Source: a phage. From it: a DNA stretch of 64,000 nt. Below the pieces are notes generated by a model. That model saw nothing but the letters and a program-made list of their open reading frames with translations. It ran no database searches and had not been told where the DNA came from. The position numbers and the translations under genes were made by a program. Positions 1 through 64,000 of the stretch are shown piece by piece. Each line of letters begins with the position of its first letter. Positions within the stretch are counted from its first letter, which is position 1. Location of the stretch: sequence record MZ956761.1; one strand, 5' to 3'.

Positions 1-249
1 GTTGAGCGTAACATTGAAAGCGCAGTAAGAAACTACGAGCCACGTATTGATAAATTAGCAGTTAATGTAATACCAGTTTATGATGATTATACTCTGATAG
101 TAGAAATACGCTTTTCAGTCATCGATAATCCTGATGATATTGAGCAGATAAAACTACAACTGGCTTCCAGTAACAGAGTATAATGCTTCACGTATAAACG
201 TGGTATAATGAATCTAAGTCCATCCAATAACAATTGAATAGAGAACAAT

Positions 250-663
250 ATGAAATTAGAAGATCTTCAAGAAGAATTGAAGAAAGATGTGTTTATAGAT
301 TCGACTAAATTACAGTATGAAGCAGCTAATAATGTGATGTTATATAGTAAATGGCTCAATAAGCATTCAAGTATTAAAAAGGAAATGCTTAGAATTGATG
401 CGCAGAAAAAAGTTGCTCTTAAAGCTAAATTAGACTACTACTCGGGACGAGGAGATGGTGATGAATTTAGTATGGACCGTTATGAGAAATCAGAAATGAA
501 GACAGTTCTATCAGCTGATAAGGATGTTTTAAAAGTTGATACTTCATTACAATATTGGGGAATTTTATTGGATTTCTGTAGCGGAGCTCTTGATGCTATT
601 AAATCACGCGGATTTGCTATTAAGCATATTCAAGACATGCGAGCATTTGAGGCTGGAAAATAA
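250..663 (+). CDS. uvsY: UvsY recombination mediator protein
   Basis: 137-aa ORF, same length as T4 UvsY; uvsY-uvsW-inh-hoc synteny. Confidence 0.85.
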   Translation: MKLEDLQEELKKDVFIDSTKLQYEAANNVMLYSKWLNKHSSIKKEMLRIDAQKKVALKAKLDYYSGRGDGDEFSMDRYEKSEMKTVLSADKDVLKVDTSLQYWGILLDFCSGALDAIKSRGFAIKHIQDMRAFEAGK

Positions 664-887
664 TGAAATATAGCATTGATGATGCTTTTAATTATGAAGA
701 AGAATTCGAAACGGAAATTCAATTCTTAATGAAAAAGTATAATCTCAAGCGTCAGGATATTCGTATCCTGGCCGACCACCCATGCGGTGAAGATGTACTT
801 TATGTTAAAGGAAAATTTGCTGGATATCTTGATGAATATTTTTATTCTAAAGATATGGGCATTGATATGCATATGAGAGTTATATAA
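663..887 (+). CDS. hypothetical protein (position of T4 uvsY.-1)
   Basis: 74-aa ORF; TAATG overlap with uvsY stop. Confidence 0.55.
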   Translation: MKYSIDDAFNYEEEFETEIQFLMKKYNLKRQDIRILADHPCGEDVLYVKGKFAGYLDEYFYSKDMGIDMHMRVI

Positions 888-890
888 ATA
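883..890 (+). promoter_or_regulatory. T4-type late promoter (TATAAATA)
   Basis: Exact TATAAATA about 25 bp upstream of the ATG at 916. Confidence 0.5.
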
Positions 891-915
891 GATATATAAT
901 TTAGAGGAGACAATC

Positions 916-1083
916 ATGTCAGATAAGATTTGCGTTGTCTGTAAAACTCCAATCGATTCTGCATTGGTTGTTGAAACAGACAAAGGTCCTGTACATCCTG
1001 GGCCTTGTTATAATTACATTAAAGAACTACCAGTTTCAGAAAGTTCGGAAGAACAATTAAATGAAACACAACTTTTGCTATAG
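916..1083 (+). CDS. small Cys-rich protein (position of T4 uvsY.-2)
   Basis: 55-aa ORF below the 60-aa track cutoff; GAGGAG SD; CVVC...C motif. Confidence 0.5.
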   Translation: MSDKICVVCKTPIDSALVVETDKGPVHPGPCYNYIKELPVSESSEEQLNETQLLL

Positions 1084-1106
1084 TGTGACCTTTAGTCTAT
1101 AGTTTT

Positions 1107-1135
1107 GGCCCTTCCTTTTTGGTTGGGCCTTTTTT
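1107..1135. terminator. hairpin plus T-run between convergent genes
   Basis: GGCCC/GGGCC stem followed by TTTTTT. Confidence 0.35.
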
Positions 1136-1138
1136 AAT

Positions 1139-1381
1139 TTAAAAGCTTTCTTCTACTTCATCGTCTGAATCTTCTAATTCAGCTCTTTTTCCTGCCAAAG
1201 CATCTCTCACAGAGATGTCATCAGTATCTTTTAATTCAGTTTCTTTAACTCTTTTCTTATAATAAGCTTCAAGTTCTTCTAGACCTTCTATCGTTTGACA
1301 AGAGGCAATTTTACCCATAAATTCATCAATAGAAGCTTCATAAAGAAATTGTTTAAATTCTAGTAACATCTTTTTCTCCAA
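1139..1381 (-). CDS. uvsW.1: UvsW.1 small ORF downstream of uvsW
   Basis: 80-aa ORF directly after uvsW on the same strand. Confidence 0.65.
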   Translation of the reverse strand: MEKKMLLEFKQFLYEASIDEFMGKIASCQTIEGLEELEAYYKKRVKETELKDTDDISVRDALAGKRAELEDSDDEVEESF

Positions 1382-1394
1382 AGGGCCGAAGCCC

Positions 1395-2906
1395 TTATAA
1401 ATTAACTGTTTTCATTACGTAATTAAATTTTTCATCTGCGTAGCGCTGAATACGATCAATGCCGTGTTTTAAAAGATAGTTCAAATGAACGTATTTCTTT
1501 TTCGTATTAGCAGATTTTGGCTTAACACCGCAATCATCTATGAGGTCCCAGACTGTTGCGATTGTTTTGGAACCATGCTTACGTAATACGCGACCTATTG
1601 TTTGCAATACAATAATTTTAGATTTAACACCGTGTGCTAAAACAACGTGATGCAGATTTTTAACTGAAATACCGGTAGAAAATACACCATAACTAGCTAC
1701 TATAATTATTCCTTTACCGTTTTCAGCTAAGGTTTTCATTATATTGCGGGTTTCGGTATCAACTTCCCCTGATACGTAATAAACTTTATCGTATTCATTT
1801 TTAATTAAATCGAAAATAGCTTTACCGTGCGATACGTGTTTAAACATGACAAAAGCGTTTTCATCTTTTTGTGCAAGCTTAATAGCTAATTTAGCGATCC
1901 ATTTATTTCTTTTACTGAGTCCAGTGATAATTTTTATTTCTTCTTGGTAAGTTTTTCCCTTTAATTTAGTAGTGAACTCATCGGGATAGCGAAGAAAAAT
2001 ACTATTAATTTTTAGCTCAGTTACTTGTCCATCTTCCATTAATTTAGAAGTCGTTACTGGCTTAAATATTTCGCCAAACATTCCAACATACTGCATGATA
2101 TTAGCTTTGCCATCACGTAATGAACCAGACAAACCAAATTTAAACATACAGTTATTTAAACCTGATATGATAGATGAAATACTTTTTCCTGTAGCAAGAT
2201 GACATTCATCATTCATCATCATTCCAAACTGTGAGAACCATTCTTTCGGTTGTTTTACTACAGTTTGCCATGTACCAACAACGACTGGTGCATCATTTTT
2301 ATATTTATCATCTTTTGATGCTCCGCCGCCAATTTTCTTTATCATTGCATGACTGAATAAACGATAGTCGACGAAGTCATCAGCCATCTGAGTTGTCAGA
2401 GCAGTTGTTGGAACAATGATAAGAATTTTACCTTCATAATTTTCCAAATAATACCGCGCAAGCAAAGCTTGAATTAAAGATTTACCTGCGGATGTTGGAA
2501 GATTAAGAATTCTACGACGATTAACTAATCCTTCGAACACTGCATCTTTTTGATACCAGTGTGGTTCAATTCTTTTATTTCCTGAATAGATTTCTAATTT
2601 AGAAAGCCATTCATCAAAATCTTTTCTTGATAATTCTTCTTTTTCGTTAATCTGTGGGTCAATCCAGGCTTTATAGCCAAAGTTATCACAGAACTTTTTA
2701 ATTTGCCCGACTAAGCCGAATGGAAGAAGACGATTATAATCTAAAAGACGGATTCGTCCATCCCAGTGACCATATTTGTACTTCGGATTAAAACGATACC
2801 CATCAGCTTCAAAGCTAAAGAAATCACGGAGTTCATGAAATGTACTTTCTTCACAATCAATTCTCACGTGACTAAAATCATAAAAATGTACTTTAATGTC
2901 AGTCAT
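1395..2906 (-). CDS. uvsW: UvsW SF2 helicase
   Basis: 503 aa; Walker A LPTSAGKS and DECH box (MNDECH). Confidence 0.92.
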   Translation of the reverse strand: MTDIKVHFYDFSHVRIDCEESTFHELRDFFSFEADGYRFNPKYKYGHWDGRIRLLDYNRLLPFGLVGQIKKFCDNFGYKAWIDPQINEKEELSRKDFDEWLSKLEIYSGNKRIEPHWYQKDAVFEGLVNRRRILNLPTSAGKSLIQALLARYYLENYEGKILIIVPTTALTTQMADDFVDYRLFSHAMIKKIGGGASKDDKYKNDAPVVVGTWQTVVKQPKEWFSQFGMMMNDECHLATGKSISSIISGLNNCMFKFGLSGSLRDGKANIMQYVGMFGEIFKPVTTSKLMEDGQVTELKINSIFLRYPDEFTTKLKGKTYQEEIKIITGLSKRNKWIAKLAIKLAQKDENAFVMFKHVSHGKAIFDLIKNEYDKVYYVSGEVDTETRNIMKTLAENGKGIIIVASYGVFSTGISVKNLHHVVLAHGVKSKIIVLQTIGRVLRKHGSKTIATVWDLIDDCGVKPKSANTKKKYVHLNYLLKHGIDRIQRYADEKFNYVMKTVNL

Positions 2907-2935
2907 GTCTAAATACCATGTAATAAATATATCTA

Positions 2936-2943
2936 TATTTATA
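2936..2943 (-). promoter_or_regulatory. T4-type late promoter (TATAAATA on minus strand)
   Basis: TATTTATA on plus strand about 30 bp upstream of uvsW start. Confidence 0.5.
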
Positions 2944-2956
2944 CTGAGGAAATATT

Positions 2957-3637
2957 ATGATAGATAAAGATTATATTGCAGAGCTGAAGGCTCTTGATGA
3001 TAATAAAGAAGCTAAAGCTAAATTAGCTGAATATGCTGAACAGTTTGGTATAAAGGTCAAAAAGAATAAATCTTTTGATAATATCGTTAATGATATTGAA
3101 GAAGCCCTCCAGAAGCTCGCTAGTGAACCTATGCCAGAGACTGATGGGTTATCTATTAAAGACTTAATTGATGCTGCTGATGCTGCAGACGGATTAAAAT
3201 ATGACGATGAAGAAGTCAATCCAGAGGCAGCACTTCTGATTGATTCTCCGGTTAAATCTGACATTAAAATTGAAGTAGTAGAAACGGATAAAATTCTTGA
3301 AAATACCGATGTTTTGATTGAAGATACTCCTTTTGTTGAAGAAAAATTCGAGCAGGCTGTAGCTGAGATTATTGAATCTGAAAAGCCGTCTGTATTTACT
3401 CTTCCGGAAAACTTTAGTCCGAATCTTCAGCTGATTGGAAAAAATCCAGGATTCTGCACTGTTCCTTGGTGGATTTACCAGTGGATTGCTGAAACTCCGG
3501 ATTGGAAATCTCACCCAACTAGTTTTGAACATGCGTCGGCACACCAAACTTTATTTAGCTTAATTTACTACATTAATCGTGACGGATCAGTTCTAATTCG
3601 TGAAACACGTAATTCTTCTTTCGTAACATTAAAATAA
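2957..3637 (+). CDS. inh: Inh, inhibitor of prohead protease
   Basis: 226 aa, matches T4 Inh length and position next to hoc. Confidence 0.75.
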   Translation: MIDKDYIAELKALDDNKEAKAKLAEYAEQFGIKVKKNKSFDNIVNDIEEALQKLASEPMPETDGLSIKDLIDAADAADGLKYDDEEVNPEAALLIDSPVKSDIKIEVVETDKILENTDVLIEDTPFVEEKFEQAVAEIIESEKPSVFTLPENFSPNLQLIGKNPGFCTVPWWIYQWIAETPDWKSHPTSFEHASAHQTLFSLIYYINRDGSVLIRETRNSSFVTLK

Positions 3638-3646
3638 GGATAACTT

Positions 3647-4777
3647 ATGGCTTTTACAGTTGATATAACTCCTAAAACACCTACTGGAGTTATAGATCAG
3701 ACTCAGCAGTTTACTGCTACACCCAGTGGTCAAACTGGAGATGGACCTATTACATATGCTTGGACTGTAGACGACGCTCCGCAGGAAGAAACGTCAGCAA
3801 CTTTTAGTTATGTACTAAAAGGACCTGCCGGTCAAAAGACTATTAAAGTCGTTGCAACCAATCAAGTTGCAGAATCTGAACCTGAAACAGCTGAAATTAG
3901 TACAACTATCACGGTTCAAAATAAAACACAGACAACTACCTTAGCAGTAACTCCTGATAGTCCTTCAGCTGGAGTAATTGGAACCCCAGTTCAATTTACT
4001 GCTGCCTTAGCTTCACAGCCGCCAGGTGCATCTGCTACGTATCAATGGCACGTTGACGGTTCTCCTGTAAGCGAAGCAACTGACGCTACATTCAATTACA
4101 CTCCTGACACAAGCGGAGTTAAAACAATTAAGTGTGTAGCTCAAGTAACCGCGACAGATTATGATACAAAGGAAGTTACTTCCAATGAAGTGTCACTGAC
4201 TGTTAATAAGAAGACAATGAATCCACAAGTTACATTGACTCCTCCTTCTATTAACGTTCAGCAAGATGCTTCGGCTACATTTACTGCTAATGTTACGGAT
4301 GCTCCAGAAGAAGCACAAATCGAATATTCATGGAAGAAAGATTCTTCTCCAGTAGAAGGGTCAACTAATGTATACACGGTTGATACATCATCTATTGGAA
4401 GTCAAACTATTGAAGTTACTGCAACTGTTACTGCTACTGATTATGATAGCAAAACTATCACAGCAGAAGGTCAAGTTCAGGTAACTGATAAAGTTGCTCC
4501 AGAACCAGAAGGTGAATTGCCTTATGTTCATCCTCTTCCACATCGTACTTCAGCTTATATCTGGTGCGGTTGGTGGGTTATGGATGAAATCCAAAAAATG
4601 ACCGAAGAAGGTAAAGATTGGAAAACTGAAGATCCAGATAGTAAATACTACCTGCATCGTTACACCCTTCAGAAGATGATGAAAGACTATCCAGAAGTTG
4701 ATGTTCAAGAATCACGTAATGGATACATCATTCATAAAACTGCTTTAGAAACTGGTATCATCTATACCTATCCATAA
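3647..4777 (+). CDS. hoc: Hoc outer capsid decoration protein
   Basis: 376 aa; tandem Ig-like repeats with recurring (V)TATDYD(T/S)K motif. Confidence 0.85.
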   Translation: MAFTVDITPKTPTGVIDQTQQFTATPSGQTGDGPITYAWTVDDAPQEETSATFSYVLKGPAGQKTIKVVATNQVAESEPETAEISTTITVQNKTQTTTLAVTPDSPSAGVIGTPVQFTAALASQPPGASATYQWHVDGSPVSEATDATFNYTPDTSGVKTIKCVAQVTATDYDTKEVTSNEVSLTVNKKTMNPQVTLTPPSINVQQDASATFTANVTDAPEEAQIEYSWKKDSSPVEGSTNVYTVDTSSIGSQTIEVTATVTATDYDSKTITAEGQVQVTDKVAPEPEGELPYVHPLPHRTSAYIWCGWWVMDEIQKMTEEGKDWKTEDPDSKYYLHRYTLQKMMKDYPEVDVQESRNGYIIHKTALETGIIYTYP

Positions 4778-4782
4778 TCATA

Positions 4783-4805
4783 AGGGGCTTCGGCCCCTTT
4801 CTTCA
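4783..4805 (+). terminator. intrinsic terminator after hoc
   Basis: GGGGC-TTCG-GCCCC hairpin followed by T-rich tract. Confidence 0.55.
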
Positions 4806-4866
4806 TTTTGAAAGCACACAAAACACACTCAGAAAATGATGTATATAATGGCACCAACTCGATAAC

Positions 4867-5082
4867 ATGAGATTGATTATGAGAACTGAGGTTGTGGTGT
4901 TTACTCTTCATGAGTCTGGAAAGTCATTCATTGAAATTGCTCGTGAATTGAACTTACAGGCAAAGGAAGTGGCTGTATTATGGGCTCGAGCTATGACTGC
5001 TAAGAATAAATTTGAAACTCGAGAAAAAGTTGTCTATAGAAAAAGGCATATTAATAAAAAGGTGAAAAATGGAACAGTATGA
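4867..5082 (+). CDS. hypothetical protein (position of T4 24.3)
   Basis: 71-aa ORF; true start may be the internal Met at 4879. Confidence 0.45.
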   Translation: MRLIMRTEVVVFTLHESGKSFIEIARELNLQAKEVAVLWARAMTAKNKFETREKVVYRKRHINKKVKNGTV

Positions 5083-5347
5083 TCTTTATGAAAATGAATC
5101 TTTTGCTAATCAATTACGTGAAAAAGCACTTAAAAGTAAACAGTTTAAACTAGAGTGTTTTATTAAAGATTTTTCGGAACTTGCTAATAAAGCAGCTGAA
5201 CAAGGTAAAACATATTTTAGTTATTATTGTACTGCTCGCGATAAATTGATTACTGAAGAAATTGGTGATTGGCTGAGAAAAGAAGGATTTAGCTTTAAAG
5301 TCAATAGTGATCAGCGTGATGGTGATTGGTTAGAAATTACATTTTGA
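5069..5347 (+). CDS. hypothetical protein (position of T4 24.2)
   Basis: 92-aa ORF overlapping the previous stop. Confidence 0.5.
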   Translation: MEQYDLYENESFANQLREKALKSKQFKLECFIKDFSELANKAAEQGKTYFSYYCTARDKLITEEIGDWLRKEGFSFKVNSDQRDGDWLEITF

Positions 5348-5356
5348 GGATTAATT

Positions 5357-6361
5357 ATGTTTAAAAAGTATAGCAGTCTTGAAAATCATTACAACTCTAA
5401 ATTTATTGAAAAACTTTACAGTTTAGGATTGACTGGCGGCGAATGGGTAGCTCGTGAAAAGATTCATGGTACAAATTTCTCGCTAATTATTGAGCGTGAT
5501 AAAGTAACTTGTGCTAAACGTACTGGTCCTATTCTTCCTGCTGAAGATTTCTTTGGGTATGAAATTATTTTGAAGAATTACGCTGATTCCATTAAAGCAG
5601 TACAAGAAATTATGGAAACTTCAGCGGTTGTATCTTATCAAGTCTTTGGTGAATTCGCCGGACCTGGCATTCAGAAGAATGTCGATTATGGTGATAAAGA
5701 TTTTTATGTATTTGACATTATTGTTACTACCGAAAGTGGTGATGTGACTTATGTCGATGATTATATGATGGAATCATTCTGTAATAAATTTAAATTTAAA
5801 ATGGCTCCACTTTTAGGTCGCGGTAAATTTGAAGAGCTGATTAAATTGCCAAATGATTTAGATTCTGTCGTACAGGATTATAATTTTACGGTAGACAATG
5901 CTGGATTAGTTGATGCAAATAAATGCATTTGGAATGCCGAAGCAAAAGGCGAAGTATTTACCGCTGAAGGATATGTATTGAAACCTTGCTATCCTTCTTG
6001 GATGCCTAATGGTAATCGCGTAGCTATCAAATGCAAGAACTCTAAATTCAGTGAAAAGAAAAAGTCTGATAAGCCTATTAAAGCTAAAGTTGAGTTGTCA
6101 GAAGCTGATAATAAATTGCTGGGAATTTTAGCTTGTTACGTTACACTGAACCGAGTAAATAACGTTATTTCTAAAATTGGCGAAATTGGTCCAAAAGATT
6201 TTGGAAAGGTGATGGGACTAACGGTTCAAGATATTTTGGAAGAAACTTCTCGTGAAGGTATTACTCTAACTCAAGCGGATAATCCTTCTTTGATTAAGAA
6301 GGAATTAGTTAAAATGGTACAAGATGTACTTCGTCCGGCTTGGATTGAATTGGTAAGTTAA
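5357..6361 (+). CDS. rnlB: RNA ligase 2
   Basis: 334 aa; nucleotidyltransferase motif I KIHGTN. Confidence 0.9.
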
Positions 6362-6368
6362 ATAAAAA

Positions 6369-6392
6369 GGGACCTTTCGGTCCCTTTGTTTT
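6369..6392. terminator. bidirectional hairpin terminator between rnlB and gene 24
   Basis: GGGACC-TTTC-GGTCCC stem-loop flanked by A-run and T-run. Confidence 0.55.
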
Positions 6393-7674
6393 ATTCATCA
6401 ATGATAATTTTTGGTAGTTTAACACCTAATAAAACAGACAAATCTGAACGACCCGCCATTTTATCCATGTCTCCACCGTCAATTACTCTTGCTTCTTTTT
6501 CATCTTTTGCTACAGTGTAAGGATTTGCAGATAAAGCATATCTAACTAATAAACCGATAGATGGCTGCAAACTTTCTGGATCGACTACAACTTTAAATGC
6601 ACCTACATGTTCAGGGTCATCTAAGTCAAGACCTTCTGTATACGGAGCATAGAAAATTGACCCAACAATTTCTTTTTCACCGATATTTTCTACTACGCCA
6701 ACGATTACATAATCTAATGGGCTGTTGGTATCGCAATAAAGTGGTAAACCATTAGCTAAGAACCCGTAGGCATTTTGTGAAAGATATTTGTCATCTTCTG
6801 GTTTATGTTTTAACCAACCTGATGCAGCAAGAATCGCAGCAGCACGAGCTGAAGCAACACAGAACGTTGCAGTATAAGTTGATTCTTTTTGGATATGCGA
6901 AACCATTTCACATACCATTCGGTATAATGAACGACCAGCTTCAGGCGCAGATGCATAACTCAAATCAATGAATCCAGTATCAGTAATTCCTGTAACTTTA
7001 TAGCGTTTTGACACTGTAATCAAAGACTGCAGAATATCTTTATTGATTTCATCTGCCATTTCGGTTGCAAGCAAATCTTCCAAGAAATTAGGAGCATCGA
7101 ATCCGTTTGCTTCTAAATCTTGTGCTAATTCAACTGTGATGCCAGTTTTAAGTTTACGAGATTTAACTGCGGTTTGCCATTTATTAATCTGGAATCTAGC
7201 ATCCGCAATTTCACTATCAGAGCTTTCAAATTTGCTTGTTACTGCAGCATCAGAAAATAGACGAACCTTTAAAAGAACAATTGCAATCTGAAGAGCTAAT
7301 TCTAAATCACTTTCTTCAATATCAGCAAATGGTGTATCTTCTAATACTTTATAAACGATATTATTATATTTGAATAAATCGCCTTTATTGAGAGTTAATT
7401 TAGACTCTTCTGTTAATTCTGTGATTTGTTCTCGGTCTACGTATCCAGCTTCGCCGGCGTAAGTAGCACCAGTTTTAAATGTAAATTCGTTATCTGGGTT
7501 AAGGTATTTGATACCATAAAAAGCAGCAACAGGTTGATTAGTTCTTTGCGTTGCTACAATGTCAGAATATATTAATTTAGTGGTAGCGCGAGTCAAAGCA
7601 ACGAGATTTGGGCGACCGATTGAGTTGCTATTCGTTGTGGTTGATTCGCGCAGAAGTTCGTTGATTTTAGCCAT
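6391..7674 (-). CDS. 24: gp24 capsid vertex protein
   Basis: 427 aa; next to gene 23. Confidence 0.9.
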   Translation of the reverse strand: MAKINELLRESTTTNSNSIGRPNLVALTRATTKLIYSDIVATQRTNQPVAAFYGIKYLNPDNEFTFKTGATYAGEAGYVDREQITELTEESKLTLNKGDLFKYNNIVYKVLEDTPFADIEESDLELALQIAIVLLKVRLFSDAAVTSKFESSDSEIADARFQINKWQTAVKSRKLKTGITVELAQDLEANGFDAPNFLEDLLATEMADEINKDILQSLITVSKRYKVTGITDTGFIDLSYASAPEAGRSLYRMVCEMVSHIQKESTYTATFCVASARAAAILAASGWLKHKPEDDKYLSQNAYGFLANGLPLYCDTNSPLDYVIVGVVENIGEKEIVGSIFYAPYTEGLDLDDPEHVGAFKVVVDPESLQPSIGLLVRYALSANPYTVAKDEKEARVIDGGDMDKMAGRSDLSVLLGVKLPKIIIDE

Positions 7675-7701
7675 TGCGCTTTCCTTTTGGTTTATATGAT
7701 T

Positions 7702-7709
7702 TATTTATA
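7702..7709 (-). promoter_or_regulatory. T4-type late promoter for gene 24
   Basis: TATTTATA on plus strand about 28 bp upstream of gene 24 start. Confidence 0.5.
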
Positions 7710-7725
7710 CCATAAAAACAACTAA

Positions 7726-7743
7726 AGGGACCCGAAGGTCCCT
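7726..7743 (-). terminator. hairpin after gene 23
   Basis: AGGGACC-CGAA-GGTCCCT inverted repeat just downstream of the gene 23 stop. Confidence 0.5.
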
Positions 7744-7757
7744 TAAATCGTCAAAGA

Positions 7758-9323
7758 TTAGATACCTTTAACATATACACGGCGGAAGTAAGCGTTTTTA
7801 CCAAGGCTATTCAGAATAGAAGGCATACCGCTCTGGATGCGAGAAGCCGGAGCCTGAGCAGCGGATTCTGCAAATGGGTTGATACCGATACCGTAACGAG
7901 TTTTGAATCCCATTACTGGTTGGAAGTTCTTCGGATCGGAACCACGCAGCGGAGTCAGAGCTACATATGGAGCGTAGTAAATACCAGCATCCATTTCGTT
8001 CGGACCTTTATAACCTACAGTGAAATAATCCTGTTTAGCATACTGGTCGATATATACACGGTATTTACCACCCAGAACACCAGCAAATACTGACTTGGTA
8101 GTATCAGTGTTAAAGCCGGTAGCCAGACCCTGTGCAGCATAAGAAATGCCAGTATCAACTGAAGCCAGAACGTTAACTACGTTACGGGAAGCGATAATGA
8201 AGTTACCTTCACCACGACCGGTCTGACGAGCAATTTCAACTGCTTCTTTGTCAATCTGGAACAACAGAGCTTTAAAGGATTCACCCGCCCAGCGAGCACC
8301 ACGAATATCAATCGGATCCTGGAAGTCAAATACACCAGCTTTAGAACCCGGAGTCAGGGTCATACCAGATTTACCAACCTGAGCTGAGTAGTTAATCCAA
8401 TCAACAACTTCACGGTTGATTTCCAGCATGATTTCGGTAGCCAGAATACCAGACAGTTCAGCATCAGCATCCATACCGTGAACAGCGCGGAGGTCTTGTG
8501 CTAATTCGATAGAGTAAGCAGCTTTCAGCTGACGAGATTTAGCTTCGATAACTTGTTTATCAATACGGAAGCCCATTTCATTCCATGGGTTATCGGTAGA
8601 ACCGTTGAAACCTTCCTGAAGTTCAGCGATAGAAGTAGCCATACCTTCAGCGATTTCTACCAGTACACCAGCTTCCATTTGTTTCTTAATTTCAGCATCT
8701 AATTTAGCTGCGTCATCTGCAGTAGAACTAATTGTTACTTGAGCAGAAGCTTGCAGATACACAGTACCAGTGTCCTGGAAGAAGTGAGTATAGATATCAC
8801 CTACTGTAGTTTGCGTGCTAGCAGCCAGAGCTGGGAATTTCTTAGCAGCACCCTGACCAGAGAACATTGCATCTGGACCATACATTGGGTGGAATGCTTC
8901 TTTAGCACCGGCAGCGATTGGGTCTTTACCATATACTGCGCGCAGTGCGAATACCTGGCCAGTCGGGCTGTTCATCGGCTGAACACCGCAAATATCGAAA
9001 GCAATCAGGTTAGGAATAGCACGACGTACCATACCCATAACAGCTGGGCCAATCTGAGTTACTGCGCCAGAAGTCTGACCAGCAGCGATGTTAGTAGCGT
9101 TGTAACCGTGGTCACCACCGATTTCAGCTTCTGTTAAGAAAGAACCAAACGCCTGAGCGATTTTTTCGTCTTTGTATTCTGGAGCTGTCTGGAAATCTTT
9201 TTCCTGGTTTTCAAAGATTTTAGCGATAATCGCTTGTTTGCTATTAGCAATTTCCGGTAAACCTTCACCTTCCAGTAATGGCTTCCATTTGTTCAAAAGT
9301 TCAGCTTTAGTTTTGATAGTCAT
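7758..9323 (-). CDS. 23: gp23 major capsid protein
   Basis: 521 aa; MTIKTKAELLNKWKPLLEGEG N-terminus recognised as T4 gp23. Confidence 0.95.
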   Translation of the reverse strand: MTIKTKAELLNKWKPLLEGEGLPEIANSKQAIIAKIFENQEKDFQTAPEYKDEKIAQAFGSFLTEAEIGGDHGYNATNIAAGQTSGAVTQIGPAVMGMVRRAIPNLIAFDICGVQPMNSPTGQVFALRAVYGKDPIAAGAKEAFHPMYGPDAMFSGQGAAKKFPALAASTQTTVGDIYTHFFQDTGTVYLQASAQVTISSTADDAAKLDAEIKKQMEAGVLVEIAEGMATSIAELQEGFNGSTDNPWNEMGFRIDKQVIEAKSRQLKAAYSIELAQDLRAVHGMDADAELSGILATEIMLEINREVVDWINYSAQVGKSGMTLTPGSKAGVFDFQDPIDIRGARWAGESFKALLFQIDKEAVEIARQTGRGEGNFIIASRNVVNVLASVDTGISYAAQGLATGFNTDTTKSVFAGVLGGKYRVYIDQYAKQDYFTVGYKGPNEMDAGIYYAPYVALTPLRGSDPKNFQPVMGFKTRYGIGINPFAESAAQAPASRIQSGMPSILNSLGKNAYFRRVYVKGI

Positions 9324-9341
9324 TTGTGTTAACCTTTAAAA

Positions 9342-10151
9342 TTAGAAACGAGATGCGACTTTCGCATATACACTTACAATATCTTCTGCACCAGGTGCAG
9401 CTTTATCTTCTACAGCTTCAGTGACGAAATTCAGTCCGGCTGCTTCAGTATCAGGAGTATTTATACCCTCAGTAATAGTGCTTTCATCTTTATTAGACTT
9501 CTTCACCATTTCTACGATGGCACTCAATTTACTTGAGAATGCATCTGAATAATCCATACCTTCGACCAGAGCAGAGACTTTTTCTTTTTGAGACTCAGTC
9601 AGATCTTTAGTACTTTCGCTCAATGCCACTTCACGCTGCACATAATTGATATATGCGTCGCGCATATTGAGTTCTTCGAACAGACGAGCTGATTCTTCTT
9701 TATGTTCTTGCAGCTCTTCTTCCATTTCAGCTACAACATCAACTGATTCTTCTGGAACAACAACGTTGTGTTCAACAAAGAGCTCTTTTAATCCACCAAG
9801 CATGGATTCAAACAGTTCGGCTTTGATGCCTTTATCAACTGCTAATTTATTTTCAGCGAGCCATTCTTTCGCAAGATGGTCGATGAATTTAGAAGCTTGC
9901 TCAGCGATTTTCTTCTCAGCTTTTTCTTCGGCTTCTTCTTTATTTTTTTCTACTTCTTCTTCTGCTTTTTCAGCAATTTTAGCGATATGAGATTCAGCTA
10001 ATTTAACGGCGTGCTGCTTGACGGTAGCTTCGAATACAGTGCCGAAAGTTTCTTTTGCTTCCGGAGAAATATTAACTGATTCGAAAATACTATCAAGAGC
10101 AACGGAAGCATCAATTTTTTGCGCTTCAGCAATCAGTTGTTCTTTAAGCAT
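9342..10151 (-). CDS. 22: gp22 prohead core scaffold protein
   Basis: 269 aa, acidic and helical; between genes 21 and 23. Confidence 0.85.
   Translation of the reverse strand: MLKEQLIAEAQKIDASVALDSIFESVNISPEAKETFGTVFEATVKQHAVKLAESHIAKIAEKAEEEVEKNKEEAEEKAEKKIAEQASKFIDHLAKEWLAENKLAVDKGIKAELFESMLGGLKELFVEHNVVVPEESVDVVAEMEEELQEHKEESARLFEELNMRDAYINYVQREVALSESTKDLTESQKEKVSALVEGMDYSDAFSSKLSAIVEMVKKSNKDESTITEGINTPDTEAAGLNFVTEAVEDKAAPGAEDIVSVYAKVASRF
9458..9465 (-). promoter_or_regulatory. T4-type late promoter inside 3' end of gene 22 (P23)
   Basis: TATTTATA on plus strand about 135 bp upstream of gene 23 start. Confidence 0.45.
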
Positions 10152-10178
10152 TTTGTAGTCCTGTTGTTTAGATAATAA

Positions 10179-10186
10179 TATTTATA
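10179..10186 (-). promoter_or_regulatory. T4-type late promoter for gene 22
   Basis: TATTTATA on plus strand about 28 bp upstream of gene 22 start. Confidence 0.5.
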
Positions 10187-10820
10187 ACGCTTTTTTCATG
10201 GCCTCTGCGAGAGCCATATAGGCGTCATCGGCACTTGTATCGGCTTCCGCCGTCTGTGATTCGGTAATTTCCTTAGGAGTTACCCATGCATCTGGAGCAC
10301 TTGGACCCCATACTGCATCAACACCTACAGTTAATTTGAATCCTTCGTTTACGATACGATAACCTTTATTTGTGTCAGTCAATGAACCTAATCCACGAGA
10401 AGAAACTCCTGGAATCCATCCGGCACGAATATTAGCTGCTAATTTATCTCCAGGACCATGGTCACCTTCAATAACACGAGCTCGTCCGTATACGTCATTT
10501 CCTTTCCACCACATATCTTCTATAATGATAGCGGCTTGCATCGGGTCAACATTAGCGCGTGGAGGATGATTTAATTCTCCGAGAGCTTGTTTAGTTAAAA
10601 CTTGCTCATTGATATAGTCTTTTACCGCTTTTTCTAATATGCGTTTTGGATAAAGACGTTTATTTCTATTGACGACTTCCGCTTGCATGAATATTCCTTC
10701 GATGTATAAACCAGGTTTTAAACCTAGGTCTTTTCCATCATGAGATTCAAGCATTGGCACGCCATCAATAATTTCGCCAGGTTGACCCCAAGTTTCAATT
10801 AGTAATTGGGGTTCATTCAT
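10182..10820 (-). CDS. 21: gp21 prohead core protease
   Basis: 212 aa; synteny. Confidence 0.9.
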   Translation of the reverse strand: MNEPQLLIETWGQPGEIIDGVPMLESHDGKDLGLKPGLYIEGIFMQAEVVNRNKRLYPKRILEKAVKDYINEQVLTKQALGELNHPPRANVDPMQAAIIIEDMWWKGNDVYGRARVIEGDHGPGDKLAANIRAGWIPGVSSRGLGSLTDTNKGYRIVNEGFKLTVGVDAVWGPSAPDAWVTPKEITESQTAEADTSADDAYMALAEAMKKAL

Positions 10821-11245
10821 TAGCTTAATCCTAATGCTTTACGGCGTTTAAGAGCTTTTTTACGCTTACGCTGAGCACGAGATTGACCTGCTGGGTTGGC
10901 AATCTTCGTTTTGGTAGCTTTGCGAGCAATTTGTCTACGTTTTGCTTTAGACAGCCCGGTGGTTTGAAATGCATTACGTTCACGCGTTTTGCGGTCTTTG
11001 GTACGTGTAATTTCACCACGAGCAGAAACATGTTTAACGATGAATTCGTTTAGCGGCATATCTTCATTAATAGAAGCTAATGCAATTGCTAAATCAGTTT
11101 CATCATCAAGCATATTCTCGACAATTGTATTTATATCGTCTTTATTTAAAGCAGAAGACAATTCGTCAAAGCGACCCTGTGCTTCAGGAATAAGTGCTTC
11201 GACATTCTCGAGAACTAATTCATGAGTTTCAGGGATCAGAAGCAT
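10820..11245 (-). CDS. 68: gp68 prohead core protein
   Basis: 141 aa; basic C-terminus; synteny. Confidence 0.75.
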
Positions 11246-11501
11246 TATTCATCATCCTCGTCTTCGTCATCTTCGTCAGAGTCTTTGTCTTTTTTGTCGT
11301 CTTTATCATCGCTATCTTCGTCATCATCCTCGTCTTCATCATCCTCATCATCGGGTTCTTCACCTTCGATTAAGAAATTACGAGCGATAGCGATTTTTTC
11401 TTCTTTAATTAAATCAATCGTTCTTGCAGCCATGGCTTCAGCAAAGAATTTACGAGCGGCTACGAGGTCGTTTGATTTAATAGCTTCAATTAAACCTTCC
11501 A

Positions 11502-11502
<1 letters not shown>
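11245..11502 (-). CDS. 67: gp67 prohead core protein
   Basis: 85 aa with poly-acidic D/E tail; synteny. Confidence 0.7.
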
Positions 11503-13154
<1,652 letters not shown>

Positions 13155-13159
13155 TCATT

Positions 13160-13651
13160 TTATTCCCAATAATCGAGAGCAAGAGTTACTTCAAATGTTT
13201 GGATTTCATTGTTTGAATCCCAATCTAATTGAAGTTCACCCACGTTAGTAGGCCACAGGCCTTTAATTTCGACTTCTTTTGTTACAGTTTTAGCGTCACG
13301 AGCATATTGGCGAACAACAGCGCTCTTTTTATATTCTGCTGGTTTTCCACCAGTAATTTCGTTCCCTTGCCCAGCAGCAATGCTTTGCCAATCAACAAAC
13401 TTCTGGCGAGCATCATGTGCCTCATCGTTCATTACTGTAACAGTCCAGTCATCGAATGTACGATCGCCTGCTACGTTAATTTTACGGTTCATGAATCCGA
13501 CTGGAATTTTTTCTACAATACCAGCTGGTAAAGCAGTGGCTTTACATTGAAACGTAAAATTTTGTCCAAGATAAGAAATTTCTACTTGGAATAAGTTAGG
13601 TCGAGCAAAATCACCAGATTCAAACGCTCGTGTTACATCATCTACAAACAT
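13160..13651 (-). CDS. 19: gp19 tail tube protein
   Basis: 163 aa; synteny. Confidence 0.9.
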   Translation of the reverse strand: MFVDDVTRAFESGDFARPNLFQVEISYLGQNFTFQCKATALPAGIVEKIPVGFMNRKINVAGDRTFDDWTVTVMNDEAHDARQKFVDWQSIAAGQGNEITGGKPAEYKKSAVVRQYARDAKTVTKEVEIKGLWPTNVGELQLDWDSNNEIQTFEVTLALDYWE

Positions 13652-13665
13652 ATTAGCCTCTGTAG

Positions 13666-13673
13666 TATTTATA
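13666..13673 (-). promoter_or_regulatory. T4-type late promoter (proximal copy) upstream of gene 19
   Basis: TATTTATA on plus strand 15 bp upstream of gene 19 start. Confidence 0.4.
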
Positions 13674-13724
13674 TCCCTATGTTTAACCTAGGGCATATAG
13701 AATTAAAGAATTAAGGATATAGTG

Positions 13725-13732
13725 TATTTATA
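13725..13732 (-). promoter_or_regulatory. T4-type late promoter (distal copy) upstream of gene 19
   Basis: Second TATTTATA about 75 bp upstream of gene 19, adjacent to a hairpin. Confidence 0.45.
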
Positions 13733-13758
13733 TGGCCTGCCGAAACAGGCCTTTAGAA

Positions 13759-14376
13759 TCATTCTAGTAAATCCCAAAGATCTACACTATTTCTTTTTGA
13801 TTTTTCTCGGTTAGATTCCCAAGTGATTATTTCTAAATTATTAATACCACCAATTATTTTAGCAGGAATTAAATTATCAAAACCGTATTTGATAGATACC
13901 TTATGATCAAGTTGGTAAGCACCTTTTGTACCGCACACTCCTATTTTATCAGCATTTGGCCATTTTGACCAAATTTTCTTATGCTTACGAGTTTCTTTAT
14001 ATACCAATGAAATATATTCACGCATTTCAGATTTATTTGGGTTCCATCTTGGATGATTTACGCCATGCATACATTCTACTGTTTTTCCTTTATTCGCGGA
14101 ACCATATGAATTATTGCGCATTTTATCTTTATGACGGCAATCACGACAAATATCAGTGTTTCTTCCAATGCGTTGGTTATATTCAATTCCACATTTATCG
14201 CAACGGCATTTTACATACGCGGTACTACCTTTAATGTCTTCAACTTTAACATCAATTTCATAATACCTAAATCCATGTTTAACCGCTCCAAGAGGTGTTA
14301 ATTTATAACCCTTTGATTGATAATGTTTAAAATTTGATGGTACAATTTTCACTTTAACAAACTTAGAAATAATCAC
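13759..14376 (-). CDS. free-standing HNH homing endonuclease with N-terminal zinc ribbon
   Basis: CRCDKCG...CRDCRH Cys4 cluster and HNH motif QLDHKVSIKYG...GGINNLEIITWESNREK; start taken as GTG with GAGGAA SD (track ORF extends to 14415). Confidence 0.6.
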   Translation of the reverse strand: MIISKFVKVKIVPSNFKHYQSKGYKLTPLGAVKHGFRYYEIDVKVEDIKGSTAYVKCRCDKCGIEYNQRIGRNTDICRDCRHKDKMRNNSYGSANKGKTVECMHGVNHPRWNPNKSEMREYISLVYKETRKHKKIWSKWPNADKIGVCGTKGAYQLDHKVSIKYGFDNLIPAKIIGGINNLEIITWESNREKSKRNSVDLWDLLE

Positions 14377-14392
14377 TTGTTTCCTCGAGAAT

Positions 14393-14408
14393 AGGGGCCG
14401 AAGCCCCA
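14393..14408 (-). terminator. hairpin directly after gene 18 stop
   Basis: GGGGC-TTCG/CGAA-GCCCC stem-loop. Confidence 0.4.
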
Positions 14409-14415
14409 TAATCAA

Positions 14416-16395
14416 TTAACCTGCAAGACCAGTTAACTCATCGAAATCTGCACCAGTAGCAGTTGCGACGAAATTCAAAGTAATATAATTTATACTGCGC
14501 GCCGGTTGGATGTAGAATGTTGCAACAAACTCATTTCTATCAATTACTGACGGAGTGTTATTTGTTGTATCGCAAACTACACGATATTCATAAATTCCAC
14601 CGAGAGCTTTAATTCCCTGCAAGTACTGGGAAGTTTCTGTGCGGAATGATGAACGAGTAAACGCGTTGTTTAATTCGAACAAACGATATTTTGAACTACG
14701 TCCAATATTCGTTTTCAACATATTAAACAGACGACGAACGTTAATACGATCAAATGGAGAAGGAACAGAAGTAGCTGTTTTATCACCATACAATACGTAA
14801 CCATCACCACCTGTACCAGTTACTGGGTTGATAGCTTCTTGGTATAAACGATCGCGCTGCGCCTGGCGAGTTTCAATAGCAAGTTTAATAACGTTCAAAA
14901 TTTGGCCACGATTATAACCAGCTGGGGACATCCAAGTCTGAGAAACGTTATCTGTTCTCGCGCATAAACCAGCAATATCAGCTGCTAATGGAACCCAACG
15001 ATTCACATCATTATATTTGTCATACTGATACTTGTAGTTACCATCAATTGCTGCGTAGGTTGAACTGATATTAAAGTTATTATCAGTGTATGAACCTGCT
15101 GCAGTTCTCCAATTGACTAAGTTATCAACAGCACGAGTTACAGGAATTCCAACTACAGTTTCACGCGGTGGTGAGCACAGTACTAAGCAATCTTGGCGAG
15201 CATCCCCAATTGAAACGACGTGTTTTTGGACAGTAGATGCTGTTTCTAAAGATTCACCGGCACAAGAACCCGCAATAAACAACTGAACATCAACAGATTC
15301 ACGGTCAGCAAAGAAGTCCCAAGCTTCCATCAAATCTCCTGCTGTCACTTCAGCATTTGATGATAAACCACCAGACAGAGTTAAAATTCCAGAGAAGCCT
15401 TCTGGCCAGTTTTGTGCAGTTGCGAAAATATATTCTGAACCACCTTTTGCGAAAAAGTCATCAATATAGATGTTACTATCGTAAATATCTTTTTCACCAC
15501 GCTTTGTTGAAAGAACAACGCTTTGAACAATAGCATCATTGCGACGAACTATAATAGCGTATTGTGAATCAGTTTGTGGTCCATATCCAAACACTGCTTT
15601 GGCAGTAGATGCGCGTGTGCCGCCGCCTGGATAAATTGGAAGTAATGCAGAAGCACCTTTTGCGTAGTCAGCTTTAGATACGATTTCAATTTCGATTTTA
15701 TCGCCCAACTCGCCTGGATAAAGAGCTACTACTCCTGGAATTCCATATTTTTCGAGATTTGCTTGAAAGTCAACAGCTGTCATGGCAGCTTCGGCATTTT
15801 CAATTTCAGCTAATAAAATACCAGAATCGGTAATAATTTTTCCAAGAGTTATTACTGCAGCTAAACCAGAGGAAGACGAAGAAATTTCCGCGGTCCAGTT
15901 AGAACCTAATTCTGGATATTCGCCTACTTCTTTCGCTTTAGCGATAATTTTTGCGGTAGGAATATTAATTTTCTTAATTTTTCCATCAGCATCTACTTCG
16001 GTAACTTTACATTCTGTTTCAACATCTTCTGAAACATACTTAACCGTGATTTTATCTCCAACCGCGTAGTTACTACCTGGGGTAGAAATAGTGTATTCAA
16101 TATTACCGGCAATCGGAGATGAGTTTTTAGCGGTATCTCTATCGACAACACGCACAACTCGCAAATCATTTCCGTATTGTAAGAAATTCATTGCAGACAT
16201 AAAATAGTCAGCAGTTTCAGCTGTAGGTTGACCAAAAGTATTAACTAAATCTACTTCATTCGTAACCTGTTTAATTTGAAAAGCAGGACCCCACTGGAAT
16301 TTACCGGCCAAAGCTGCTGTACCAGTAGAGTTATTAACCACGGTGCTTTGAACCGTAGTTTCTTTGAGCTCAATGCCCGGAGATAATAAAGTCAT
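14416..16395 (-). CDS. 18: gp18 contractile tail sheath protein
   Basis: 659 aa; synteny. Confidence 0.92.
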   Translation of the reverse strand: MTLLSPGIELKETTVQSTVVNNSTGTAALAGKFQWGPAFQIKQVTNEVDLVNTFGQPTAETADYFMSAMNFLQYGNDLRVVRVVDRDTAKNSSPIAGNIEYTISTPGSNYAVGDKITVKYVSEDVETECKVTEVDADGKIKKINIPTAKIIAKAKEVGEYPELGSNWTAEISSSSSGLAAVITLGKIITDSGILLAEIENAEAAMTAVDFQANLEKYGIPGVVALYPGELGDKIEIEIVSKADYAKGASALLPIYPGGGTRASTAKAVFGYGPQTDSQYAIIVRRNDAIVQSVVLSTKRGEKDIYDSNIYIDDFFAKGGSEYIFATAQNWPEGFSGILTLSGGLSSNAEVTAGDLMEAWDFFADRESVDVQLFIAGSCAGESLETASTVQKHVVSIGDARQDCLVLCSPPRETVVGIPVTRAVDNLVNWRTAAGSYTDNNFNISSTYAAIDGNYKYQYDKYNDVNRWVPLAADIAGLCARTDNVSQTWMSPAGYNRGQILNVIKLAIETRQAQRDRLYQEAINPVTGTGGDGYVLYGDKTATSVPSPFDRINVRRLFNMLKTNIGRSSKYRLFELNNAFTRSSFRTETSQYLQGIKALGGIYEYRVVCDTTNNTPSVIDRNEFVATFYIQPARSINYITLNFVATATGADFDELTGLAG

Positions 16396-16423
16396 TTTTA
16401 ATCCTCTTTAATATGCTTTAATA

Positions 16424-19564
<3,141 letters not shown>

Positions 19565-19605
19565 GATTTCTCCTAATCTGGGCTTTAATTAGTTTATAAT
19601 ATTTA

Positions 19606-21307
<1,702 letters not shown>

Positions 21308-21319
21308 TTAAAATCCTTT

Positions 21320-21335
21320 GGGGCCTTGCGGCCCC
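21320..21335 (-). terminator. hairpin after wac
   Basis: GGGGCC-TTGC-GGCCCC palindrome between wac stop and gene 13 start. Confidence 0.45.
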
Positions 21336-21338
21336 ATG

Positions 21339-22802
21339 TTATGCTGGTGATAAAAAGGTAGAAAGCAATACCCATTCGCCGTCTTTACGAACGTAAGCTT
21401 GCCCATCTCTTGGAGCTTCAGGAATATAACCGGCTTCTTGGAGAGCTTGAACATCACCTTGTAAAGAAGATATATTGCCTTTGGCTGTATTCACTTCTTG
21501 TGTAACTGATGCAATGTTGGTTTCGTTAGCTTTTATTGAATTGGTTAATCCGCGTTCTTCAACAGTTGAGCCGTTTGGATTAGTTCCATTTACTAAAGTA
21601 TTTAACGCTACAACTTGCCCTTTAATTCCTGTGCTGTTATTACCAATCTCTACTTGTAGGTTTTGAACATCATTATTCAAGCCTGAAACAGAAGTTTCAA
21701 TTGCAGAAACTCGGTTTAAAAGAGACCCAGGAGGAGAAGGTTGTCCACCGCTAGAATCAGTTCCAACAATTTGGTTTAACCATGAAACATTCGCTCTTAA
21801 ACCAGATGAAGTGTTTTCACCGACGATTCCATTTAGAGATTCGATTGAAGTTGTATTATCTTTGATTTGACCTTTAATACTCGAAGGAATATCATCTGAT
21901 CCAATAGAAGTTTCAATAACGGTTAAACGCTGTTTAATACCTCCACTTTGATTTAGTTCTAAATTAATAGATGCAATATTATCAGTGTTTGTATTAACAC
22001 TCGTGATAATCGAATTATTTCCTGGATATCCTATTGAGGTCTTAATAGCACTAATGTCAGACTCAACTGTTGTCTGTTTAGTGTCAATTTCATTTAAACG
22101 ACTGTAAACGTTCTGCGAAAATGACGGCGGTTTTGGTCCAAGCTCTTCGCGAAGATTACCAACTTCAATAGTCAAAGAACCTACATCAGATTCAATAAAT
22201 TTTGTTTCTAATTCGCTTAAACGTATTCCCTGTGAAGTAATGACATCAGTATTATTAATAATGCGATGCTTCATTCCACTACTAGGATTTCCTACAACAG
22301 GAAGACCATTAATATCTTGACCTGTGTATTGTCCAAGTTCACGCTTTATCCATAGTAAATCATTTCTGATCGTTCTGTATACAGAGTTGGCCTCGGAGTT
22401 AAATGGACCAATATCAGCAAGAATGCTGTCAACTGTACTATTAGTCCCATTTAATATTTCTGTATGTTCACTGGTTAGCGTTTTAAGGTCAGAAATATCA
22501 TTTTTATTGATACTTATTTGGGCCAAAGCTTCAATATCACCAGATACATCTAAGATGCCCTGAATTGTTTTAATATCACTATTTGCGGTTTCTAAAGATG
22601 TTTTAAGTATTCCAATGTTTTTATCAAGAACTTCAACATTTCTTAGTACAGAAACTGTAGGTCTATTCATTGAACCTTCACTTCCATACTGTGTGTCAGC
22701 TCCTAATATTTCTTCGCCGTTTTTAATCCAGGAAATGCGGCTCTGGCCCTCTGCAGGAGGGCCGTCAACGAATGGTAAGTCATTCAGTACAATATCTGTC
22801 AT
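21339..22802 (-). CDS. wac: fibritin (whisker antigen control)
   Basis: 487 aa; C-terminal foldon [27 protein letters not shown]. Confidence 0.93.
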
Positions 22803-24382
22803 TCTTTTACCTTAATTATGTAGTTTAAAGAAATGTTCCATGGACGTGTTTCATTTCCAATTAATTCAGGACGATTTAGTGTATATTTGGAATTTCGTTG
22901 TGATGCCGGGTCAATTTCATATCCGTCATTGGTGAAGTATGAACGGTTATCCCAGTCAAGTCCTTTACGTGTACCAACAAAATTTGATCTGCGGGTATTA
23001 CCGAATGCTCCAGAATCATCATGCTCACCAAATCCGCCAGCGTGTTTATGATAAGACATCTGCTGTTTTTGTACTTCGCCAACATATCCACCGGTACAAC
23101 CTACGCCTAATCTAGGCTTACCAAATTGGTCATTACCATTAACATTTGGATTTGTTAAGTGAGAGCCACGACCAGAGCCACGAACAAAAAGGCCACGCAT
23201 ATCAGGTAATCCAGGATTTGATGAACTTCCGCCGTATCTTGTTCCAATTCTAGAAGCATATAATGGACAATCTGATGCTGAAACAGTTCCGCCATGACAG
23301 AAGCGCCAAGCATCACTAGGAAGGCTATCAGCCGCCCACATCATAATAGCTCCGACAGGAATAGTTCTATCTATTTCATTCTGCGTTACAACACGCTTAC
23401 CTTGAATATAACCACCGGTCATGTTAACTGTTCCGGTAATGTTTGCTCCGCCTGAAGCTATTGTGAGCGTATTATTAATGCGAAGTGTTCCATTAATCGT
23501 TTGACCACCTCTTTGGTGGATAACGTCAGCATTCCAAGCTAGTGCTGATGAAGCATCGCCTCCACTCTGTGAGCCGGCGGTTGTAGTTAATTTAACTACG
23601 CCTCTCATTGACGTTGTAGAACCACGACCATTAAGAGTTGCGCCAGTAACCGCAACAGAAGCATTATTCGAGTTAACTTCTGATTGTGTTCCTAATTTAA
23701 TTACGCCTTTATATTCTTCAGTAGCAGTAGAATTCATTAGCGTATAAGGAGAAATTGCATAGCCTTCTCTTAAGGTTCCTTGACGAACTTGAGCTACTGT
23801 CGCCAATTGAACAACACCTTGGTCCGATTCGGTAGCTGTGGTTTCAGAAGGAGCGATTTGCGCAATTAATTTAATAGCTAACTGCTGTGTTTTTAACGGA
23901 GTCATTGCAGTAGTATCATCTGCGCCAGCTAATGCTTGCGGTAGAGATGAAATTTTAATAACTCCATTTGATGATTCAGTTGAAACACGAGTTTCAAAGG
24001 CATTATTAAGGGCAACAGTAAATTTAGCGGGAGTTATAGAAGATTCATTATTAACTCCGGCAATTGCTTCATCATTGGTTGAATATCTTGTTAATCCGTA
24101 AACAGTTTCAGTTGCGTTTGGATAAGATAATCTTGTTGCCAACGTTGCTGGTGTAACTGCTTTGGTATTATCAGTTCCGTCGATAACTTCCTGTTCAGTG
24201 GCAAGAAACAAAATTCCCTTTGTTGTTGATGATGCGTCAGGAACTCCATTTACGCCAGCAGGAGAAATGGCTGCTATAGCAGCCTGAACATCAGTAATCT
24301 CTGCCGGAAAATTTGTACCAGTTGGATCAAATTTTACATAACGAGATTCATTAGAAACGTGTTGATATGTATTATTACTCAT
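22799..24382 (-). CDS. 12: gp12 short tail fiber
   Basis: 527 aa; synteny. Confidence 0.9.
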
Positions 24383-25038
24383 GCTGTTCTCTCAAAATGA
24401 TAAAATACTGTAGGAGTCTGCTGATTATCTAAAGTTACAGTTTGTGCGCCTAATAAATTCCATGTACCATAGCCAGGTTTAGACTCAGAAATAATTTCCT
24501 GCGAAATAGTTATTCCATATGTAGAATATGTGCTTAATACATGTTTTTGATTATCTAAATAAGTAACTTCTAATTTACTACCATCTGTTGGATGGTCTTT
24601 ATATGAATTGATAGCAGTAAATGACGCAATAGCTTCTTGTAGTGCAACACGAACTTTGGCAACAAACTCGATAGCTGTCATTCCGGTTGTTGCTGAAACT
24701 GGAAGACCAAATACTAATACCGTAACAGGAGAACCAGGAGGAAGAGAATCGTCTGTTACAGTTCCAGAAAATGCCCAATAATCAGTTTGAGAAACGCCCT
24801 CAGGAGAAACACCAGTTTTATTAGTAATAATTGTACCAACGTCTTTTATAGAAAAATTATGAACATCATTAATAGCTGATTCTACGTTTGGTTCATAAAA
24901 TCCTTTCGCTAATTGAGAAATTGTCACTGACCCAACTGATTGACGATTCATTACATCTATATTACCAGCTTTAGGTCTAAAACCAAGAAAATCGGCTAAG
25001 CGGGAAATAACTCCCGCTTTATTATTAAGTAAACTCAT
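24379..25038 (-). CDS. 11: gp11 baseplate wedge / short-fiber attachment
   Basis: 219 aa from internal Met (MSLLNNKAG), TAATG overlap with gene 10 stop; track ORF is 6 codons longer. Confidence 0.8.
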
Positions 25039-26846
25039 TATGCAATCCTTATCCAACGATAAACTGTAATATATGGTTGAATGTTAGTTATTGATGTTGG
25101 CGGAGTGTGAGCAGAGTTAGTAGATGCTTTAGCTTCACGGTATTTCGTGTAAATTGGACCAGATTCATCTGGATCGTATTGACATCCACCAACAATGACT
25201 GATCCATTTTCATCAACTATTAGAACTTCTTCATCTGTCTCAGTTGCAGGAAGATTAGCATTTTCCAGTGTAACAGAAGTAGAACCACCTGTTCCACCTG
25301 CAGTATGTGAAGGATTTCCACCCGAATCTAAATCGTTGTTATTTAGAGCAAAGTTAGGGTCTGAAATATCTTCATTCCATCCAACTAAAACTTTTCCTTG
25401 CCCAAATAATTTCCATGAGCCGAATCCCATATATGTAACAGGGTTATTTGGATTAACGGCGTTTTCATATATAGTTCCAATAGGATAAATCGTATCAAAG
25501 ATATTTGAAACAGCATTAAATTCGCGTTGATAAGATTGAACTGCTTCTACATTTGGCCAACCAATTTTATCGAAGTCTGTTAAATTTACATCACCGGAAA
25601 TATCTACTCCTGGTCCTTGTGATACATAGAGATTATCAGTTTCATCAATAATCTCATCTTTTGTTAATAATGTACCCAAATCATTATTAAACCAGGTGAT
25701 ATTGATAATGTCACCATGCTCAAATACTCTATCGAAATGTAAAATTTCCGGTATGCCGTTTTCATCAGTTTCAACTGAATAATCGGTATGAGATTGTTCC
25801 CAAGTTCCACCTAAAACAGAGCATTCTACTTCATCGTCTGAATCAGCACCAACACAATGAAATAATGGCATTCCAACTGTTCCAGCCAATTCCTGCAAAA
25901 TCCCGTTAAAACGAACCTCAAGAGAATTAGGATTAATAGGTTCTCCTGGAATTAATCCAAAAGCAGAAAATGGAATTGATTTCATTGTTGATAAATCAGC
26001 AACGTAAATACTTCCTTCTAGAGAAGTTTTTGACGTTAATTTTGAATCTAACAATCTAATTTGACGTCTTGTATATGAACTTCTCCACTGCGATACACCA
26101 TCCATAAATGTTTCAATTTGAACAGTGTCACCAATATTACAAGGCTGTCTTAATCGAATATTAAATCCATCAAGAGGAACTAGTTCTCCTTCATTTTCGC
26201 CCGGAGAGCCAAAATCGCTGTTTTCGCTAAATACATCACCGTAATACAATTCGTTACCACGATGTTTTACTCTGATGTTATTTACATTATAACTAGTTCC
26301 ACGGAAAACATCTAAAAAGTCTGTTTGCCCTTGGACTTCGACTAAAAATTCTTTACGAGCTACATTACTAATGTCTGAACTGGTAATTTTGTCAATTTGT
26401 TTATTTTTGACATATTCCCAACGTCCTGGGGCACAATACACTAGTTCTAAATCGCTGAATTGAACATTAATTTCAACTGGTACTGCAGATCCTTTAATCG
26501 TATCGCCGGAAGCAGCTACTAGTGTAACTGGGTTGACGTTCCATGTAGCAAATACGTCTCTAGCTCTAATTACCTTGTTGTAATCATTAACTGTACCCTT
26601 TGGAAGATTTATAGTCACTCTTCCAGAAGATGTATTAATAGCGTATGATTTTCCCCATTCTGCTGTTAATGTTTGTCCTGATGAAGCATTATAAGTTTTC
26701 CAGGCACCGGCTGAATATGGAACATCACCATCACCGAGTTCATAATAAAGCTCATCAAAGTTTTCATTTATTTTTATACCACCTTTACGCAGGTAGTCAC
26801 CGGTACCATCATCTACAACATTACCGATATTAATATTTTGTTTCAT
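25038..26846 (-). CDS. 10: gp10 baseplate wedge protein
   Basis: 602 aa; synteny. Confidence 0.9.
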
Positions 26847-27712
26847 TATTGAGCCACCCCGATTTTCTGCGTAGCGATAACTTTAACTGCTGCTCTCATA
26901 CCGACAGTTGAAGAACTTATAGTCGCCGTTACATAATTTTCTTTAATACTAAATGCAATATTAGCGATTTCGTCTTCTTCGGTTTCATTCCCAACTCGCA
27001 TGACAGCATATTCAGAAGAAATTACCTCTGAATTAACAGTATCCACAAGAATATTTATTTCTGCTGTTTTAATTTTTCTTCCATCTACCGATTGGCACGT
27101 AACTAGCAATTTAGCCATATTATATTCAGTGCGATGAAATAGTGGAATATCAACTGATCCGGATGTAGAAATATTCCATGTACCTTCAGCTGGTGATTCC
27201 TTTTGTCCAAACATACTTTCAATAGAATAATTCCAAACCGAAGTAGAATTATCAGATGAAATACAGCGTAAAGTAACTTTACTATATGGGCTAGTTACTA
27301 CTAAATTACCCGAAACACCTTTAATTGAATCAATAGCTTGAATTGTTAAAGGATTAGTAACTGATATTGATCCATTTGAGTTAATGAATTCAACACAATC
27401 GCCGAGTTCGCCTCTTTCAATGATAACTTTAACACCTACAGTAGAGGTATCAATATCATGCCTAGTGCCAACTTTCACTGGAGTTGCATACTCTGTAATA
27501 GAGTGTTTTTGATAATATCCAGTAGCATGGATAATTTGACCATCTGCTCCAGTGCCATTTGCTACTGCCATTTTACGCTGATCGCCAAACGCATTATAAA
27601 TTGCGTTAAAATCACTATTAATTTTATTACCACCGTCGAATAAGATATCACCAGTAGAAGCGTTACCAATTTCGCCGGTATCAATCAATTTCTTTGGTTC
27701 TTGAATGAACAT
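26846..27712 (-). CDS. 9: gp9 baseplate wedge / long-fiber socket
   Basis: 288 aa; synteny. Confidence 0.9.
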   Translation of the reverse strand: MFIQEPKKLIDTGEIGNASTGDILFDGGNKINSDFNAIYNAFGDQRKMAVANGTGADGQIIHATGYYQKHSITEYATPVKVGTRHDIDTSTVGVKVIIERGELGDCVEFINSNGSISVTNPLTIQAIDSIKGVSGNLVVTSPYSKVTLRCISSDNSTSVWNYSIESMFGQKESPAEGTWNISTSGSVDIPLFHRTEYNMAKLLVTCQSVDGRKIKTAEINILVDTVNSEVISSEYAVMRVGNETEEDEIANIAFSIKENYVTATISSSTVGMRAAVKVIATQKIGVAQ

Positions 27713-27736
27713 AGCGGTTTCCTTATGAGTTTATAG

Positions 27737-27744
27737 TATTTATA
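27737..27744 (-). promoter_or_regulatory. T4-type late promoter for gene 9
   Basis: TATTTATA on plus strand about 25 bp upstream of gene 9 start. Confidence 0.5.
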
Positions 27745-27752
27745 AAGAAAAA

Positions 27753-27770
27753 GGGAGCCCATGGGCTCCC
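27753..27770 (-). terminator. perfect palindrome after gene 8
   Basis: GGGAGCCCATGGGCTCCC 18-bp palindrome. Confidence 0.45.
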
Positions 27771-27775
27771 TTAAT

Positions 27776-28780
27776 TTAAAATGTAAACAGAATATTGATT
27801 TCTTCTGTTTGATCCATTGCCATAATAATAGGTGGCCTATTTTCCATATAAATCATTTCACCCGAATGCCTCATTAAATCTTCTGGGTCATAATAATCCT
27901 TTTCAGCTTTAACGTTTGGGTCATTTGGATGAGCTTTAGCTTCAAGAGGATTCGTGATTATTGATATTTGTCTAAATCCTTTATTTCCTGGCAATGCAGC
28001 TTCAGGAAAATAAACTGAATCTAAATATGCTTTAAAACGGATAGTATTTGCCTTAACACGGTAAATTAATCCAAAATCATCTTGTTGCCAAGTGAGATTA
28101 TCTTCATACCCCCATCTGGTCGGGTCTTCTTTTAATTCCTCAGGCCAAGGAACCACGATATATTCATTCGTGCATCTATTTATAGATACATCAGGCGGAA
28201 TCTCAAATAGATATTCCCACACATACCCGTCTCCGGGTTCAATTGTTCCTTCAGCATCTCCTCGACCTTCAGGCGGAGTCATTGACCTAGCAGAAGGAGT
28301 CCATTTTCCACCTAACTTAAGGCATTCATCTTTATCAGTTAAAGATGCTATTGAACACATTCCGGTATCAGGAACATCTAAACAACGATACACTAACCAA
28401 CCAGCGCCTGATTCAGTAGCGTTGTAAGGAGCTGAGTTACACACTACAATATCGTTAATTCTAAATGTGTATGGATCAGGATATCTAGTATCTCCCCAAT
28501 CTCGACGAGGAATAACTGCGTCAAGCATTGATGGAAGAACTTTTACCGTTCCCATCATATGCGTCCACATGTCAGTTACGCCTAATACAGAATCGGTTGG
28601 ATAAGGTGGGGCAAAGCCCACCTCATTTTCATTTGATGACCACGGTTCTGATCTTCCAAATGTGATAAAGATAGTGTTTTTATCCGGACCACTTCCAATT
28701 GAATTATAAAAATTCAACATTTTTTCTGTTCTAAATTTTGAAGTAACTATCGCACGATAGATAACACTTGAATCATTCAT
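27776..28780 (-). CDS. 8: gp8 baseplate wedge protein
   Basis: 334 aa; synteny. Confidence 0.9.
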   Translation of the reverse strand: MNDSSVIYRAIVTSKFRTEKMLNFYNSIGSGPDKNTIFITFGRSEPWSSNENEVGFAPPYPTDSVLGVTDMWTHMMGTVKVLPSMLDAVIPRRDWGDTRYPDPYTFRINDIVVCNSAPYNATESGAGWLVYRCLDVPDTGMCSIASLTDKDECLKLGGKWTPSARSMTPPEGRGDAEGTIEPGDGYVWEYLFEIPPDVSINRCTNEYIVVPWPEELKEDPTRWGYEDNLTWQQDDFGLIYRVKANTIRFKAYLDSVYFPEAALPGNKGFRQISIITNPLEAKAHPNDPNVKAEKDYYDPEDLMRHSGEMIYMENRPPIIMAMDQTEEINILFTF

Positions 28781-31700
28781 CTATTTTAACCTGTGTTGGA
28801 TTTTCAGGGTCTCTTGGATTTCCTATATTATCTTTTAGACGTTTATCAACTAAATCTCTAAATTGCGCAAATGTTGTTCCAGATGCATCAAATAAAGGAC
28901 TCATTAATTTACGTCGTTCAGACGGCAATTGACCTTGAAATATTGAATTATTATTTTCAGCATTATAGTCATCAGGAAGAGGATATTTTACACCAGCCAT
29001 TGGGCCAGGCTCATAAATTGCTTCGCCTGTTACTGAATCATGCTCAATTTCACCAGTTGGAGTTAATTTAGCTACTCTATCAGCATATTCAGTAGGCAAT
29101 CCAGAATCCCATTTATAGTTTTTGTATTTATTAATTATAGTCTCTGTATGTTTAAGAGTTAAACCAACATTAATAAACATCGTTAAAAGAGTAATTGCTA
29201 TAAATCCAAATCCTACTGGATGAACAAAACGAATAACGTCAGATTTCCAACGAGAAGAAGGTAAATTGGATTTAATTTTCATTACATAGTATGATCTACT
29301 TCTATTAATATAGTCTATATTGTTTTGAAGCAAATCCTTTCCTTTAACGCCACGAATAATTTCGCCTTCAAAACTAGGGAGTCTTTCTGCTTTAACTTCT
29401 TGACCAGCAATTAATCTTCCCAAAAGATTATGAATAGTTACGGTCCATTGCAATTTACCATTAGAATAGCTTCTTTCTATATAAGTAACATTACATCTTC
29501 CTGTGGCTGTATAAATCGTTTGTCCTACTAAGTCTTCAGTCAAAGAATCAGATTGAACGATTATATCATATTCAGTACCAGCCCCAGATTCAATTTCAAT
29601 TTCAACTTCTTCATTATAAAGAACTTTAAAAAGAAATTTGTATGATGCTTCAATTCCTTTAGTAGAATAAAAATCATAGCTACGCGATTCAAAGAATCTC
29701 GCAACAGCATCACGTTTATCAGCATTTAAATAAATGTTTCTTTTATATATCTCTGACCACAAATATTCCCATGCATGCTCTTCTCGTGGATATTGGTTAC
29801 GAATTAAATTTCGTAAATTGTTATACTGAGTTCCATATCCATCAGAAAGATATTGAATATATGCTTCGCAAAATGCCTCAAAATTCGAATCCTGTAACAA
29901 ATAAGAATCAGGCATCATTGTGCCAATTAATGGTCTTAAATCAGGGTCAGCTAATCCACGCTCTTCTTCTGGTGACCAAGGAGTCTCATGCTCTTGGTTT
30001 TGTAAAAATGCTTTTAAAAATACTTCAGTTGGCTTCCAAATAATTTCTACTGTATCTCTCACACGATAGTTAAAATCATAGTAAGAAATTATTTCACCGG
30101 AGGCTTTATAGAAAAGCATTCCTGATGCGTATTTTTTAAATCCAGTGAATTTAACATTTGGCATTACTATAGTACAATCGCCATCATCCCAATATTCATG
30201 AACTAATCTATCTGGTGATGTTTCCGGAATATTTTCTATAACTTTAGTGTATTTTAAATCAGCATAAACTACTACAGCTCTATCAGAGTTGTTTATCCAA
30301 CAACGTGTGTTAGATTTTTTAGACCAGTTAAAGAACGGTTCTGCGTAGTATTTCATTGGTTGAGGAGTAAAAGTCTCCCAATCAGATTTTTCATCCGCTA
30401 TAAATGCCATCATATGATAATGCTTATCAGCTAACCATTCACGAGGAAATTCATATTTAACAGCGCCAATTAACTGATATTTTGCTGCAGTTTCAGGGTC
30501 ATTAACAACATTATCACTTAAAAATTTAAAATTACTCGAAGACAGAGAAACTAATTTACCGTCAGTTGACATATTCGCATATCCGGGTTGAATACGTCTT
30601 CTTTCTTCTTCGGTATTACCAAAAACTCTTTTCCATGTTTTTTCGTCATGATTTAAAACATATATTCCTTTATCAGCGGAATCAATTATTTTTGATGTTC
30701 TCGGATTGGCATTTAATGTTTCAACTTCTCCAATAATAAGAGCAAAAACTTTATCACCGATAGAATCCATTTTATAGCATACTGCTTTAGGATTTCCGGT
30801 TATAGTCATAGTATCAGGTTCAAAAAGTCTTTCCGAATATGTTGGAGATAATGGATCAGAATCTATAGGTGCATTACTCGTTTTTATGTATCTAACTTTG
30901 TCTCTGGCGACAACGTAAATGTAATCATCGGTGCAAGTAATAGCTTCTGCAATGCGGTATACATTCGCTGGCAAAGTCGCGTAAGTGGCAAAAATTTCTA
31001 CATCAAATCCTAGATGTAATTGGTCGCCAAGTTTAGCAAATGTTATATCCTGAGAACTAAATCTGACATCATCGGCTGACCATCTAACATCAGTAGATTT
31101 GCGGCCATAGAAAATCTTGTCGTATCCTAGAACGTATGTTGTGTTCGCAGATTGGTAATATACTGTCTTAGATAAAGGATATCCTACACGGTCATTGAAG
31201 AGCTTCACAGCTTTCCAGGTTTGTCCTTTATCATTAGATACTTTAACTACGGGTTGATAGCGCTCAAAAAGATATAGAATCCCTTCTGATTCCATCAAAT
31301 AAACACGGTTAATATCCTTACATACTTGCTGAATAGAACCTTGTATTTCATGATATTCATTTTCACCAATAATAAAATTACTTATTGATGAAACATCAAC
31401 ATATGATGGGCTGAATTGGAACGATTCATTCATCAATGCAGCCATTATAGTGTCATTATTAAAATTAACATAATCAGAATTATTAAGAGTAAATTTTTCC
31501 TGAATGAATTTATTGGCTAATTGCATTTCAATCATGTTTTGAAATGTATAAGCATTTGTAGCAAAAGTTTCAAACTCTTCAGTATAAATCCAATCAGACT
31601 GCTCAAAATCTTGCGCAGCTGTAGCTACCCTAATAATGTATGATGTCAATGGATCAGCATCATCAAAAAAGAAGCTGTTATTTGCAGTATATCCTAAGTT

Positions 31701-31871
31701 AATCCATCTGTATTGATTACTCGGGAGATTTTCCCCCGAGTTTGTTTTTGTCTCAGCGATTTCTACAAAATAGTAGAAATTAGCACCAACGTCATCCCAG
31801 CGTACTTGCACCTGATTTGCGGATAACTTGGAAATTCTGAGACTAGTGACTGAAGGTGCTTTTACTGTCAT
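28773..31871 (-). CDS. 7: gp7 baseplate wedge initiator
   Basis: 1032 aa; synteny. Confidence 0.9.
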   Translation of the reverse strand: MTVKAPSVTSLRISKLSANQVQVRWDDVGANFYYFVEIAETKTNSGENLPSNQYRWINLGYTANNSFFFDDADPLTSYIIRVATAAQDFEQSDWIYTEEFETFATNAYTFQNMIEMQLANKFIQEKFTLNNSDYVNFNNDTIMAALMNESFQFSPSYVDVSSISNFIIGENEYHEIQGSIQQVCKDINRVYLMESEGILYLFERYQPVVKVSNDKGQTWKAVKLFNDRVGYPLSKTVYYQSANTTYVLGYDKIFYGRKSTDVRWSADDVRFSSQDITFAKLGDQLHLGFDVEIFATYATLPANVYRIAEAITCTDDYIYVVARDKVRYIKTSNAPIDSDPLSPTYSERLFEPDTMTITGNPKAVCYKMDSIGDKVFALIIGEVETLNANPRTSKIIDSADKGIYVLNHDEKTWKRVFGNTEEERRRIQPGYANMSTDGKLVSLSSSNFKFLSDNVVNDPETAAKYQLIGAVKYEFPREWLADKHYHMMAFIADEKSDWETFTPQPMKYYAEPFFNWSKKSNTRCWINNSDRAVVVYADLKYTKVIENIPETSPDRLVHEYWDDGDCTIVMPNVKFTGFKKYASGMLFYKASGEIISYYDFNYRVRDTVEIIWKPTEVFLKAFLQNQEHETPWSPEEERGLADPDLRPLIGTMMPDSYLLQDSNFEAFCEAYIQYLSDGYGTQYNNLRNLIRNQYPREEHAWEYLWSEIYKRNIYLNADKRDAVARFFESRSYDFYSTKGIEASYKFLFKVLYNEEVEIEIESGAGTEYDIIVQSDSLTEDLVGQTIYTATGRCNVTYIERSYSNGKLQWTVTIHNLLGRLIAGQEVKAERLPSFEGEIIRGVKGKDLLQNNIDYINRSRSYYVMKIKSNLPSSRWKSDVIRFVHPVGFGFIAITLLTMFINVGLTLKHTETIINKYKNYKWDSGLPTEYADRVAKLTPTGEIEHDSVTGEAIYEPGPMAGVKYPLPDDYNAENNNSIFQGQLPSERRKLMSPLFDASGTTFAQFRDLVDKRLKDNIGNPRDPENPTQVKIDE

Positions 31872-33850
31872 TGTGATATAGGCTCCAAATCGATAGTTAA
31901 GTATTGCGGACGTAAGTCATTTTCAAATACAATCAGTGAACCATCGCGAGTAAAGATAACATCATCGGTTGGGTCAGAATATAATTCAATAGTCTGAACT
32001 TCAAATTTTTCAGATGTTAAATTAATTTTAGCGATATTCCAATAAATCATGTCAGCCGGATAATTTATTTCACCGATAACATAGTATTTGTCACGTCCAT
32101 CAGAATTTGCTAATTTATTAAAATCATTGCCTGTATACGGCTGAATGTTTTCATTTTCTGTAACATCGCCAGAAGCAAATGGACCAATAATAACTTTACC
32201 AATTCCTTTAGAATCTCGGTCTGTTGATACTATACGAACGTCATATAATACATCTTCTTCTAAACCAGTATTAGGATTTACAACCTTTCGTCCAGAATTA
32301 AATGAAAACGTATTAGATTCCATAGAACGGTCTTTTATTTGATTATTGTATTTAATACCCGCTTCAGGCGTTTTATAGAAGTTTTGTACTTCACGAACCA
32401 TTTGAATAGTCGCTGATGAACCAATGACAGAATGATCTGCATCATCTACATATGTCAACATCTTAGATTTAGCGAAAGACGAGTTAAAAATTTCTACATC
32501 TTCGGTATAATAGCGATCAATTTTATCAATTATTTGACCTTCAAGCCACTGTTCGGATTCTTGCAGTTTATTTAAAGCATATGTGACTTTTAAATTAGTC
32601 TTAATAAAAAGATAATTAGGAGAAATAATTGATGGCGTAATAGGAGCTAAATTATAGTCTTTGAGATAATTTTTAATATCTTCACGCTGTACGGTAGTTA
32701 AATACAGACCTGATTTAGGTTTAGCAGCAATGAATGCATACCCAGGTTTAGTAGAATCAGTGAAAGTTTGAACAGCTTGAATAATAGAACCAAATCTCTC
32801 TGAAACGAATGTATCATAGTCAGTTGCAGTTACGCAGCGTTGCTGGGTTTCGCGTTTAATAGTACCCAATTCGCGAATACGCTCAATATCTTCTGGATCA
32901 CCGCCGCCATCTGCCCCAACAAAATCTGGGTCATCGTTTGGATTTTCATTAATATTGATGACAGTTATATTTGTTAATGTATCTGCGTATGAAAATCCGA
33001 CTGCTCCGTTCGCGTCAGCACCATTAGTACTGATGTACTCAATGACAATCGTAGAGTTCTGAGTAGGTTTAAGACCTCCGATATAATTAGCGGTCAAAGC
33101 TCCTTCAGAAGCATTAACAGAAATTTCACCTTCACCAAAATAGAATTCAGTGTTTCCATCAATAGTTTCACGCATATAGTAAATCGTTGATGTTGAACCA
33201 GCATGAACCATTGACTTTCTCGTCCAGTTAATCCATTCCGCTCCATCAACATATAATTTAACCTGGTTTCTATCAATATTTTTATCATAAATGATAATAG
33301 GTGTTAATTTATCATAAATGATTTCAGTTCTTACTATACGTCCCTGGGCCAATTTTAAACGCGGAAAATATTGGTTATTTTTATCACGAATAGCAATAAC
33401 GTCTTCGGTAGAAACGAAGTTATATGGATTAACAGAAGTATCTTTTGCATATGCTAAAAAGCGAGTTCCGCGAGGAATAGTAATGTAATTCCTATTCAAT
33501 GCGTCGGTGCATGTTAACATAATTTCGGTCTGCGCAGCGGATTTTGAAGTAGGTAAATATCCGTTATCTTGCGCAGCTTGAACAACTGAACTTCGTAAGT
33601 TAGCAGTACGCATAAAGCTTTCATACACAGCAGCATTACCAAACTGCTGAATGTATAATGTATTATAAGCTAAAAGGTCACACAGAACGTTTAATCTTGA
33701 GCCTTCAAAATCATAATCCAAAAATTCATTTTGGCCATTAAGCCATTCAATGAGGTTTTGTTTTATTTCAGCAAACGTACCCCCGACGAATATCTCGGGA
33801 ATAGCATTTGCTGTTCTTGTTAATTGATAATTTACAGGGGTATTTGCCAT
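31868..33850 (-). CDS. 6: gp6 baseplate wedge protein
   Basis: 660 aa; synteny. Confidence 0.9.
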   Translation of the reverse strand: MANTPVNYQLTRTANAIPEIFVGGTFAEIKQNLIEWLNGQNEFLDYDFEGSRLNVLCDLLAYNTLYIQQFGNAAVYESFMRTANLRSSVVQAAQDNGYLPTSKSAAQTEIMLTCTDALNRNYITIPRGTRFLAYAKDTSVNPYNFVSTEDVIAIRDKNNQYFPRLKLAQGRIVRTEIIYDKLTPIIIYDKNIDRNQVKLYVDGAEWINWTRKSMVHAGSTSTIYYMRETIDGNTEFYFGEGEISVNASEGALTANYIGGLKPTQNSTIVIEYISTNGADANGAVGFSYADTLTNITVININENPNDDPDFVGADGGGDPEDIERIRELGTIKRETQQRCVTATDYDTFVSERFGSIIQAVQTFTDSTKPGYAFIAAKPKSGLYLTTVQREDIKNYLKDYNLAPITPSIISPNYLFIKTNLKVTYALNKLQESEQWLEGQIIDKIDRYYTEDVEIFNSSFAKSKMLTYVDDADHSVIGSSATIQMVREVQNFYKTPEAGIKYNNQIKDRSMESNTFSFNSGRKVVNPNTGLEEDVLYDVRIVSTDRDSKGIGKVIIGPFASGDVTENENIQPYTGNDFNKLANSDGRDKYYVIGEINYPADMIYWNIAKINLTSEKFEVQTIELYSDPTDDVIFTRDGSLIVFENDLRPQYLTIDLEPISQ

Positions 33851-33858
33851 TTTAAATC

Positions 33859-34152
33859 CTATTTAATGAATACTTTAGATGATGCCTGAGCCACAGTATC
33901 ACCGCATGATATTGGATCAGCCATTTGAACAGCTTTCTTTCCAGTGACATATACCTTAGAAGTTCGAGGTTGTGTCACTCCGCCATGTGTTTCATACGGC
34001 TTTTTAATTTCTGTATGTTCTGTAATTGGATCGCCTGCTACGAGAACAGCAATTCCTCCAGTGAATACTTTACTTTGCGTAGCATTCACAACTGTTGGAG
34101 GCCACGCTTCATGGCCAGCAGTAACACACTTATCATAACTTAATCCTGACAT
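33859..34152 (-). CDS. 5.4: gp5.4 PAAR-type spike tip protein
   Basis: 97 aa, Gly-rich; between genes 5 and 6. Confidence 0.8.
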
Positions 34153-34710
34153 TTATGGCCTCTCATACACATAGCTTCTTAATTTATTAGCCCAACGACT
34201 CCAATTTCCAACTATAGTTTTAGTATAATTTTTAACTAGAGCTTTTCTCACTGGAGCAGGAGGATCTGTCGGTTCAGTAGTATCAGAAGATGACCTAGAA
34301 TTACTGCCAGAACCACCGGATTCACTTTGTTCTTGGTAGTCATATATTAATGTTACTTCGTAAGTGAATGTCTTCTGGAGATTTTGAGGAGCTTTCCACA
34401 AATACAACTGAGTATCAGAATCAGTAGGAAGTTCTTCCCATGAAGCAGCAGTTTTAAATTCATCGCCTAAACGATATTTCAACGCGTCATTTCCGAAACC
34501 AAATACAGATTCATATGTTCCATATAAGCGATTTTCTTCTACTAAAACCCCAGGAGTTTCTTCGTAACTAGTTATATTTATAGATACTAACGTTTCACCT
34601 GTTTCTAATTGAGCGGTAAAGGTGACGTCGATAGAAGAACCTTCCATGGATTCTCCTAAATCAGCGCTCATTGGAAGTATATTAGCCAATGTCAATCCTC
34701 GATCCATCAA
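34153..34710 (-). CDS. hypothetical protein (position of T4 5.1)
   Basis: 185-aa ORF between gene 5 and 5.4. Confidence 0.55.
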
Positions 34711-36409
34711 TTGTGTATTGACCAGATGAAATAGAATTCATAGATGCCATTTTTTCTGTCCAATCACCACCAACGTCCCAATCAACTGTCCCAGCAACTT
34801 TCCAAGAAAGATTTCCATTTACTGTGTTAGTTTGATTTCCTTCAACTAAAGTGGTAGCATCTCCTTTAACTGTAATGTCAGCATTACCTTCAACTATAAT
34901 AGTAACATTACCTTTAACTAGGATAGTTCCATTACCTTCAACAGTTTTCGTTTCGTCGCCGCGCACAAATATTGTATTGCTTCCATCTATTTGGTGAAGA
35001 CGATTATCCATGTTGTAATAAATTTCTGATCCACCGACGTTAGTCTTTTTATCACCGGCTACCAAAAAATTACCATCAGCATTTGTTATATCATACAAAT
35101 TATCAACAGTTTTTCTTGTTCTTCTTCCTGACGGTGATACTTCTTCATAAGTTCCAGTTGGATGAACTAATCTGTATCGTTCTTGCCCAGGGGTATCATC
35201 AAATTCCTGAATATGTCCGCTTTCAGTTTCCATTGTATGCACATAAGGATATTCGCCTTTATATGAAGAAACTGGTTCTTTGAATAAAATTCTCGAGTCA
35301 TTTGGAATAGGAGGATCAGCAGGGTCAGAAGATTTAGCTACAGTAGCAGCCATTGCAGATAAAGACCTAGCTGGTGTTTTCACTTCAACACCATATGATT
35401 CCAAATTTCCCGTAAGAATAATCATGGTAACACGGGATGCACGACCTTTTGTTTGTTGATACCACAATGAATCACGACCGGCTTTATATGCTTTTTCCCA
35501 ATCTCCTGCTAACATAGCAGTTAACATTGTGTTAAATTTAGCGACACCACCAACACCCATCTGAAATGCCATATTTTCTAATGCCATTTGACGAGAACGG
35601 TTGACAGCTTGCCAGACTGGTCCTACTTTAGAATGTGATTTAATGTCACGTTGCATATCAGCCAAATCACGCTCAAATAAAGCTGTCGCTTCTTCCATTG
35701 TAATAGAACCTGGATTTCCTGTAATTTCACGACCAACTTGTTTTGATAAAACTTTATTAATTTGAGCCATATCACGAACTGGCTGCTTCATGATAAGATG
35801 ACCAATACCAATTGTCGGATATCCTTCGGTATCCCAATAAACTTTTAGTCTTAATCCTTCATCACGGCGAAGCATTTCAGCCATTGACATATTTGGATTA
35901 TCATCGGTTGGAATCTCTGATAGTGGTCTATCATCGGGATTTATTGCGGTGTCTAAGTTACTATCTTGGATAATGTTAGAAGACGAATCATATCCTACTT
36001 CTCCGCCTTGGTTTAGTACGTTCGTATCATTTCCTAAACGTCTAGGATACTGCCCAGTTGGGTCAGAAAATCCTTCAAGTCTATTCGGTTTTTCGCGAAC
36101 TATTCCACCATACGTGCCAAGGACAATTCCGTTAGTTTTCCATTTGTCTAAAAAATGACCATAAACTCTAGTTCCTTCTACTGGCCCTGTAACAGAACCT
36201 CCAATTCCTGACATTGCTGCAGAAGTTATAGGTTGAATAACTGACATCCATGGTAATTTTTCAGTTGGAATACCCATTACATCACCTTGTGCTCTTTGAG
36301 GTGGATGCAAACCAACCACACGAACACGAACACGACCTAATTTTAATGGGTCCATTCTATCTTCAACAACACCAACAAACCAATTAAGGTTATTACTTAT
36401 CATTTCCAT
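34682..36409 (-). CDS. 5: gp5 baseplate hub with tail lysozyme domain
   Basis: 575 aa; internal lysozyme block EGLRLKVYWDTEGYPTIGIGHLI paralogous to gene e. Confidence 0.92.
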   Translation of the reverse strand: MEMISNNLNWFVGVVEDRMDPLKLGRVRVRVVGLHPPQRAQGDVMGIPTEKLPWMSVIQPITSAAMSGIGGSVTGPVEGTRVYGHFLDKWKTNGIVLGTYGGIVREKPNRLEGFSDPTGQYPRRLGNDTNVLNQGGEVGYDSSSNIIQDSNLDTAINPDDRPLSEIPTDDNPNMSMAEMLRRDEGLRLKVYWDTEGYPTIGIGHLIMKQPVRDMAQINKVLSKQVGREITGNPGSITMEEATALFERDLADMQRDIKSHSKVGPVWQAVNRSRQMALENMAFQMGVGGVAKFNTMLTAMLAGDWEKAYKAGRDSLWYQQTKGRASRVTMIILTGNLESYGVEVKTPARSLSAMAATVAKSSDPADPPIPNDSRILFKEPVSSYKGEYPYVHTMETESGHIQEFDDTPGQERYRLVHPTGTYEEVSPSGRRTRKTVDNLYDITNADGNFLVAGDKKTNVGGSEIYYNMDNRLHQIDGSNTIFVRGDETKTVEGNGTILVKGNVTIIVEGNADITVKGDATTLVEGNQTNTVNGNLSWKVAGTVDWDVGGDWTEKMASMNSISSGQYTIDGSRIDIG

Positions 36410-36983
36410 AAGATTTCTCCATTATACGTATAAGGTCGTTCATAAATGAATTGATGTCTGATTTTGCTATTATTTTTATTTGACGAAGTTTTTCATTTTC
36501 AAGAACAGCCGCTTCATACGTATCGACCGCAGCAAGTGCTCCTTCATATTGAGGATATTTTCTAGCTTTATCGCCTTTATCATACCAAACATATGGATTA
36601 TCATCGTATGATATTAAATTATAAAATTTTTCACCGTTCTCATTCACATGATATACTATCTGGTCTCCACCCACATTTTTGTATTTTTGTATAGATGCTT
36701 GATAAGCTGCTTCTTGTGAAGTAATCCATCCATAATATGGATCATAATTATCATTACACATCAATAAAACCCAATACAGCTGTGGATTTCCATATATAGT
36801 ATTTGCTAATTCTTCCGGGCGTGGTGAACCTTTAATATAGTAAGTACGTAAGCGGTATCCCGCAAGAGCGCGTTTAAAATAGTCTTTATAGTTTCTAAAA
36901 ATATCTGTCATAGGAATAGTCGGCGCGTTTTTATTCACCGTTTTGGCCGCATATTCAATCGGATCAAAAAATGTAAAGAGCAT
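36393..36983 (-). CDS. 53: gp53 baseplate wedge protein
   Basis: 196 aa; synteny. Confidence 0.85.
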   Translation of the reverse strand: MLFTFFDPIEYAAKTVNKNAPTIPMTDIFRNYKDYFKRALAGYRLRTYYIKGSPRPEELANTIYGNPQLYWVLLMCNDNYDPYYGWITSQEAAYQASIQKYKNVGGDQIVYHVNENGEKFYNLISYDDNPYVWYDKGDKARKYPQYEGALAAVDTYEAAVLENEKLRQIKIIAKSDINSFMNDLIRIMEKSYGNDK

Positions 36984-36996
36984 GGGCCCTCCTGTT

Positions 36997-37004
36997 TATA
37001 AATA
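36997..37004 (+). promoter_or_regulatory. T4-type late promoter for gene 4
   Basis: TATAAATA about 27 bp upstream of gene 4 ATG. Confidence 0.5.
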
Positions 37005-37011
37005 TATTATC

Positions 37012-37019
37012 TATTTATA
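37012..37019 (-). promoter_or_regulatory. T4-type late promoter for gene 53
   Basis: TATTTATA on plus strand about 29 bp upstream of gene 53 start. Confidence 0.5.
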
Positions 37020-37030
37020 AGGAGAATCCA

Positions 37031-37483
37031 ATGGCATATTCTGGAAAATGGGTTCCTAAAAATATATCAAAATATAGAGGTGACCCTAAAAAAATTACGT
37101 ATAGATCAAATTGGGAAAAATTCTTTTTTGAATGGTTAGATAAAAATCCAGAAATTATTGCATGGGGTAGTGAAACAGCAGTAATTCCTTATTTTTGTAA
37201 TGCAGAAGGGAAAAAACGTAGATACTTCATGGATATTTGGATGAAAGATTCTTCTGGACAAGAATTTTTTATTGAAATAAAACCTAAAAAAGAAACACAA
37301 CCACCAGTTAAACCAGCACATCTAACAACTGCAGCGAAGAAAAGATTTATGAATGAAATTTATACCTGGTCTGTGAACACTGACAAATGGAAAGCAGCAC
37401 AATCTTTAGCTGAAAAGCGTGGAATAAAATTTAGAATTTTAACAGAAGATGGATTACGAGCTCTTGGCTTTAAGGGGGCATAA
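37031..37483 (+). CDS. 4: gp4 head completion protein
   Basis: 150 aa; synteny. Confidence 0.85.
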
Positions 37484-38307
37484 TGGCTATTTTTCAAATA
37501 ATTAATGAAAGCACTCCCAAAGTTCCAAAGGTTAAGCAATCATTAAACGAAAAGAAATGGATTCAGATAGGTCTTGAATATAAAAAGGCCAAAGCAAAAG
37601 GAATGACAGGAAAGCAATTTGCTGAAGAAAGAGGAATCAAATACTCTACGTTTACTTCGGCAATGTCAAAATATGCTTCAGGAATTAAAACGGCTGAAAA
37701 GATTCAAAAGCTTGAATCAAAACCAATGAATAAACTCAATAAGCAAGAAAGACAACTGCTTATGATAAATTCATTCAGACAAACATTGCGCGATAAAATT
37801 CGTAATGAAGGTGCAGCAATTAATAATAAAACCAGAAAGTGGTTTGCTGAAACTATTAAGCAAGTAAAAGGACATAAAGTTGTTCGCCCGCAGCCGGGAC
37901 GAATATATGCTTTTGCTTATGATGCTAAGCACAAGGAAACTCTTCCTTACTGGGATAAATTTCCTTTGATAATTTACCTTGGTTTAGGTAAGCATAATTT
38001 AATGTACGGATTAAACTTGCACTATATTCCACCTAAAGCTCGTCAGCAATTCCTAGAAGAGCTTTTAAAGCAATATGCAAATACACCGACTATTACTAAT
38101 AAAACGAAATTAAAAATTGATTGGAGTCAAGTGAAAGGATTTAGGGGTGCAGACCAAATGATTAAGGCATATATACCTGGTAATATTATGGGTAGCCTTG
38201 TTGAAATCGCCCCGAAAGACTGGGCGAACGTTGTGTTGATGCCACTTCAGCAGTTCGTTTCAAAAGGAAAACGTTTCTCTGCAAACAAAGTCTGGTCAAA
38301 TATCTAA
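37483..38307 (+). CDS. 2: gp2 DNA end protector protein
   Basis: 274 aa; overlaps gene 4 stop. Confidence 0.85.
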
Positions 38308-38413
38308 TTCTATTATCTTCCATTCTTTTCTATTGTTTGTTCTAATTGGAATTGAATGGAAGGGACTTAGACCCATTATACCACCAACATTTATGAAGCA
38401 TTATGAGGAATAT

Positions 38414-38944
38414 ATGTCGCAAGCACTACAACAAATTTTTAACCAAGCAAATACAACTAACTTTGTAGTATCAATACCGCATAGTAATACTACATCTGCT
38501 TTTACTTTAAATGCTCAGTCAGTTCCTATTCCGGGAATTAGGATACCTGTTACTGATACCGTGACTGGGCCGTTTGGACTAGGCCGAGCACAACGTCCAG
38601 GTGTTACATTTGAGTACGACCCACTCATCGTGAGATTTATAGTTGATGAAGAGCTTAAGTCATGGATAGGAATGTATGAATGGATGCTAGGAACTAGTAA
38701 CTATCTTACAGGCGAAAATACTGCCCAAAAAACAGGTCCTGAATACATTACGCTTTACATTTTAGATAATAGTAAAACTGAAATTGTGATGTCAATAAAT
38801 TTTTATAAGCCTTGGGTTTCTGACCTCTCTGAAGTAGAATTTAGCTACACGGAAGATTCAGACCCAGCCTTAGTATGCACAGCAACGATTCCTTATACGT
38901 ATTTTCAAGTAGAAAAAGATGGCAAAATTATAGCAGAAGTTTAA
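38414..38944 (+). CDS. 3: gp3 tail tube terminator
   Basis: 176 aa from Met of MSQALQQ with GAGGAA SD; track ORF is 27 codons longer. Confidence 0.8.
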   Translation: MSQALQQIFNQANTTNFVVSIPHSNTTSAFTLNAQSVPIPGIRIPVTDTVTGPFGLGRAQRPGVTFEYDPLIVRFIVDEELKSWIGMYEWMLGTSNYLTGENTAQKTGPEYITLYILDNSKTEIVMSINFYKPWVSDLSEVEFSYTEDSDPALVCTATIPYTYFQVEKDGKIIAEV

Positions 38945-38993
38945 TGCTTCAGTTTCATGTGTTATAATCTTAACTAAATTTGAGGAGAAACAT

Positions 38994-39706
38994 ATGAAAC
39001 TAATCTTTTTAAGCGGTGTAAAGCGTAGTGGAAAAGATACTACTGCTGATTTTATCATGAGCAATTATTCTGCAGTTAAATACCAACTTGCTGGTCCTAT
39101 TAAGGATGCATTGGCTTATGCATGGGGAGTATTTGTAGCAAACACTGACTATCCTTGTTTAACTCGTAAAGAGTTTGAAGGAATTGACTATGATCGTGAA
39201 ACTAATTTAAATCTGACTAAATTAGAAGTAATTACGATTATGGAACAAGCATTTTGCTATCTTAATAGTAAAAGCCCAATTAAAGGTGTGTTTGTTTTTG
39301 ATGACGCAGTTAATTTCGTAGCATTTAACAAGATTGCTGACGTTATAAATAATATTGAAGATCAATGGTCAGTCCGTCGTCTGATGCAAGCCCTAGGTAC
39401 GGATTTGATTGTTAATAACTTCGACCGCATGTATTGGGTAAAATTATTTGCTTTAGATTATCTTGATAAATTTAACTCAGGTTATGATTATTATATCGTT
39501 CCTGATACTCGTCAAGATCATGAAATGGATGCGGCTAGGGCGATGGGTGCTACAGTAATTCATGTAGTTCGTCCTGGTCAAAAATCCAATGATACTCATA
39601 TTACAGAAGCTGGATTGCCAATTCGTGATGGCGATTTAGTAATTACAAACGATGGTTCTCTTGAAGAACTTTTTTCTAAAATTAAAAATACACTAAAGGT
39701 ACTATA

Positions 39707-39707
<1 letters not shown>
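38994..39707 (+). CDS. 1: gp1 dNMP kinase
   Basis: 237 aa; P-loop GVKRSGKDT. Confidence 0.85.
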
Positions 39708-40404
<697 letters not shown>

Positions 40405-40416
40405 TTTCACAAAGTT

Positions 40417-40455
40417 GTTTACATGCTGATGAGGTAGTGATACTATTACCTCATC
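40417..40455 (+). promoter_or_regulatory. early promoter with stem-loop (PeSL-like), copy 1
   Basis: GTTTAC, 18-nt spacer, TGaTACTAT; -10 sits inside inverted repeat GATGAGGTA/TACCTCATC. Confidence 0.5.
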
Positions 40456-40476
40456 AAAATTAATTAGGAAAATAAA

Positions 40477-40734
40477 ATGAAAACTTTCAAAGAGTTTGCT
40501 ACAAAAACTATTATCACTGAATCTTCTCATGGTATGGAAGTAAAGCTTGGAATGGCTTTAGCTGAAGCTGAGCGTCTTTTCTCTCGTATTAAAGAACTTG
40601 CTGCTGCAGTCGATCCTTCATCTTTTAAAGGAGACCAAACGAAAGTTAAAGCGCTTTTAGCATTATGCTCTGATGCAGGCGAAATCGCTAAGAACGGTTC
40701 TAAGATGAAGAAACGATTAGAAGATTTAAAATAA
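40477..40734 (+). CDS. internal-protein-like small protein with capsid-targeting tag
   Basis: 85 aa; N-terminus MKTFKEFATKTIITE resembles the T4 IP tag with gp21-type (L/I)xE cleavage site. Confidence 0.55.
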   Translation: MKTFKEFATKTIITESSHGMEVKLGMALAEAERLFSRIKELAAAVDPSSFKGDQTKVKALLALCSDAGEIAKNGSKMKKRLEDLK

Positions 40735-40746
40735 TTTCACAAAGTT

Positions 40747-40785
40747 GTTTACACGGGGTTTTAGTAGTGATACTATTACCCTATC
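40747..40785 (+). promoter_or_regulatory. early promoter with stem-loop (PeSL-like), copy 2
   Basis: Near-identical 40-bp repeat of copy 1, offset 330 bp. Confidence 0.5.
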
Positions 40786-40812
40786 AAAACAAATGTGAGA
40801 TTGGAGAATAAA

Positions 40813-41046
40813 ATGAAAACTTATCAAGAATTTATTGCTGAAACTGCTGATGTAAAAGTTGAGTTTATTTATACTGACAAGAAAGATAAAATGGGTGAAA
40901 TGCCTCATGGAGTTCTTCGCGATGCATTAGATAATTTCGGTCAACTCGCTGCAGAAGATTACGGTGATAAAATTGTTGTTACTGGTCCTGCTGCAGTTAT
41001 TGAAAAATGGGCAGCAGAAAATAAATCAATTTTTCGTAAAAAATAA
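40813..41046 (+). CDS. internal protein (IPI-like) with MKTYQEFIAE tag
   Basis: 77 aa from the Met of MKTYQEFIAE; track ORF starts 6 codons earlier at GTG. Confidence 0.6.
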   Translation: MKTYQEFIAETADVKVEFIYTDKKDKMGEMPHGVLRDALDNFGQLAAEDYGDKIVVTGPAAVIEKWAAENKSIFRKK

Positions 41047-41085
41047 GTTTACTTTTAGATAGGGTAGTGATACTATTACCCTATC
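41047..41085 (+). promoter_or_regulatory. early promoter with stem-loop (PeSL-like), copy 3
   Basis: GTTTAC-N18-TACTAT with inverted repeat GATAGGGTA/TACCCTATC around the -10. Confidence 0.5.
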
Positions 41086-41104
41086 AACTACTGAGGAGAA
41101 TAAA

Positions 41105-41290
41105 ATGAAACGTTGTGAATTAATTCGAAATGTTGCTATTGCAATTTCTGCTTCTGCTTTTAGTTTTTCAATGTTTGTTGGATTTATATGCGGATTATTG
41201 ACTACAGCAGAAAATGTTTTTTCACTTGTAGTAGCATTTTTAATTGGTTTAATTGCTATCGTTATGGATAAAATTTCTAAAGGTGAATAG
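41105..41290 (+). CDS. small two-helix membrane protein
   Basis: 61 aa, two hydrophobic stretches; GAGGAG SD. Confidence 0.45.
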   Translation: MKRCELIRNVAIAISASAFSFSMFVGFICGLLTTAENVFSLVVAFLIGLIAIVMDKISKGE

Positions 41291-41701
41291 ATGAGTATTA
41301 ACGAATATTATGTTTATGCTGGGGATTATGCAAATCCTTCTCATTTTGAAGGTAATTTAATACCTGATAAAGTTTTTAATACTCCTTTTGAAGCGTGGAG
41401 TTGGATTGAAAGTAAAAATGGATTTTCTTACCGTTATGTTGAAGTAACTGATTGGAGAGGAACTAAATATCCTAAAGACCATTATTACGTAAATCCATCT
41501 AAGGTAAATTTTCTTTTATTCGCAGGTGATAATTATTACCCTTGTGGTGGATATGATGATTTAATTGCGTATGCTGAAACAGAAGATAAACTGCGTGATA
41601 TCATTAAAGAAAATGAAAATAAACCAGATTATGGTTCTAATCGCTTTGACTGGTGGCAAATCGTAAATGCCCATACTCATGCTATTGTTGATAGAGGTTG
41701 A
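41291..41701 (+). CDS. hypothetical protein
   Basis: 136-aa ORF, start overlaps previous stop. Confidence 0.5.
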   Translation: MSINEYYVYAGDYANPSHFEGNLIPDKVFNTPFEAWSWIESKNGFSYRYVEVTDWRGTKYPKDHYYVNPSKVNFLLFAGDNYYPCGGYDDLIAYAETEDKLRDIIKENENKPDYGSNRFDWWQIVNAHTHAIVDRG

Positions 41702-41991
41702 TAATGATACTTTATGCGAAAGTATCGTCCATTGAAAATGGATATAAATATGATCAAGAAGCAGCTAAAGCCTTGATTGATGATTATGGCATTTTAACAT
41801 GTTTTGAAGTTGAAAAGGTTTACATTGATCGTTCATCTTCTCAAGTTAAATTAGTGAAGGAAGACCGTAAATTTAATACAGTAAATTTTGATTTCTTTAT
41901 TGAAACAGAAAAAGGTCCTCTTGAATATGATATTTTCAAGAATCCTTTGAGTCTTGAATGTATCGTAAATACGTATCATCATAAATGGTAA
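41698..41991 (+). CDS. hypothetical protein
   Basis: 97-aa ORF, ATGA overlap with previous gene. Confidence 0.5.
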   Translation: MIMILYAKVSSIENGYKYDQEAAKALIDDYGILTCFEVEKVYIDRSSSQVKLVKEDRKFNTVNFDFFIETEKGPLEYDIFKNPLSLECIVNTYHHKW

Positions 41992-42088
41992 ATATGCTTT
42001 AAGAATTATTTGTTATTATTAACTCATACCACACTGATTAATACCCTCTATCATCAAGGGTTCTTGTTAGAGAGCCTTTGTTAATAAT

Positions 42089-42161
42089 TGGGAATTAGCC
42101 AAGTTGGTAAGGCATAGCACTTTGACTGCTAGATGCAAAGGTTCGAGTCCTTTATTCCCAG
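42089..42161 (+). tRNA. tRNA-Gln (anticodon TTG)
   Basis: Hand-folded cloverleaf: acceptor TGGGAAT/ATTCCCA, T-loop TTCGAGT, anticodon loop CTTTGAC. Confidence 0.7.
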
Positions 42162-42162
42162 C

Positions 42163-42249
42163 GCGAGAATGGTCAAATTGGTAAAGGCACAGCACTTAAA
42201 ATGCTGCGGAATGATTTCCTTGTGGGTTCGAGTCCCACTTCTCGCACCA
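42163..42249 (+). tRNA. tRNA-Leu (anticodon TAA)
   Basis: Acceptor GCGAGAA/TTCTCGC, long variable arm, encoded CCA. Confidence 0.75.
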
Positions 42250-42254
42250 AATTT

Positions 42255-42328
<74 letters not shown>

Positions 42329-42338
42329 ATTTAATCTA

Positions 42339-42412
42339 CTCCGTGTAGCTCAGTTTGGTAGAGCGCCTGATTTGGGATCAGGAGGTCCAAGGTTCAAATC
42401 CTTGTATGGAGA
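42339..42412 (+). tRNA. tRNA-Pro (anticodon TGG)
   Basis: D-arm TAGCTCAGTTTGGTAGAGC, anticodon loop TTTGGGA, T-loop TTCAAAT. Confidence 0.7.
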
Positions 42413-42414
42413 CT

Positions 42415-42504
42415 GGAGGCGTGGCAGAGTGGTTTAATGCACCGGTCTTGAAAACCGGCAGTCGCTCCGGCGACTCATAGGTTCAAATCCTATCGCCTCC
42501 GCCA
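42415..42504 (+). tRNA. tRNA-Ser (anticodon TGA)
   Basis: Acceptor GGAGGCG/CGCCTCC, long variable arm, anticodon loop CTTGAAA, CCA. Confidence 0.75.
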
Positions 42505-42509
42505 GTTTT

Positions 42510-42585
42510 GCTGATTTAGCTCAGTAGGTAGAGCAACTCACTTGTAATGAGAAGGTCGGCGGTTCGATTCCGTCAATCAGCACCA
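42510..42585 (+). tRNA. tRNA-Thr (anticodon TGT)
   Basis: Acceptor GCTGATT/AATCAGC, anticodon loop CTTGTAA, CCA. Confidence 0.75.
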
Positions 42586-42586
42586 A

Positions 42587-42661
42587 GGCCCTGTAGCTGG
42601 AAGGTTCAAGCAAGCGACTCATAATCGCCAGATGGTGGTTCAATTCCACCCAGGGCCACCA
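42587..42661 (+). tRNA. tRNA with CAT anticodon (Ile2-type or Met)
   Basis: Acceptor GGCCCTG/CAGGGCC, anticodon loop CTCATAA, CCA. Confidence 0.65.
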
Positions 42662-42674
42662 AATTAAGAATTAA

Positions 42675-42761
42675 GGGGAGTTATCCCGTAGAGGTAGCGG
42701 TGTGGACTGTAAATCCATTGTCATTGCGACTCGGGTGGTTCGACTCCATCACTCCCCACCA
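42675..42761 (+). tRNA. tRNA-Tyr (anticodon GTA), type II
   Basis: Perfect 7-bp acceptor GGGGAGT/ACTCCCC, anticodon loop CTGTAAA, long variable arm, T-loop TTCGACT, CCA. Confidence 0.6.
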
Positions 42762-42765
42762 ATTT

Positions 42766-42840
42766 GGATGTGTAGCTCAATGGCAGAGCGATCGCCTGTT
42801 AAGCGATTGGTTATAGGTTCGAATCCTATCACGTCCGCCA
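42766..42840 (+). tRNA. tRNA-Asn (anticodon GTT)
   Basis: Acceptor GGATGTG/CACGTCC, anticodon loop CTGTTAA, T-loop TTCGAAT, CCA. Confidence 0.65.
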
Positions 42841-42954
42841 AATTTGTGACAACTGTCACATTAATATCTACTTGACGCGATTATAGGGGTTGAACTGATC
42901 ACTCTTCTCTTAATTTCGTGTGAAGACATCTTGATTGTTGGAGTAGGTATTAAT

Positions 42955-43030
42955 GTGGCCGTAGTTCAGTTGGTAGAACTCGAGATTGTGATTCTCGTAG
43001 TCATGGGTTCGACTCCCATCGGTCACCCCA
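42955..43030 (+). tRNA. tRNA-His (anticodon GTG)
   Basis: Acceptor GTGGCCG/CGGTCAC, anticodon loop TTGTGAT, T-loop TTCGACT, CCA. Confidence 0.6.
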
Positions 43031-43034
43031 ATTA

Positions 43035-43110
43035 CGGGGCATAGCTCAGAAGGAAGAGCAAGGACCTTCTAAGTCCTAGGTCGTAGGTTCGATCCCTACT
43101 GCCTCGACCA
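43035..43110 (+). tRNA. tRNA-Arg (anticodon TCT)
   Basis: D-arm TAGCTCAGAAGGAAGAGC, anticodon loop CTTCTAA, T-loop TTCGATC, CCA. Confidence 0.7.
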
Positions 43111-43126
43111 ATTAAGTGAGGAAAAT

Positions 43127-43477
43127 ATGAAAGGTAATGTTTATTTAGTAGTTCATGATTTAACATTCTATTTTAATCATAATGACACTGTTATTTCTGA
43201 ACGTGTAATTAATTTGCTTTATCAGCACGCAGATTATGTTTATGTCGAAAACGAATATGGTCATTGGCAATTTCTTAAAAATCGTTCATTTGGCTTAGAT
43301 GGTTACGAATACTTTGAACGTAAAGACCTTTTAGATAAAATTCCGTTATCTACACAATATCAAAATCACAAATCTTTATATAAATGCCGACCAATTCGAA
43401 ATGTTGAATCCGCGTATGAAGCAATTGATTTATGGCGTAAACGCCGTGAACAGATTGATGCTTTAAAAGAATATTAA
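43127..43477 (+). CDS. hypothetical protein downstream of tRNA cluster
   Basis: 116-aa ORF with GAGGAAAA SD. Confidence 0.5.
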   Translation: MKGNVYLVVHDLTFYFNHNDTVISERVINLLYQHADYVYVENEYGHWQFLKNRSFGLDGYEYFERKDLLDKIPLSTQYQNHKSLYKCRPIRNVESAYEAIDLWRKRREQIDALKEY

Positions 43478-43479
43478 GA

Positions 43480-43785
43480 AACCGGGTCGCTACCGGTAAG
43501 TCGTCGGACTGATGTTCCCTGAGTAAGGAATTGTGTTAATAAATCTTTATGATTTGTTGATGCCCTCTTACATCACAGCAGAAACGGCGCACCGAATTAT
43601 CGATTCGAGGAAATATCTTTGCCATAAGCCGAGTAGCGTTTTTGACGGAACGTTCGGATATGGTCGAGATATGGCCTTTTAAAAATATTGAGTAGCGTCA
43701 ACTACTTAATAACCGGGTTCGAATCCCGGCGTTTCGTACAAACACTTGCCTTAGCAGGTGGAACCCCGACAAGGTTGCCGCAAGG
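43480..43785 (+). ncRNA. putative small stable RNA(s) (T4 species 1/2-like), tRNA-like elements
   Basis: About 300 bp without ORF; canonical T-arm-like CCGGG-TTCGAAT-CCCGG; ends at a terminator hairpin. Confidence 0.3.
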
Positions 43786-43816
43786 CTTAGCCCCGACCGA
43801 AAGGTTGGGGCTTTTT
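43786..43816 (+). repeat. 31-bp direct repeat with terminator hairpin (left copy)
   Basis: CTTAGCCCCGACCGAAAGGTTGGGGCTTTTT, identical to the copy at 44341. Confidence 0.7.
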
Positions 43817-43818
43817 AG

Positions 43819-43826
43819 TATAAATA
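43819..43826 (+). promoter_or_regulatory. T4-type late promoter (TATAAATA)
   Basis: Exact TATAAATA about 37 bp upstream of the ATG at 43863. Confidence 0.45.
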
Positions 43827-43862
43827 AGTATATTAAAACCACGAATTAAAACAGGAAATAAG

Positions 43863-44336
43863 ATGAAATCATATGCTCAATTTTTAAATGAAGCGGTGTT
43901 AAATGAAGCATCTAGCACCGAAATTCAAGCTGTTGCAAAAGCTGCCATTGCCGCGGGTAAATATTCCTATAAGGATGCTTCCGATGAATCACGATTCCAA
44001 TTTGCTCGTGATATGAAAGCCGAAGGATTTACAGGGAATGCAGTTAGTATGGCTTGGAAAAGTTTAGTTGCTACTGGAGCTGCTTTTGCAAAGGCTTCAG
44101 GTAAACCTGCTCCTAAGGCTGACCCTAAAGCAGCACAAGAAAAAAATATTGCTAAAGGAATTATCTCTAGGTATGAAGCAATTCTTAAAGAACTTTTGAT
44201 AATTAAGACCGAAGGCCAGAAACTTGCGCGAGCTCATAGTTTCAAAGATAATCCACATGCTCATGACCTAGAGTATGTTGAAGACATCCAAAAAATTATT
44301 AAAGACCGCATTTGGTCTGCTAAACAAATCAAATAA
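43863..44336 (+). CDS. capsid-targeting-tag protein (internal-protein-like), 157 aa
   Basis: N-terminus MKSYAQFLNE resembles the IP tag MKTYQEFIAE; late promoter upstream; flanked by identical 31-bp repeats. Confidence 0.5.
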   Translation: MKSYAQFLNEAVLNEASSTEIQAVAKAAIAAGKYSYKDASDESRFQFARDMKAEGFTGNAVSMAWKSLVATGAAFAKASGKPAPKADPKAAQEKNIAKGIISRYEAILKELLIIKTEGQKLARAHSFKDNPHAHDLEYVEDIQKIIKDRIWSAKQIK

Positions 44337-44340
44337 CATT

Positions 44341-44371
44341 CTTAGCCCCGACCGAAAGGTTGGGGCTTTTT
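44341..44371 (+). repeat. 31-bp direct repeat with terminator hairpin (right copy)
   Basis: Identical 31-mer immediately after the stop of the 43863 ORF. Confidence 0.7.
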
Positions 44372-44503
44372 GGTATCTAGGCCTTTCCGGGCCTCTCTAG
44401 GCATCATTTAGTTTATACCCTTTATAATATATTATCCTACCTTTTAATTGCCCCTCCTGACCCTAGAATTCCCTAAAAATTTTTAAAATTTTTTCACAAA
44501 ACG

Positions 44504-44546
44504 GTTTACATCCCCGTTCTTCCATGGTACTATACAACTATCAACT
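44504..44546 (+). promoter_or_regulatory. T4-type early promoter
   Basis: GTTTAC-N18-TGgTACTAT followed by conserved ACAACTATCAACT; AT-rich upstream element. Confidence 0.5.
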
Positions 44547-44576
44547 ACTGATATAGAAAACAACTTGGAGAACGAA

Positions 44577-44840
44577 ATGGATAATTACGGCGAACTGTTC
44601 AACTTCTTTATGAAATGCGTTTCAGAAGATTTCGGTCGTACAGTGAATGATATTAAAGTTATCGGTCCTGATCATCCGATGTTTGAAACTTACGCAGTAA
44701 TGGGTAATGAAGATGGTCAGTGGTATACTGTAAAGGTTGTGATTAATATGTTCACGGCAGAAGGTTATGTTAAACTGTCTTCTAAAGTTTACCATGATAA
44801 CGATGAAATCGCAGAAGAATATTTCAATAATATGAAATAA
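44577..44840 (+). CDS. hypothetical early protein
   Basis: 87 aa from ATG with GGAG SD (track ORF begins at TTG 44565). Confidence 0.5.
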   Translation: MDNYGELFNFFMKCVSEDFGRTVNDIKVIGPDHPMFETYAVMGNEDGQWYTVKVVINMFTAEGYVKLSSKVYHDNDEIAEEYFNNMK

Positions 44841-44842
44841 TT

Positions 44843-44872
44843 GTGTACAAACACCAAGGACGGTGTTATTAT
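44843..44872 (+). promoter_or_regulatory. early-promoter-like element (variant -35)
   Basis: GTGTAC-N18-TATTAT followed by AGACTTATCA box shared with the 45062 copy. Confidence 0.35.
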
Positions 44873-44908
44873 AGACTTATCAAAACAAATACAGAAACGG
44901 AGAAATAA

Positions 44909-45073
44909 ATGACTACTTTAATTATTTGGTTTGACGAAAATGAAGAAACATACTGCGTGAACATTGGCGAAAGCCCAATGCCAGAATTTGAATCTTCGGA
45001 TAAAAACTCGGTTGTATCTTGGGCTGAAGGTTATAAAGCAGCAAAAGGCGATGTTGAAATAGTTTACAACTAA
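44909..45073 (+). CDS. small hypothetical protein
   Basis: 54-aa ORF with GGAG SD, below the track cutoff. Confidence 0.4.
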   Translation: MTTLIIWFDENEETYCVNIGESPMPEFESSDKNSVVSWAEGYKAAKGDVEIVYN

Positions 45074-45091
45074 GTATGAAGGCGTTACTAT
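45062..45091 (+). promoter_or_regulatory. T4-type early promoter
   Basis: GTTTAC-N18-TACTAT followed by AGACTTATCA. Confidence 0.45.
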
Positions 45092-45117
45092 AGACTTATC
45101 ATCACAAGGAAAACATT

Positions 45118-45453
45118 ATGAAACGTAACTTTAGTAAAGCTTTTTGTAATAGAAATGATTATCCTGAAGAGCTTTTTGAATCTAAGGAATTTAAAGAGTT
45201 TAACGAACGTTCTCAAAACATGCCTATACAGTGGGTATTGGATTATGCTAACCGTATCTTTGAAGGCGTACGTTTCGTTGGCCCCGATGATGAAGCTCCT
45301 TATTTTAAAAAGGCTTGGGAACTCGCCAACCAAGCATATATCAATGCTTTAGAATCTTCTAAAGGTACTGACGATGATTTTATTTTATTGGCTATCAATG
45401 ATGCCGTTGTCGAGGCCATCGACGCCTTTATCGACGAGCTAGACGAAGAATAA
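45118..45453 (+). CDS. hypothetical acidic protein
   Basis: 111-aa ORF with AGGA SD. Confidence 0.5.
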   Translation: MKRNFSKAFCNRNDYPEELFESKEFKEFNERSQNMPIQWVLDYANRIFEGVRFVGPDDEAPYFKKAWELANQAYINALESSKGTDDDFILLAINDAVVEAIDAFIDELDEE

Positions 45454-45483
45454 GTTTACAATCTATTAGAAACGTGATATTAT
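45454..45483 (+). promoter_or_regulatory. T4-type early promoter
   Basis: GTTTAC-N18-TGaTATTAT. Confidence 0.45.
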
Positions 45484-45510
45484 CTAATTATACCAACCTA
45501 AGGAAATACT

Positions 45511-46104
45511 ATGAACACACTGAAGAAAATTGTTGAGTTTATTCGCACTAAACTTGGTTCTGCTATGGCTAAAAATTTATCTGTTGAAGAACAGTATACT
45601 GCTGCGGCAGCAAAACTGCTTGATAAAATTAAAGATCTAAAAACTGCTTCTGTTAAATCTATTAATGAAGAAAAGCGTATTCGTGAACTTATTGTCGAAA
45701 AGAATAAGCAGGCCGAATCAAAAGAGCGTGAAATTCGCAAGCTTCTTTCCGAAGGTCAAGATGTAACAATGCATGCTAAACTCGGCTTGCTATATCGTCG
45801 AACAGCTGAGCAGTTGACTACTAAAGCTGATGGTTATGCTGAAATGCGAATTGAAATCGCTAAGAAAGTAGTTGAATTGGATGATGCACGCCAAGAACTT
45901 GCGGTTAAATTGGAATATATCCGTGAAACTCGTGCAGCAAATGCCCTTGGAATTAGTACTGCTGATGATGTAGTTGAAATTGCAGCACTGACTAAGGTTG
46001 ATATTGAAGATACTCTTGCTCGAGTTGAAACCTTTAACGGTAATATTTCTGGGGTTGAAACTACTTCTGCTGATGTTCAGGAATACATTAATTCTCTGAA
46101 ATAA
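45511..46104 (+). CDS. coiled-coil protein, possibly PspA/IM30-like
   Basis: 197 aa, heptad-rich helical sequence; family assignment is impression only. Confidence 0.45.
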
Positions 46105-46109
46105 TGATA

Positions 46110-46125
46110 AGGGGCTTCGGCCCCT
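46110..46125 (+). terminator. hairpin terminator
   Basis: AGGGGC-TTCG-GCCCCT after the stop at 46104. Confidence 0.5.
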
Positions 46126-46145
46126 ATTACTTGGAGTAAATAGGA

Positions 46146-46754
46146 ATGAAAATGCAAAGTGATTTCAATTCAATGTTTGAAGAGTTCCAAAGACAGGTTG
46201 ATGTTCCAGACCAATTACTAAATGCTCTTAAACGTATGGCAGAAGGACGTAATTATTATTGGGGTTCTTCATATGAAACTGATGAAAGTCTTTCTGGAAG
46301 ATTTTCCAGAGGTAAAAAGTCTTTAATACGTCCTGGAATACTTATTAACAGTATTGAATCAATTCATTCATTGACATGTGATTTTGATGTTGAATTTACT
46401 GATTTCATTTCTCCTGAATGGTCAGTTTGTTATTTAAACGACGATTTTGATTATCTCGGTGTTTATAGTTTAAGTGACGCATGGTTTAAACGTAACTTAC
46501 AAAAGTCAAATTTATTTTATATTGATACTACGGTAAAATTTCAGGGCAAGAAATATTTTTTTACTCTTATAGTTGATTCTGAAACGAAGTATGAAAATAA
46601 ACGTATTCTTAGTAAAAAGAATATCTTAACTATTGTTGATGATCTTTTTGATAAATTCGTAGAAAATCCCAATTTTGAAAGCGATTTATTACTAGAAAAA
46701 TTTGTGAAGGAATGTAGAGAATATGTCAAAGCCATCAATGTATCTTCCAAGTAA
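46146..46754 (+). CDS. hypothetical protein, first of four coupled genes
   Basis: 202 aa; C-terminal FVKECREYVK overlaps next gene start. Confidence 0.5.
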   Translation: MKMQSDFNSMFEEFQRQVDVPDQLLNALKRMAEGRNYYWGSSYETDESLSGRFSRGKKSLIRPGILINSIESIHSLTCDFDVEFTDFISPEWSVCYLNDDFDYLGVYSLSDAWFKRNLQKSNLFYIDTTVKFQGKKYFFTLIVDSETKYENKRILSKKNILTIVDDLFDKFVENPNFESDLLLEKFVKECREYVKAINVSSK

Positions 46755-47115
46755 ACCGTTGAAGTATGAATTAAAGCGCCAGCTAATTTCTACTGATGTA
46801 TTAATAGGTCCTGTAATAGCTGTATCATTTGTAATTCTACTGGGGGTTGGAATAGTTATAGATGTTATGACTGATATTGAATCTAATATAATATTTGCGT
46901 CAACATTAATTCTTCCAATGATAGTTCCATTTTTATTAGTACCTGTAAATTGGGTAGGATACTGGTATCAAGGAAGGCATTATCGTAAACGCGTACGTGA
47001 TTGGAAAGCACAGTGTAAAAAGATTAAAAAGGAACATCAGCTTAAACTTGCTGCGTATGAATTTGATGAAATTATGAAATTTGTTAAGGAATCACGATGC
47101 AAAAGCCAAAACTAA
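46723..47115 (+). CDS. small membrane protein
   Basis: 130 aa with hydrophobic segments; C-terminal FVKESRCK. Confidence 0.5.
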   Translation: MSKPSMYLPSKPLKYELKRQLISTDVLIGPVIAVSFVILLGVGIVIDVMTDIESNIIFASTLILPMIVPFLLVPVNWVGYWYQGRHYRKRVRDWKAQCKKIKKEHQLKLAAYEFDEIMKFVKESRCKSQN

Positions 47116-47459
47116 ATAAAGTCAAATATTCGCTTCCTGAGTCATTTTTAATTTTTGCTGTGGCGTTGGCTGCAGCTCTTGCGGGTAGTCTTTTTGGATT
47201 GTTAATTGACTGTCTTATTTTAAACATTGACGGCACAGTAAATATAATAGAAGTTTGGAGTGAACTTCACTATACTAAAATTATTTCATTATTTTCATTC
47301 TTTGGTACCATGTTATATTTTCATTATGATAATTTTAAAATAAATTGGCAAAGAAAAAAAGATTACAAAATACAATTAAAAGAATATAATAGCTACATGT
47401 CTTATATTGAAAAAGAATCAATGGAAGAGTTTGTGAGTGATTGTAGGAAAATTAAATGA
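47097..47459 (+). CDS. small membrane protein
   Basis: 120 aa, two hydrophobic segments; C-terminal FVSDCRKIK. Confidence 0.5.
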   Translation: MQKPKLNKVKYSLPESFLIFAVALAAALAGSLFGLLIDCLILNIDGTVNIIEVWSELHYTKIISLFSFFGTMLYFHYDNFKINWQRKKDYKIQLKEYNSYMSYIEKESMEEFVSDCRKIK

Positions 47460-47944
47460 TTTTAAAAACTCGCTGGTATGATTTAGATGATGGGGATGAT
47501 GGCATTTCAGTTGATAGAGTTGACTGGAATGGTTGTTCCGAAGATATGAAAAATTTGTTGATTAGGGAGTTTAGAATGGGATATCAAGCAGCTAAGCCAT
47601 TTACTGTAACAGATGATAAGTTCGTATGTATTCAAAACGGTCGCGCTAAGTTAACGAATGCTGATTGGTTCACAGATAAGAAGGTTCTTCTGTGGTATAT
47701 CATTAGTCTTCCTATATCATCGTTCGTATTTTACTTTTTTATAAAAAATCCAATGGACAGAATAGGAGATTGGGTTCTTTTAACTATACTTGTTAATATT
47801 TTTACAGCAGCAGTATTATCAGGAATATGGTACATGTTCATTGAAATGCCATGGCGGTTACGCAGACAGCAAAAGATTTTTGATGAAAAGAAATATACTC
47901 AAAATTTAAATAACTTTATCACTGAATGCAGGAAATTAAAATGA
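47456..47944 (+). CDS. small membrane protein
   Basis: 162 aa, hydrophobic segments; C-terminal FITECRKLK. Confidence 0.5.
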   Translation: MILKTRWYDLDDGDDGISVDRVDWNGCSEDMKNLLIREFRMGYQAAKPFTVTDDKFVCIQNGRAKLTNADWFTDKKVLLWYIISLPISSFVFYFFIKNPMDRIGDWVLLTILVNIFTAAVLSGIWYMFIEMPWRLRRQQKIFDEKKYTQNLNNFITECRKLK

Positions 47945-48381
47945 AAACACTATCAGCTGGTATTATCTTTATGACAGAAGATAAAGATTTATTTATGGGT
48001 CGGGTTACTGGTTCTCGTAAGCCTGGAATGATGGCACACCGCTGGGATATTCCAAAGGGCCGTGTAGAAAATTCTGATTTAAGCGCATTAGATGCAGCAC
48101 GAAGAGAATGTTTAGAAGAGACTGGTTTTAGCAATTATAATCCAGACCTTCTAGAAGACCTAGGTGTATTTAAATATTCTAGTAATAAAGACCTACAGTT
48201 ATTTTATTATACGATTCCAGTAGAGCATGAGATGTTTAGAAATTGCCATTGCGAGTCTTATTTTGAAAATAAAGACGGTGTTATGATTCCAGAGATGGAC
48301 GCTTTTGCTCTTATTCCTCGTACTCAGTGGCAATATGTGATGGGTCCTTCACTTTACCGAATAATGAACAACCTCTTTTAA
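47926..48381 (+). CDS. nudE: NudE Nudix hydrolase
   Basis: 151 aa; Nudix box GRVENSDLSALDAARRECLEETGF; start could also be the Met at 47941. Confidence 0.8.
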   Translation: MQEIKMKTLSAGIIFMTEDKDLFMGRVTGSRKPGMMAHRWDIPKGRVENSDLSALDAARRECLEETGFSNYNPDLLEDLGVFKYSSNKDLQLFYYTIPVEHEMFRNCHCESYFENKDGVMIPEMDAFALIPRTQWQYVMGPSLYRIMNNLF

Positions 48382-48912
<531 letters not shown>

Positions 48913-48916
48913 AGTT

Positions 48917-48946
48917 GTTTACTTTCTCCTAGAATTGTGATAGTAT
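48917..48946 (+). promoter_or_regulatory. T4-type early promoter
   Basis: GTTTAC-N18-TGaTAGTAT upstream of the internal-protein gene. Confidence 0.45.
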
Positions 48947-48983
48947 ATTCACAGTTACTAATTAAAATATTTAAAGGAAACAC

Positions 48984-49301
48984 ATGAAAACGTATAAAGA
49001 ATTTATTGCAGAATCTGCTGCAGGACAACGTGTAGAAGGCGGTTATATCTGGATTGAACAAGTTGAGCCGCCGAGTCGCACTTCTACGGGTAAATGGAAA
49101 ATCACTGTTGATGGTCCTGGTGGTAAACGTAGGACTCTTAAAGAAATTAACGGGTACTATGAAGAAGCTCTTTCTGACGCGGGTACTTATATGATGCAAA
49201 TCATGATTAAAAACCCAGAAAATCGTTTTGCGGCTAGAGTTTTCCGCCGTATTGGAAATAAGCTTTATGATGCATATTCTAAAAACTTTCCTAAAGAATA
49301 A
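48984..49301 (+). CDS. internal head protein (IPII/IPIII-type)
   Basis: 105 aa; N-terminal MKTYKEFIAE capsid-targeting tag. Confidence 0.7.
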   Translation: MKTYKEFIAESAAGQRVEGGYIWIEQVEPPSRTSTGKWKITVDGPGGKRRTLKEINGYYEEALSDAGTYMMQIMIKNPENRFAARVFRRIGNKLYDAYSKNFPKE

Positions 49302-49317
49302 AAATTAAAGGATACAC

Positions 49318-49791
49318 ATGAAAACATATCAAGAATTTATTACTGAAGCAGCTATTAATTCTCAAATTATTGCTGAATCTTTTACTGATCTTTTGAAATT
49401 TAAAAAAGGTCAAAAAATCACTGCTGTATTGGATGATGGTACAGAAGTTGAGATGGATGTACAGGGATATAATTATGCAGTAGATGGAAAACTGTATAAT
49501 AAATCTCATGCTAAATTTGATTCATTTGACGACTTTGTTAATACAGTTGAAGATGAAAAAACTCGTAGATCCATTGCAACTGGTGATGCTAAGGTTCTTA
49601 TGGCACATGGTCATGAACGCATTCGCGCTAAACAGAATAAAATGGGTGAAGATAATTTTGCATTAGTTGGTTATCAATCTGGTAAACAAACTTATGGCTA
49701 TCAGCGTACTGCTACCATGTATAACAAAAATGGTAAAATCGCTTTCGTGAATAGCAAAGGCTCTATTCAGTACGTCAAATCATTCAAATAA
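49318..49791 (+). CDS. internal head protein (IPII/IPIII-type)
   Basis: 157 aa; N-terminal MKTYQEFITE capsid-targeting tag. Confidence 0.7.
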   Translation: MKTYQEFITEAAINSQIIAESFTDLLKFKKGQKITAVLDDGTEVEMDVQGYNYAVDGKLYNKSHAKFDSFDDFVNTVEDEKTRRSIATGDAKVLMAHGHERIRAKQNKMGEDNFALVGYQSGKQTYGYQRTATMYNKNGKIAFVNSKGSIQYVKSFK

Positions 49792-49944
49792 GCAAATAAG
49801 AAATATGGGAACAAGCTGGACCTCATGATTCTATGAGGGATTCCCGCCAACCTGTAATAAGGTCGAGCCCAAGCGCGGTAATGGGTAAATACAGAAATGG
49901 ACAATTCATGCGCCATGGAATGGCCCAAATTTAGAGAGAATAAA

Positions 49945-50484
49945 ATGAGAACATTTTTAACTGGTCCTTATCTATCCCTGATGAATGCTTTTACACACCA
50001 TTCTGATGCTAGAGTAGAAGAAATTTGTAAAAACGAATATATCCCGCCATTTGAAGACTTACTCAAACAGTACTGCACACTTCGCATAGATGGTGGACGT
50101 CAATCCGGCAAATCAATTGCTGTGACTAACTTTGCTGCTAATTGGCTGTATGATGGCGGAACAGTTATTGTTCTTTCTAATACTTCAGCTTACGCTAAAA
50201 TTTCTGCAAATAACATCAAAAAGGAATTTTCGCGTTATTCTAATGATGATATACGTTTTCGTTTATTTACTGATTCTGTGCGCAGTTTTATTGGTAATAA
50301 AGGAAGCAAGTTCAGAGGTTTATCGCTTTCGCGAATTTTGTATATAATTGATGAGCCTGTCAAATCTCCTGATATGGATAAGATTTATAGTGTCCATATT
50401 GACACTGTACACTACTGCTGTAATAGTAAATGTTGCATTGGTGGTATTACTCGTCCGCAGTTTTTCGTAATCGGAATGCAATGA
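49945..50484 (+). CDS. small P-loop NTPase-like protein
   Basis: 179 aa from ATG with GAGAG SD; Walker A-like GGRQSGKS and Walker B-like ILYIIDEP. Confidence 0.5.
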   Translation: MRTFLTGPYLSLMNAFTHHSDARVEEICKNEYIPPFEDLLKQYCTLRIDGGRQSGKSIAVTNFAANWLYDGGTVIVLSNTSAYAKISANNIKKEFSRYSNDDIRFRLFTDSVRSFIGNKGSKFRGLSLSRILYIIDEPVKSPDMDKIYSVHIDTVHYCCNSKCCIGGITRPQFFVIGMQ

Positions 50485-50810
50485 TGACAGATACACAGCT
50501 TTTCGAATATCTCTATTTTTCGCCAAAAACTATTAAAAATAAATTGGTAAATCATTTTGAAATTTTGGCAAATAACAACATTTTGAGCGAATTTTATCCC
50601 AAGCAATACAAATTACAAAAAGGTGTATTCAAAGGATGCAGAGTTTTGTGCACTGCTCCTAATGCACGGCTAATGAATAAAATTCCATATTTTACCATGG
50701 AATTTATTGATGGACCTTTTAAAGGATTAATTACGCAAAGTTTAATGGCATATGATTCTGAGCCGTTTTTAATTAAAGAACAATCTTGGATAAATTTATT
50801 TTCTAATTGA
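50481..50810 (+). CDS. hypothetical protein coupled to the P-loop ORF
   Basis: About 110 aa; ATGA start/stop overlap. Confidence 0.45.
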
Positions 50811-50817
50811 GGTTTAT

Positions 50818-51180
50818 ATGAAAGCATATCAAATTCTTGAAGGCACACATAAAGGTACTATTTATTTTGAAGATGGTATTCAGGCACGAATTATTGTCTC
50901 TAAAACCTTTAAAGAGGACTCTTTTGTAGACCCAGAAATTTTCTATGGTTTGCACGCCCGTGAAATTGAAATTGAAACACAACCTACAGTTAAAATTGAA
51001 GGTGGTCAGCACCTGAACGTTAACGTTCTGCGTCGTGAAACTTTGGAAGATGCAGTTAAGCATCCGGAAAAATATCCGCAGCTGACCATCCGTGTATCCG
51101 GTTATGCAGTTCGCTTTAACTCTCTGACTCCGGAACAGCAGCGCGACGTTATCGCTCGTACCTTTACTGAGAGTCTGTAA
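50818..51180 (+). CDS. autonomous glycyl-radical cofactor (GrcA/YfiD-like; T4 Y06I type)
   Basis: 120 aa; C-terminus [29 protein letters not shown] carries the glycyl-radical motif and matches E. coli GrcA as recalled. Confidence 0.85.
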
Positions 51181-51401
51181 TGGCAAAGATAATTATTGAA
51201 GGTTCTAAAGATGTGCTAAATGCTTTCGCAGAATGGTTTAGTAATTCAGGCGAACAGCAATTTAATGAAGCGTGGAATATGGGTGATATTAGTGGAATTT
51301 ATCCTACGACAGAAATTTCTGTTCAGGGATATGGCATTCATGAACCTATTCGTTTAGTTGAATATGATTTATGTACTGGTGAGGAAGTCAAATATGATTG
51401 A
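51180..51401 (+). CDS. hypothetical small protein (vs.5 position)
   Basis: 73-aa ORF, start overlaps previous stop. Confidence 0.5.
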   Translation: MAKIIIEGSKDVLNAFAEWFSNSGEQQFNEAWNMGDISGIYPTTEISVQGYGIHEPIRLVEYDLCTGEEVKYD

Positions 51402-51660
51402 AGATATTAAAGGTTATAAGCCACATACTGAAGAGAAAATCGGTAAAGTAAATGCTATTAAAGACGCTGAAGTTCGTTTAGGACTTATCTTTGATGCTTT
51501 ATACGATGAATTTTGGGAAGCATTTGATAGCTGTGAAGATGATGAACTCGCGAAGAATTATGCCGAAAGCCTCGATCAGTTAACTATTGCTAAAACGAAA
51601 CTCAAAGAAGCCAGTATGTGGGCTTGTCGTGCAGTGTTCCAACCAGAGGAAAAATACTAA
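51394..51660 (+). CDS. hypothetical small protein (vs.4 position; candidate Acb2-type)
   Basis: 88 aa from Met of MIEDIKG with GAGGAAG SD; position corresponds to T4 vs.4 by gene counting. Confidence 0.45.
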
Positions 51661-51938
51661 TGGCTCAATTAAGTGCAGGGTTTGGTTATGAGTATTATAC
51701 TGCACCTCGTCGTGTATCTGCCGCTCCTAAGAAAATTCAAAGTCTTGATGACTTCCAGGAAGTAGTCCGTAAAGCTTTCCAAGACTATGCACGTTATCTT
51801 AAAGAAGATTCACAGGACTGTCTCGAAGAAGATGAAATTGCTTACTATGAGCAGCGTCTTGAACAGCTTAAAAACTTACATGAGGTTCGTGCAGAAGTTT
51901 CAAAGTCTATGAATAAATTGATTAGATTTAAAGAATAA
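51660..51938 (+). CDS. hypothetical small protein (vs.3 position)
   Basis: 92 aa from Met of [13 protein letters not shown] overlap. Confidence 0.5.
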
Positions 51939-51940
51939 CT

Positions 51941-51989
51941 GTTTACTTTTCCTCTTGACTGTGGTATAATTTTTCTATCAGTTAAGAGG
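51941..51989 (+). promoter_or_regulatory. T4-type early promoter with flanking inverted repeat
   Basis: GTTTAC-N18-TGgTATAAT; CCTCTTGAC/GTTAAGAGG arms around the -10. Confidence 0.55.
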
Positions 51990-51997
51990 AGAATAAC

Positions 51998-52459
51998 ATG
52001 ACTATCAATACAGAAGTTTTTATCCGTCGAAATAAGCTTCGTCGTCACTTTGAGTCGGAGTTTCGTCAAATTAACAATGAGATTCGTGAGGCATCAAAAG
52101 CAGCAGGGGTCTCATCGTTTCATCTAAAATATTCTCAGCATCTTCTTGATCGCGCAATTCAACGGGAGATTGATGAGACATATGTTTTTGAATTATTCCA
52201 TAAAATAAAAGACCATGTTTTAGAAGTTAATGAATTCCTGAGTATGCCTCCGCGTCCTGACATTGACGAGGATTTTATTGATGGGGTTGAATATCGTCCT
52301 GGACGTTTAGAAATCACAGATGGAAATCTTTGGCTTGGATTTACAGTTTGTAAACCTAATGCGAAGTTCAAAGACCCGTCACTTCAATGTAGGATGGCAA
52401 TTATCAACAGTCGTCGTTTACCAGGAAAGGCTTCTAAAGCAGTAATTAAAACTCAATGA
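51998..52459 (+). CDS. regB: RegB endoribonuclease
   Basis: 153 aa, same length as T4 RegB; own early promoter; position between the vs cluster and vs.1. Confidence 0.7.
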   Translation: MTINTEVFIRRNKLRRHFESEFRQINNEIREASKAAGVSSFHLKYSQHLLDRAIQREIDETYVFELFHKIKDHVLEVNEFLSMPPRPDIDEDFIDGVEYRPGRLEITDGNLWLGFTVCKPNAKFKDPSLQCRMAIINSRRLPGKASKAVIKTQ

Positions 52460-52466
52460 GGTAAGC

Positions 52467-53012
52467 ATGAGAAAAGCACTACTCGCTGGTCTATTGGCCA
52501 TTTCAATGATGGCACATAGCTCCGAGCATACTTTCAGTAATGTCCAACTCGATAACATGCGTTACGCGTATCAATTCGGGGAACAATTTTCTAAGGATGG
52601 AAAATATAAAACACACAAAAATATCCACAAGAGCGGATTAGGTCATATAATGGCAGCCATTTTATGGCAAGAAAGCTCTGGCGGAGTTAATTTAAAATCT
52701 AAACCAAAGCATCACGCCTACGGAATGTTCCAAAATTATTTGCCTACTATGCGAGCAAGAGTTAAGGAACTTGGTTATAATATGACCGATGCTGAAATAA
52801 AAAGAATGTTGAATAAACGATCCAATTCAGCTTCCTGGGCGTACATTGAACTTTATTATTGGTTAAATATACATAAGGGCGATATAAGAAAGGCGATATC
52901 CTCTTATAATTCGGGATGGAATGTTAAAGCAGGTTCTAAATATGCTTCTGAAGTCCTAGAAAAGGCTAATTACCTTAAAAATAATAAACTTTTGGAAATA
53001 GTAAATGACTAA
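52467..53012 (+). CDS. secreted lytic transglycosylase-like protein (SLT domain)
   Basis: 181 aa; signal peptide; SLT motifs ILWQESSGG and YGMFQ. Confidence 0.55.
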   Translation: MRKALLAGLLAISMMAHSSEHTFSNVQLDNMRYAYQFGEQFSKDGKYKTHKNIHKSGLGHIMAAILWQESSGGVNLKSKPKHHAYGMFQNYLPTMRARVKELGYNMTDAEIKRMLNKRSNSASWAYIELYYWLNIHKGDIRKAISSYNSGWNVKAGSKYASEVLEKANYLKNNKLLEIVND

Positions 53013-53352
53013 AATTTTGGTTTTATGTATAGGATTAATTTCATTTTCTGCTTCTGCGTCAGCAGATACATCATATACTGAAATTAGAGAATATGTAAAC
53101 CGCACTGCGGCAGATTATTGTGGGAAAAATAAAGCATGCCAAGCTGAATTTGCACAGAAATTAATATATGCATATAAAGACGGAGAAAGAGATAAATCAA
53201 GCAGATACAAAAACGATACATTATTAAAACGATATGCTAAAAAGTGGAATACATTAGAATGTTCAGTTGCGGAGGAGAAAGATAAAGCCGCTTGTCATTC
53301 AATGGTTGACCGTTTGGTAGATTCTTATAATCGAGGATTGAGTACTAGATGA
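53005..53352 (+). CDS. small secreted Cys-containing protein
   Basis: 115 aa; Sec-type signal peptide MTKILVLCIGLISFSASASA; four Cys. Confidence 0.5.
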   Translation: MTKILVLCIGLISFSASASADTSYTEIREYVNRTAADYCGKNKACQAEFAQKLIYAYKDGERDKSSRYKNDTLLKRYAKKWNTLECSVAEEKDKAACHSMVDRLVDSYNRGLSTR

Positions 53353-53816
53353 TTGTAAAATATATCAAGGGCGATATTGTCGCCCTTTTCGCTGAAGGTA
53401 AAAATATTGCGCATGGATGCAATTGTTTTCATACTATGGGTTCAGGCGTAGCGGGTCAATTAACCAAAGCTTTCCCTAAAATTTTGGAAGCTGATAAATT
53501 ACAGACTGAATGGGGTGATGTGACTAAACTTGGTTCTTATTCAGTCTATGAAAAATACTTTAGGACTCATAAAGCGTATTGCTTCAACCTTTATACTCAA
53601 TTTCAGCCAGGGCCAAATTTTGAGTATTCCGCTTTAATGAATTGTATGTTAGAATTAAATGAGTTTGGTGAAAATAAACTAATTAAACCTACAATCTATA
53701 TGCCTAGGATTGGTGCAGGCATAGGTAAAGGGAACTGGGATATTATTGAGGGGATTTTAGATGCATATTCCTCTAAATTAGAAATTGTGATTGTTGATTG
53801 GGAACCATTATTATGA
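53349..53816 (+). CDS. macrodomain-like protein (ADP-ribose binding/processing)
   Basis: 155 aa; N-terminal IKGDIV...IAHGCNCFHTMGSGVAGQL matches the macrodomain ligand-binding pattern. Confidence 0.55.
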   Translation: MIVKYIKGDIVALFAEGKNIAHGCNCFHTMGSGVAGQLTKAFPKILEADKLQTEWGDVTKLGSYSVYEKYFRTHKAYCFNLYTQFQPGPNFEYSALMNCMLELNEFGENKLIKPTIYMPRIGAGIGKGNWDIIEGILDAYSSKLEIVIVDWEPLL

Positions 53817-54025
53817 ATATACATTATCCACATCCGTTTGATCCTAAAAACAAAGCAGTAATTATTCGTCAATGGGAACGCATTTGCCGTACTAAATGTC
53901 CAATTAATAGTCAACATGATGTAAATAAAGACTATATTGGAACATTCGTTGAATATACCTTTATTGATAAGAAAGGTCGTAAACAGCATGTAGAAGAATA
54001 TTGCTTAAAGGTTACATGGTTATGA
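53813..54025 (+). CDS. hypothetical small protein
   Basis: 70 aa; ATGA overlap with previous gene. Confidence 0.45.
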   Translation: MNIHYPHPFDPKNKAVIIRQWERICRTKCPINSQHDVNKDYIGTFVEYTFIDKKGRKQHVEEYCLKVTWL

Positions 54026-54228
54026 GCCAAACTAGTATTCTTAAAAATGCCCATTGTGAAAAGTGTAAATGGCCTGTTGTTTTTGCTTTATGTAATGATG
54101 AAATGGCTTGTGATTTCGATTATTGGTGCTATTGTTCTAATAAAGGATGCATCAATCATAAAGGTGAAGGATTTTATTCGGGATTTTATCCTTATCCTGA
54201 TTTCGTTAAAGAAGGTAAACCAAAATGA
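54016..54228 (+). CDS. small Cys-rich (zinc-ribbon-like) protein
   Basis: About 70 aa with CEKC...C...C...CYC...C; start Met at 54016 or 54022. Confidence 0.45.
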   Translation: MVMSQTSILKNAHCEKCKWPVVFALCNDEMACDFDYWCYCSNKGCINHKGEGFYSGFYPYPDFVKEGKPK

Positions 54229-54401
54229 ATGATGATTTAAAATATCAATTATTACGTGAACTTGATGTTTTGATTGAACTTTCTGCACAAAAAGGATTTA
54301 TAATTGGATCGGGTCAAAAAGACCCTAACGGTCATTCAATCGTAGCGGTTATGAATCAGAAACGAGTCATTTTAAAACTTTTGGGGATTGACATACTGTG
54401 A
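54225..54401 (+). CDS. hypothetical small protein
   Basis: 58-aa ORF below track cutoff; ATGA overlap upstream and GTGA overlap downstream. Confidence 0.4.
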   Translation: MNDDLKYQLLRELDVLIELSAQKGFIIGSGQKDPNGHSIVAVMNQKRVILKLLGIDIL

Positions 54402-54583
54402 GTCTAAGCAAAGAACAAAAAGATAAATTGTTTGAGCTTATCCATGAACTTCTAGATGAGCATACAGAAGCAAACACCTTTTATGATGAATACGGCCCGC
54501 TATCTCCCGAACAGCAGGAAGAATTTGCTGATCGGTTTGATAAGAAAGAAAATGAATTAATAGCTTATGTGAATACGCTTTAA
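54398..54583 (+). CDS. small acidic helical protein
   Basis: 61 aa, GTG start; resembles the small paralog family at 56402-57315. Confidence 0.45.
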   Translation: MSLSKEQKDKLFELIHELLDEHTEANTFYDEYGPLSPEQQEEFADRFDKKENELIAYVNTL

Positions 54584-54592
54584 GAAGGTGAT

Positions 54593-55174
54593 ATGGCGAG
54601 TTTAATTTTTACTTATGCAGCAATGAATGCTGGAAAATCTGCTTCTCTTTTGACTGCTGCACATAATTATAAAGAACGTGGAATGAGTGTATTAGTTCTT
54701 AAGCCTGCTATTGATACTCGCGATTCTGTCTGTGAAGTCGTTTCTCGCATTGGAATTAAGCAGGAAGCGAATATTATTACAGATGATATGGATATTTTCG
54801 AGTTCTATAAATGGGCTGAAGCACAAAAAGATATTCATTGCGTATTTGTAGATGAAGCTCAGTTTTTAAAAACTGAACAGGTGCATCAATTGAGCCGAAT
54901 TGTTGATACATATAATGTTCCTGTTATGGCTTATGGGCTAAGGACTGATTTCGCTGGAAAATTATTTGAAGGTTCTAAAGAACTTTTAGCGATTGCAGAT
55001 AAACTTATTGAACTAAAGGCAGTTTGTCATTGTGGTAAAAAAGCGATTATGACAGCTCGATTAATGGAAGATGGAACACCAGTTAAAGAAGGTAATCAAA
55101 TCTGTATTGGTGATGAAATTTATGTTTCTTTGTGTAGAAAACATTGGAATGAATTAACTAAAAAGCTCGGTTAG
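54593..55174 (+). CDS. tk: thymidine kinase
   Basis: 193 aa; P-loop YAAMNAGKS and C-terminal Cys zinc site. Confidence 0.9.
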   Translation: MASLIFTYAAMNAGKSASLLTAAHNYKERGMSVLVLKPAIDTRDSVCEVVSRIGIKQEANIITDDMDIFEFYKWAEAQKDIHCVFVDEAQFLKTEQVHQLSRIVDTYNVPVMAYGLRTDFAGKLFEGSKELLAIADKLIELKAVCHCGKKAIMTARLMEDGTPVKEGNQICIGDEIYVSLCRKHWNELTKKLG

Positions 55175-55216
55175 TGCAAAAGTTATAAATAGGTTTATCT
55201 AACTAAAGGGGTATAT

Positions 55217-55429
55217 ATGCTACAATTAACTGAAAAGCAACTTCGCAATCTTACTGTGCTTCAATTAGATGAAATTCGTAGGGAAGTTGGAAATATCATT
55301 TCAGCTTTGCGTCGAGAAGTATCACTCAACCAATCTCCGGCAGACTATACTAGATTGCGAAATTTTGAAAAATACCTTGATAAAGTTAAGGCCGTGCATC
55401 GGCATAAAGTAAATACAGGACAAAAATGA
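55217..55429 (+). CDS. hypothetical protein (position of T4 rI.1)
   Basis: 70-aa ORF between tk and rI. Confidence 0.5.
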
Positions 55430-55441
55430 TAGGAGGCCTTT

Positions 55442-55735
55442 ATGGCCTTAAAAGCAACGGCACTATTTGCCATGCTAGGATTGTCATTTGTTTTATCTCC
55501 ACCGATTGAAGCGAATGTCGATCCTCATTTTGATAAATTTATGGAATCTGGTATTAGGCACGTTTATATGCTTTTTGAAAATAAAAGCGTAGAATCGTCT
55601 GAACAATTCTATAGTTTTATGAGAACGACCTATAAAAATGACCCGTGCTCTTCTGATTTTGAATGTATAGAGCGAGGCGCGGAGATGGCACAATCATACG
55701 CTAGAATTATGAACATTAAATTGGAGACTGAATGA
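55442..55735 (+). CDS. rI: RI lysis-inhibition regulator (antiholin)
   Basis: 97 aa with N-terminal signal-anchor MALKATALFAMLGLSFVLS; matches T4 RI length and position. Confidence 0.8.
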   Translation: MALKATALFAMLGLSFVLSPPIEANVDPHFDKFMESGIRHVYMLFENKSVESSEQFYSFMRTTYKNDPCSSDFECIERGAEMAQSYARIMNIKLETE

Positions 55736-56118
55736 AATTCAGCGACTTTTCACAAAGTGGAAAACCTTCAAAGGCAGATGAATACTTAGGTTTATTAATG
55801 GCTGCACAAGCTTATTTTCATTCTGCACATTTTGAAACTAAAAGTTATGCTAGACACAAAGCATACGATTTTATTTTCTCTGAGTTACCAGATTTGATTG
55901 ATAAATTTGGTGAGCAATATTTGGGGTATTCTGGTAGAAAATACACACCTTCAATTCCAGATGCCAGTAAACTTCCTACCGACACAATTAAAATGATTGA
56001 TCGCATACTAGACCAATCTAACAGCATTTATAAAGAAATGCCTCCAGCCATCCAAAGCACGATAGATGATATTACTGGAATGTTTTACCAAAGTAAGTAT
56101 CTTCTTTCCCTCGAATAA
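55732..56118 (+). CDS. hypothetical protein (position of T4 rI.-1)
   Basis: 128-aa ORF, ATGA overlap with rI. Confidence 0.5.
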
Positions 56119-56122
56119 CATT

Positions 56123-56146
56123 AGTCTCCTTCGGGAGACTTTTTTC
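56123..56146 (+). terminator. intrinsic terminator
   Basis: AGTCTCC-TTCG-GGAGACT hairpin followed by TTTTT. Confidence 0.6.
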
Positions 56147-56155
56147 ATTTTACCG

Positions 56156-56185
56156 GTTTACTTTCCGTTTGAGCTGTGGTACTAT
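56156..56185 (+). promoter_or_regulatory. T4-type early promoter
   Basis: GTTTAC-N18-TGgTACTAT. Confidence 0.5.
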
Positions 56186-56213
56186 ACAACCATCGGATAA
56201 AGAGGAGAACATC

Positions 56214-56402
56214 ATGAAAATTGAAGCACTTAATCAAGAAGGAAATATCTACGTCATCATTAATGGTGATTTTTTCGTCGACATGGATGAAGTTACTAGT
56301 GAAGAACTTGTAGAACTTCTTAAGAAACGCTATAATATGTGTGATGAAGTTGCAACTCGCATGGCATGTGCAATATTCTCTCTTTCATATGTGGTGGAAT
56401 AA
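56214..56402 (+). CDS. hypothetical small protein
   Basis: 62 aa from ATG with GAGGAG SD (track ORF is 5'-extended). Confidence 0.5.
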
Positions 56403-56605
56403 TGATTAGTATCGAACAAGCGGATAAAATTAAGGAATTGGTAGCTTTAATTCGTAAAGCAGATGAGGAACTTAGTGACTTTGCTTGGTTTTCATCAGGC
56501 ATTGCAAATAAAGGTATTGAAGAATTTGAAGCTAAAGTTGATAATGCTTTAGAAGCGTTAGATATGTTTCTTGATGAAATTATCGATCATAATACGAGAG
56601 TTTAA
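56402..56605 (+). CDS. small helical protein, paralog family member
   Basis: 67 aa; TAATG overlap. Confidence 0.5.
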   Translation: MISIEQADKIKELVALIRKADEELSDFAWFSSGIANKGIEEFEAKVDNALEALDMFLDEIIDHNTRV

Positions 56606-56607
56606 GT

Positions 56608-56802
56608 ATGCTAACACGTGAACAGTTTGAAAAAATCATTAAATTAGCACGTGATATTGAAATAGATTCATATCAATTAGCAGTTGAGCATTGTGAAGGA
56701 TATTCATACGACGGTATAGAAGCAGCTAAAAGAGATTTGGATAAATCCAAAGCTAAGTTAGTTCAATATCTTGAAATGATTAGGTGGAATAATGAAAACT
56801 GA
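56608..56802 (+). CDS. small helical protein, paralog family member
   Basis: 64 aa. Confidence 0.5.
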   Translation: MLTREQFEKIIKLARDIEIDSYQLAVEHCEGYSYDGIEAAKRDLDKSKAKLVQYLEMIRWNNEN

Positions 56803-56965
56803 AAAGCAGATGTTTTTAATGAAGCTAATTGAAGAATATGCTAATGCAGTTTCTGACTATGAGTATTCTGCTCGGGAAAGAGGTACGGCTTTCGCTAAAG
56901 AAGAATTGAAAATCATGGTTGATGCTCATACAAAGCTTCAGAATTTTATCGAAAATGTCATTTAA
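56792..56965 (+). CDS. small helical protein, paralog family member
   Basis: 57-aa ORF below track cutoff, overlapping previous stop. Confidence 0.4.
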   Translation: MKTEKQMFLMKLIEEYANAVSDYEYSARERGTAFAKEELKIMVDAHTKLQNFIENVI

Positions 56966-56967
56966 TG

Positions 56968-57010
56968 GTTTACAAGTTGACAAGGTTATGGTATAGTAAT
57001 CTTGTCAACT
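56968..57010 (+). promoter_or_regulatory. T4-type early promoter with flanking inverted repeat
   Basis: GTTTAC-N18-TGgTATAGT; AGTTGACAAG/CTTGTCAACT arms around the -10. Confidence 0.5.
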
Positions 57011-57129
57011 GCCAAGGAGAAGAGAATGAAAGTTTTGTTTGTTGTGTATGTGATGATTCAATATAATTACCCAATGTTTACTTATAATTTGGTAAACAAC
57101 ATTATTGATATGATTCAGAGGAGTATGTA

Positions 57130-57315
57130 ATGACAAGTGAGCAGGCTTTTAAATTAAGAGAATTAATTGAGACGTATAGTAAAGCTGTTCATACATCAAC
57201 AATTATTGATGAATCAGCTTTCTCCGGACATGCTAACAAGATTAAATACAAAACTCTTATGGAAGAAGCTAAAGTAAATCTTGATTCTTATATTGAAACT
57301 TTAATTGGTAAATAA
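57130..57315 (+). CDS. small helical protein, paralog family member
   Basis: 61 aa. Confidence 0.5.
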   Translation: MTSEQAFKLRELIETYSKAVHTSTIIDESAFSGHANKIKYKTLMEEAKVNLDSYIETLIGK

Positions 57316-57316
57316 T

Positions 57317-57859
57317 ATGAAAGCTGTAATTGAAACAACTGATTTGTTCGGTGACCTGGTTATCGAAAAACGTGATAATGTATACGTTCTGACGCAGGAA
57401 GACGATAGTATTACTATTCTTCCTATGGAATTGCCTGCGATTTTATCTTATGCTCCCTCAGGAGTTACCGGTGTAACTAATATTACAGACGACCTCCAAG
57501 TTCGTTTTTATCGTGGCACTCACGGTGGTAATATTGAAACTGAACTTGCGTGTCTTTCTATCAACAATTGGGCAACATTCGTTGCCAAGGTGAAAGAATT
57601 CTTGGAATCTGAAACAGTCGAAACACCCGAAAAGGCTAAACTTCAATGGGCTAAAGATCGCGGTGCTAGCATTATTAATCCAGTAGCTGCAAATTATACT
57701 ACGACTTTGGATGTCAAGACTTCTTATGAAGATGGCGATGTCGTACTTGTTCGCCAAATTGATGATTCTCGAGCACATATTGTCACATTTACCAAAGACG
57801 AAGCTATTGCACTAAAGACTTATCTTGATTCTGTTATTCCAACTATGATTTCAAAGTGA
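57317..57859 (+). CDS. hypothetical protein, tandem paralog A
   Basis: 180 aa from Met of MKAVIET; C-terminus AIALKTYLDSVIPTM. Confidence 0.5.
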   Translation: MKAVIETTDLFGDLVIEKRDNVYVLTQEDDSITILPMELPAILSYAPSGVTGVTNITDDLQVRFYRGTHGGNIETELACLSINNWATFVAKVKEFLESETVETPEKAKLQWAKDRGASIINPVAANYTTTLDVKTSYEDGDVVLVRQIDDSRAHIVTFTKDEAIALKTYLDSVIPTMISK

Positions 57860-57865
57860 GGAAAT

Positions 57866-58387
57866 ATGTTTATTTCAAGTGGAAGTGGTTTAATTCGTGT
57901 TGAATTTAAAAATGACATCTTCCTTAGTCAAGGAGATGATATTATTAAAATGAGTTATGACGAAATCAAGAAAATTTGTCATGCTCTTGAAAGTCATGGA
58001 AAAGTGAACGCTGTTATTGATATTGGCGATTTATGGGTGACACTTTATGAAGTATCCGAAGGATTTAACATTGAAGATGAAAATAACATTTTAGCTATTG
58101 ATAAAAGAAGTGATTTGTTTGATGTATTAAAAGTTTATGAACAGTCAAATGGCGGAAGAAAAGCTGCATTGATTTATCAAAAACCGCATTCATGTGGAAC
58201 TGCTTCAATCATTTCAAATATTGAAGATGAAGTTGATACTTATATGTGTGTTTTAAAAGCTGGTGGTGACCGTCATCCGGATTTTATTTCTATTCGTCAA
58301 AACAATGGAGAAATTTCATTATCAAAATCAGAAGCTGAAGCTATGATTAAGTATTTAACAACTGTTACGCCTTCAATGAAAGGATAA
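57866..58387 (+). CDS. hypothetical protein, tandem paralog B
   Basis: 173 aa; C-terminus AEAMIKYLTTVTPSM. Confidence 0.5.
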   Translation: MFISSGSGLIRVEFKNDIFLSQGDDIIKMSYDEIKKICHALESHGKVNAVIDIGDLWVTLYEVSEGFNIEDENNILAIDKRSDLFDVLKVYEQSNGGRKAALIYQKPHSCGTASIISNIEDEVDTYMCVLKAGGDRHPDFISIRQNNGEISLSKSEAEAMIKYLTTVTPSMKG

Positions 58388-58389
58388 TT

Positions 58390-58851
58390 ATGATTATTAA
58401 TGAAAACTCTTGGCATTATAAATTATTCAAATTGTTTAACGATGAATGGCAACGACCTAAGACACTATGCGCATATTTTTGGTCTATTGTCATTCCTACA
58501 TTTTTCGTTTCTATTTTTGGGTGTGCTATACTCGTAGGGCTAACAATTATTTGTGCAGAAAGCCTACAACGTTGGCTTATTTTCGGTAGTTTATGGACTC
58601 TTCTTCCATCGGCATTTATACTTGCGCTTTTGGTTGTTTTACTTATTATCGGTTCATTTGTTATTCCTGCACATTTGCGTGAAAAATATAAAGATTATAA
58701 ATGGAAAAAGGATTATGCTTTACACGTAGAAAATATTGATAGAGCGTATAAAGGTTTACCTCCTATTCAACCCAAGAAATCGGTTATCGTTGAATTTTTA
58801 AAAGCTCGTAAAGCTAAAGTATGTCCTGTTATTGAATATAAGGCTGAATGA
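58390..58851 (+). CDS. two-TM inner-membrane protein
   Basis: 153 aa; two long hydrophobic helices and a basic C-terminal tail. Confidence 0.5.
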   Translation: MIINENSWHYKLFKLFNDEWQRPKTLCAYFWSIVIPTFFVSIFGCAILVGLTIICAESLQRWLIFGSLWTLLPSAFILALLVVLLIIGSFVIPAHLREKYKDYKWKKDYALHVENIDRAYKGLPPIQPKKSVIVEFLKARKAKVCPVIEYKAE

Positions 58852-59861
58852 TGAAAACAGTAATGAAAAGCTATTTTGGTAGTCATCTTTATGGAACTTC
58901 TACCCCAGAATCTGATGTAGATTTTAAAGAAATTTTTGTTCCTCCTGCTCGCGATATTCTTATCGGAAATGTTAAAGAGCACATGAGTAAAAACACCAAC
59001 AACACATCATCTAAAAACACTAAAGATGATATTGACCATGAACTATACAGTCTTAAGTATTTCTTTAAATTAGCAGCAGATGGTGAAACTGTAGCATTGG
59101 ATATGCTCCACACTCCACCTGAACTAGTGGTTAAATCTGATTTACCTGATGTATGGAAATTTATCCAAGACAATCGTTCACGGTTTTATACAACTAACAT
59201 GAAATCCTATTTAGGATATGTCCGCAAGCAAGCTTCTAAATACGGTGTCAAGGGTTCTCGTTTGGCCGCATTACGTGATGTATTGAAAGTAGTTAATCAA
59301 ATCCCTGACCAGTGGGTTGATTATCAAGAAGACGGTTCTATTAAGCAGCGTCGCACTAAAGTTGAAGATATTAAGCATCGTCTTCCAGAGAACGAATTCT
59401 GTGAATGGGTATTCCATAATCATGAGAAAACCGGTCCACAAACGTTCTACACTGTGTTGGGTCGTAAATATCAGACAACACTTTCTCTTATTGAGCTTAA
59501 GCAGTCACTGAACAAATTAGATGCTGAATACGGCGAACGTGCTCGTAAGGCTGAAGCGAATGAGGGCATTGACTGGAAAGCTCTGAGTCATGCTTGTCGT
59601 GGTGGACTCCAACTATTGGAAATTTACAAAACTGGTGACTTAGTCTATCCACTTCAAGACGCTCCATTTATTCTCGACGTGAAGCTGGGTAAACACCCAT
59701 TTAAAACTGTTCAAGAGTTTTTGGAAGATGTGGTCGATCAAGTAGAAGCAGCATCCATTGAAGCTTCTAAGAACGGTATGCAGCAAAAAGTAGACATGGG
59801 TTTTTGGGATGACTTCCTTGAGAGGGTTTATCTTGAAAACCACCGAAGTTATTATAAATGA
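58848..59861 (+). CDS. Pol-beta-superfamily nucleotidyltransferase
   Basis: 337 aa; N-terminal motif FGSHLYGTSTPESDVDF (hG[GS]-x10-DhD); ATGA overlap with the upstream membrane protein. Confidence 0.55.
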   Translation: MMKTVMKSYFGSHLYGTSTPESDVDFKEIFVPPARDILIGNVKEHMSKNTNNTSSKNTKDDIDHELYSLKYFFKLAADGETVALDMLHTPPELVVKSDLPDVWKFIQDNRSRFYTTNMKSYLGYVRKQASKYGVKGSRLAALRDVLKVVNQIPDQWVDYQEDGSIKQRRTKVEDIKHRLPENEFCEWVFHNHEKTGPQTFYTVLGRKYQTTLSLIELKQSLNKLDAEYGERARKAEANEGIDWKALSHACRGGLQLLEIYKTGDLVYPLQDAPFILDVKLGKHPFKTVQEFLEDVVDQVEAASIEASKNGMQQKVDMGFWDDFLERVYLENHRSYYK

Positions 59862-59864
59862 TAA

Positions 59865-59888
59865 GGGAGCCTTCGGGCTCCCTTTTTT
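59865..59888 (+). terminator. intrinsic terminator
   Basis: GGGAGCC-TTCG-GGCTCCC hairpin followed by TTTTTT. Confidence 0.6.
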
Positions 59889-59912
59889 ATTTCAAAAATT
59901 TTTCACAAAACT

Positions 59913-59955
59913 GTTTACAAGCATAAAGCTTTATGGTACTATACAACTATCAACT
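59913..59955 (+). promoter_or_regulatory. T4-type early promoter
   Basis: GTTTAC-N18-TGgTACTAT plus ACAACTATCAACT; palindrome CATAAAGCTTTATG in the spacer. Confidence 0.5.
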
Positions 59956-59976
59956 GATACGGATTTGGAGAATAAA

Positions 59977-60945
59977 ATGAAAACTGTAACTATCAATAAG
60001 GGTATCTACTTCGGTAAAGAAATCTCTGGAACTTTTGAGCTCTTAGGTGAATGGTTCCCAGATAATGCTCCGGTAGATGCACAAGGAGATGGTAAAGTTT
60101 TTGTTGAAATTGACGGTAAACGTCGCGGTGTTTGGGTTTACAAATCAGACATTTCATATGATGGTGTAAAAGTTGAAGAAGTTAAAGAATCATATGAAGA
60201 TATGAAAACCCGCATTAATAAAAGATTTAATGTTATGGGAATGATGACGAATGGTATTATTAACGGAAACATTCGTTCATTAATTATCTCTGGTGCGGCA
60301 GGTATTGGTAAAACGTATTCTTTAGATAAAGCTTTAAATAAAGCAAATGATATTGGATACATTGAGTATAAAAGCATTAATGGTAAAATCTCTGGTATCG
60401 GTCTTTATGAACAGCTCTGGAATAATCGTGAAGAGAATTCTGTCCTTTTGATTGATGATGTGGATGTTTTCTCTGATATGGACATTCTTAATCTTCTGAA
60501 AGCTGCTTTGGACACTGGAGAGACCCGTAAAGTCTGCTGGAGCACTGCATCTTCTTACTTAGAAGAAAAAGGCATTGAGCGTGAGTTTGAATTTAAAGGA
60601 ACGATTGTTTTTATCACAAACGTTGATATTGACCGCGAATTAGACCGTGGTACTAAACTTGCTCCACATTTACAAGCATTAGTGTCCCGCTCAGTTTATT
60701 TAGATTTGGGTGTTCACACTAATGAAGAAATTATGGTCAGGGTTGAAGATGTTATTCTTTCAACCGACATGATGCAAAAGCGCGGTCTTTCTGATGAAGA
60801 AACTTATAAAGCATTATCATGGATGAAAGTCAATGTTAACCGTTTACGCAATGTTTCACTGCGTACTGCTCTTTATCTTGCTGACTTTATTATGACCGAC
60901 AAAAATGGTTGGGAAGAAATCGCTGAGGTTACTCTTCTGAAATAA
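59977..60945 (+). CDS. P-loop ATPase (AAA-like)
   Basis: 322 aa from Met of MKTVTINKG; Walker A SGAAGIGKT and Walker B VLLIDDVD. Confidence 0.55.
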   Translation: MKTVTINKGIYFGKEISGTFELLGEWFPDNAPVDAQGDGKVFVEIDGKRRGVWVYKSDISYDGVKVEEVKESYEDMKTRINKRFNVMGMMTNGIINGNIRSLIISGAAGIGKTYSLDKALNKANDIGYIEYKSINGKISGIGLYEQLWNNREENSVLLIDDVDVFSDMDILNLLKAALDTGETRKVCWSTASSYLEEKGIEREFEFKGTIVFITNVDIDRELDRGTKLAPHLQALVSRSVYLDLGVHTNEEIMVRVEDVILSTDMMQKRGLSDEETYKALSWMKVNVNRLRNVSLRTALYLADFIMTDKNGWEEIAEVTLLK

Positions 60946-61046
60946 TTCATAAGAGGACTTCTATGACAAAAAGGCAGTTCAGAAATAGATTATATGGACT
61001 GCCATCAAAAAGATGACTAGAATTAAACTGGTAAATGGAGGTAGTG

Positions 61047-61349
61047 ATGTTATACTCAAAGGCTCGTGAAATTTACGAAACTAAAATTAAAGAAGCTGTA
61101 CTTCAATTCGCAACAACGATGCGATGGACAAATGATTGGGAGTATTCAAAAAATCATAAGAAGCCCATGGTGACAAGAAAGGCTCATATGTTAGTGTTAA
61201 TAGACCGTGAGCAGATTAAAGCCCGAGAAGCCCTCCAGAATCATAAAAAGGCTGCTTTTGAATGGTTTATGGATAACACTGCTCCTGAGACTAAGAAAGC
61301 GGTGAGCGCGTGGTTCAGTGGAAAAAATTGTGAAAGAAGTTTCTTTTAG
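61047..61349 (+). CDS. hypothetical protein
   Basis: 100 aa from Met with GGAGG SD (track ORF starts 4 codons earlier). Confidence 0.45.
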   Translation: MLYSKAREIYETKIKEAVLQFATTMRWTNDWEYSKNHKKPMVTRKAHMLVLIDREQIKAREALQNHKKAAFEWFMDNTAPETKKAVSAWFSGKNCERSFF

Positions 61350-61351
61350 TG

Positions 61352-61394
61352 GTTTACAAGACTGTTCCTTTGTGGTACTATACAACTATCAACT
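61352..61394 (+). promoter_or_regulatory. T4-type early promoter
   Basis: GTTTAC-N18-TGgTACTAT plus ACAACTATCAACT. Confidence 0.5.
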
Positions 61395-61409
61395 ACGGAG
61401 GAACACAAA

Positions 61410-61937
61410 ATGAACGCTAAAGATATTTTCAACCTGGTAAATTACAATGATGGTAAATTTAAATCTGAAGCACAAAGCAAGTTCTTTAACGACATCTCAA
61501 TCGGAGGTGAAATCACAGTTGATGGAGGACAAATTTACAAATCCCGCTGGAATTGGATCGTTATTATTGATGAGATTGGTATTGTAGAAATTTACAAAAA
61601 TACGAATAAAAATCGTACATTACACTGGTCTCGTGATACTAACGAACAGTACAAAAAGGATAAAGCATCTAAATTATCTCGTGTAACTCAAGAAGATATT
61701 GAGTTCATCAAGAAAGATATTTTAATGTATGATAACTTAATTGCTGAAGAGCAAGCTGTTATTGATAAATTTGATGAGATTAAAGCTTCTCGTGAAATTC
61801 CTGATTTTATGAAAGAATCAGTAAATGAACGATACTCTCTCATTTCAGAGCGTATTGAAACTTACAAAAAGCAAAGAGCTGAACGCCAAAATACTCTTCG
61901 GAAGTTTGAAGAACGGTTAAAGACGGTACTCGCATAA
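61410..61937 (+). CDS. hypothetical protein
   Basis: 175-aa ORF with GGAGG SD; charged helical C-terminus. Confidence 0.5.
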   Translation: MNAKDIFNLVNYNDGKFKSEAQSKFFNDISIGGEITVDGGQIYKSRWNWIVIIDEIGIVEIYKNTNKNRTLHWSRDTNEQYKKDKASKLSRVTQEDIEFIKKDILMYDNLIAEEQAVIDKFDEIKASREIPDFMKESVNERYSLISERIETYKKQRAERQNTLRKFEERLKTVLA

Positions 61938-61992
61938 CCGCTTTATACCAAGGATGGTATAATGGTTCTAAGCCCTTTTAATTGAGATTATT

Positions 61993-62400
61993 ATGAAACA
62001 GTTGATAATTAAAAGATTGAATTTATTGATATGTTGTTTATGTGTAGTAGTTGCATATGGTTATTACGCAATTAATGATTATATGCATTATAAAGATTAT
62101 GATGTTACTGTAGTTAATACTATTACAGGAACACAAGGAAAGGGGTCTAGTTTATCGTTTATTGCCGTATATGAACTCAAAGACGGTTATAGATTTAGTG
62201 AATATATTTCCCCAGAGATGTATTCTTCAATAGAAAAAGGTGATAATATTACTGTAAGTTTACGTCCTTTCGACGTAAAACAGACATTGTTTGATAATAT
62301 TGTTTGGTTCTTTGGAATGGTATTAGTTCAATCTGTATGCGGTGCTTATATAGTCTGTTCCATCTTATTCTGTATATTTAGTAAAATTGAAATTGAGTGA
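61993..62400 (+). CDS. membrane protein
   Basis: 135 aa; N- and C-terminal hydrophobic helices. Confidence 0.5.
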   Translation: MKQLIIKRLNLLICCLCVVVAYGYYAINDYMHYKDYDVTVVNTITGTQGKGSSLSFIAVYELKDGYRFSEYISPEMYSSIEKGDNITVSLRPFDVKQTLFDNIVWFFGMVLVQSVCGAYIVCSILFCIFSKIEIE

Positions 62401-62407
62401 GGAAAAT

Positions 62408-63295
62408 ATGTCAGTCGTAATTAATAATGTCAATGCAGTAATTAAATCTTTAGTTAATAAAAAATTGAATGAATGGACTGTACTTCGTCGTGGAGAGCCA
62501 GATAAATTTTTTCATAGATTTAACCCAGTACTAAATTTAAATGTTATTGACAGAGATGTTCATGCAGAAATTTTAGATAAGTTTAAAGTTGATATTGGAT
62601 TTGGATTAGAAAAACATTTACAGCGAACAAATGGGTCTGGAATGGGTTTATCTAATCGCATCATGAAAGCCCTTAATAAAATTGGAGCATTGTCTCATAT
62701 TAATGCAAGTGAAATTCTTCGCAATTATAATAAAGGCTATGATCTTTACGGTCGACTAATGCCGAAATTATCATTCGACCAAATGATTACGGATTTGTGG
62801 GAAAATCAACGACGATTATTAGCATTAGGCGCTCGATTGGCTAAAGGTCTAGATAAACAAATGATTTTTAAAACTAATAATACAGAAGACCTTAAATGCT
62901 TTAAATTTAGTACACGCGGAATTGATTATTATATCAGAGCTCACTCTACAGATTATGTTAATATGGGGCATCATCTCTGTTTAGCTTTTGAAATTTTAAA
63001 AGAAGCTGGAACATTAGAATATGTGTCTGGTGCTAAATGCCCGATTGGTTCAAATTGCATTTTAATTTATCGCCCGGATGAATCCAGTTCAACTAAATTG
63101 CCTACAAAACCTGTACCAGTTCGTAGTAACGAAAAACATTCTGAACAAATTGATTATTTTAATAAACAGATTGAAGAGCTGAATATTTCTATTCAACAAT
63201 ATGATGATGAAATTTTCAGACTATCTGGACTGAGTAGTAAAGCTAAATCTGAGCGTGAAAAGTTAATTAAAATTGTCGATTTACTTAAATCTTAA
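62408..63295 (+). CDS. hypothetical protein
   Basis: 295 aa from Met of MSVVINN with GAGGAAAA SD. Confidence 0.5.
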   Translation: MSVVINNVNAVIKSLVNKKLNEWTVLRRGEPDKFFHRFNPVLNLNVIDRDVHAEILDKFKVDIGFGLEKHLQRTNGSGMGLSNRIMKALNKIGALSHINASEILRNYNKGYDLYGRLMPKLSFDQMITDLWENQRRLLALGARLAKGLDKQMIFKTNNTEDLKCFKFSTRGIDYYIRAHSTDYVNMGHHLCLAFEILKEAGTLEYVSGAKCPIGSNCILIYRPDESSSTKLPTKPVPVRSNEKHSEQIDYFNKQIEELNISIQQYDDEIFRLSGLSSKAKSEREKLIKIVDLLKS

Positions 63296-63303
63296 GGAAC
63301 ACC

Positions 63304-64000
63304 ATGAAAACTCGTTCTCAAATTGAAGATATGGTTCGTAATGCCAGCTATACTCGTGATGTTATGACATTTTTGTGCCAAAATAATTTAGACCCTGATA
63401 AAGTTAATCGTGATATTCACTTTAAATATATGAATAGCAGTGAATGGTTACGTCATTTTAGTAAAGCGGGGTATATTACACAAATGACGGCTCGTGAGCA
63501 GCTCACCGATTTCTGTAAAACTATTGATTATAAAAATCCTCTATTTGTTCAAGGCGTTGGTCAGAGTAAGGTTGATTTATCATCTGGATTTTTTAATCCA
63601 AATCATTATCGTATTGAATGGAGATTTATTGCTCTATTCCGTAAACAATTAAAGCAAATTTTGTCGACGGCTAGTCGATTAAAAGGTTCTGACATTAACT
63701 TAAAGAACCTGAAATTTGATGGTTATACTCTTCAGATGGAAGTAAGACCATTAAAAGAAAATAACAGAACTGCACGAATTAGCTTTAAACCTAATACAAA
63801 AAATTCTCTTTCAATTTGCGAATGCCTTAAATCGCAGTTGACAGAAGCATTTAAGTATATGGATGTTGTTGCCGCTGTTCAGTCTAAGATTTTACCTCGT
63901 TTTGAGCGATTTAAATTAGACACAACAACATATGAACTTGATATGATCGTTTCATTTAAATACGATTTTTTGAGAAAGGACGAAGTCCCGCAAGAGAAAA
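63304..64000 (+). CDS. hypothetical protein (3'-truncated by window end)
   Basis: Open frame from ATG at 63304 with AGGAA SD, running to the window edge. Confidence 0.45.
   Translation, partial: MKTRSQIEDMVRNASYTRDVMTFLCQNNLDPDKVNRDIHFKYMNSSEWLRHFSKAGYITQMTAREQLTDFCKTIDYKNPLFVQGVGQSKVDLSSGFFNPNHYRIEWRFIALFRKQLKQILSTASRLKGSDINLKNLKFDGYTLQMEVRPLKENNRTARISFKPNTKNSLSICECLKSQLTEAFKYMDVVAAVQSKILPRFERFKLDTTTYELDMIVSFKYDFLRKDEVPQEK

Follow-up and report, generated by a model that had tools for sequence, protein, structure and literature searches.

Why should four adjacent genes of a T4-type phage, whose products range from a soluble protein to small membrane proteins, end in related peptides where each gene runs into the next? 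We addressed this question in a 64,000-nucleotide stretch of phage DNA (record MZ956761.1, here called the window), which belongs to a Tequatrovirus. The four open reading frames (ORFs) are those of T4 e.5, e.4, e.3 and e.2, followed by nudE and then by the lysozyme gene e, and the gene order e.6 - e.5 - e.4 - e.3 - e.2 - nudE - e matches T4 record AF158101. The e.5–e.2 region is 94% identical in nucleotides to that of T4 and 100% identical to that of phage ADUt, and each of the four proteins matches its PHROG profile over about its whole length (E = 2e-109, 1e-69, 2e-60 and 2e-78 for e.5, e.4, e.3 and e.2, respectively). The locus comprises the following elements.

45455..45483, + strand: sigma-70-like promoter candidate upstream of e.6 (TTTACA-17-TATTAT with TG; consensus match only)
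45511..46104, + strand: e.6, helical-hairpin protein of 197 aa, C-terminal end EYINSLK-stop
46110..46125, + strand: GC-rich hairpin AGGGGCTTCGGCCCCT in the e.6/e.5 gap, lacking a T tract on the + strand
46146..46754, + strand: e.5, soluble protein of 202 aa (PHROG 2607; precomputed Pfam PF26876)
46723..47115, + strand: e.4, 130 aa (PHROG 2604), two hydrophobic helices at about aa 24-47 and 55-79
47097..47459, + strand: e.3, 120 aa (PHROG 2330), hydrophobic helices at about aa 16-42 and 62-77
47456..47944, + strand: e.2, 162 aa (PHROG 2203; precomputed Pfam PF26896)
47941..48381, + strand: nudE, Nudix hydrolase, with which the translationally linked run ends
48418-48912: lysozyme gene e; a late-promoter-like TATAAATA also lies 3' of nudE

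The four ORFs overlap start to stop, as the first-pass annotation had described, by 32 nt (e.5/e.4), 19 nt (e.4/e.3) and 4 nt (e.3/e.2), and e.2 overlaps nudE by a further 4 nt. They are apparently co-transcribed with e.6 and nudE, and the promoter candidate at 45455..45483, judged by its match to the consensus, is likely the start of an e.6-to-nudE transcription unit. Promoter-like sites in the region numbered 27, not above the shuffled expectation of 21.3 ± 5.0, and none lay at a junction. Similarly, the + strand between 45.5 and 48.4 kb contains only two stem-loop candidates, the hairpin at 46110-46125, which is probably not a strong terminator but a stem-loop in the RNA or an attenuator, and a 6-pair site inside e.3 (47170-47184); none was found at any of the four junctions.

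Three of the four proteins (e.4, e.3 and e.2) carry hydrophobic helices, as anticipated, the exception being e.5. The topology of e.4 is predicted to be N-in/C-in, and the second hydrophobic segment of e.3 is the weaker one, falling under the 1.6 hydropathy threshold. The e.2 protein, intact in the window, consists of a soluble domain of about 75 aa at the N-terminus and two hydrophobic helices (aa 77-96 and 103-129); separately, a T4 mutant without e.7 and most of e.2 has been deposited. The e.5 proteins form one orthologous family from T4 through Aeromonas phage 31, and a profile of this family searched against a representative library retrieved 6 proteins, all close relatives or fragments, adding no breadth. 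Scans of Pfam-A and NCBIfam assigned no family to the e.5–e.2 proteins, and a weak match of e.4 to Bfi1 (18.6 bits, where the cut-off is 100) was treated as hydrophobic-helix noise. PF26876 and PF26896 are newer than the Pfam copy scanned and, because neighbouring identifiers carry names of the form 'Phage_T4_Y..', appear to be named after T4 ORFs with no stated function. Full-text literature searches with the gene names and for T4 toxicity and early-gene screens returned nothing on e.2–e.5, nor was anything on them found in the Kutter 2018 review or the Aravind-lab NAD/ADPr paper. The genes themselves are already known; we found no earlier description of the tail that they share.

According to the first-pass annotation, the three membrane proteins might serve in superinfection exclusion or in the timing of lysis. 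They are small inner-membrane proteins encoded in an early or middle transcription unit that adjoins the lysozyme gene, which is positional evidence only. However, phmmer searches (--max) against 12 T4 proteins, including Imm, Sp, RIII, holin T, Ac and gp52.1, revealed no similarity (best 5.5 bits), reference T4 carries a frameshift in e.2, a gene that about 9% of relatives lack, and neither the family scans nor the searchable literature supports such a role, which we consider very unlikely.

The feature that unites the four genes is the end of their products: FVKECREYVK.. in e.5, FVKESRCKSQN in e.4, FVSDCRKIK in e.3 and FITECRKLK in e.2. In each case the tail-coding sequence also contains the Shine-Dalgarno of the next gene.

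46701..46718, + strand: e.5 tail FVKECR; AAG GAA at 46707-46712 is the e.4 Shine-Dalgarno, 10 nt before ATG 46723
47080..47097, + strand: e.4 tail FVKESR; AAG GAA at 47086-47091 is the e.3 Shine-Dalgarno, 5 nt before ATG 47097
47430..47459, + strand: e.3 tail FVSDCRKIK plus stop; AGGAAA at 47445-47450 is the e.2 Shine-Dalgarno; ATGA overlap at 47456-47459
47915..47944, + strand: e.2 tail FITECRKLK plus stop; AGGAAA at 47930-47935 is the nudE Shine-Dalgarno; ATGA overlap at 47941-47944

A six-frame search of the 64-kb window with the expression F[VIL].[ED][CS]R gave exactly four matches, all of them the C-termini of e.5–e.2, bearing out the claim of a related motif at all four protein ends; near gene ends in 100 kb of T4 (1-50 kb and 118.9-168.9 kb) the same expression gave none. 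Among 263 ORF-derived genes that cover about 164 kb of T4-type genome, this run alone has a shared peptide motif at every junction. When gene ends were scored by the best 7-aa BLOSUM62 window within each gene's final 20 aa, four of the six tail pairs scored 27-31 against a 99.9th percentile of 25 in a background of 4650 gene-end pairs, and the e.4/e.3 and e.4/e.2 pairs scored just 17 (about the top 6% of background). In the e.4 tail the Cys is displaced to +6, and e.4 tail variants lose it (S, I or V instead); the DNA coding for the e.4 and e.5 tails is identical at 15/16 nt.

The tail extends well beyond the window, with a consensus of [L/I/F]-E-x-[F/W]-[I/V]-K-E-C-R-K in at least 8 groups of T4-like phages. 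Each enterobacterial genome examined has at least three tail-bearing genes and Aeromonas phage 31 only one, and small soluble proteins of 95-102 aa bear the same tail. Its net charge is about -1 to +2, with several acidic residues and often a basic end; it shows amphipathic hydrophobic spacing, though it is neither uniformly cationic nor strongly amphipathic. A membrane-targeting amphipathic helix was rejected on inspection of this composition. In a low-confidence model (pLDDT 61), the e.5 tail forms the last helix of the protein (residues 180-196).

The repetition could reside in the DNA or in the peptide. The first-pass annotation had proposed a conserved nucleotide junction that might serve as a conserved initiation region. 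The Shine-Dalgarno part of this claim stands, with one in each junction, 5-10 nt before each ATG, but nucleotide similarity proved weaker than claimed. Over the best 18-nt window, e.5/e.4 and e.3/e.2 agree at 15/18 positions (top 0.3%) and e.5/e.3 at 14/18 (2%), and the remaining three of the six pairs reach 12/18, which is background. The nucleotide pattern TTYRTNNNNGANTGYMG has 3 matches against 0.13 expected. In viral contigs, a degenerate junction pattern gave only 5 matches, 4 of them T4-like; a match on a 222-kb contig (L027) is probably due to chance since it is not at a gene end.

A purely nucleotide element, such as a (re-)initiation region composed of Shine-Dalgarno, A-rich spacer and AUG, or another RNA signal, with the peptide as its by-product, would fit the Shine-Dalgarno found within every tail of the window, the distance from motif start to next ATG (most often 20 nt: 17 cases among the 63 tails for which a subsequent start was detected) and an e.3 pseudogene (locus L009) that retains its tail-coding end ahead of the next gene. 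Codon usage argues against it. Across 79 distinct tail-coding sequences, all six Arg codons are in use (AGA 22, CGT 18, CGC 11, AGG 8, CGA 5, CGG 2), as are both for Cys (TGT 35, TGC 23) and both for Phe (TTT 56, TTC 14). The Lys at +2 is encoded by AAG in 37% of tails vs 30% in gene bodies, and therefore there is no strong Shine-Dalgarno bias. Moreover, the Shine-Dalgarno falls in different codons at different junctions, being AAGGAA of K-E at the e.4 and e.3 starts and AGGAAA of R-K at the e.2 and nudE starts. The tail is also retained where no start is adjacent: in PM2 the next gene has a separate Shine-Dalgarno (L021, 12181-12447), in KPV15 an intergenic region follows (L024, 8845-9153) and in Aeromonas phage 31 there is a 67-nt gap. 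With every Arg codon in use and the tail retained even without a close start, a conserved initiation region is plausible but secondary to conservation at the amino-acid level. On comparative sequence evidence, the tail signal thus lies mainly at the peptide level; the purely nucleotide reading is already largely refuted, and we consider it scarcely credible.

Tail variants are orthologue-specific and constant across genera (e.5 ..ECREY[VA]K, e.4 ..KE[SIV]R, e.2 FITECR). This constancy disfavours simple homogenisation of the junctions, and concerted evolution was rejected on the same grounds.

Could the tail then be a relic of gene duplication? Under this explanation, e.5–e.2 would be plain tandem paralogues of one small membrane-protein gene, with the tail as the slowest-evolving remnant, no docking role and only incidental recombination. 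Some of the evidence points this way. The e.3 and e.4 proteins have a common two-helix-plus-tail architecture, their junctions are alike and their start codon regions match (ATGTCAAAGCCA vs ATGCAAAAGCCA). They are also tied through intermediates from Pectobacterium phage PM2, with hhalign probabilities, from shallow profiles, of 96% (e3-c14) and 94% (e4-c16) with tails and 60% and 89% without, and two copies linked by BLAST lie side by side in PM2, as might be expected from duplication. Since the PM2 intermediates and matching starts link e.3 and e.4, part of the repetition reflects common descent, and at least these two may be old tandem paralogues. However, the bodies that bear the tail appear mostly unrelated in sequence. 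Tail-bearing ORF bodies fall into about 20 BLAST-unlinked clusters, and with tails removed hhalign probabilities, again from shallow profiles, are 0.4% for e.2-e.3, 0.5% for e.2-e.4 and 10% for e.3-e.4. Neither soluble e.5 nor e.2 resembles e.3/e.4 once the tail is removed, and the identical tail type occurs on the small soluble proteins. Furthermore, the tail is retained at deep divergence, with e.6 identity down to 48%, so purifying selection on the tail itself is required. We regard plain paralogy as a possible but unlikely account of the whole.

Comparison of gene content among relatives bears on a further suggestion, that the junctions are sites of cassette shuffling. The number of genes between e.6 and nudE differs among genera, in the comparison across T4-like genomes that the first-pass annotation had proposed, and in individual genomes the shuffling can be traced to the junctions. 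In phage Ozark and locus L005, e.2 is exactly missing and the remaining junction is a clean chimera whose left part is the e.3 end and whose right part is the e.2/nudE junction; the e.3 tail at 47430..47459 and the e.2 tail at 47915..47944 correspond to the left and right repeat copies for this loss. In two relatives of Gaprivervirus (L012, L014), e.4 is exactly missing, leaving an e.5-left/e.3-start chimera. We checked all four chimeras base by base. As judged from these genome sequences, they show that a crossover between two junctions removes one whole gene without disturbing the upstream tail, the reading frames or the stop/start overlap. Across relatives, tblastn at ≥80% identity found e.2 in 448 records vs 490 for e.3 and 496 for e.4; about 9% of Tequatrovirus records lack e.2. 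Other genes, amounting to 1.5-3.9 kb, sit exactly at the e.3/e.2 boundary in Mosigvirus, Gaprivervirus and Serratia phage X20, and the same junction recombination would also insert cassettes. Alternatively, the region could be dispensable and the deletions in it rare, neutral accidents.

Modular shuffling in T4-type phages has been described for promoter-early stem-loop (PeSL) cassettes, which are intergenic and comprise a sigma-70 promoter and a stem-loop (PMC2839356, PMC4122927), so that each PeSL gene is its own transcription unit. In both systems, short repeats flank small dispensable early genes in hyperplastic regions, the 3' end of the repeat holds the Shine-Dalgarno and start codon of the downstream gene, and crossover between copies excises or exchanges whole genes. 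Unlike PeSLs, the e.5–e.2 repeat is itself coding sequence and yields a conserved peptide tail on translation, its junctions have neither promoter nor hairpin, and the genes overlap stop to start. The locus also resembles translationally coupled operons, in which the upstream ORF holds the next Shine-Dalgarno, with stop/start overlaps here of 4 to 32 nt; however, such operons normally have no peptide motif common to every junction.

A precedent for the tail as a peptide is found in the clamp-binding C-terminal tails of T4 gp43, gp33 and gp55. By analogy, both may be cases in which otherwise unrelated proteins of one phage end in the same kind of short conserved peptide; the e.5–e.2 tail differs in sequence, three of its carriers are membrane proteins and its partner is hypothetical.

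Given these observations, we propose, with a probability of roughly 0.55, that the tail of e.5–e.2 is at once a common cytoplasmic docking or assembly helix, a translated junction containing the next gene's Shine-Dalgarno, and a crossover site. By the positive-inside rule, the C-termini of the membrane proteins would face the cytoplasm. The tail's hydrophobic face (positions -3, 0, +1 and +4) would pack on a common partner or on other tails, and this packing would join soluble e.5 and exchangeable membrane subunits in one complex, possibly with e.6. Translation of successive genes would actually be coupled.

A common tag at or close to the extreme C-terminus of unrelated proteins, presumably cytoplasmic and often ending in basic residues, also resembles a degron, and the tail might limit the lifetime of early proteins by directing their turnover through a host or phage protease. 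We think this quite improbable: the e.5 motif has another 5-15 variable residues after it, and the very last residues of the tails differ widely (K, N, S, G, A). We know of no C-terminal degron class that the tail pattern resembles.

An extension of the docking reading, which we hold to be rather doubtful, would make the tail a portable address tag that plugs swappable proteins into a cytoplasmic-face complex on e.6 and e.5, self-shuffling for host adaptation. Here e.6, which lies directly upstream of an e.5-type gene in 25/25 inspected loci extending past e.6, would be a BAR/ESCRT-III-like helical hairpin, and the same ~20 nt would encode the tag, the next gene's ribosome-binding site and the crossover site; with three roles in so short a stretch, the operon could therefore swap, lose or duplicate subunits in frame, with assembly and expression unbroken. 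The arrangement is reminiscent of the Psp system (PspA with PspB and PspC): there too, as with e.6, a helical hairpin of roughly 200 aa that begins with a short N-terminal helix precedes small membrane proteins whose helical tails are cytoplasmic. Using a PspA query validated against PDB entry 4WHE, we obtained an hhalign probability of 0.5% for e.6; e.6 had no match to PF04012 (PspA/IM30) at E ≤1, and its PDB sequence matches included no PspA or Vipp1 chain. Homology of e.6 to PspA is unsupported by sequence and ambiguous by fold.

Genes e.2–e.5 are part of the large set of T4 early genes lacking known function. The tail ties separately annotated genes into one probable complex and, as a shared, selectable C-terminal tag, offers a concrete experimental handle on them. 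The junction would represent a second route, besides the intergenic PeSLs, by which T4-type phages gain and lose accessory genes, one in which recombination within coding sequence keeps the reading frame, the peptide tail and the ribosome-binding site together.

The 1.8-kb region encoding e.5, e.4, e.3 and e.2 matches Escherichia phage ADUt at 100% identity and T4 at 94%; the T4 annotation runs e.5, e.4, e.3, e.2, then nudE and the lysozyme gene e. Each of the four proteins matches its own PHROG family over its full length, none with an assigned function, and Pfam-A and NCBIfam scans of the four returned no family; the four are therefore already known as T4 ORFs but have no role assigned. As the first-pass annotation had described, they overlap start-to-stop. 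By hydropathy, e.4, e.3 and e.2 have two hydrophobic segments apiece, whereas e.5 lacks any.

Positions of the e.5-e.2 ORFs and of the nudE start in the window
46146-46754, + strand, e.5 ORF
46723-47115, + strand, e.4 ORF, overlapping e.5 by 32 nt
47097-47459, + strand, e.3 ORF, overlapping e.4 by 19 nt
47456-47944, + strand, e.2 ORF, overlapping e.3 by 4 nt
47941, + strand, nudE start, overlapping e.2 by 4 nt

All four proteins end in a short C-terminal tail. The pattern F[VIL]x[ED][CS]R has four matches in the six-frame translation of the 64-kb window, all of them the e.5-e.2 C-termini, and no further case was found near gene ends in T4 at 1-50 kb and 118.9-168.9 kb; with the window, these segments cover about 164 of the 169 kb of the genome. 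Measured against 4650 background gene-end pairs, four of the six tail peptide pairs score beyond the 99.9th percentile, with e.4 as the outlier. At the DNA level, e.5/e.4 and e.3/e.2 match at 15 of 18 positions (top 0.3%) and e.5/e.3 at 14 of 18, also above background, and a degenerate junction pattern has three matches against 0.13 expected. The first-pass observation is confirmed, although DNA similarity exceeds background in only three of the six pairs, the remaining three being at background level; what is repeated is mainly the peptide. Tail codons also carry the Shine-Dalgarno sequences of the following genes, encoded by tail K-E (AAGGAA) for e.4 and e.3 and by tail R-K (AGGAAA) for e.2 and nudE.

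We gathered relatives by anchoring on the conserved upstream gene e.6, which gave 21 viral loci and four more distant ones, including Pectobacterium phage PM2, Klebsiella phages KPV15 and Marfa, Serratia phage X20 and Aeromonas phage 31; RB69 and one Gaprivervirus record were added, and one locus ending inside e.6 (L025) was left out. In every locus extending past e.6, the next gene encodes an e.5-type soluble protein. The bodies of these proteins are transitively homologous across loci, and the tail is present in every one, in versions such as FIMECREY, FIAECREY, FIKHCRE, FVESCRK, FIKYCRK, FVKMCRT, FVDYCRR and FVKECRK. The number of small proteins that come after e.5 with two hydrophobic helices and this tail ranges from zero to five among the loci compared. 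At distances of up to about 6 kb downstream there are more genes with the tail, including those for soluble proteins of 95-102 aa and the e.2 orthologues found in Mosigvirus, Gaprivervirus and X20. The consensus across relatives is [LIF]-E-x-[FW]-[IV]-K-E-C-R-K followed by the stop codon. Its hydrophobic positions (-3, 0, +1 and +4) fall on one helix face, and the tail is the last helix in a low-confidence AlphaFold model of e.5.

The first-pass annotation had suggested conserved initiation regions, among other possibilities. Across 79 distinct tail-coding sequences, arginine is encoded by all six codons and cysteine and phenylalanine by both of theirs, and AAG is barely commoner for tail lysine than in gene bodies (37% vs 30%). 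The tail is kept in PM2 although a separate Shine-Dalgarno sequence for the next gene follows the stop, in KPV15 ahead of a promoter-containing spacer, and in Aeromonas phage 31 ahead of a 67-nt gap. Each orthologue retains its own tail variant across genera, so junctions have not been homogenised within genomes. Together, these observations place the constraint on the protein, with the ribosome-binding role layered on top of it. The ribosome-binding site is real as a sequence feature and putative in function.

Tail-bearing ORFs fall into about 20 BLAST-unlinked clusters. Comparison of shallow profiles without the tails gave hhalign probabilities of 0.4% for e.2-e.3, 0.5% for e.2-e.4 and 10% for e.3-e.4; e.3 and e.4 are linked through PM2 intermediates, at 60-89% when the tails are removed and 94-96% when they are kept, likewise from shallow profiles. 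These intermediates, together with DNA-level matches between the start codons of e.4 and e.3 and between the tails that precede them, make it probable that e.3 and e.4 arose by an old tandem duplication. No relation to e.3/e.4 was found for the bodies of e.5, e.2 or the small soluble tail proteins.

Several junctions stand above background, and locus content varies rather than being invariant among relatives. At at least 80% identity, tblastn recovers e.4, e.3 and e.2 in 496, 490 and 448 phage records. Phage Ozark and locus L005 are without e.2; at their e.3/nudE junction every base matches the end of e.3 as far as GAT-TG, and from there on the e.2/nudE junction. The two carry different e.3 alleles (S vs I at the x position), each also present in e.2-bearing phages, which hints that e.2 may have been lost more than once. 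Gaprivervirus relatives lacking e.4 (L011-L014, L016) have a hybrid e.5 end, ...AAAGAGGTTCAAAATG, joined to the e.3 start, and in Mosigvirus, Gaprivervirus and X20 a block of 1.5-3.9 kb of unrelated genes separates e.3 from the e.2 orthologue exactly at their boundary. An internal deletion in the e.3 of L009 retains the start and the tail end. Escherichia phage vB_EcoM-UFV05 encodes a natural in-frame e.4::e.2 chimera with e.3 removed (P0065), in which e.4 residues 1-31, ending inside the first hydrophobic helix, join e.2 from its first helix through the tail, giving 106 aa with two helices and one tail. The window e.2 is intact; that of reference T4 and relatives is frameshifted to 102 aa by an A5 run versus A6 (window about 47745-47750; L002 4090-4200), compensated by a +1 some 80 nt further on, and this truncated form (P0063) represents a 22-member cluster including Yersinia phage fPS-2. 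In 'Mutant Escherichia phage T4 clone T4_583L' (L036; MZ375356, 151.8 kb), the e.8 region is joined to the last third of e.2, deleting e.7, e.6, e.5, e.4, e.3 and most of e.2, consistent with e.7-e.2 being dispensable in the laboratory.

Of the mechanisms described so far, PeSL-mediated modular shuffling in T4-type phages (PMC2839356, PMC4122927) comes closest. Both it and the e.5-e.2 junctions have a 3' end with a Shine-Dalgarno sequence and start, and recombination between copies; PeSLs, however, are intergenic with a promoter and stem-loop, and the e.5-e.2 junctions have neither. The genes and the general type of behaviour are already known; we found no description in the literature of a translated, protein-selected junction common to unrelated proteins.

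In other genera, e.3 is directly followed by a second tandem family of soluble proteins (65-105 aa), absent from the window, with another conserved C-terminus at a gene junction: G-x-W-[VIYQ]-S-S-S-x-x-C and a stop usually abutting TAAGGAA and the next ATG.

Locations of the second tandem family
L003, 3731-4526
L004, 4191-5213
L010-L023, about 7500-9400
L033, 8832-9391
L035, 5976-6495

The endings of e.8 (44577-44840; EEYFNNMK-stop) and e.6 (45511-46104; QEYINSLK-stop) are shaped like the tail (aromatic, aliphatic, x, x, C/L/M, basic). Among 263 ORF-derived genes, a loose pattern of this shape, picked after seeing the data, has nine matches, six of them the run e.8, e.6, e.5, e.4, e.3 and e.2; from T4 to Aeromonas phage 31, e.6 retains the ending [ED]-Y-[IL]-x-S-L-K. 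An identical 24-nt GC-rich hairpin, AGCCCCGACCGAAAGGTTGGGGCT, each time with a T run behind it, occurs at 43789-43812 and 44344-44367, 555 nt apart, flanking one ORF (43863-44336), and looks like a terminator or PeSL-type repeat. The internal-protein genes at 48984-49301 and 49318-49791 have N-termini MKTYKEFIAES and MKTYQEFITEAA, in which EFIAE/EFITE is similar to the tails NFITECRK and RFIAECREY and contains I-x-E, the site type cut by the T4 prohead protease. With just four residues in common, the resemblance is probably chance.

The membrane proteins had been guessed to act in superinfection exclusion or lysis timing; comparison of the e.5-e.2 proteins with T4 Imm, Sp, RIII, holin T, Ac and others gave no similarity. 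The e.5 model gave just weak matches, of NuoC type. The e.6 model has a short N-terminal helix and a long, confident helical hairpin, and its sequence comparison with PspA was negative. The tail is best interpreted as a shared cytoplasmic docking or assembly helix. In this proposal, whose sequence-level parts are documented here, we infer the tail interaction, membrane topology and translational coupling: the tail would bring soluble e.5 together in one complex with membrane subunits whose set can change, the overlapping stops and starts would help the subunits to be made jointly, and the junction repeats would permit in-frame subunit loss or gain.

Follow-up and report, generated by a model that had tools for sequence, protein, structure and literature searches.

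The stretch of DNA analyzed here (the window) is 64 kb long and originates from a Tequatrovirus, i.e. a T4-like coliphage. It represents approximately 38% of a genome of roughly 167 kb, and the best relative records for the phage are 96-97% identical. A tblastn comparison of T4 proteins to the window detected nudE at 99% identity. The region between the lysozyme gene e and the vs cluster carries the following features:

48418-48912, + strand: gene e, T4 lysozyme (164 aa, 97% identity in tblastn with T4 e), the left anchor of a variable cassette
48913-48983, + strand: e-to-ip intergenic region (from blastn break points against teqhal and junctions compared across phages)
48984-49301, + strand: ipX, internal-protein-like, 105 aa (phrog_3966, E 5.8e-34)
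49318-49791, + strand: ip4, Ip4/IpIV-type internal virion protein, 157 aa (DUF7412, phrog_3155)
49806-49926, + strand: putative structured non-coding RNA element in the spacer (covariance model R1)
49945-50484, + strand: vs.8, predicted single-domain P-loop NTPase, 179 aa
50481-50810, + strand: vs.7, 109 aa (99% identity to T4 Vs.7; phrog_2049, E 3e-54)
50818-51180, + strand: vs.6, GrcA-like glycyl-radical protein (98% identity to T4 Vs.6; Pfam Gly_radical, E 2.2e-18)

Gene vs.6 is the right-hand anchor, and the vs cluster runs on as in T4. The ip4 stop codon (TAA, 49789-49791) is separated from vs.8 by a 153-bp spacer (49792-49944), in agreement with the approximately 150 bp given by a first-pass annotation of this DNA. 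The 179-aa ORF with its GGRQSGKS and ILYIIDEP motifs was recovered as that annotation described it (ATG at 49945, TGA at 50482-50484), and so was its ATGA overlap with a second ORF, which starts at 50481, ends at 50810 and encodes 109 residues rather than the 110 reported. The overlap is suggestive of translational coupling. We hold with good confidence that the locus comprises vs.8 and vs.7, a cassette lacking denV and a conserved non-coding element; the functions proposed below for the vs.8/vs.7 pair and for the RNA are much less certain.

The first-pass annotation had described the two ORFs as a P-loop pair located where denV, the gene for endonuclease V, would be expected. This does not hold, since the pair corresponds to T4 vs.8 (NP_049732) and vs.7 (NP_049731), two genes already annotated in T4, where they lie immediately downstream of denV; the T4 reference, against which the annotation proposed to check its map, thus carries the pair at this position. 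The window genes are orthologues of their T4 counterparts at 93-99% amino-acid identity, with the same order, ATGA overlap and neighbours (vs.6/GrcA-like, regB, vs, tk), although the T4 vs.8 annotation is 40 codons longer. In tblastn, vs.8 is 93% identical to T4, with 97% for the frameshifted N-terminal piece. A profile search with the 179-aa ORF, as suggested in the first-pass annotation, gave phrog_1488 (E 3e-79, residues 3-179), and together with T4 synteny this places the protein in the Vs.8 family; phrog_2049, the 99% identity and the ATGA at 50481-50484 do the same for Vs.7.

The possibility that the P-loop pair replaced denV, perhaps with an alternative repair function, can be practically discounted. 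Counting genes from the internal-protein genes does put the pair where denV is expected, and a PDB profile search gives a weak alignment of the Walker B region of vs.8 to UvrA chains (E 0.05-0.17, not significant), but denV and the pair coexist side by side in T4, and teqhal-type phages carry denV with the identical pair. In addition, the two proteins share 93-99% identity with T4 vs.8 and vs.7, and vs.8 is found in 1,010 phage records. The two genes are unchanged in relatives that carry denV; vs.8 and vs.7 are conserved genes that flank the cassette in all phages compared, and denV was not replaced.

What varies is the region from gene e to the vs cluster, which is a variable cassette. The T4 order given in the first-pass annotation agrees with the T4 annotation (e-ipIII-ipII-denV-vs.8); teqhal-type phages have e-denV-ipX-ip4-vs.8, T2 has e-ipIV-vs.8, and the window, Ozark and FelixPlatter share e-ipX-ip4-vs.8. 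Junction sequences were compared between the window, Ozark, FelixPlatter, T2, T4 and teqhal. The Teqhal/PhiZZ23-type locus resembles the window on both sides (95.6-97% nucleotide identity, with the same two ip genes), but differs in a 423-bp stretch containing denV, flanked by the e-proximal sequence and the ip leader, at a point where the window has 9 bases (48960-48968, by blastn). The DenV encoded there is just 78% identical to T4 DenV. In T2, as in the window, denV is missing at the locus and, in the complete T2 genome, genome-wide, and the gene for an Ip4/IpIV-type protein is directly followed by the RNA element and vs.8; T2 differs in having one ip gene instead of two, and its vs.8 is broken by frameshifts whereas that of the window is intact. 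Homology to T4 restarts at position 49803 of the window, which corresponds to the T4 denV stop codon. The e-to-ip intergenic region includes a leader sequence that also precedes T4 ipIII and T2 ipIV. A denV remnant at the e-ip junction was considered, as AAAATATTTA is shared with the end of the teqhal-type denV, and rejected: this sequence is part of the leader, which stands before ipIII in T4 and before ipIV in T2.

The two ip ORFs of the window follow gene e, both start with MKTY(K/Q)EFI, and they belong to the T-even internal proteins (Ip). They are not ipII and ipIII: the 105-aa product falls into phrog_3966, and the 157-aa product is of the Ip4/IpIV type. The start of ipX (MKTYKEFIAE) resembles the N-termini of T4 IpII and IpIII, with a match limited to the first 12-14 residues. 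The 157-aa ip4 product matches Pfam DUF7412 (E 5.7e-96) and phrog_3155, 'internal virion protein' (E 6e-102), and the T2 gene at this position is annotated as ip4 or ipIV.

The statement of the first-pass annotation that no ORF of the window resembles T4 endonuclease V stands. In tblastn searches of the six frames of the 64-kb window, T4 DenV gave no match and the divergent teqhal-type DenV gave only noise (E >= 2.7), while blastn with both denV genes produced just chance matches of 13-21 nt; no DenV homologue (T4 endonuclease V/pyrimidine-dimer DNA glycosylase, about 138 aa) is present in the window. Among the 30 best-matching phage records for a 2.8-kb region, 18 matched in one piece with no denV annotation listed, and 12 matched in two pieces, with approximately 400 extra bases and a denV-type annotation; Ozark and teqhal were the two inspected in detail. 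FelixPlatter has the same junctions as the window and is 97% identical over the region, and no DenV homologue was found in its complete genome, nor was denV found in the complete genome of T2, the classical T-even phage with natural UV sensitivity.

The first-pass annotation had left two outcomes, an enzyme that is absent from the phage or one encoded elsewhere. Absence from the locus and from the whole window was confirmed, and relatives indicate that absence from the phage is probably the right one: since the complete T2 and FelixPlatter genomes have no denV, the phage as a whole is very probably without it. A denV gene located outside the 64-kb window is improbable. The visible part is only about 38% of the genome, and denV placement already varies between T4 and teqhal-type phages; on the other hand, in both denV carriers inspected, T4 and teqhal, the gene lies within the e-to-vs.8 cassette, other Tequatrovirus matches that share the T4 coordinate origin have it at a comparable position, and two complete genomes with a cassette lacking denV have no copy anywhere. 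With denV missing genome-wide, the phage would have no pyrimidine-dimer glycosylase at all and would rely on host repair and recombination repair, and its UV sensitivity would thus be expected to be about that of T2.

T-even phages are known to differ naturally in whether they carry denV, with T2 as an example of its absence, and the lack of the gene is not new; it has reportedly been recognized since the work of Streisinger (1956) and Harm (1963) on the genetics of UV sensitivity in T2 and T4. Thus the finding as first stated adds little, the lack of denV being known and vs.8 and vs.7 being annotated in T4. What it does illustrate is that denV presence varies between phages that are approximately 96% identical over the region, and that T4 resistance should not be presumed when 'T4-like' phages are employed in UV inactivation or dosimetry.

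The vs.8 product displays the sequence and fold attributes of ASCE P-loop NTPases: Walker A (G50-S57, GGRQSGKS), Walker B followed by the catalytic Glu (I131-E137) and a RecA-like core. It models as a single RecA-like P-loop domain that resembles domain 1 of SF2 helicases and the ATPase domain of the T4 gp17 terminase; such a match, to a very common domain, would say little regarding the substrate. The family forms 41 representative clusters among 1.84 billion proteins, and its members are nearly all stand-alone proteins of 166-185 aa. In the family motif GRQ[ST]GK[ST], residues G51, R52, Q53, G55 and K56 are invariant or nearly so; most members have the Walker B pattern hhhh[DE]EP, and R113 and G125 hardly vary.

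Links to terminases are weak (phrog_2, E 6.8e-6; gp17 PDB chain, E 0.017). Pfam Terminase_6N matches 10 of 36 family members, and vs.8 itself scores 12.9 bits, below the cut-off of 22. Terminase large subunits combine an N-terminal ATPase with a C-terminal RNase H-like nuclease in about 400-600 aa; vs.8, with 179 aa, an ATPase-like domain alone and no nuclease domain, is not one of them, and T4-like genomes have the actual gene 17 at another location. Nor is it an SF2/DEAD-box helicase, which requires two tandem RecA-like domains with motifs I-VI, since it is a single domain and the second RecA domain is missing. Searches of vs.8 and vs.7 against PADLOC and NCBIfam gave nothing save one non-significant match of vs.8 to HerA (E 0.019), and neither protein had a significant sequence match among solved structures; vs.7 matched nothing in Pfam, NCBIfam, PADLOC or PDB sequences. 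Frameshifts break vs.8 in two separate T2 GenBank records, which suggests that the gene is dispensable. We propose that vs.8 would hydrolyse NTP in concert with vs.7, to which it may be translationally coupled, and that the pair may have an accessory, dispensable early function on nucleic acid, possibly RNA.

The spacer preceding vs.8 contains a non-coding element (49806-49926) whose conservation exceeds that of the genes on either side. Its parts, and its location in T4, are as follows:

49807-49811, pairing with 49841-49845, + strand: P1
49821-49826, pairing with 49833-49838, + strand: P2 hairpin
49850-49853, pairing with 49860-49863, + strand: P3 hairpin
49850-49888, + strand: nearly invariant 39-nt core, ACCTGTAATAAGGTCGAGCCCAAGCGCGGTAATGGGTAA
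49897-49926, + strand: 3' block, in T4-like phages only
NC_000866, about 64,815-64,939, complement: RNA element in T4

With the covariance model R1, positions 49806-49888 reach 99.2 bits (E 3.5e-27). The architecture of the putative RNA family consists of a variable P1, a P2 hairpin that may be present or absent, a P3 of the form CCU-GURNNA-AGG and a nearly invariant UCGAGCC-NNAG-YGCGGUAA tract. Compensatory changes maintain pairing in P1, P2 and P3, and P1 covariation was seen; between-class evidence for P1 comes in part from a complementarity search, in which shuffled sequence matches the helix score in 1-48% of trials. The core and the 3' block vary so little that they cannot show covariation. 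RNAalifold pairs the core (GGUCG..CC..GCGCG) with the 3' block (UGCGC..GG..UGGCC) in a long-range helix that is partly broken in the L040 clade and has no covariation, both strands being nearly invariant. The minimum free energy of the spacer is not better than that of shuffled sequence (z = -0.3). In T4 the element starts at the denV stop codon and ends approximately 20 nt before the vs.8 start codon.

We asked whether this conservation could reflect a protein or a DNA signal instead of an RNA. If the spacer were coding, as an N-terminal extension of vs.8 such as that in the 219-aa T4 RefSeq protein, it would account for the T4 NP_049732 start annotated 40 codons upstream, and the window does have an in-frame ATG at 49897 that yields a 195-aa ORF. 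We consider this very improbable. In the window, the first 32 residues of the T4 extension and the remainder of the protein are read in different frames, spacer indels in relatives (1 nt and 6 nt) are not all multiples of three, the third codon of the extension is a stop in one relative, and variable positions are spaced by 5 nt, not 3. Moreover, in the tblastn matches listed, homologues start at query residues 1-5 (M-R/K-T-F-L-T), the 16 extra codons of the 195-aa ORF are unconserved as a reading frame, and the ATG annotated in T4 falls within the P2 hairpin. As the extension is frameshifted in the window and overlaps the conserved RNA, the T4 RefSeq vs.8 start is probably wrong by 40 codons. 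An upstream ORF, for which AUGGA in the 3' block gives an uORF or extension of 16-19 codons in several phages, was rejected because of the stop at codon 3 in one relative and because the variable positions are not third codon positions.

A DNA signal (a promoter, a recombination site or the target of a homing endonuclease) is unlikely, if somewhat less so than a coding spacer. It would fit the position of the spacer at the edge of a recombining cassette, the occurrence of a nearly invariant 39-nt core in unrelated phages, which is typical for mobile or target sequences, and the frequency of homing endonucleases in tRNA clusters (e.g. T4 segB). Nevertheless, P1, P2 and P3 pairing is kept by compensatory changes; one P2 variant is a T-G wobble, which on the opposite strand would be an A-C mismatch; the element and the tRNA genes share a strand in all non-T4 loci checked with ARAGORN; and neither a sigma-70-like promoter nor a terminator is predicted in 49792-49944. 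The chances are about even that the spacer is a member of a structured, phage-specific RNA family, for which no description was found.

The 39-nt core is also present in rV5-like and Pseudomonas-type phages, within their clusters of tRNA genes. In these and other large virulent phages the element is embedded in arrays of tRNA genes and, in all non-T4 loci checked, shares their strand; rV5-like and Pseudomonas-type phages have it with no vs.8 homologue in the flanks fetched. In the T4-like loci examined, it is 5' of a vs.8 homologue, and adjacent to it wherever the flank was read. The core is absent from 185,579 bacterial and archaeal genomes. An Rfam 15 cmscan of positions 48900-50900 of the window (E <= 10) gave nothing on the sense strand within 49792-49944, and a chance snoRNA-type match on the opposite strand overlaps 49758-49835; no family was found at the element in four related loci (E <= 1) or in four further loci (E <= 0.01). 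Literature searches on the core sequence and on T4 non-coding RNAs turned up no description of the element and no expression or end-mapping data, and a search on vs.8 turned up nothing on an RNA element before this gene.

Regarding a cis-acting leader or riboswitch of vs.8, no terminator is predicted and no pairing to the ribosome-binding site was demonstrated. Given that the same RNA family occurs in tRNA clusters of unrelated virulent phages, we infer that the spacer RNA would be a small RNA, stable or produced by processing, or else a leader whose partner acts in trans, rather than a device that serves vs.8 alone. That it is conserved across phage families and associated with tRNA arrays would favour an RNA that acts in trans, for example one with a function in translation or tRNA biology, one that counters a host defence as a decoy or antidote, or a small ribozyme. 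An informal threading of the core by eye onto the consensus sequences of HDV-like, hammerhead, twister, pistol and hatchet ribozymes and of group II domain 5 gave no fit. Mimicry of the 16S rRNA 530 loop, with which the element shares CGCGGUAAU (a match of only 9 nt), was set aside, the complementary part being missing outside T4-like phages.

Like T4 rnaC and rnaD, the element is phage-encoded and non-coding, and its non-T4 members are located in tRNA clusters as these are, but it has no sequence similarity to either; in T4-like phages, unlike rnaC and rnaD, it lies 7 kb from the tRNA cluster and directly 5' of vs.8. The large phage RNAs GOLLD and ROOL also sit next to tRNA genes. The element differs from both in matching no Rfam model, where the two would be included, and in being much smaller (about 70-120 nt). 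T4, one of the best-studied genomes, thus appears to hold a structured RNA that we did not find described, that is shared with unrelated phages, where it lies among tRNA genes, and that can be directly tested in T4; it could offer a first handle on the vs.8/vs.7 pair. The three complete T4-like genomes that were scanned have one copy each, and some T4-like contigs carry two copies in tandem.

A nucleotide search with 2.8 kb around the locus matched 863 phage records, and the top matches were the Tequatrovirus phages FelixPlatter, Ozark, SH7, G50 and UFV phages, at 96-97% identity. A 25-kb query gave the same result; no record was near-identical over that query, which argues that the window belongs to an as yet unsampled, mosaic T4-like coliphage. 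The genes around the locus are as follows.

47926-48381, + strand, nudE
48418-48912, + strand, e (T4 lysozyme gene)
48984-49301, + strand, 105-aa internal-protein-like ORF (ipX)
49318-49791, + strand, 157-aa ORF (ip4)
153 bp, gap between the 157-aa and 179-aa ORFs
49945-50484, + strand, 179-aa ORF (vs.8)
50481-50810, + strand, 109-aa ORF (vs.7)
50818-51180, + strand, GrcA-like ORF (vs.6)
at 54593, + strand, thymidine kinase

The ipX product is a phrog_3966 protein, and that of ip4 is of the Ip4/IpIV type (DUF7412, E 5.7e-96). We rejected ipIII and ipII as the identity of these two genes, since only the MKTYxEFIxE N-terminus is common with T4 IpII and IpIII.

The first-pass annotation had reported a P-loop-like ORF pair in place of denV (the endonuclease V gene), on the basis of the T4 gene order. 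That order was correct, as the T4 reference reads e, ipIII, ipII, denV, vs.8, vs.7, vs.6. The sequence does contain GGRQSGKS (Walker A-like), ILYIIDEP (Walker B-like) and the ATGA overlap; the second ORF has 109 and not 110 residues. The pair does not stand instead of denV, however: it corresponds to T4 vs.8/vs.7, the right flank of denV in T4, and the identical pair is found in the denV-bearing phage teqhal. By tblastn, the 179-aa ORF is 93% identical to T4 Vs.8 over the shared frame, the 109-aa ORF 99% identical to Vs.7, and the following ORF 98% identical to Vs.6. We thus read the pair as the conserved right flank of the T4 denV site, and not as a replacement.

The absence of denV from the window was itself borne out: T4 DenV gave zero tblastn matches in the 64 kb, the divergent teqhal DenV gave noise only (E of at least 2.7), and nucleotide searches with both genes returned nothing beyond 13-21-nt chance matches. 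Because the window covers ~38% of the genome, genome-wide absence was argued from relatives. Using both DenV variants, tblastn found no homologue in the complete genomes of FelixPlatter (best E 4.4), which is 97% identical to the window at the locus with identical junctions, or of phage T2 (best E 4.6). In T4 and teqhal, the two denV carriers inspected, the gene lies inside the e-to-vs.8 cassette, and its position is comparable for other Tequatrovirus DenV matches in records with T4's coordinate origin. Among the best 30 of the 863 records, 18 matched the locus in one piece and carry no denV annotation; in the remaining 12, which bear a denV-type annotation, the match was split in two. Classical genetics by Streisinger in 1956 and Harm in 1963 reportedly traced the greater UV sensitivity of T2 relative to T4 to a single locus, so that a T-even phage naturally missing denV is expected and already known. 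The cassette of this phage, a known variable one, is of the T2-like, denV-less form, and the reported absence is ordinary.

Four arrangements of the interval between e and the vs.8 leader were found among the phages compared.

T4: ipIII, ipII, denV
teqhal, PhiZZ23, slur, JK38: denV, ipX, ip4
T2: ipIV alone
window, Ozark, FelixPlatter, SH7, G50: ipX, ip4

The sole difference between the window and teqhal is a stretch of 9 bases (48960-48968) where teqhal has 423 bp containing denV. Similarity to T4 ends just inside the first ip gene, in its opening codons (~49023), and restarts at 49803, exactly at the T4 denV stop codon. Because the e-to-ip junction of the window has the leader sequence common to T4 (before ipIII) and T2 (before ipIV), denV loss here and denV gain in the teqhal lineage would both fit the junction. 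Within the region corresponding to 48913-48983, a further 17 nt (TGAATAGACAATTACT) separate e from the ip leader in T4 and T2, with the direct repeat CA(G/A)TTACT on either side; a single copy of the repeat is present in the window, Ozark and FelixPlatter, consistent with deletion between short repeats.

Neither Vs.8 nor Vs.7 had a significant match in Pfam, NCBIfam or PADLOC, and PHROGs places them in unknown-function families 1488 and 2049, respectively. When 1.84 billion representative proteins were searched with a Vs.8 profile, just 41 clusters were recovered, and with few exceptions they are stand-alone proteins 166-185 aa long; relatives of Vs.7 outside phages were not detected. Across 36 Vs.8 members, G51, R52, Q53, G55 and K56 of the GRQ[ST]GK[ST] motif vary little or not at all, R113 and G125 are near-invariant, the Walker B block hhhh[DE]EP is retained in most, and a C-terminal strand, PLFFVIGMQ, recurs. 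An AlphaFold2 model from this 36-sequence alignment was confident (pLDDT 85, pTM 0.84), and Vs.8 is predicted to be a single ASCE P-loop domain. Its Walker A form, R-Q-x-G-K-T, is found in T4 gp17 too, and weak terminase links were seen with phrog_2 (E 6.8e-6), with Pfam Terminase_6N in 10 of the 36 members and with a gp17 PDB chain (E 0.017). Vs.8 does not qualify as a terminase, as it has no nuclease domain, or as a helicase, as it has one RecA domain only. Given its fold and motifs, the translational coupling and the neighbouring genes (regB, vs, GrcA-like), our working model is that Vs.8 would be an accessory early NTPase that works on nucleic acid together with Vs.7. Frameshifts split vs.8 into two or three frames in two separate T2 records of GenBank (MH751506, L008 3676-4036; LC348380, L143 12267-12910); it is probably a pseudogene there, which suggests that vs.8 is dispensable in the laboratory.

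The spacer between ip4 and vs.8 is filled, as predicted from comparative sequence, by a conserved structured RNA (49806-49926; T4 NC_000866 ~64,815-64,939, complement). Its conservation exceeds that of the flanking genes: a 145-nt query matched 1,078 phage records, among them T4-like phages of Klebsiella and Enterobacter in which Vs.8 is only 36-45% identical. The near-invariant 39-nt core, ACCUGUAAUAAGGUCGAGCC-NNAG-YGCGGUAA, also occurs in rV5-like Vequintavirus and Pseudomonas phage PsgM04F, which are unrelated to T4-like phages, and in further viral or metagenomic contigs of 14-148 kb. At every non-T4 locus run through ARAGORN that had tRNA genes in the stretch retrieved, the element lies in or beside a tRNA array, on the tRNA strand, and no Vs.8 homologue was found in the flanks. 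A scan of 185,579 bacterial and archaeal species, one genome each, did not find the core pattern.

Helix P1 closes the 5' domain, with a 3' strand that in all cases stops 4-6 nt short of the core. The P1 sequence is class-specific (GGGAA/UUCCC, GGGG/CCCC, GGAAC/GUUCC, GGAG/CUCC, UGAGUG/CACUCA, GUGUAU/AUACAC, AAAGG/CCUUU, AAACA/UGUUU). In a 20-sequence alignment, both sides changed at 5/5 pairs, and 97% of cells were paired, versus 25-53% with the partner shifted by 1-3 columns; covariation scored 0.605 versus 0.21 for shuffles, 0/500 of which reached the observed value. Because P1 5' strands were located through a complementarity search, which finds a chance helix in 1-48% of shuffle trials per sequence, compensatory changes within a class, where positions are fixed by the surrounding alignment, are firmer evidence. 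These are GGGAA/UUCCC to GGGAG/CUCCC, AAAGG/CCUUU to AAAGC/GCUUU to AAAGA/UCUUU, and UGAGUG/CACUCA to UGAAUG/CAUUCA. Helices P2 (CCUCAU/AUGAGG to CCUUAU/AUAAGG) and P3 (CCU/AGG to CCA/UGG) show changes of this within-class kind as well. The minimum free energy of the window spacer is ordinary (z = -0.3), and no promoter or terminator was predicted within it.

A covariance model built from the alignment found exactly one copy in the window (49806-49888, 99 bits), exactly one in each of the complete FelixPlatter and T2 genomes, and one in T4 (two stretches scanned). It also found non-seed members at E 1e-7 to 1e-16, including tandem second copies in some T4-like contigs, and as a model confirms the proposed RNA family. 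No Rfam 15 family matched the element at the window or related loci, T4 rnaC and rnaD are unrelated to it, and the core sequence was not found in the open-access literature searched, in which one T4 transcriptome paper does not mention the element. We put the chances that this is a truly undescribed phage RNA family at about even; a direct test is possible in T4. Tandem pairs precede a vs.8 homologue in some T4-like contigs (L051 5094-5304, L057 8967-9178, L138 309-520), of ~172-177 kb where known.

The same comparison bears on the vs.8 start. T4 RefSeq Vs.8 (NP_049732, 219 aa; 5254-5913 of our T4 stretch, L003) begins in the spacer, within the P2 hairpin (cf. window 49833-49944). The first 32 residues of this extension are in another frame than the remainder in the window, spacer indels of 6 nt and 1 nt occur between relatives, and one relative has a stop as third codon past the AUG internal to the spacer, which we take to be non-coding. 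Listed tblastn matches to Vs.8 start at query residues 1-5, with MRTFLT or MKxLT. Because the T4 extension is frameshifted in the window and unconserved in homologues, translation probably begins at the methionine of MRTFLT, giving 179 aa, and the T4 reference annotation probably over-extends vs.8. This probable over-extension and the conserved spacer RNA are the results worth keeping. In teqhal (L001 ~3455-3480) the conserved start codon is ATA, not ATG, and the annotated start lies 12 codons further on; ATG is present at the conserved site in L131, a metagenomic relative that is near-identical.

In the Pseudomonas-type class (6-70-kb contigs: L042 10506-10720, L046, L055, L069, L120, L139), the element sits within a pair of long outer helices, GCUCUUAUC/GGUAAGAGC and GUUGUGAC/GUCACAAC. 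The same outer-helix sequence reappears a short way downstream, suggesting that related RNA units form arrays interspersed with tRNA genes. A 90-kb viral contig with a divergent element (L060) has three group I introns (5067-5318, 5955-6177, 7636-7951) in the 3 kb that follow its tRNA cluster.

The window itself has eleven tRNA genes (42089-43110) versus eight in T4, the extra ones being Tyr, Asn and His; set and order are as in FelixPlatter, unlike T4. ARAGORN calls the CAU-anticodon tRNA Met, in a slot annotated as tRNA-Ile in T4. Whereas rnaD immediately follows tRNA-Arg in T4, in the window a ~116-aa ORF (~43127-43480) intervenes ahead of rnaD-like sequence (AGAAACCGGGTCGCTACCGG). FelixPlatter bas40_0242 and T2 T2_136, likened to it by size and position only, occupy the same place.

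Follow-up and report, generated by a model that had tools for sequence, protein, structure and literature searches.

A tract of Escherichia coli grcA DNA within the glycyl-radical domain of the T4-type phage gene vs.6

The DNA analyzed here, referred to as the window, is a 64,000-nucleotide stretch of sequence record MZ956761.1 from a T4-type phage. The gene of interest starts with ATG, encodes 120 aa on the plus strand, and is 100% identical in DNA to its counterpart in Escherichia phage ADUt. It is also 96 to 99% identical to several hundred Tequatrovirus records, where it is annotated as vs.6 or GrcA, and at least 80% of it was covered in 745 phage records by megablast. In T4-style names, as used for RB51 and T4 (NC_000866), vs.6 sits between vs.8/vs.7 and vs.5/vs.4/vs.3/regB. 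A PHROG profile search placed the full length of the protein (aa 1 to 120) in phrog_1209 (E = 5.4e-63), which makes it a member of the T4 vs.6 orthologous group. The protein is stand-alone, as separate genes vs.7 and vs.5 bound the reading frame, and its length falls within the range of the small GrcA proteins (about 14 kDa, 120 to 127 aa). The vs.6 stop codon TAA (51178-51180) shares position 51180 with the start codon ATG of vs.5, and a GAGG motif ahead of the start codon may serve in translation. A scan for promoters and terminators returned 7 sites, with 8.9 expected from shuffled sequence, and hence no excess. The features of the locus are collected in Table 1.

Table 1. Coordinates of features at the vs.6 locus, numbered from the first nucleotide of the window
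Feature	Coordinates	Strand	Basis and remarks
GAGG, Shine-Dalgarno-like	50809..50812	+	Read from sequence; 5 nt 5′ of the ATG; overlaps the vs.7 TGA (50808-50810)
vs.6 (T4 Y06I orthologue), GrcA-like, 120 aa	50818..51180	+	ORF, DNA match, Pfam Gly_radical, PDB 6owr
Phage-type N-terminal half of vs.6, aa 1-60, AT-rich	50818..50997	+	Identity to grcA of E. coli 81/180 nt, K. pneumoniae 73/180, Salmonella 78/180; GC3 0.20
E. coli-derived gene-conversion tract, aa 61-116, glycyl-radical domain	50998..51165	+	Identity to grcA of E. coli 167/168 nt, K. pneumoniae 148/168, Salmonella 139/168
GGT codon of Gly95 in RVSGY, predicted radical-bearing	51100..51102	+	Computed position; equals GrcA Gly102 and PflB Gly734
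Phage-type 3′ end of vs.6, ..GAG AGT CTG TAA	51169..51180	+	GAG AGT common to phage copies; hosts have GAA AGC
vs.5	51180..51401	+	ORF

Upstream of vs.6, the mechanically called reading frame of vs.7 (50430-50810) overlaps vs.8, and its PHROG family aligns only from aa 18. The true start of vs.7 is probably the ATG near 50478-50481, which adjoins the vs.8 stop codon and resembles the abutting vs.8/vs.7 arrangement of RB51. The vs.8-like reading frame (49897-50484, 195 aa) contains a Walker-A-like motif, GGRQSGKS, has its own family (phrog_1488), and weakly matches phrog_2, the ATPase region of the terminase large subunit (E = 7.8e-6); it may be an uncharacterised P-loop protein. Between the lysozyme gene e (48418-48912) and vs.8, positions 48984-49791 hold two reading frames that start MKTY(K/Q)EFI(A/T)E, one of 105 aa (phrog_3966) and one of 157 aa (phrog_3155, internal virion protein). 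denV is absent between e and vs.8 in the window, the order being e-ipIII-ipII-denV-vs.8 in T4 and e-denV-Ip4-vs.8 in RB51. The 48984-49791 interval looks like a variable internal-protein locus.

The original prediction, made from the letters of the DNA, was that the gene encodes a phage glycyl-radical cofactor related to host GrcA, and both the protein as quoted there and its assignment were upheld. The Pfam Gly_radical family (PF01228) matched aa 60 to 101 with 67 bits against a cut-off of 22, and the best NCBIfam model was TIGR04365 (154.6 bits, E = 1.4e-45, aa 20 to 120), which describes the autonomous glycyl radical cofactor GrcA. That score lies below the equivalog cut-off of 170 bits for TIGR04365 because the N terminus has diverged; E. 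coli GrcA scored 234 bits and a T5-like phage copy 121 bits on the same model. The best solved structure was YfiD (PDB 6owr; E = 4.6e-42), and all other PDB and NCBIfam matches were to PFL-type enzymes, with vs.6 aa 58 to 120 aligning to PflB 697 to 759 (PDB 1h16 and 2pfl; E = 4.8e-26). As is characteristic of GrcA/YfiD (TIGR04365, IPR011140), the RVSGY motif is present and its glycine aligns with PflB Gly734. In a BLASTP comparison with E. coli GrcA (WP_000627807), aa 22 to 120 of vs.6 aligned to GrcA 28 to 127 (E = 3e-52). Within that alignment, vs.6 aa 61 to 120 were identical to GrcA 68 to 127 at 60 of 60 positions, RVSGY included, and the similarity therefore extends well beyond the motif. 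The N-terminal region (aligned part, aa 22 to 60) was only about 30 to 33% identical to GrcA.

The gene and its biochemical role are already known through T4, as the original prediction had stated. The T4 vs.6 protein (NP_049730, called Y06I in the older literature and named GrcA in RefSeq) is identical to the window protein at 118 of 120 residues, the changes being T54P and R73H. E. coli YfiD and T4 Y06I are described as the two experimentally validated spare-part proteins (PMC8683613). That article, citing Wagner et al. 2001 (pmid 11444864), states that the PFL-activating enzyme PFL-AE introduces a glycyl radical into YfiD/Y06I and that these proteins form a complex with O2-cleaved PFL in which activity is restored. 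A literature search found no paper in which a vs.6 mutant was tested. We conclude that vs.6 is a known and routinely annotated gene, and at 118/120 identity the window copy would be expected to share the function of T4 Y06I.

The DNA of vs.6 is a mosaic. In 5,426 of 5,426 complete E. coli genomes, grcA was 98.4% identical to bases 179 to 363 of the gene, and the bases before position 179 gave no alignment to those genomes. Over 183 bases, 180 agreed with E. coli grcA, and the grcA genes of 80 other host species gave a median identity of 85%; the DNA identity to E. coli is far beyond chance. In both pairwise and multiple alignments the identity began at TTGAAGGTGGTCAG, which defines the left edge of the tract, and a single mismatch to E. 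coli followed over 168 nt. Toward the right edge, the two final differences (GAG AGT, where the host has GAA AGC) were common to the Mosigvirus, Roth22, and GAP161 copies and were found in no host. When a non-converted phage copy and E. coli were taken as the two parents, informative sites placed the left junction between 50995 and 50997-51006. The right junction, on the strength of two or three such sites, falls between 51168 and 51171, and the pattern of the tract gave Fisher p values of 1e-12 to 2e-18. The C-terminal half had been predicted to be host-like as a whole, which holds throughout at the amino acid level; in DNA the likeness stops short, as the last ~10 nt are phage type.

Codon choice and composition indicated the origin of the tract. 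Where vs.6 and E. coli grcA encode the same amino acid, 58 of 61 codons were identical, the same degree of separation as between E. coli and a second Escherichia species; the corresponding figure for Salmonella and E. coli was 36 of 59. GC3 of the tract (0.45) matched that of E. coli grcA (0.44) and exceeded that of the N-terminal half of vs.6 (0.20) and of the neighboring phage genes (0.20 to 0.29), and total GC rose from 0.33 in the N-terminal half to 0.50 in the tract. The choice of CTG, CGT, and CCG codons in the tract likewise differed from that of the neighboring genes. The tract thus carries donor-specific synonymous variants and donor-like composition between recipient-type flanks, as expected of host-to-phage gene conversion. 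Because the composition of the tract is host-like and E. coli grcA is normal among enterobacterial grcA genes in both of its halves, we conclude that the transfer ran from host to phage. The near-identity that had seemed striking in an AT-rich genome reflects a bounded stretch of host-derived DNA rather than conservation.

When the window was compared by megablast with the 5,426 E. coli genomes, the tract was the top match in every genome within positions 39001-64000, and positions 1-39000 gave no match. We conclude that the grcA tract is the only host-identical protein-coding DNA found within the 64-kb window, since the other similarity to enterobacterial replicons lay in the region of the tRNA cluster (~42500-42830).

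Eleven tRNA genes lie at 42089-43110 on the plus strand (Gln, Leu, Gly, Pro, Ser, Thr, Met(CAT), Tyr, Asn, His, and Arg); T4 is usually described with 8. The Thr, Tyr, and Asn genes (~42500-42830) were 83 to 88% identical in DNA to about 240 non-mobilizable plasmids of Escherichia, Shigella, and Salmonella, ~50 to 170 kb in size, in which no protein is annotated at the match. These matches may represent tRNA genes on phage-plasmids. Four pieces of the window, spread over ~7.5 kb (~42337-49887) and reaching from the tRNA region to a point short of vs.8, matched one E. coli plasmid, CP057073.1 (137 kb), with 90.6% identity; on the plasmid, the matches fall inside a 1.4-kb stretch annotated "hypothetical protein."

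The part of vs.6 outside the tract belongs to an older phage gene. Conservation of the N-terminal half extends to T4-like phages infecting Klebsiella (Jiaodavirus), Enterobacter (Karamvirus), Citrobacter, and Cronobacter (Pseudotevenvirus), as well as to Klebsiella phage Roth22, and its nucleotide identity to the Jiaodavirus, Karamvirus, and Mosigvirus copies ranged from 132 to 158 of 180. Nolan et al. (2006; PMC1524935) reported that vs.6 was conserved across all of the T4-like genomes they compared. The N-terminal half had been predicted simply to differ from that of host GrcA, and differ it does (Table 1). It is not unrelated, however: a profile of the phage N-terminal halves aligned by hhalign to a profile of the host GrcA N-terminal halves with a probability of 92.8% (E = 4e-7, 30% identity, 47 columns), as expected of an anciently diverged GrcA N terminus, and vs.6 in its entirety is therefore derived from a grcA. 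Among the Karamvirus, Pseudotevenvirus, Roth22, and T5-like copies, the C-terminal halves were 73 to 85% identical in DNA to every sampled host and encoded nearly the same protein.

GrcA-like matches were found in 1,536 phage records altogether. T5-like phages of E. coli and Salmonella (Tequintavirus and Epseptimavirus) encode a GrcA-like protein of 122 aa that starts with MKAYQ, as do the T4-like copies, and the C-terminal half of their gene was 73 to 76% identical in DNA to any sampled host. The profile signals of the T5-like N-terminal half were weak, with hhalign probabilities of 66% against the T4-like N-terminal half and 21% against that of the hosts.

A corresponding tract was present in Klebsiella phages, with a different donor. 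In the Jiaodavirus KPV15, the C-terminal half of the gene was 97.1% identical to K. pneumoniae grcA (bases 1 to 173), 92% identical to that of K. aerogenes, and about 86 to 87% identical to that of E. coli, the K. pneumoniae grcA having been taken from a K. pneumoniae chromosome mislabelled within a plasmid collection. Over the 168-nt tract, KPV15 agreed with K. pneumoniae at 164 positions and with E. coli at 147, the mirror image of the window phage (148 and 167, respectively). The KPV15/K. pneumoniae alignment ended ~10 nt before the stop codon, and by informative sites the last K. pneumoniae-type position fell ~20 nt short of the 3′ end of the gene. We rejected the reading that KPV15 does not track its host: identities of 86 to 88.5% were obtained against grcA loci of 80 GTDB species, a set that does not include K. 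pneumoniae itself, and rose to 97.1% once K. pneumoniae was considered. When the K. pneumoniae tract was searched against the phage database, 106 records, all of them Klebsiella phages among the matches listed, matched at 95 to 99% and 28 more at 90 to 95%, and E. coli and Shigella phages matched at 86 to 88%. The E. coli and Klebsiella tracts are separate transfers, because each differs from its own host at 1 to 4 positions and the hosts are ~20 apart, which rules out co-divergence. We conclude that at least two independent conversion events, with E. coli and K. pneumoniae as donors, are well supported.

Conversion was not found in every host group, and the Klebsiella tracts were not uniform. 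Neither the Salmonella nor the Enterobacter grcA tract matched anything in the phage database above 84 to 86%, with the exception of one record at 90 to 95% for Enterobacter that was not among the matches listed. As the search turned up no phage whose tract is of the Salmonella or Enterobacter type, conversion is sporadic and not general. Within Jiaodavirus, identity of the tract to K. pneumoniae was 164 of 168 in KPV15, 160 in KMI12, and 152 in ATCCa. The best match to the ATCCa tract was a metagenome-assembled Raoultella genome at 157 of 168, with K. pneumoniae at 90%; a closer donor was looked for and not found, and a third event is unproven.

In KPV15 (NC_055715.1, 401-762), a 1-nt deletion in a T run of the N-terminal half breaks the vs.6 orthologue into two annotated coding sequences, and the gene is intact in the sister phages KMI12 and ATCCa. 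The deletion may be an error of sequencing, or the gene may have become a pseudogene recently.

Comparison with Mosigvirus bore on the age of the E. coli-type tract. Between the window phage and a Mosigvirus, 6 of 56 same-amino-acid codons differed in the tract, compared with 60 of 164 in vs.7, the N-terminal half of vs.6, and vs.5 combined (p = 1.7e-4); the contrast between the tract and the N-terminal half alone was not significant. By this crude measure, the codon differences hint at a tract that arose after Tequatrovirus and Mosigvirus diverged, and perhaps the conversion in Mosigvirus was separate from that in Tequatrovirus.

Other origins for the mosaic can be weighed against the overwriting of an old phage gene. 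One is recent capture of an entire E. coli grcA followed by very fast divergence of the N-terminal half, which is indeed remotely homologous to the GrcA N terminus and less constrained than the C-terminal half among both hosts and phages. Capture would, however, set 45% DNA identity with saturated synonymous sites directly beside a tract at 99.4%, and no plausible rate difference within 363 nt produces such a step. In addition, phages of Klebsiella, Enterobacter, Citrobacter, and Cronobacter carry the same phage-type N-terminal half, which therefore predates the tract. These two observations effectively refute whole-gene capture, the chance of which we regard as negligible. The abrupt onset of DNA similarity at the start of the radical domain could instead mark a fusion, in which illegitimate recombination joined a phage N-terminal peptide of unrelated origin to a 3′ piece of grcA captured from the host. 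Against a fusion, the N-terminal profile matches that of host GrcA, and other phage genera share the full-length architecture with an old, diverged C-terminal half. The phage-type last ~10 nt are also common to other genera, and both junctions therefore lie inside preexisting homology; a fusion is very improbable. Finally, there may have been no transfer at all, with selection on codon usage, mRNA structure, or the protein holding the DNA of an anciently shared gene nearly identical, a reading that draws on the near invariance of the C-terminal 60 aa across Enterobacteriaceae and phages. Phages GAP161 and Roth22, however, encode the same protein with DNA that is only 83% identical, and the codon usage of the tract is host-like and unlike that of neighboring phage genes. 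Moreover, the tract follows the synonymous variants of E. coli, and that of Jiaodavirus those of K. pneumoniae. This host-species-specific pattern contradicts the absence of transfer, which has hardly any probability left.

The function of the protein has an alternative as well, namely that it works for NrdD, the anaerobic ribonucleotide reductase of the phage, or sequesters host PflA as a decoy. T4-type phages do encode a glycyl-radical NrdD. A role in nucleotide metabolism was suggested from the Gly_radical domain in an early comparative study (PMC1524935). The radical domain is nevertheless identical to that of GrcA, with the alignment to PflB 697 to 759 and the other matches all of PFL type, and the biochemistry summarized in PMC8683613 shows that Y06I reconstitutes cleaved PFL; we consider another function improbable. 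We conclude with considerable confidence that vs.6 is an old phage grcA homologue whose radical domain was overwritten by E. coli DNA and whose product serves as a spare part for PflB.

The following sequence of events would account for the role of the protein and for the mosaic. During infection, the host activase PflA would install the radical on Gly95 of vs.6. When O2 cleaves PflB at Gly734, the C-terminal domain of vs.6 (aa ~58 to 120) would dock into the truncated enzyme and restore catalysis. T4-type shutoff of the host would leave no new PflB or GrcA to be made, such that the phage would supply the repair part, and the benefit may lie in sustained fermentative acetyl-CoA and ATP in a gut of fluctuating low oxygen. 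The tract itself may be the product of homologous recombination of the phage gene already in place with fragments of host grcA DNA, in which case the junctions would be forced to the edges of nucleotide homology and the right junction would also have to keep the TAATG stop/start overlap with vs.5. In Tequatrovirus and Mosigvirus, about 50998-51168 in window coordinates was overwritten from E. coli grcA, leaving the phage-type N-terminal half and last ~10 nt; in Jiaodavirus, an equivalent independent event had K. pneumoniae grcA as its donor. E. coli-type tracts encode ETLEDAVKH and Klebsiella-type tracts ETLLDAVEH (E/L and K/E), and such host-specific residues are compatible with an adaptive role of conversion. 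The broader proposal that the radical domain is repeatedly overwritten by the grcA of the current host, which would keep the protein matched to host PflB and PflA, is possible, and we lean slightly against it. Neither the recurrence nor the adaptiveness of conversion is established.

The function of vs.6 is ordinary, and the host-specific tracts are a modest evolutionary addition. No earlier description of a DNA-level mosaic in vs.6 was found in the searchable literature, and novelty is unproven. The tract nonetheless provides a clean, datable case in which host chromosomal DNA entered a T-even gene despite degradation of host DNA and cytosine modification, and it affects only the portion of the protein that has to fit the PflB and PflA of the host. 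The donor species of the tract could serve as a simple marker of recent host history in T4-like phages. Were conversion recurrent, gene conversion from host to phage could be measured tractably in vs.6, which would also allow a test of whether recombination, and not point mutation, is the means by which auxiliary metabolic genes follow their hosts.

Among known systems, the closest is T4 Y06I itself, with 97.5% DNA identity and the same vs.8-vs.7-vs.6-vs.5 order, from which the window copy differs by the two substitutions and a few synonymous sites. At three positions in the tract, either the window copy agrees with E. coli and T4 does not (CAG versus CAA and CGT versus CAT) or the reverse is true (CTG/TTG, gene nucleotide ~227). 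E. coli GrcA/YfiD (P68066; PDB 6owr) is likewise a small stand-alone glycyl-radical protein with an identical C-terminal half, but the phage N-terminal part is 7 residues shorter and the phage gene lies in an early-gene cluster, with an AT-rich N-terminal half and a phage-type 3′ end. The GrcA-like genes of Karamvirus, Pseudotevenvirus, T5-like Demerecviridae, and Aeromonas and Erwinia phages share the architecture and the radical motif; their C-terminal halves, in contrast, are 73 to 85% identical to sampled hosts and carry no recent host-derived tract. A broader parallel may be drawn with cyanophage psbA and psbD (Sullivan et al. 2006; PMC1484495), which, like vs.6, would be auxiliary metabolic genes long resident in T4-like phages and bearing host-derived patches, detectable in their case by composition and phylogeny. 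The gene, host group, and environment all differ, and vs.6 has a single clean patch of ~170 nt that, in two lineages of enterobacterial phages, is 97 to 99% identical to the species now serving as host. If repeated overwriting proves true, vs.6 would be the enterobacterial T-even counterpart of psbA recombination in cyanophages.

Follow-up and report, generated by a model that had tools for sequence, protein, structure and literature searches.

Three overlapping open reading frames of 73, 88 and 92 amino acids, read from the ORF list and the sequence, occupy positions 51180–51938 (759 bp) on the plus strand of the window, the whole 64-kb stretch of phage DNA under analysis (Table 1). The ORF list places the starts of the second frame (TTG) and the third (GTG) upstream, and the ATG codons at 51394 and 51660 were taken as the true starts; the resulting proteins of 88 and 92 aa agree with the annotation of phage RB14, whose record names the three genes vs.5, vs.4 and vs.3. 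Stop and start codons overlap by a single nucleotide (TAATG) at both the vs.6/vs.5 and vs.4/vs.3 junctions and by 8 nt (ATGATTGA) at the vs.5/vs.4 junction, the usual signature of translational coupling. The original prediction had described three overlapping frames of these lengths between a GrcA-like gene and regB, and the coordinates, the overlapping junctions and the flanking genes (Pfam matches in Table 1) were all borne out.

Positions 50800–52470 of the window match Escherichia phage ADUt at 100% identity; for RB14, as for many further Tequatroviruses, the figure is ~98%. The gene order vs.8-vs.7-vs.6-vs.5-vs.4-vs.3-regB-vs.1-vs-tk.4 is the same as in T4. By sequence comparison, the window genome is a Tequatrovirus (T4-type), a close relative of T4. 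Phage records with an intact homolog, down to ~40–60% protein identity, number 989 for vs.5, 1238 for vs.4 and 725 for vs.3.

Table 1. Genes and sites discussed in the text, with positions in the window
Feature	Position	Strand	Description
57B = acb1	39949–40404	+	151-aa 2H-phosphoesterase; PDB 7T26/7T27, E 4.1e-62
tRNA genes	42089–43110	+	11 genes (Gln, Leu, Gly, Pro, Ser, Thr, Met, Tyr, Asn, His, Arg)
Ip4-type internal protein gene	49318–49791	+	Directly upstream of vs.8, as in RB14
Promoter-like site	50399–50427	+	TTGACA, 17 nt, TG, AATAGT; 10/12 matches; within the 3' end of vs.8, upstream of vs.7
vs.6	50818–51180	+	GrcA-like glycyl-radical protein; Pfam Gly_radical, E 2e-18
vs.5	51180–51401	+	73-aa acidic protein, pI 4.2, conserved in T4-like phages
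vs.4 = acb2	51394–51660	+	88-aa predicted cyclic-dinucleotide sponge (anti-CBASS); PDB 7UQ2, PF24729, PHROG 717
vs.3 = tadIV-1	51660–51938	+	92-aa predicted N7-cADPR sponge (anti-type IV Thoeris), long form; PDB 9WIW
Promoter-like site	51942–51970	+	TTTACT, 17 nt spacer, TG, TATAAT; ahead of regB; consensus scan
regB	51998–52459	+	Pfam RegB, E 1e-68; downstream flank of the block
tk.4 homolog	53349–53816	+	155-aa macro-domain protein; related records: phosphatase / ADP-ribose-binding module

A crude consensus scan of the plus strand returned no promoter-like or terminator-like sites from 50428 to 51941, and the site ahead of regB, the sole promoter-like one between 50428 and regB, bounds the vs block on its downstream side. 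Because no promoter-like or terminator-like site separates vs.5, vs.4 and vs.3, the crude scan indicates that the three genes most likely lie on one early transcript begun upstream (around vs.8/vs.7), with coupled translation. A vs.7–vs.3 transcript might begin internally at the site within the 3' end of vs.8. An Rfam scan of 48500–53500 gave no match to known RNA elements, and this includes the G+C-rich spacer of ~100 nt behind the Ip4-type gene (49792–49896); the predicted folding of that spacer (49795–49900) is on a par with that of shuffled sequence (z = -0.12). Where the window and RB14 carry the Ip4-type gene, T4 has denV-ipII-ipIII. The tk.4 homolog lies 1.4 kb downstream of the predicted N7-cADPR sponge gene vs.3. 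T4 has eight tRNA genes, fewer than the 11 of the window.

Homology of Vs.4, Vs.3 and 57B to characterized proteins

The window Vs.4 matches the crystallized T4 Vs.4 (PDB 7UQ2) over its full length (84/88 identical; E = 1.7e-53), with weaker PDB matches to the Acb2 of Pseudomonas phage PaMx33 (p26; 8IXZ, 8H2J; E = 0.05), and is 100% identical to the RB14 protein. It carries the Pfam domain PF24729 (Acb2_Tad1_hairpin; E = 8e-20, 71.2 bits against a cut-off of 27) and belongs to PHROG 717 (E = 6e-32), the family by which Jenson et al. defined Vs.4 homologs (PMC10097602). The original prediction had guessed from gene position that the middle frame might be Acb2 and had proposed an alignment to the T4 protein as a check; that alignment, at 95.5% identity across all 88 residues, together with the Pfam and PHROG assignments, turns the positional guess into an identification by homology of the middle frame as Vs.4/Acb2.

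The T4 Vs.4 is a cGAMP sponge, a hexamer holding three cGAMP molecules, in which the ligand is contacted by S74 and by the stacking of Y8 and F82; the substitutions Y8A and F82A weaken binding, and mutants of the hexamer interface (L29, F33, A66, A73, A77) at L29, A66, A73 and A77 abolish it (PMC10097602). The T4 protein binds 3',3'-cGAMP with a KD of ~84 nM and does not bind cA3 (PMC10312549). Residues Y8, T12, K23, L29, F33, L60, A66, A73, S74, A77 and F82 are unchanged in the window protein. Among these, the residues of the dinucleotide pocket (Y8, K23, S74 and F82) all stand at their T4 positions, with Y11 and K26 as PaMx33 counterparts, the latter aligning with K23. Since the T4 protein has the same interface residues, the window Vs.4 is expected to form the same hexamer, and its 95% identity to the protein used in the experiments suggests that it would bind the same ligands. 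Y37, A57, L60, D61 and T64, through which cA3 is proposed to be excluded, are identical to T4 as well.

The third frame extends the original prediction, which was incomplete rather than wrong: the 92-aa neighbor of Vs.4 is itself homologous to a published sponge. Vs.3 matches PDB 9WIW, the TadIV-1 of phage UPEC07 from Chen et al. (Nat Commun 2026; PMC13243611), with E = 2.3e-38, and is identical to the T4 Vs.3 at 89 of 92 positions (96.7%) and to the RB14 Vs.3 at all of them. In T4, vs.3 encodes TadIV-1, and a phage deleted for it becomes sensitive to type IV Thoeris; two-helix hairpins pair into a dimer with a pocket formed by the flexible N-terminal loop, and the protein sequesters N7-cADPR with a KD of ~216 nM and releases the signal intact (PMC13243611). 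Active homologs are only of the long form (>80 aa, about 90), while the short form (~70 aa) is inactive, and in the T4 protein binding relies on R17, R18 and K24 (PMC13243611). The window Vs.3 is of the long form, its N-terminal 25 residues aligning with those of T4 Vs.3, in contrast to the homolog of Mosigvirus PHB12, which is a short form. It retains R17, R18 and K24/K25, as well as K48, E49 and H74, of which K48 and H74 are the counterparts of the basic patch. Homology thus assigns the third frame to Vs.3, the long form of TadIV-1, and the 97% identity to the T4 protein used in experiments makes N7-cADPR its probable ligand. Subthreshold matches of Vs.3 to Tex_N (Pfam, E = 0.0015, below the cut-off) and to Cas11f (PADLOC, E = 0.005) were put down to noise from coiled helices. 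The name 'Endoribonuclease' inherited by the PDB entry 9WIW stands on a TadIV-1 homolog.

Elsewhere in the window, the 57B product matches the T4 Acb1 structures (Table 1) and bears HxT motifs at residues 43 (HST) and 112 (HIT), so that the earlier description of an Acb1-type protein with two such motifs holds; 57B is by homology Acb1 and is predicted to cleave cyclic oligonucleotides. The expected pair of anti-CBASS functions is likewise supported, with both Acb1 and Acb2 identified in the window by homology. The published primer for the T4 Sequestin gene (Y16O) was searched for in the window, a weak test, and gave no match.

Vs.5 and its entry in the T4 reference

The first protein of the block carries 13 D/E against 4 K/R residues, and its family match is only to PHROG 1986 (labelled 'unknown function'; full length, E = 4e-43). 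All 989 phage records bearing vs.5 are T4-like and infect Enterobacteriaceae, and among 1.84 billion representatives an exhaustive HMMER search found just 6 hits. The motifs WFSxSGEQ, GY and VEY are invariant, and the predicted model consists of a helix and a beta-hairpin. Compared with solved structures, the model gave no fold match, and in BFVD it matched only uncharacterized T4-like phage proteins. Searches of Pfam, NCBIfam, PADLOC and PDB sequences returned nothing above noise (best matches SurE, E = 0.06, and a DeoD fragment, E = 0.04), and neither sequence nor fold similarity was found to Acb2, Tad1, Tad2, Acb4, Sequestin, Lockin or TadIV-1. A literature search for vs.5 retrieved only unrelated papers with a typographic 'vs. 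5'.

Residues 19–30 (51233–51270; WFSNSGEQxF) resemble the core of an FG-GAP/VCBS repeat. One of the six HMMER hits, a match in seven stretches to an 895-aa FG-GAP/VCBS repeat protein that shares W-F-x-N-x-G-x-Q-x-F with Vs.5, was judged to be repeat-driven chance because the model puts the motif in a helix and not in a beta-propeller blade. The 163-position profile of PHROG 17468 raised the idea of Vs.5 fused to a known sponge, which was rejected, as longer homologs only add unrelated C-terminal tails; the Jiaodavirus homolog, for example, is 114 aa long.

In the T4 reference (NC_000866.4, 63381–63557), Vs.5 is annotated with a length of 58 aa, and 36 nt lie between its gene and vs.4. The window, RB14 and the re-sequenced T4 strain 147 (KJ477685.1) all have an intact 73-aa Vs.5 overlapping vs.4, and the shorter product arises because the reference lacks one base that they share (GCTTTCG-CGAGTGG). 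A GTA/GAT transposition nearby also distinguishes the two T4 records and suggests old sequencing errors, and the reference entry is probably wrong after residue 17. Being frameshifted, that entry misrepresents the PHROG 1986 family, and the unrelated 58-aa product generated by one missing base is part of the reason that Vs.5 has been overlooked.

In other genera, vs.5 holds its place in the slot more constantly than any other gene. Salmonella phage S16 retains only vs.8-vs.5-regB, with vs.7, vs.6, vs.4 and vs.3 lost; Dhakavirus WG01 has neither vs.6 nor vs.3; and in Jiaodavirus vs.5 precedes vs.6. Gene context and size make an early host-interaction or counter-defense role the best guess for Vs.5, though one of low probability. 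If Vs.5 were a third anti-defense or host-takeover protein, vs.5-vs.4-vs.3 would amount to a three-gene counter-defense cassette, a reading that is considered doubtful. Translational coupling to acb2 would suit such a role, but in most genomes vs.5 also sits beside the GrcA-like gene, and a metabolic role could be meant instead. Vs.5 is small and acidic, as are many phage inhibitors, yet in the experiments of Chen et al., in which each of Vs.3 to Vs.8 was expressed singly from the vs.8 promoter, only Vs.3 relieved type IV Thoeris (PMC13243611); Vs.5 alone gave no relief, which speaks against an anti-Thoeris role of this type. Its hold on the slot is steadier than that of its neighbors, as in S16, whereas conservation as broad and stable as this between genera is commoner among core accessory functions than among anti-defense genes. 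The predicted fold has no known relative, and the proposal that Vs.5 is a new kind of counter-defense or host-modulating protein, with a fold absent from solved structures, is similarly unlikely, if conceivable.

Predicted signal sequestration and its specificity

The preferred reading, to which a probability of roughly 0.93 is assigned, is that the block is the T4-type vs.5-vs.4-vs.3 arrangement in which Vs.4 is the Acb2 sponge and Vs.3 the TadIV-1 sponge, with ligand binding by both predicted from homology. In the proposed mechanism, pockets formed between two protomers of the Vs.4 hexamer would capture 3',3'-cGAMP along with further cyclic dinucleotides, such that CBASS effectors would not be switched on; by analogy with T4 Acb2, cyclic trinucleotides should not be bound. 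The helical-hairpin dimer of Vs.3 would trap N7-cADPR, the product of the type IV Thoeris TIR protein, between its flexible N-terminal loop (R17, R18, K24) and helix 1, and the caspase-like effector would stay off.

A shift in ligand specificity of the window Vs.4 or Vs.3 relative to T4 is very improbable. Members of the Acb2 family do differ in specificity (PMC12393519, PMC10312549), and the window alleles differ from T4 at four positions in Vs.4 (L44F, N46S, C50D and F52L only) and three in Vs.3 (V21A, N38K, T64E), but these substitutions fall outside every residue reported to be functional, and every pocket and interface residue is the same as in T4. The Vs.4 changes lie in a central stretch that is also variable in the Jiaodavirus and Karamvirus homologs, far in sequence from Y8, K23, S74 and F82 in the near-invariant N- and C-terminal segments. 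Further, the window allele is the common Tequatrovirus one, found at 100% in RB14 and at ≥99% in 64 records. That the three frames are chance or decayed frames without function can be set aside with near certainty, for although the different 58-aa Vs.5 of the T4 reference could suggest decay, the deletion behind it is peculiar to that record, and all three proteins are conserved across hundreds of genomes, two of them with solved structures and genetics.

The presence of tadIV-1 does not guarantee the phenotype, as phage T2 has a functional TadIV-1 and is still sensitive to type IV Thoeris (PMC13243611). Acb2, in turn, is both an asset and a liability because it is detected by Panoptes: the T4 protein also binds 2',3'-c-di-AMP and thereby triggers that system (PMC12657218).

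Comparison with known systems

As judged by homology, this single 64-kb T-even stretch would carry at least three known inhibitors of nucleotide immune signaling (Acb1, Acb2 and TadIV-1), with the acb2 and tadIV-1 sponge genes sharing a start/stop overlap. The finding itself is already known: vs.4, vs.3 and 57B are close alleles of characterized T4 proteins, the structures and mechanisms of Acb2 and TadIV-1 were published in 2023 and 2026, respectively, and the occurrence of mechanistically unrelated sponges as translationally coupled neighbors is already implicit in the T4 literature. As the functional genes are near-identical alleles of published T4 proteins, novelty is nil. There is value for annotation, in that the three product names in the ADUt record (OQ466432.1, 1169–1927), 'tail tube protein' for vs.5, 'putative exonuclease' for vs.4 and 'endoribonuclease (RegB domain-containing)' for vs.3, are all wrong.

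The closest counterparts are those of T4 itself. The T4 Vs.4/Acb2 (7UQ2; Jenson 2023, Huiting 2023, Cao 2024) has the same 88 aa and the same slot between vs.5 and vs.3, and the T4 Vs.3/TadIV-1 is also 92 aa long and also has the N-terminal loop needed for activity. The UPEC07 TadIV-1 (9WIW) is more distant, at 75% identity to the window Vs.3, and has a 9-residue loop insertion that the window protein does not share. The T4 57B/Acb1 (7T26/7T27; Hobbs et al. 2022) has both HxT motifs, and 57A and gene 1 adjoin the window 57B as they do in T4; this gene stands apart from the vs.5-vs.4-vs.3 block, lying 11 kb away and encoding what is predicted to be a signal-cleaving enzyme and not a sponge.

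Follow-up and report, generated by a model that had tools for sequence, protein, structure and literature searches.

The stretch of phage DNA analysed here (record MZ956761.1; 64,000 nucleotides, called the window below) contains, between the genes vs and tk, an ATG-initiated open reading frame that encodes a protein of 155 amino acids with the N-terminus MIVKYIKGDIVALFAEGKNIAHGCNCFHTMGSGVAGQLTKAF. Coordinates from the ORF listing and for the other features discussed are collected in Table 1. The immediate neighbors are vs upstream and tk.3 downstream. The start codon (53349-53351) shares bases with the TGA of vs (53350-52), and the terminal TGA (53814-16) shares bases with the ATG of tk.3 (53813-15), so that the gene is ATGA-coupled both upstream and downstream; the overlap with vs is annotated likewise in T4 and in phage ADUt. 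An initial annotation of the window had described a 155-aa ORF with this start, located between the vs region and tk and coupled by ATGA to the next small gene. The ORF listing and the T4 and ADUt annotations bear this out, and the same coupling is present with vs. The ORF is real and coding, and more than a chance frame, since it matches Pfam Macro, PHROG 335 and translated phage records (tblastn) and yields an AlphaFold2 model.

Table 1. Features of the tk.4 locus, with window coordinates and the evidence for each.
Feature	Position	Strand	Evidence or remark
tk.4 / adfM coding sequence, stand-alone macrodomain protein	53349..53816	+	ORF; identity to T4 Tk.4; Pfam; AlphaFold2; Foldseek
ATGA overlap, vs stop / tk.4 start	53349..53352	+	Sequence and ORF table
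First ligand-binding loop (predicted), residues 22-33, H-G-C-N-C-F-H-T-M-G-S-G	53412..53447	+	Conservation and hhalign
Gln84 codon, CAA	53598..53600	+	Site of the catalytic Lys of TARG1 (K84) and DarG (K80); equivalent to SCO6735 Gln85
Second Gly-rich, diphosphate-binding loop (predicted), residues 119-130, P-R-I-G-A-G-I-G-K-G-N-W	53703..53738	+	Conservation and alignments
ATGA overlap, tk.4 stop / tk.3 start (tk.3 = 53813-54025)	53813..53816	+	Sequence; ADUt annotation

The product and T4 Tk.4 (NP_049723) are equal in length and identical at 154 of 155 positions; the sole difference is A139, which is T139 in T4 and lies within helix 130-140 of the model described below. The flanking products are also close to those of T4 (vs and rI.1, 100% identical; tk, 99.5%; rI, 99%; tk.3, 95.7%), and T4 has the vs-tk.4-tk.3 order in common with the window, with stop/start overlaps as here. 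Over positions 52400-55200, identity is 100% with Escherichia phage ADUt and 96-99% with hundreds of Tequatrovirus genomes. From its near-identical sequence and syntenic position, the ORF can therefore be assigned as the tk.4 orthologue in a close relative of T4. The gene goes by various names in the Tequatrovirus relatives, among them 'macro domain-containing protein', 'phosphatase', 'Poa1p-like family protein' and 'tk.4', and the T4 record itself states that Tk.4 'contains A1pp phosphatase motif'. A 2026 preprint on phage T2 mislabels tk.4 as a 'putative thymidine kinase'.

The genes regB, vs.1, vs, tk.4 and tk.3 follow one another with tightly packed or overlapping stop and start codons. 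Immediately upstream of regB lies a promoter-like site at 51942-51970 (GTTTACT-N17-TGGTATAAT; 10/12 match, extended -10), which is similar to T4 early promoters and, of the candidate starts for a regB-vs.1-vs-tk.4 transcript, lies nearest. A scan of the window identified no terminator-like site on the + strand between this site and tk.4. The initial annotation had called the product an early protein; early co-transcription of tk.4 is plausible from its position and the promoter-like site. Within the gene itself, 18 nt past the start codon, codons 7-13 contain a perfect GC-rich 8-bp inverted repeat (53367-53387; AAGGGCGA-TATTG-TCGCCCTT) that the scan flagged as terminator-like on the - strand. 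The local RNA fold at 53367-53387 was not significantly better than that of shuffled sequences (z = -1.4).

Further downstream, between tk.3 and tk, the small-gene cassette at 54016-54583 is unlike the tk.2/tk.1 cassette of T4, and DNA identity to T4 drops there from 96.6% to about 69%, or to nothing. The cassette consists of a 70-aa Cys-rich ORF (54016-54228; CxxC...C...CxC...C) and a 58-aa ORF (54225-54401), neither with a counterpart among T4 tk.1 and tk.2, followed by a GTG-start 61-aa ORF (54398-54583) that is only 52% identical to T4 Tk.2. Elsewhere in the window, 11 tRNA genes lie at 42089-43110 on the + strand (Gln, Leu, Gly, Pro, Ser, Thr, Met(CAT), Tyr, Asn, His and Arg). T4 has 8 tRNA genes, and relative to that count the window phage carries extra tRNAs. 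The gene with the CAT anticodon may encode a lysidine-type tRNA-Ile.

The initial annotation had proposed that the protein is a macrodomain, to be checked by a profile search and a structure prediction, and profile, solved-structure matches and predicted fold agree on this point. Residues 22-132 match Pfam Macro (PF01661; model positions 2-113 of 118) with 27.7 bits, above the gathering cutoff of 22, and the protein falls into PHROG 335 with an E value of 3e-65. When PDB sequences were searched with phmmer, BT1257 (2FG1/2AFC) was the best match (1.3e-9), and yeast Poa1p (2.5e-6), the DarG macrodomains of T. aquaticus and M. tuberculosis, SCO6735 (5E3B) and human TARG1/OARD1 were also found; with a profile of 72 homologues, BT1257, TARG1, SCO6735, Poa1p and DarG rose to between 2e-18 and 9e-12. 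AlphaFold2, given the alignment of the same 72 homologues, returned a macrodomain fold of strands alternating with helices (pLDDT 95.7, pTM 0.91). Every one of the top 50 Foldseek matches of this model in the PDB (138 matches at E<=0.001) is a macrodomain or a design based on one. Profile and model thus identify the ORF product as a predicted macrodomain. This call was already known for tk.4 through the 'A1pp phosphatase motif' of the T4 record, and A1pp-domain matches of tk.4 orthologues were tabulated in 2006 (PMC1524935).

The class of macrodomain is another matter, as the initial annotation had taken E. coli YmdB, of the MacroD type, for comparison. This comparator proved wrong. No MacroD or YmdB chain appeared among the phmmer matches to PDB sequences even at E<=10, nor among the profile matches listed at E<=0.001, and YmdB/MacroD-type membership was rejected for the lack of any such chain. 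Foldseek placed TARG1, Poa1p, DarG and BT1257 first, with TM scores of 0.7-0.8, and ranks 1-19 were almost all filled by this set; viral and AF1521-type macrodomains ranked lower, at a TM of about 0.6. Sequence and model together assign Tk.4 to the ALC1-like class (TARG1/DarG/Poa1p/SCO6735) rather than to the MacroD, PARG or macroH2A classes.

The two Gly-rich loops predicted in Tk.4, M30-G-S-G33 and I121-G-A-G-I-G126, are conserved relative to TARG1, DarG and SCO6735. In the first ligand-binding loop, G23, N25 and G33 are invariant among the 72 homologues and H22, C24, C26 and M30 are conserved in at least 90%, with G31 and G33 belonging to the Gly-rich part. N25 pairs in hhalign with N22 of T. 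aquaticus DarG, the second most important residue in the mutagenesis of that protein, where N22A was strongly impaired (PMC5179494). The second loop has as its aligned counterparts PRIGCGL in TARG1, SCO6735 and BT1257 and PPLGAGNGG in DarG; here the same 72 sequences show no variation at P119, I121, G122 and G124 and at least 90% conservation at G128 and W130.

It is at the catalytic position that Tk.4 departs from its best-studied relatives. Profile alignments (hhalign) set the invariant N80-L-Y-T-Q84 opposite N-F-P-T-K80 of T. aquaticus DarG and L-I-T-K84 of TARG1, and the corresponding column 100 of a MAFFT alignment holds Gln in five Tk.4-family members, SCO6735 and BT1257 and Lys in TARG1, both DarG proteins and PhiKZ gp104. 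All 72 aligned homologues have Gln84, and so do 80 of 80 relatives from bacterial assemblies; the residue lies outside the search pattern by which those 80 were retrieved. The lysine matters in the enzymes that have it: K80A abolishes both the activity and the antitoxin function of DarG (PMC5179494), and K84 is the nucleophile in the TARG1 mechanism (PMC9411070, PMC5179494). By these alignments, Tk.4 is classed as a Gln-type macrodomain and not as the Lys type of DarG and TARG1.

A Gln-type active site is known to work on DNA. SCO6735 of Streptomyces coelicolor, a stand-alone protein encoded outside any DarTG operon, strips thymidine-linked ADPr from DNA (PMC9411070). It acts faster than DarG or TARG1 and rescues DarT toxicity, and both Q85A and Q85E are inactive; its authors propose water-mediated catalysis in which the Gln positions the distal ribose (PMC9411070).

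Genetic evidence for the role of tk.4 comes from T4. T4 that lacks both adfA and adfN stays resistant to DarTG2, from which the LeRoux laboratory predicted a further factor (PMC11825919). In November 2025 a HIDEN-SEQ preprint described a T4 transposon library challenged on a DarTG2 host (bioRxiv 10.1101/2025.11.20.689424). In that screen tk.4 was the single significant T4 gene, and a clean knockout of tk.4 sensitized T4 to DarTG2; the gene was named AdfM, for anti-DarT factor Macrodomain (10.1101/2025.11.20.689424). This hit agrees with the earlier resistance of T4 lacking adfA and adfN. The genetics come, as far as the accessible text shows, from one DarTG2 system in a non-peer-reviewed preprint, and they concern T4 with its T139, not the present phage with A139. 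On whether T4 AdfM clears ADP-ribose from DNA enzymatically, the preprint goes no further than 'seems likely' (10.1101/2025.11.20.689424). Our literature search found no report of a biochemical assay of a T4-type AdfM. The initial annotation had suggested an eraser or anti-defense role against DarT-type toxins and plating on DarTG hosts as a check; the T4 screen and knockout support that role, and the plating result published for T4 is the one predicted (10.1101/2025.11.20.689424). For the Thoeris-type alternative that it also named, neither the present analysis nor the literature found gave support. Since the DarTG2 role of T4 tk.4 has been published, the interpretation in the initial annotation is supported yet already known: both the gene (T4 tk.4/adfM) and its anti-DarTG2 role predate this analysis. 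What is confirmed is that a reader given nothing but sequence can recognize a phage counter-defense gene.

Taking these observations together, the protein is most probably an ADP-ribosylglycohydrolase that clears single-stranded phage DNA of the thymidine-ADPr placed there by DarT2, with an active site of the Gln type and water-mediated catalysis. In the sequence of events that we propose, tk.4 would be expressed from the regB-vs.1-vs-tk.4 transcription unit as a stand-alone macrodomain; DarT2 of a bacterial DarTG2 system would ADP-ribosylate thymidine in single-stranded phage DNA; and Tk.4 would hydrolyse the thymidine-ADPr to free ADP-ribose and a replicable template, by which the replicating phage genome would be protected from DarTG2. 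Cleavage would be mediated by water, with Gln84 and Asn25 holding the distal ribose and the modified base in place, and no covalent lysyl intermediate would form. That Tk.4 takes ADPr off DNA enzymatically, and that Q84 and N25 serve in catalysis, we infer by analogy, the chemistry being that of SCO6735.

Two features count against the hydrolase explanation: DarG and TARG1 depend on a lysine that Tk.4 does not have, and the DNA features of SCO6735 (K34 and the mobile-loop residues K89 and K93) are missing. The first of these could also be read as a sign of non-catalytic protection, in which Tk.4 would bind or inhibit DarT2, or shield ADP-ribosylated DNA, and the mark would not be hydrolysed. 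There is precedent for this in the catalytically dead SCO6735 Q85A, which still inhibits DarT in vitro and does so more strongly than the DarG and TARG1 mutants (PMC9411070). However, the isolated DarG macrodomain carrying K80A fails to inhibit DarT (PMC5179494), and every ligand-binding or catalytic-site residue open to comparison is the same in hundreds of relatives, phage and bacterial, without a DarT partner. Such conservation is more in keeping with an enzyme whose target is a chemical mark than with a protein that binds a single toxin. We therefore regard purely non-catalytic protection as improbable.

A hydrolase might also have a different main substrate. Poa1p is among the best matches of Tk.4 (E 2.5e-6; TM about 0.8) and, in the phmmer alignment, has the H-x-C-N-C motif in common with its N-terminal part; because Poa1p acts on ADP-ribose-1''-phosphate, the family is labelled 'phosphatase' in RefSeq and PHROG. 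A comparative-genomics survey argued that the targets of phage macrodomains are for the most part soluble ADPr derivatives (PMC9503650), and some bacterial or phage-like loci pair Tk.4-like genes with NADAR, NamPT, NAD synthase or ADP-ribosylglycohydrolase. Tk.4 might thus act mainly on a small ADPr derivative, such as ADP-ribose-1''-phosphate, O-acetyl-ADP-ribose or an ADPr-derived immune signal, with the DarTG2 effect being secondary. This seems unlikely to us: the Poa1p match is mainly to the N-terminal 96 residues, Poa1p has Ser rather than Gln at the Q84 site (phmmer alignment), and the sole phenotype reported for T4 tk.4 is on DarTG2, a DNA-modifying system (10.1101/2025.11.20.689424).

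A still different substrate would be the marks that the phage itself makes, with Tk.4 as a regulatory eraser of the products of Alt, ModA and ModB on host proteins or RNAylated proteins. In favor of such an eraser, there are three ADP-ribosyltransferases in T4-type phages, but the Alt and Mod enzymes modify arginine. SCO6735 and TARG1 do act on protein-linked ADPr as well (PMC9411070); the ALC1-like class, however, is known for Glu/Asp-linked and thymidine-linked ADPr (PMC9411070, PMC5179494). Judged by family occurrence alone, the family is also common in FelixO1- and rV5-type phages and in bacteria. We consider a role in erasing the phage's own marks very improbable.

Members of the Tk.4 family were found by tblastn in 2752 phage records, covering Tevenvirinae, FelixO1- and slur16/FV3-like phages and several groups that infect Pseudomonas, Vibrio and Acinetobacter. 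The DarG-like lysine type was found in 294 phage records only, mostly jumbo phages and Escherichia phages of about 77 kb, and no T4-type phage (about 170 kb) with the lysine type was among the matches listed. Bacterial assemblies contain at least 527 relatives of Tk.4 with 35-43% identity, many of them on megabase contigs. One match, in a Bacilli MAG (P0073/L003), was rejected as bacterial: its contig is that of a T4-like phage with Rnl1, a Dda-like helicase, PNKP and dCMP deaminase, and a MAG label is therefore no proof of bacterial origin.

We studied 80 of the bacterial loci by all-versus-all clustering of every ORF within 2.5 kb. Only lineage-specific housekeeping synteny emerged (argC, secA, ileS, an ABC transporter and an EEP-family protein), and the clustering, which was run without a DarT query, revealed no recurrent toxin-sized or DarT-like neighbor family in the 80 loci. 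Since the bacterial relatives have no recurrent toxin-like neighbor, descent of Tk.4 from stand-alone macrodomains fits these comparisons, rather than descent from a DarG antitoxin. Ten tight neighbors were sampled: two NADAR proteins, a NamPT-like protein, an ADP-ribosylglycohydrolase, an NAD synthase, an RNA ligase, a DUF4291 protein and an EEP-family protein, and two more, one with a weak sub-threshold phosphoribosyltransferase match and one without a Pfam match. Tk.4-like genes lie within 60 nt of NADAR (loci L047 and L068), NamPT-like (L039), ADP-ribosylglycohydrolase (L050), NAD synthase (L068), RNA ligase (L015) and DUF4291 (L054) genes; by look alone, the neighbor in L054 resembles the NamPT-like one in L039. 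These six loci are scattered neighborhoods of NAD/ADP-ribose conflict, some of them probably phage-derived. In four Rhodobacterales loci (L044, L023, L067 and L074) the next gene directly after the Tk.4-like one encodes an endonuclease/exonuclease/phosphatase-family protein of about 400 aa, its start codon often overlapping the Tk.4-like stop, a pairing that is specific to this lineage of four roseobacter-group genomes.

A broader reading of the family is possible, although we hold it to be rather doubtful: the Tk.4 types could form a third, mechanistically distinct ALC1-like subgroup, marked by Gln at the catalytic site, a short TARG1-like loop and an invariant H-G-C-N-C motif that Poa1p also has, which would have come from widespread stand-alone bacterial genes and not from DarG antitoxins and might have substrates beyond DarT2 marks, among other nucleic-acid, protein or small-molecule ADPr adducts. 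If this is true, the AdfM proteins of T4 and PhiKZ would be convergent solutions, and the roughly 2750 phage genomes with the T4 type would have a broader anti-ADP-ribosylation tool. Learning whether and how AdfM cleaves thymidine-ADP-ribose without a Lys, and on which other substrates it may act, would clarify the commonest macrodomain family of large lytic phages.

Finally, we compared Tk.4 with the systems that it most resembles. SCO6735 (5E3B) and Bacteroides BT1257 (2FG1) are, like Tk.4, stand-alone ALC1-like proteins with Gln at the site of the DarG/TARG1 Lys. However, they have merely 21-29% identity to Tk.4, and the loop from Q84 to Y93, which has 10 residues in Tk.4, TARG1 and DarG, is a 'mobile loop' of 15-16 residues in SCO6735 and BT1257; in most of the 80 bacterial relatives examined the loop after the Gln has 13 residues. 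The DNA-contacting K34 of SCO6735 corresponds to S32 in Tk.4, and K89 has no counterpart, as the mobile loop with K89 and K93 is absent. Given the low identity, the short loop and the lack of K34 and K89 counterparts, Tk.4 is not a typical SCO6735/BT1257 protein. In length class and short loop Tk.4 is closer to human TARG1/OARD1 (4J5R/4J5S), its top Foldseek match, which is reported to remove DarT-type thymidine ADPr as well (PMC8501950); the catalytic dyad K84/D125 of TARG1, however, corresponds to Q84/G126 in Tk.4, D125 being aligned with G126.

The DarG macrodomain (T. aquaticus, 5M31/5M3E; M. tuberculosis, 5M3I) has the same fold and class as Tk.4 (TM about 0.77) and conserved Gly-rich loops, and both DarG and T4 Tk.4 counteract DarT2. 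Identity between them is about 20%, however, K80 of DarG is replaced by Gln84, and Tk.4 consists of the macrodomain only, without the C-terminal DarT-binding domain of DarG and without an adjacent darT. The DarG models of NCBIfam (equivalog NF048014; score 30.4 bits where the cutoff is 250, over positions 2-147 of the 338 in the model) and PADLOC (36 bits, positions 2-145 of 329) match weakly and over the macrodomain part only. Tk.4 was rejected as a DarG because of its score, its domain architecture, the residue at its catalytic position and the genes around it; by analogy Tk.4 would work like DarG, yet it is not a DarG. The same strategy is followed in this phage group by AdfN, the T4 NADAR protein that acts against DarTG1: it is an orphan ADP-ribosylglycohydrolase, and it frees phage DNA of a DarT mark (PMC11825919). 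AdfN, however, has the unrelated NADAR fold, is specific for the guanosine-ADPr made by DarT1 and has no effect on DarTG2 (PMC11825919). The other protein named AdfM, gp104 of the chimallivirus PhiKZ, is like T4 Tk.4 a phage stand-alone macrodomain directed against DarTG2, and its removal of the DarT2 mark (T-ADPr) has been demonstrated biochemically (PMC13309987). It differs in being of the lysine type (K78), DarG-like in sequence, imported into the phage nucleus and only 18% identical to Tk.4. Because one is of the lysine type and the other of the Gln type, the AdfM proteins of PhiKZ and T4 are assigned to separate macrodomain lineages, acquired independently. What the present comparison adds is the assignment of T4-type AdfM as a Gln-type macrodomain, distinct from both DarG and the AdfM of PhiKZ.
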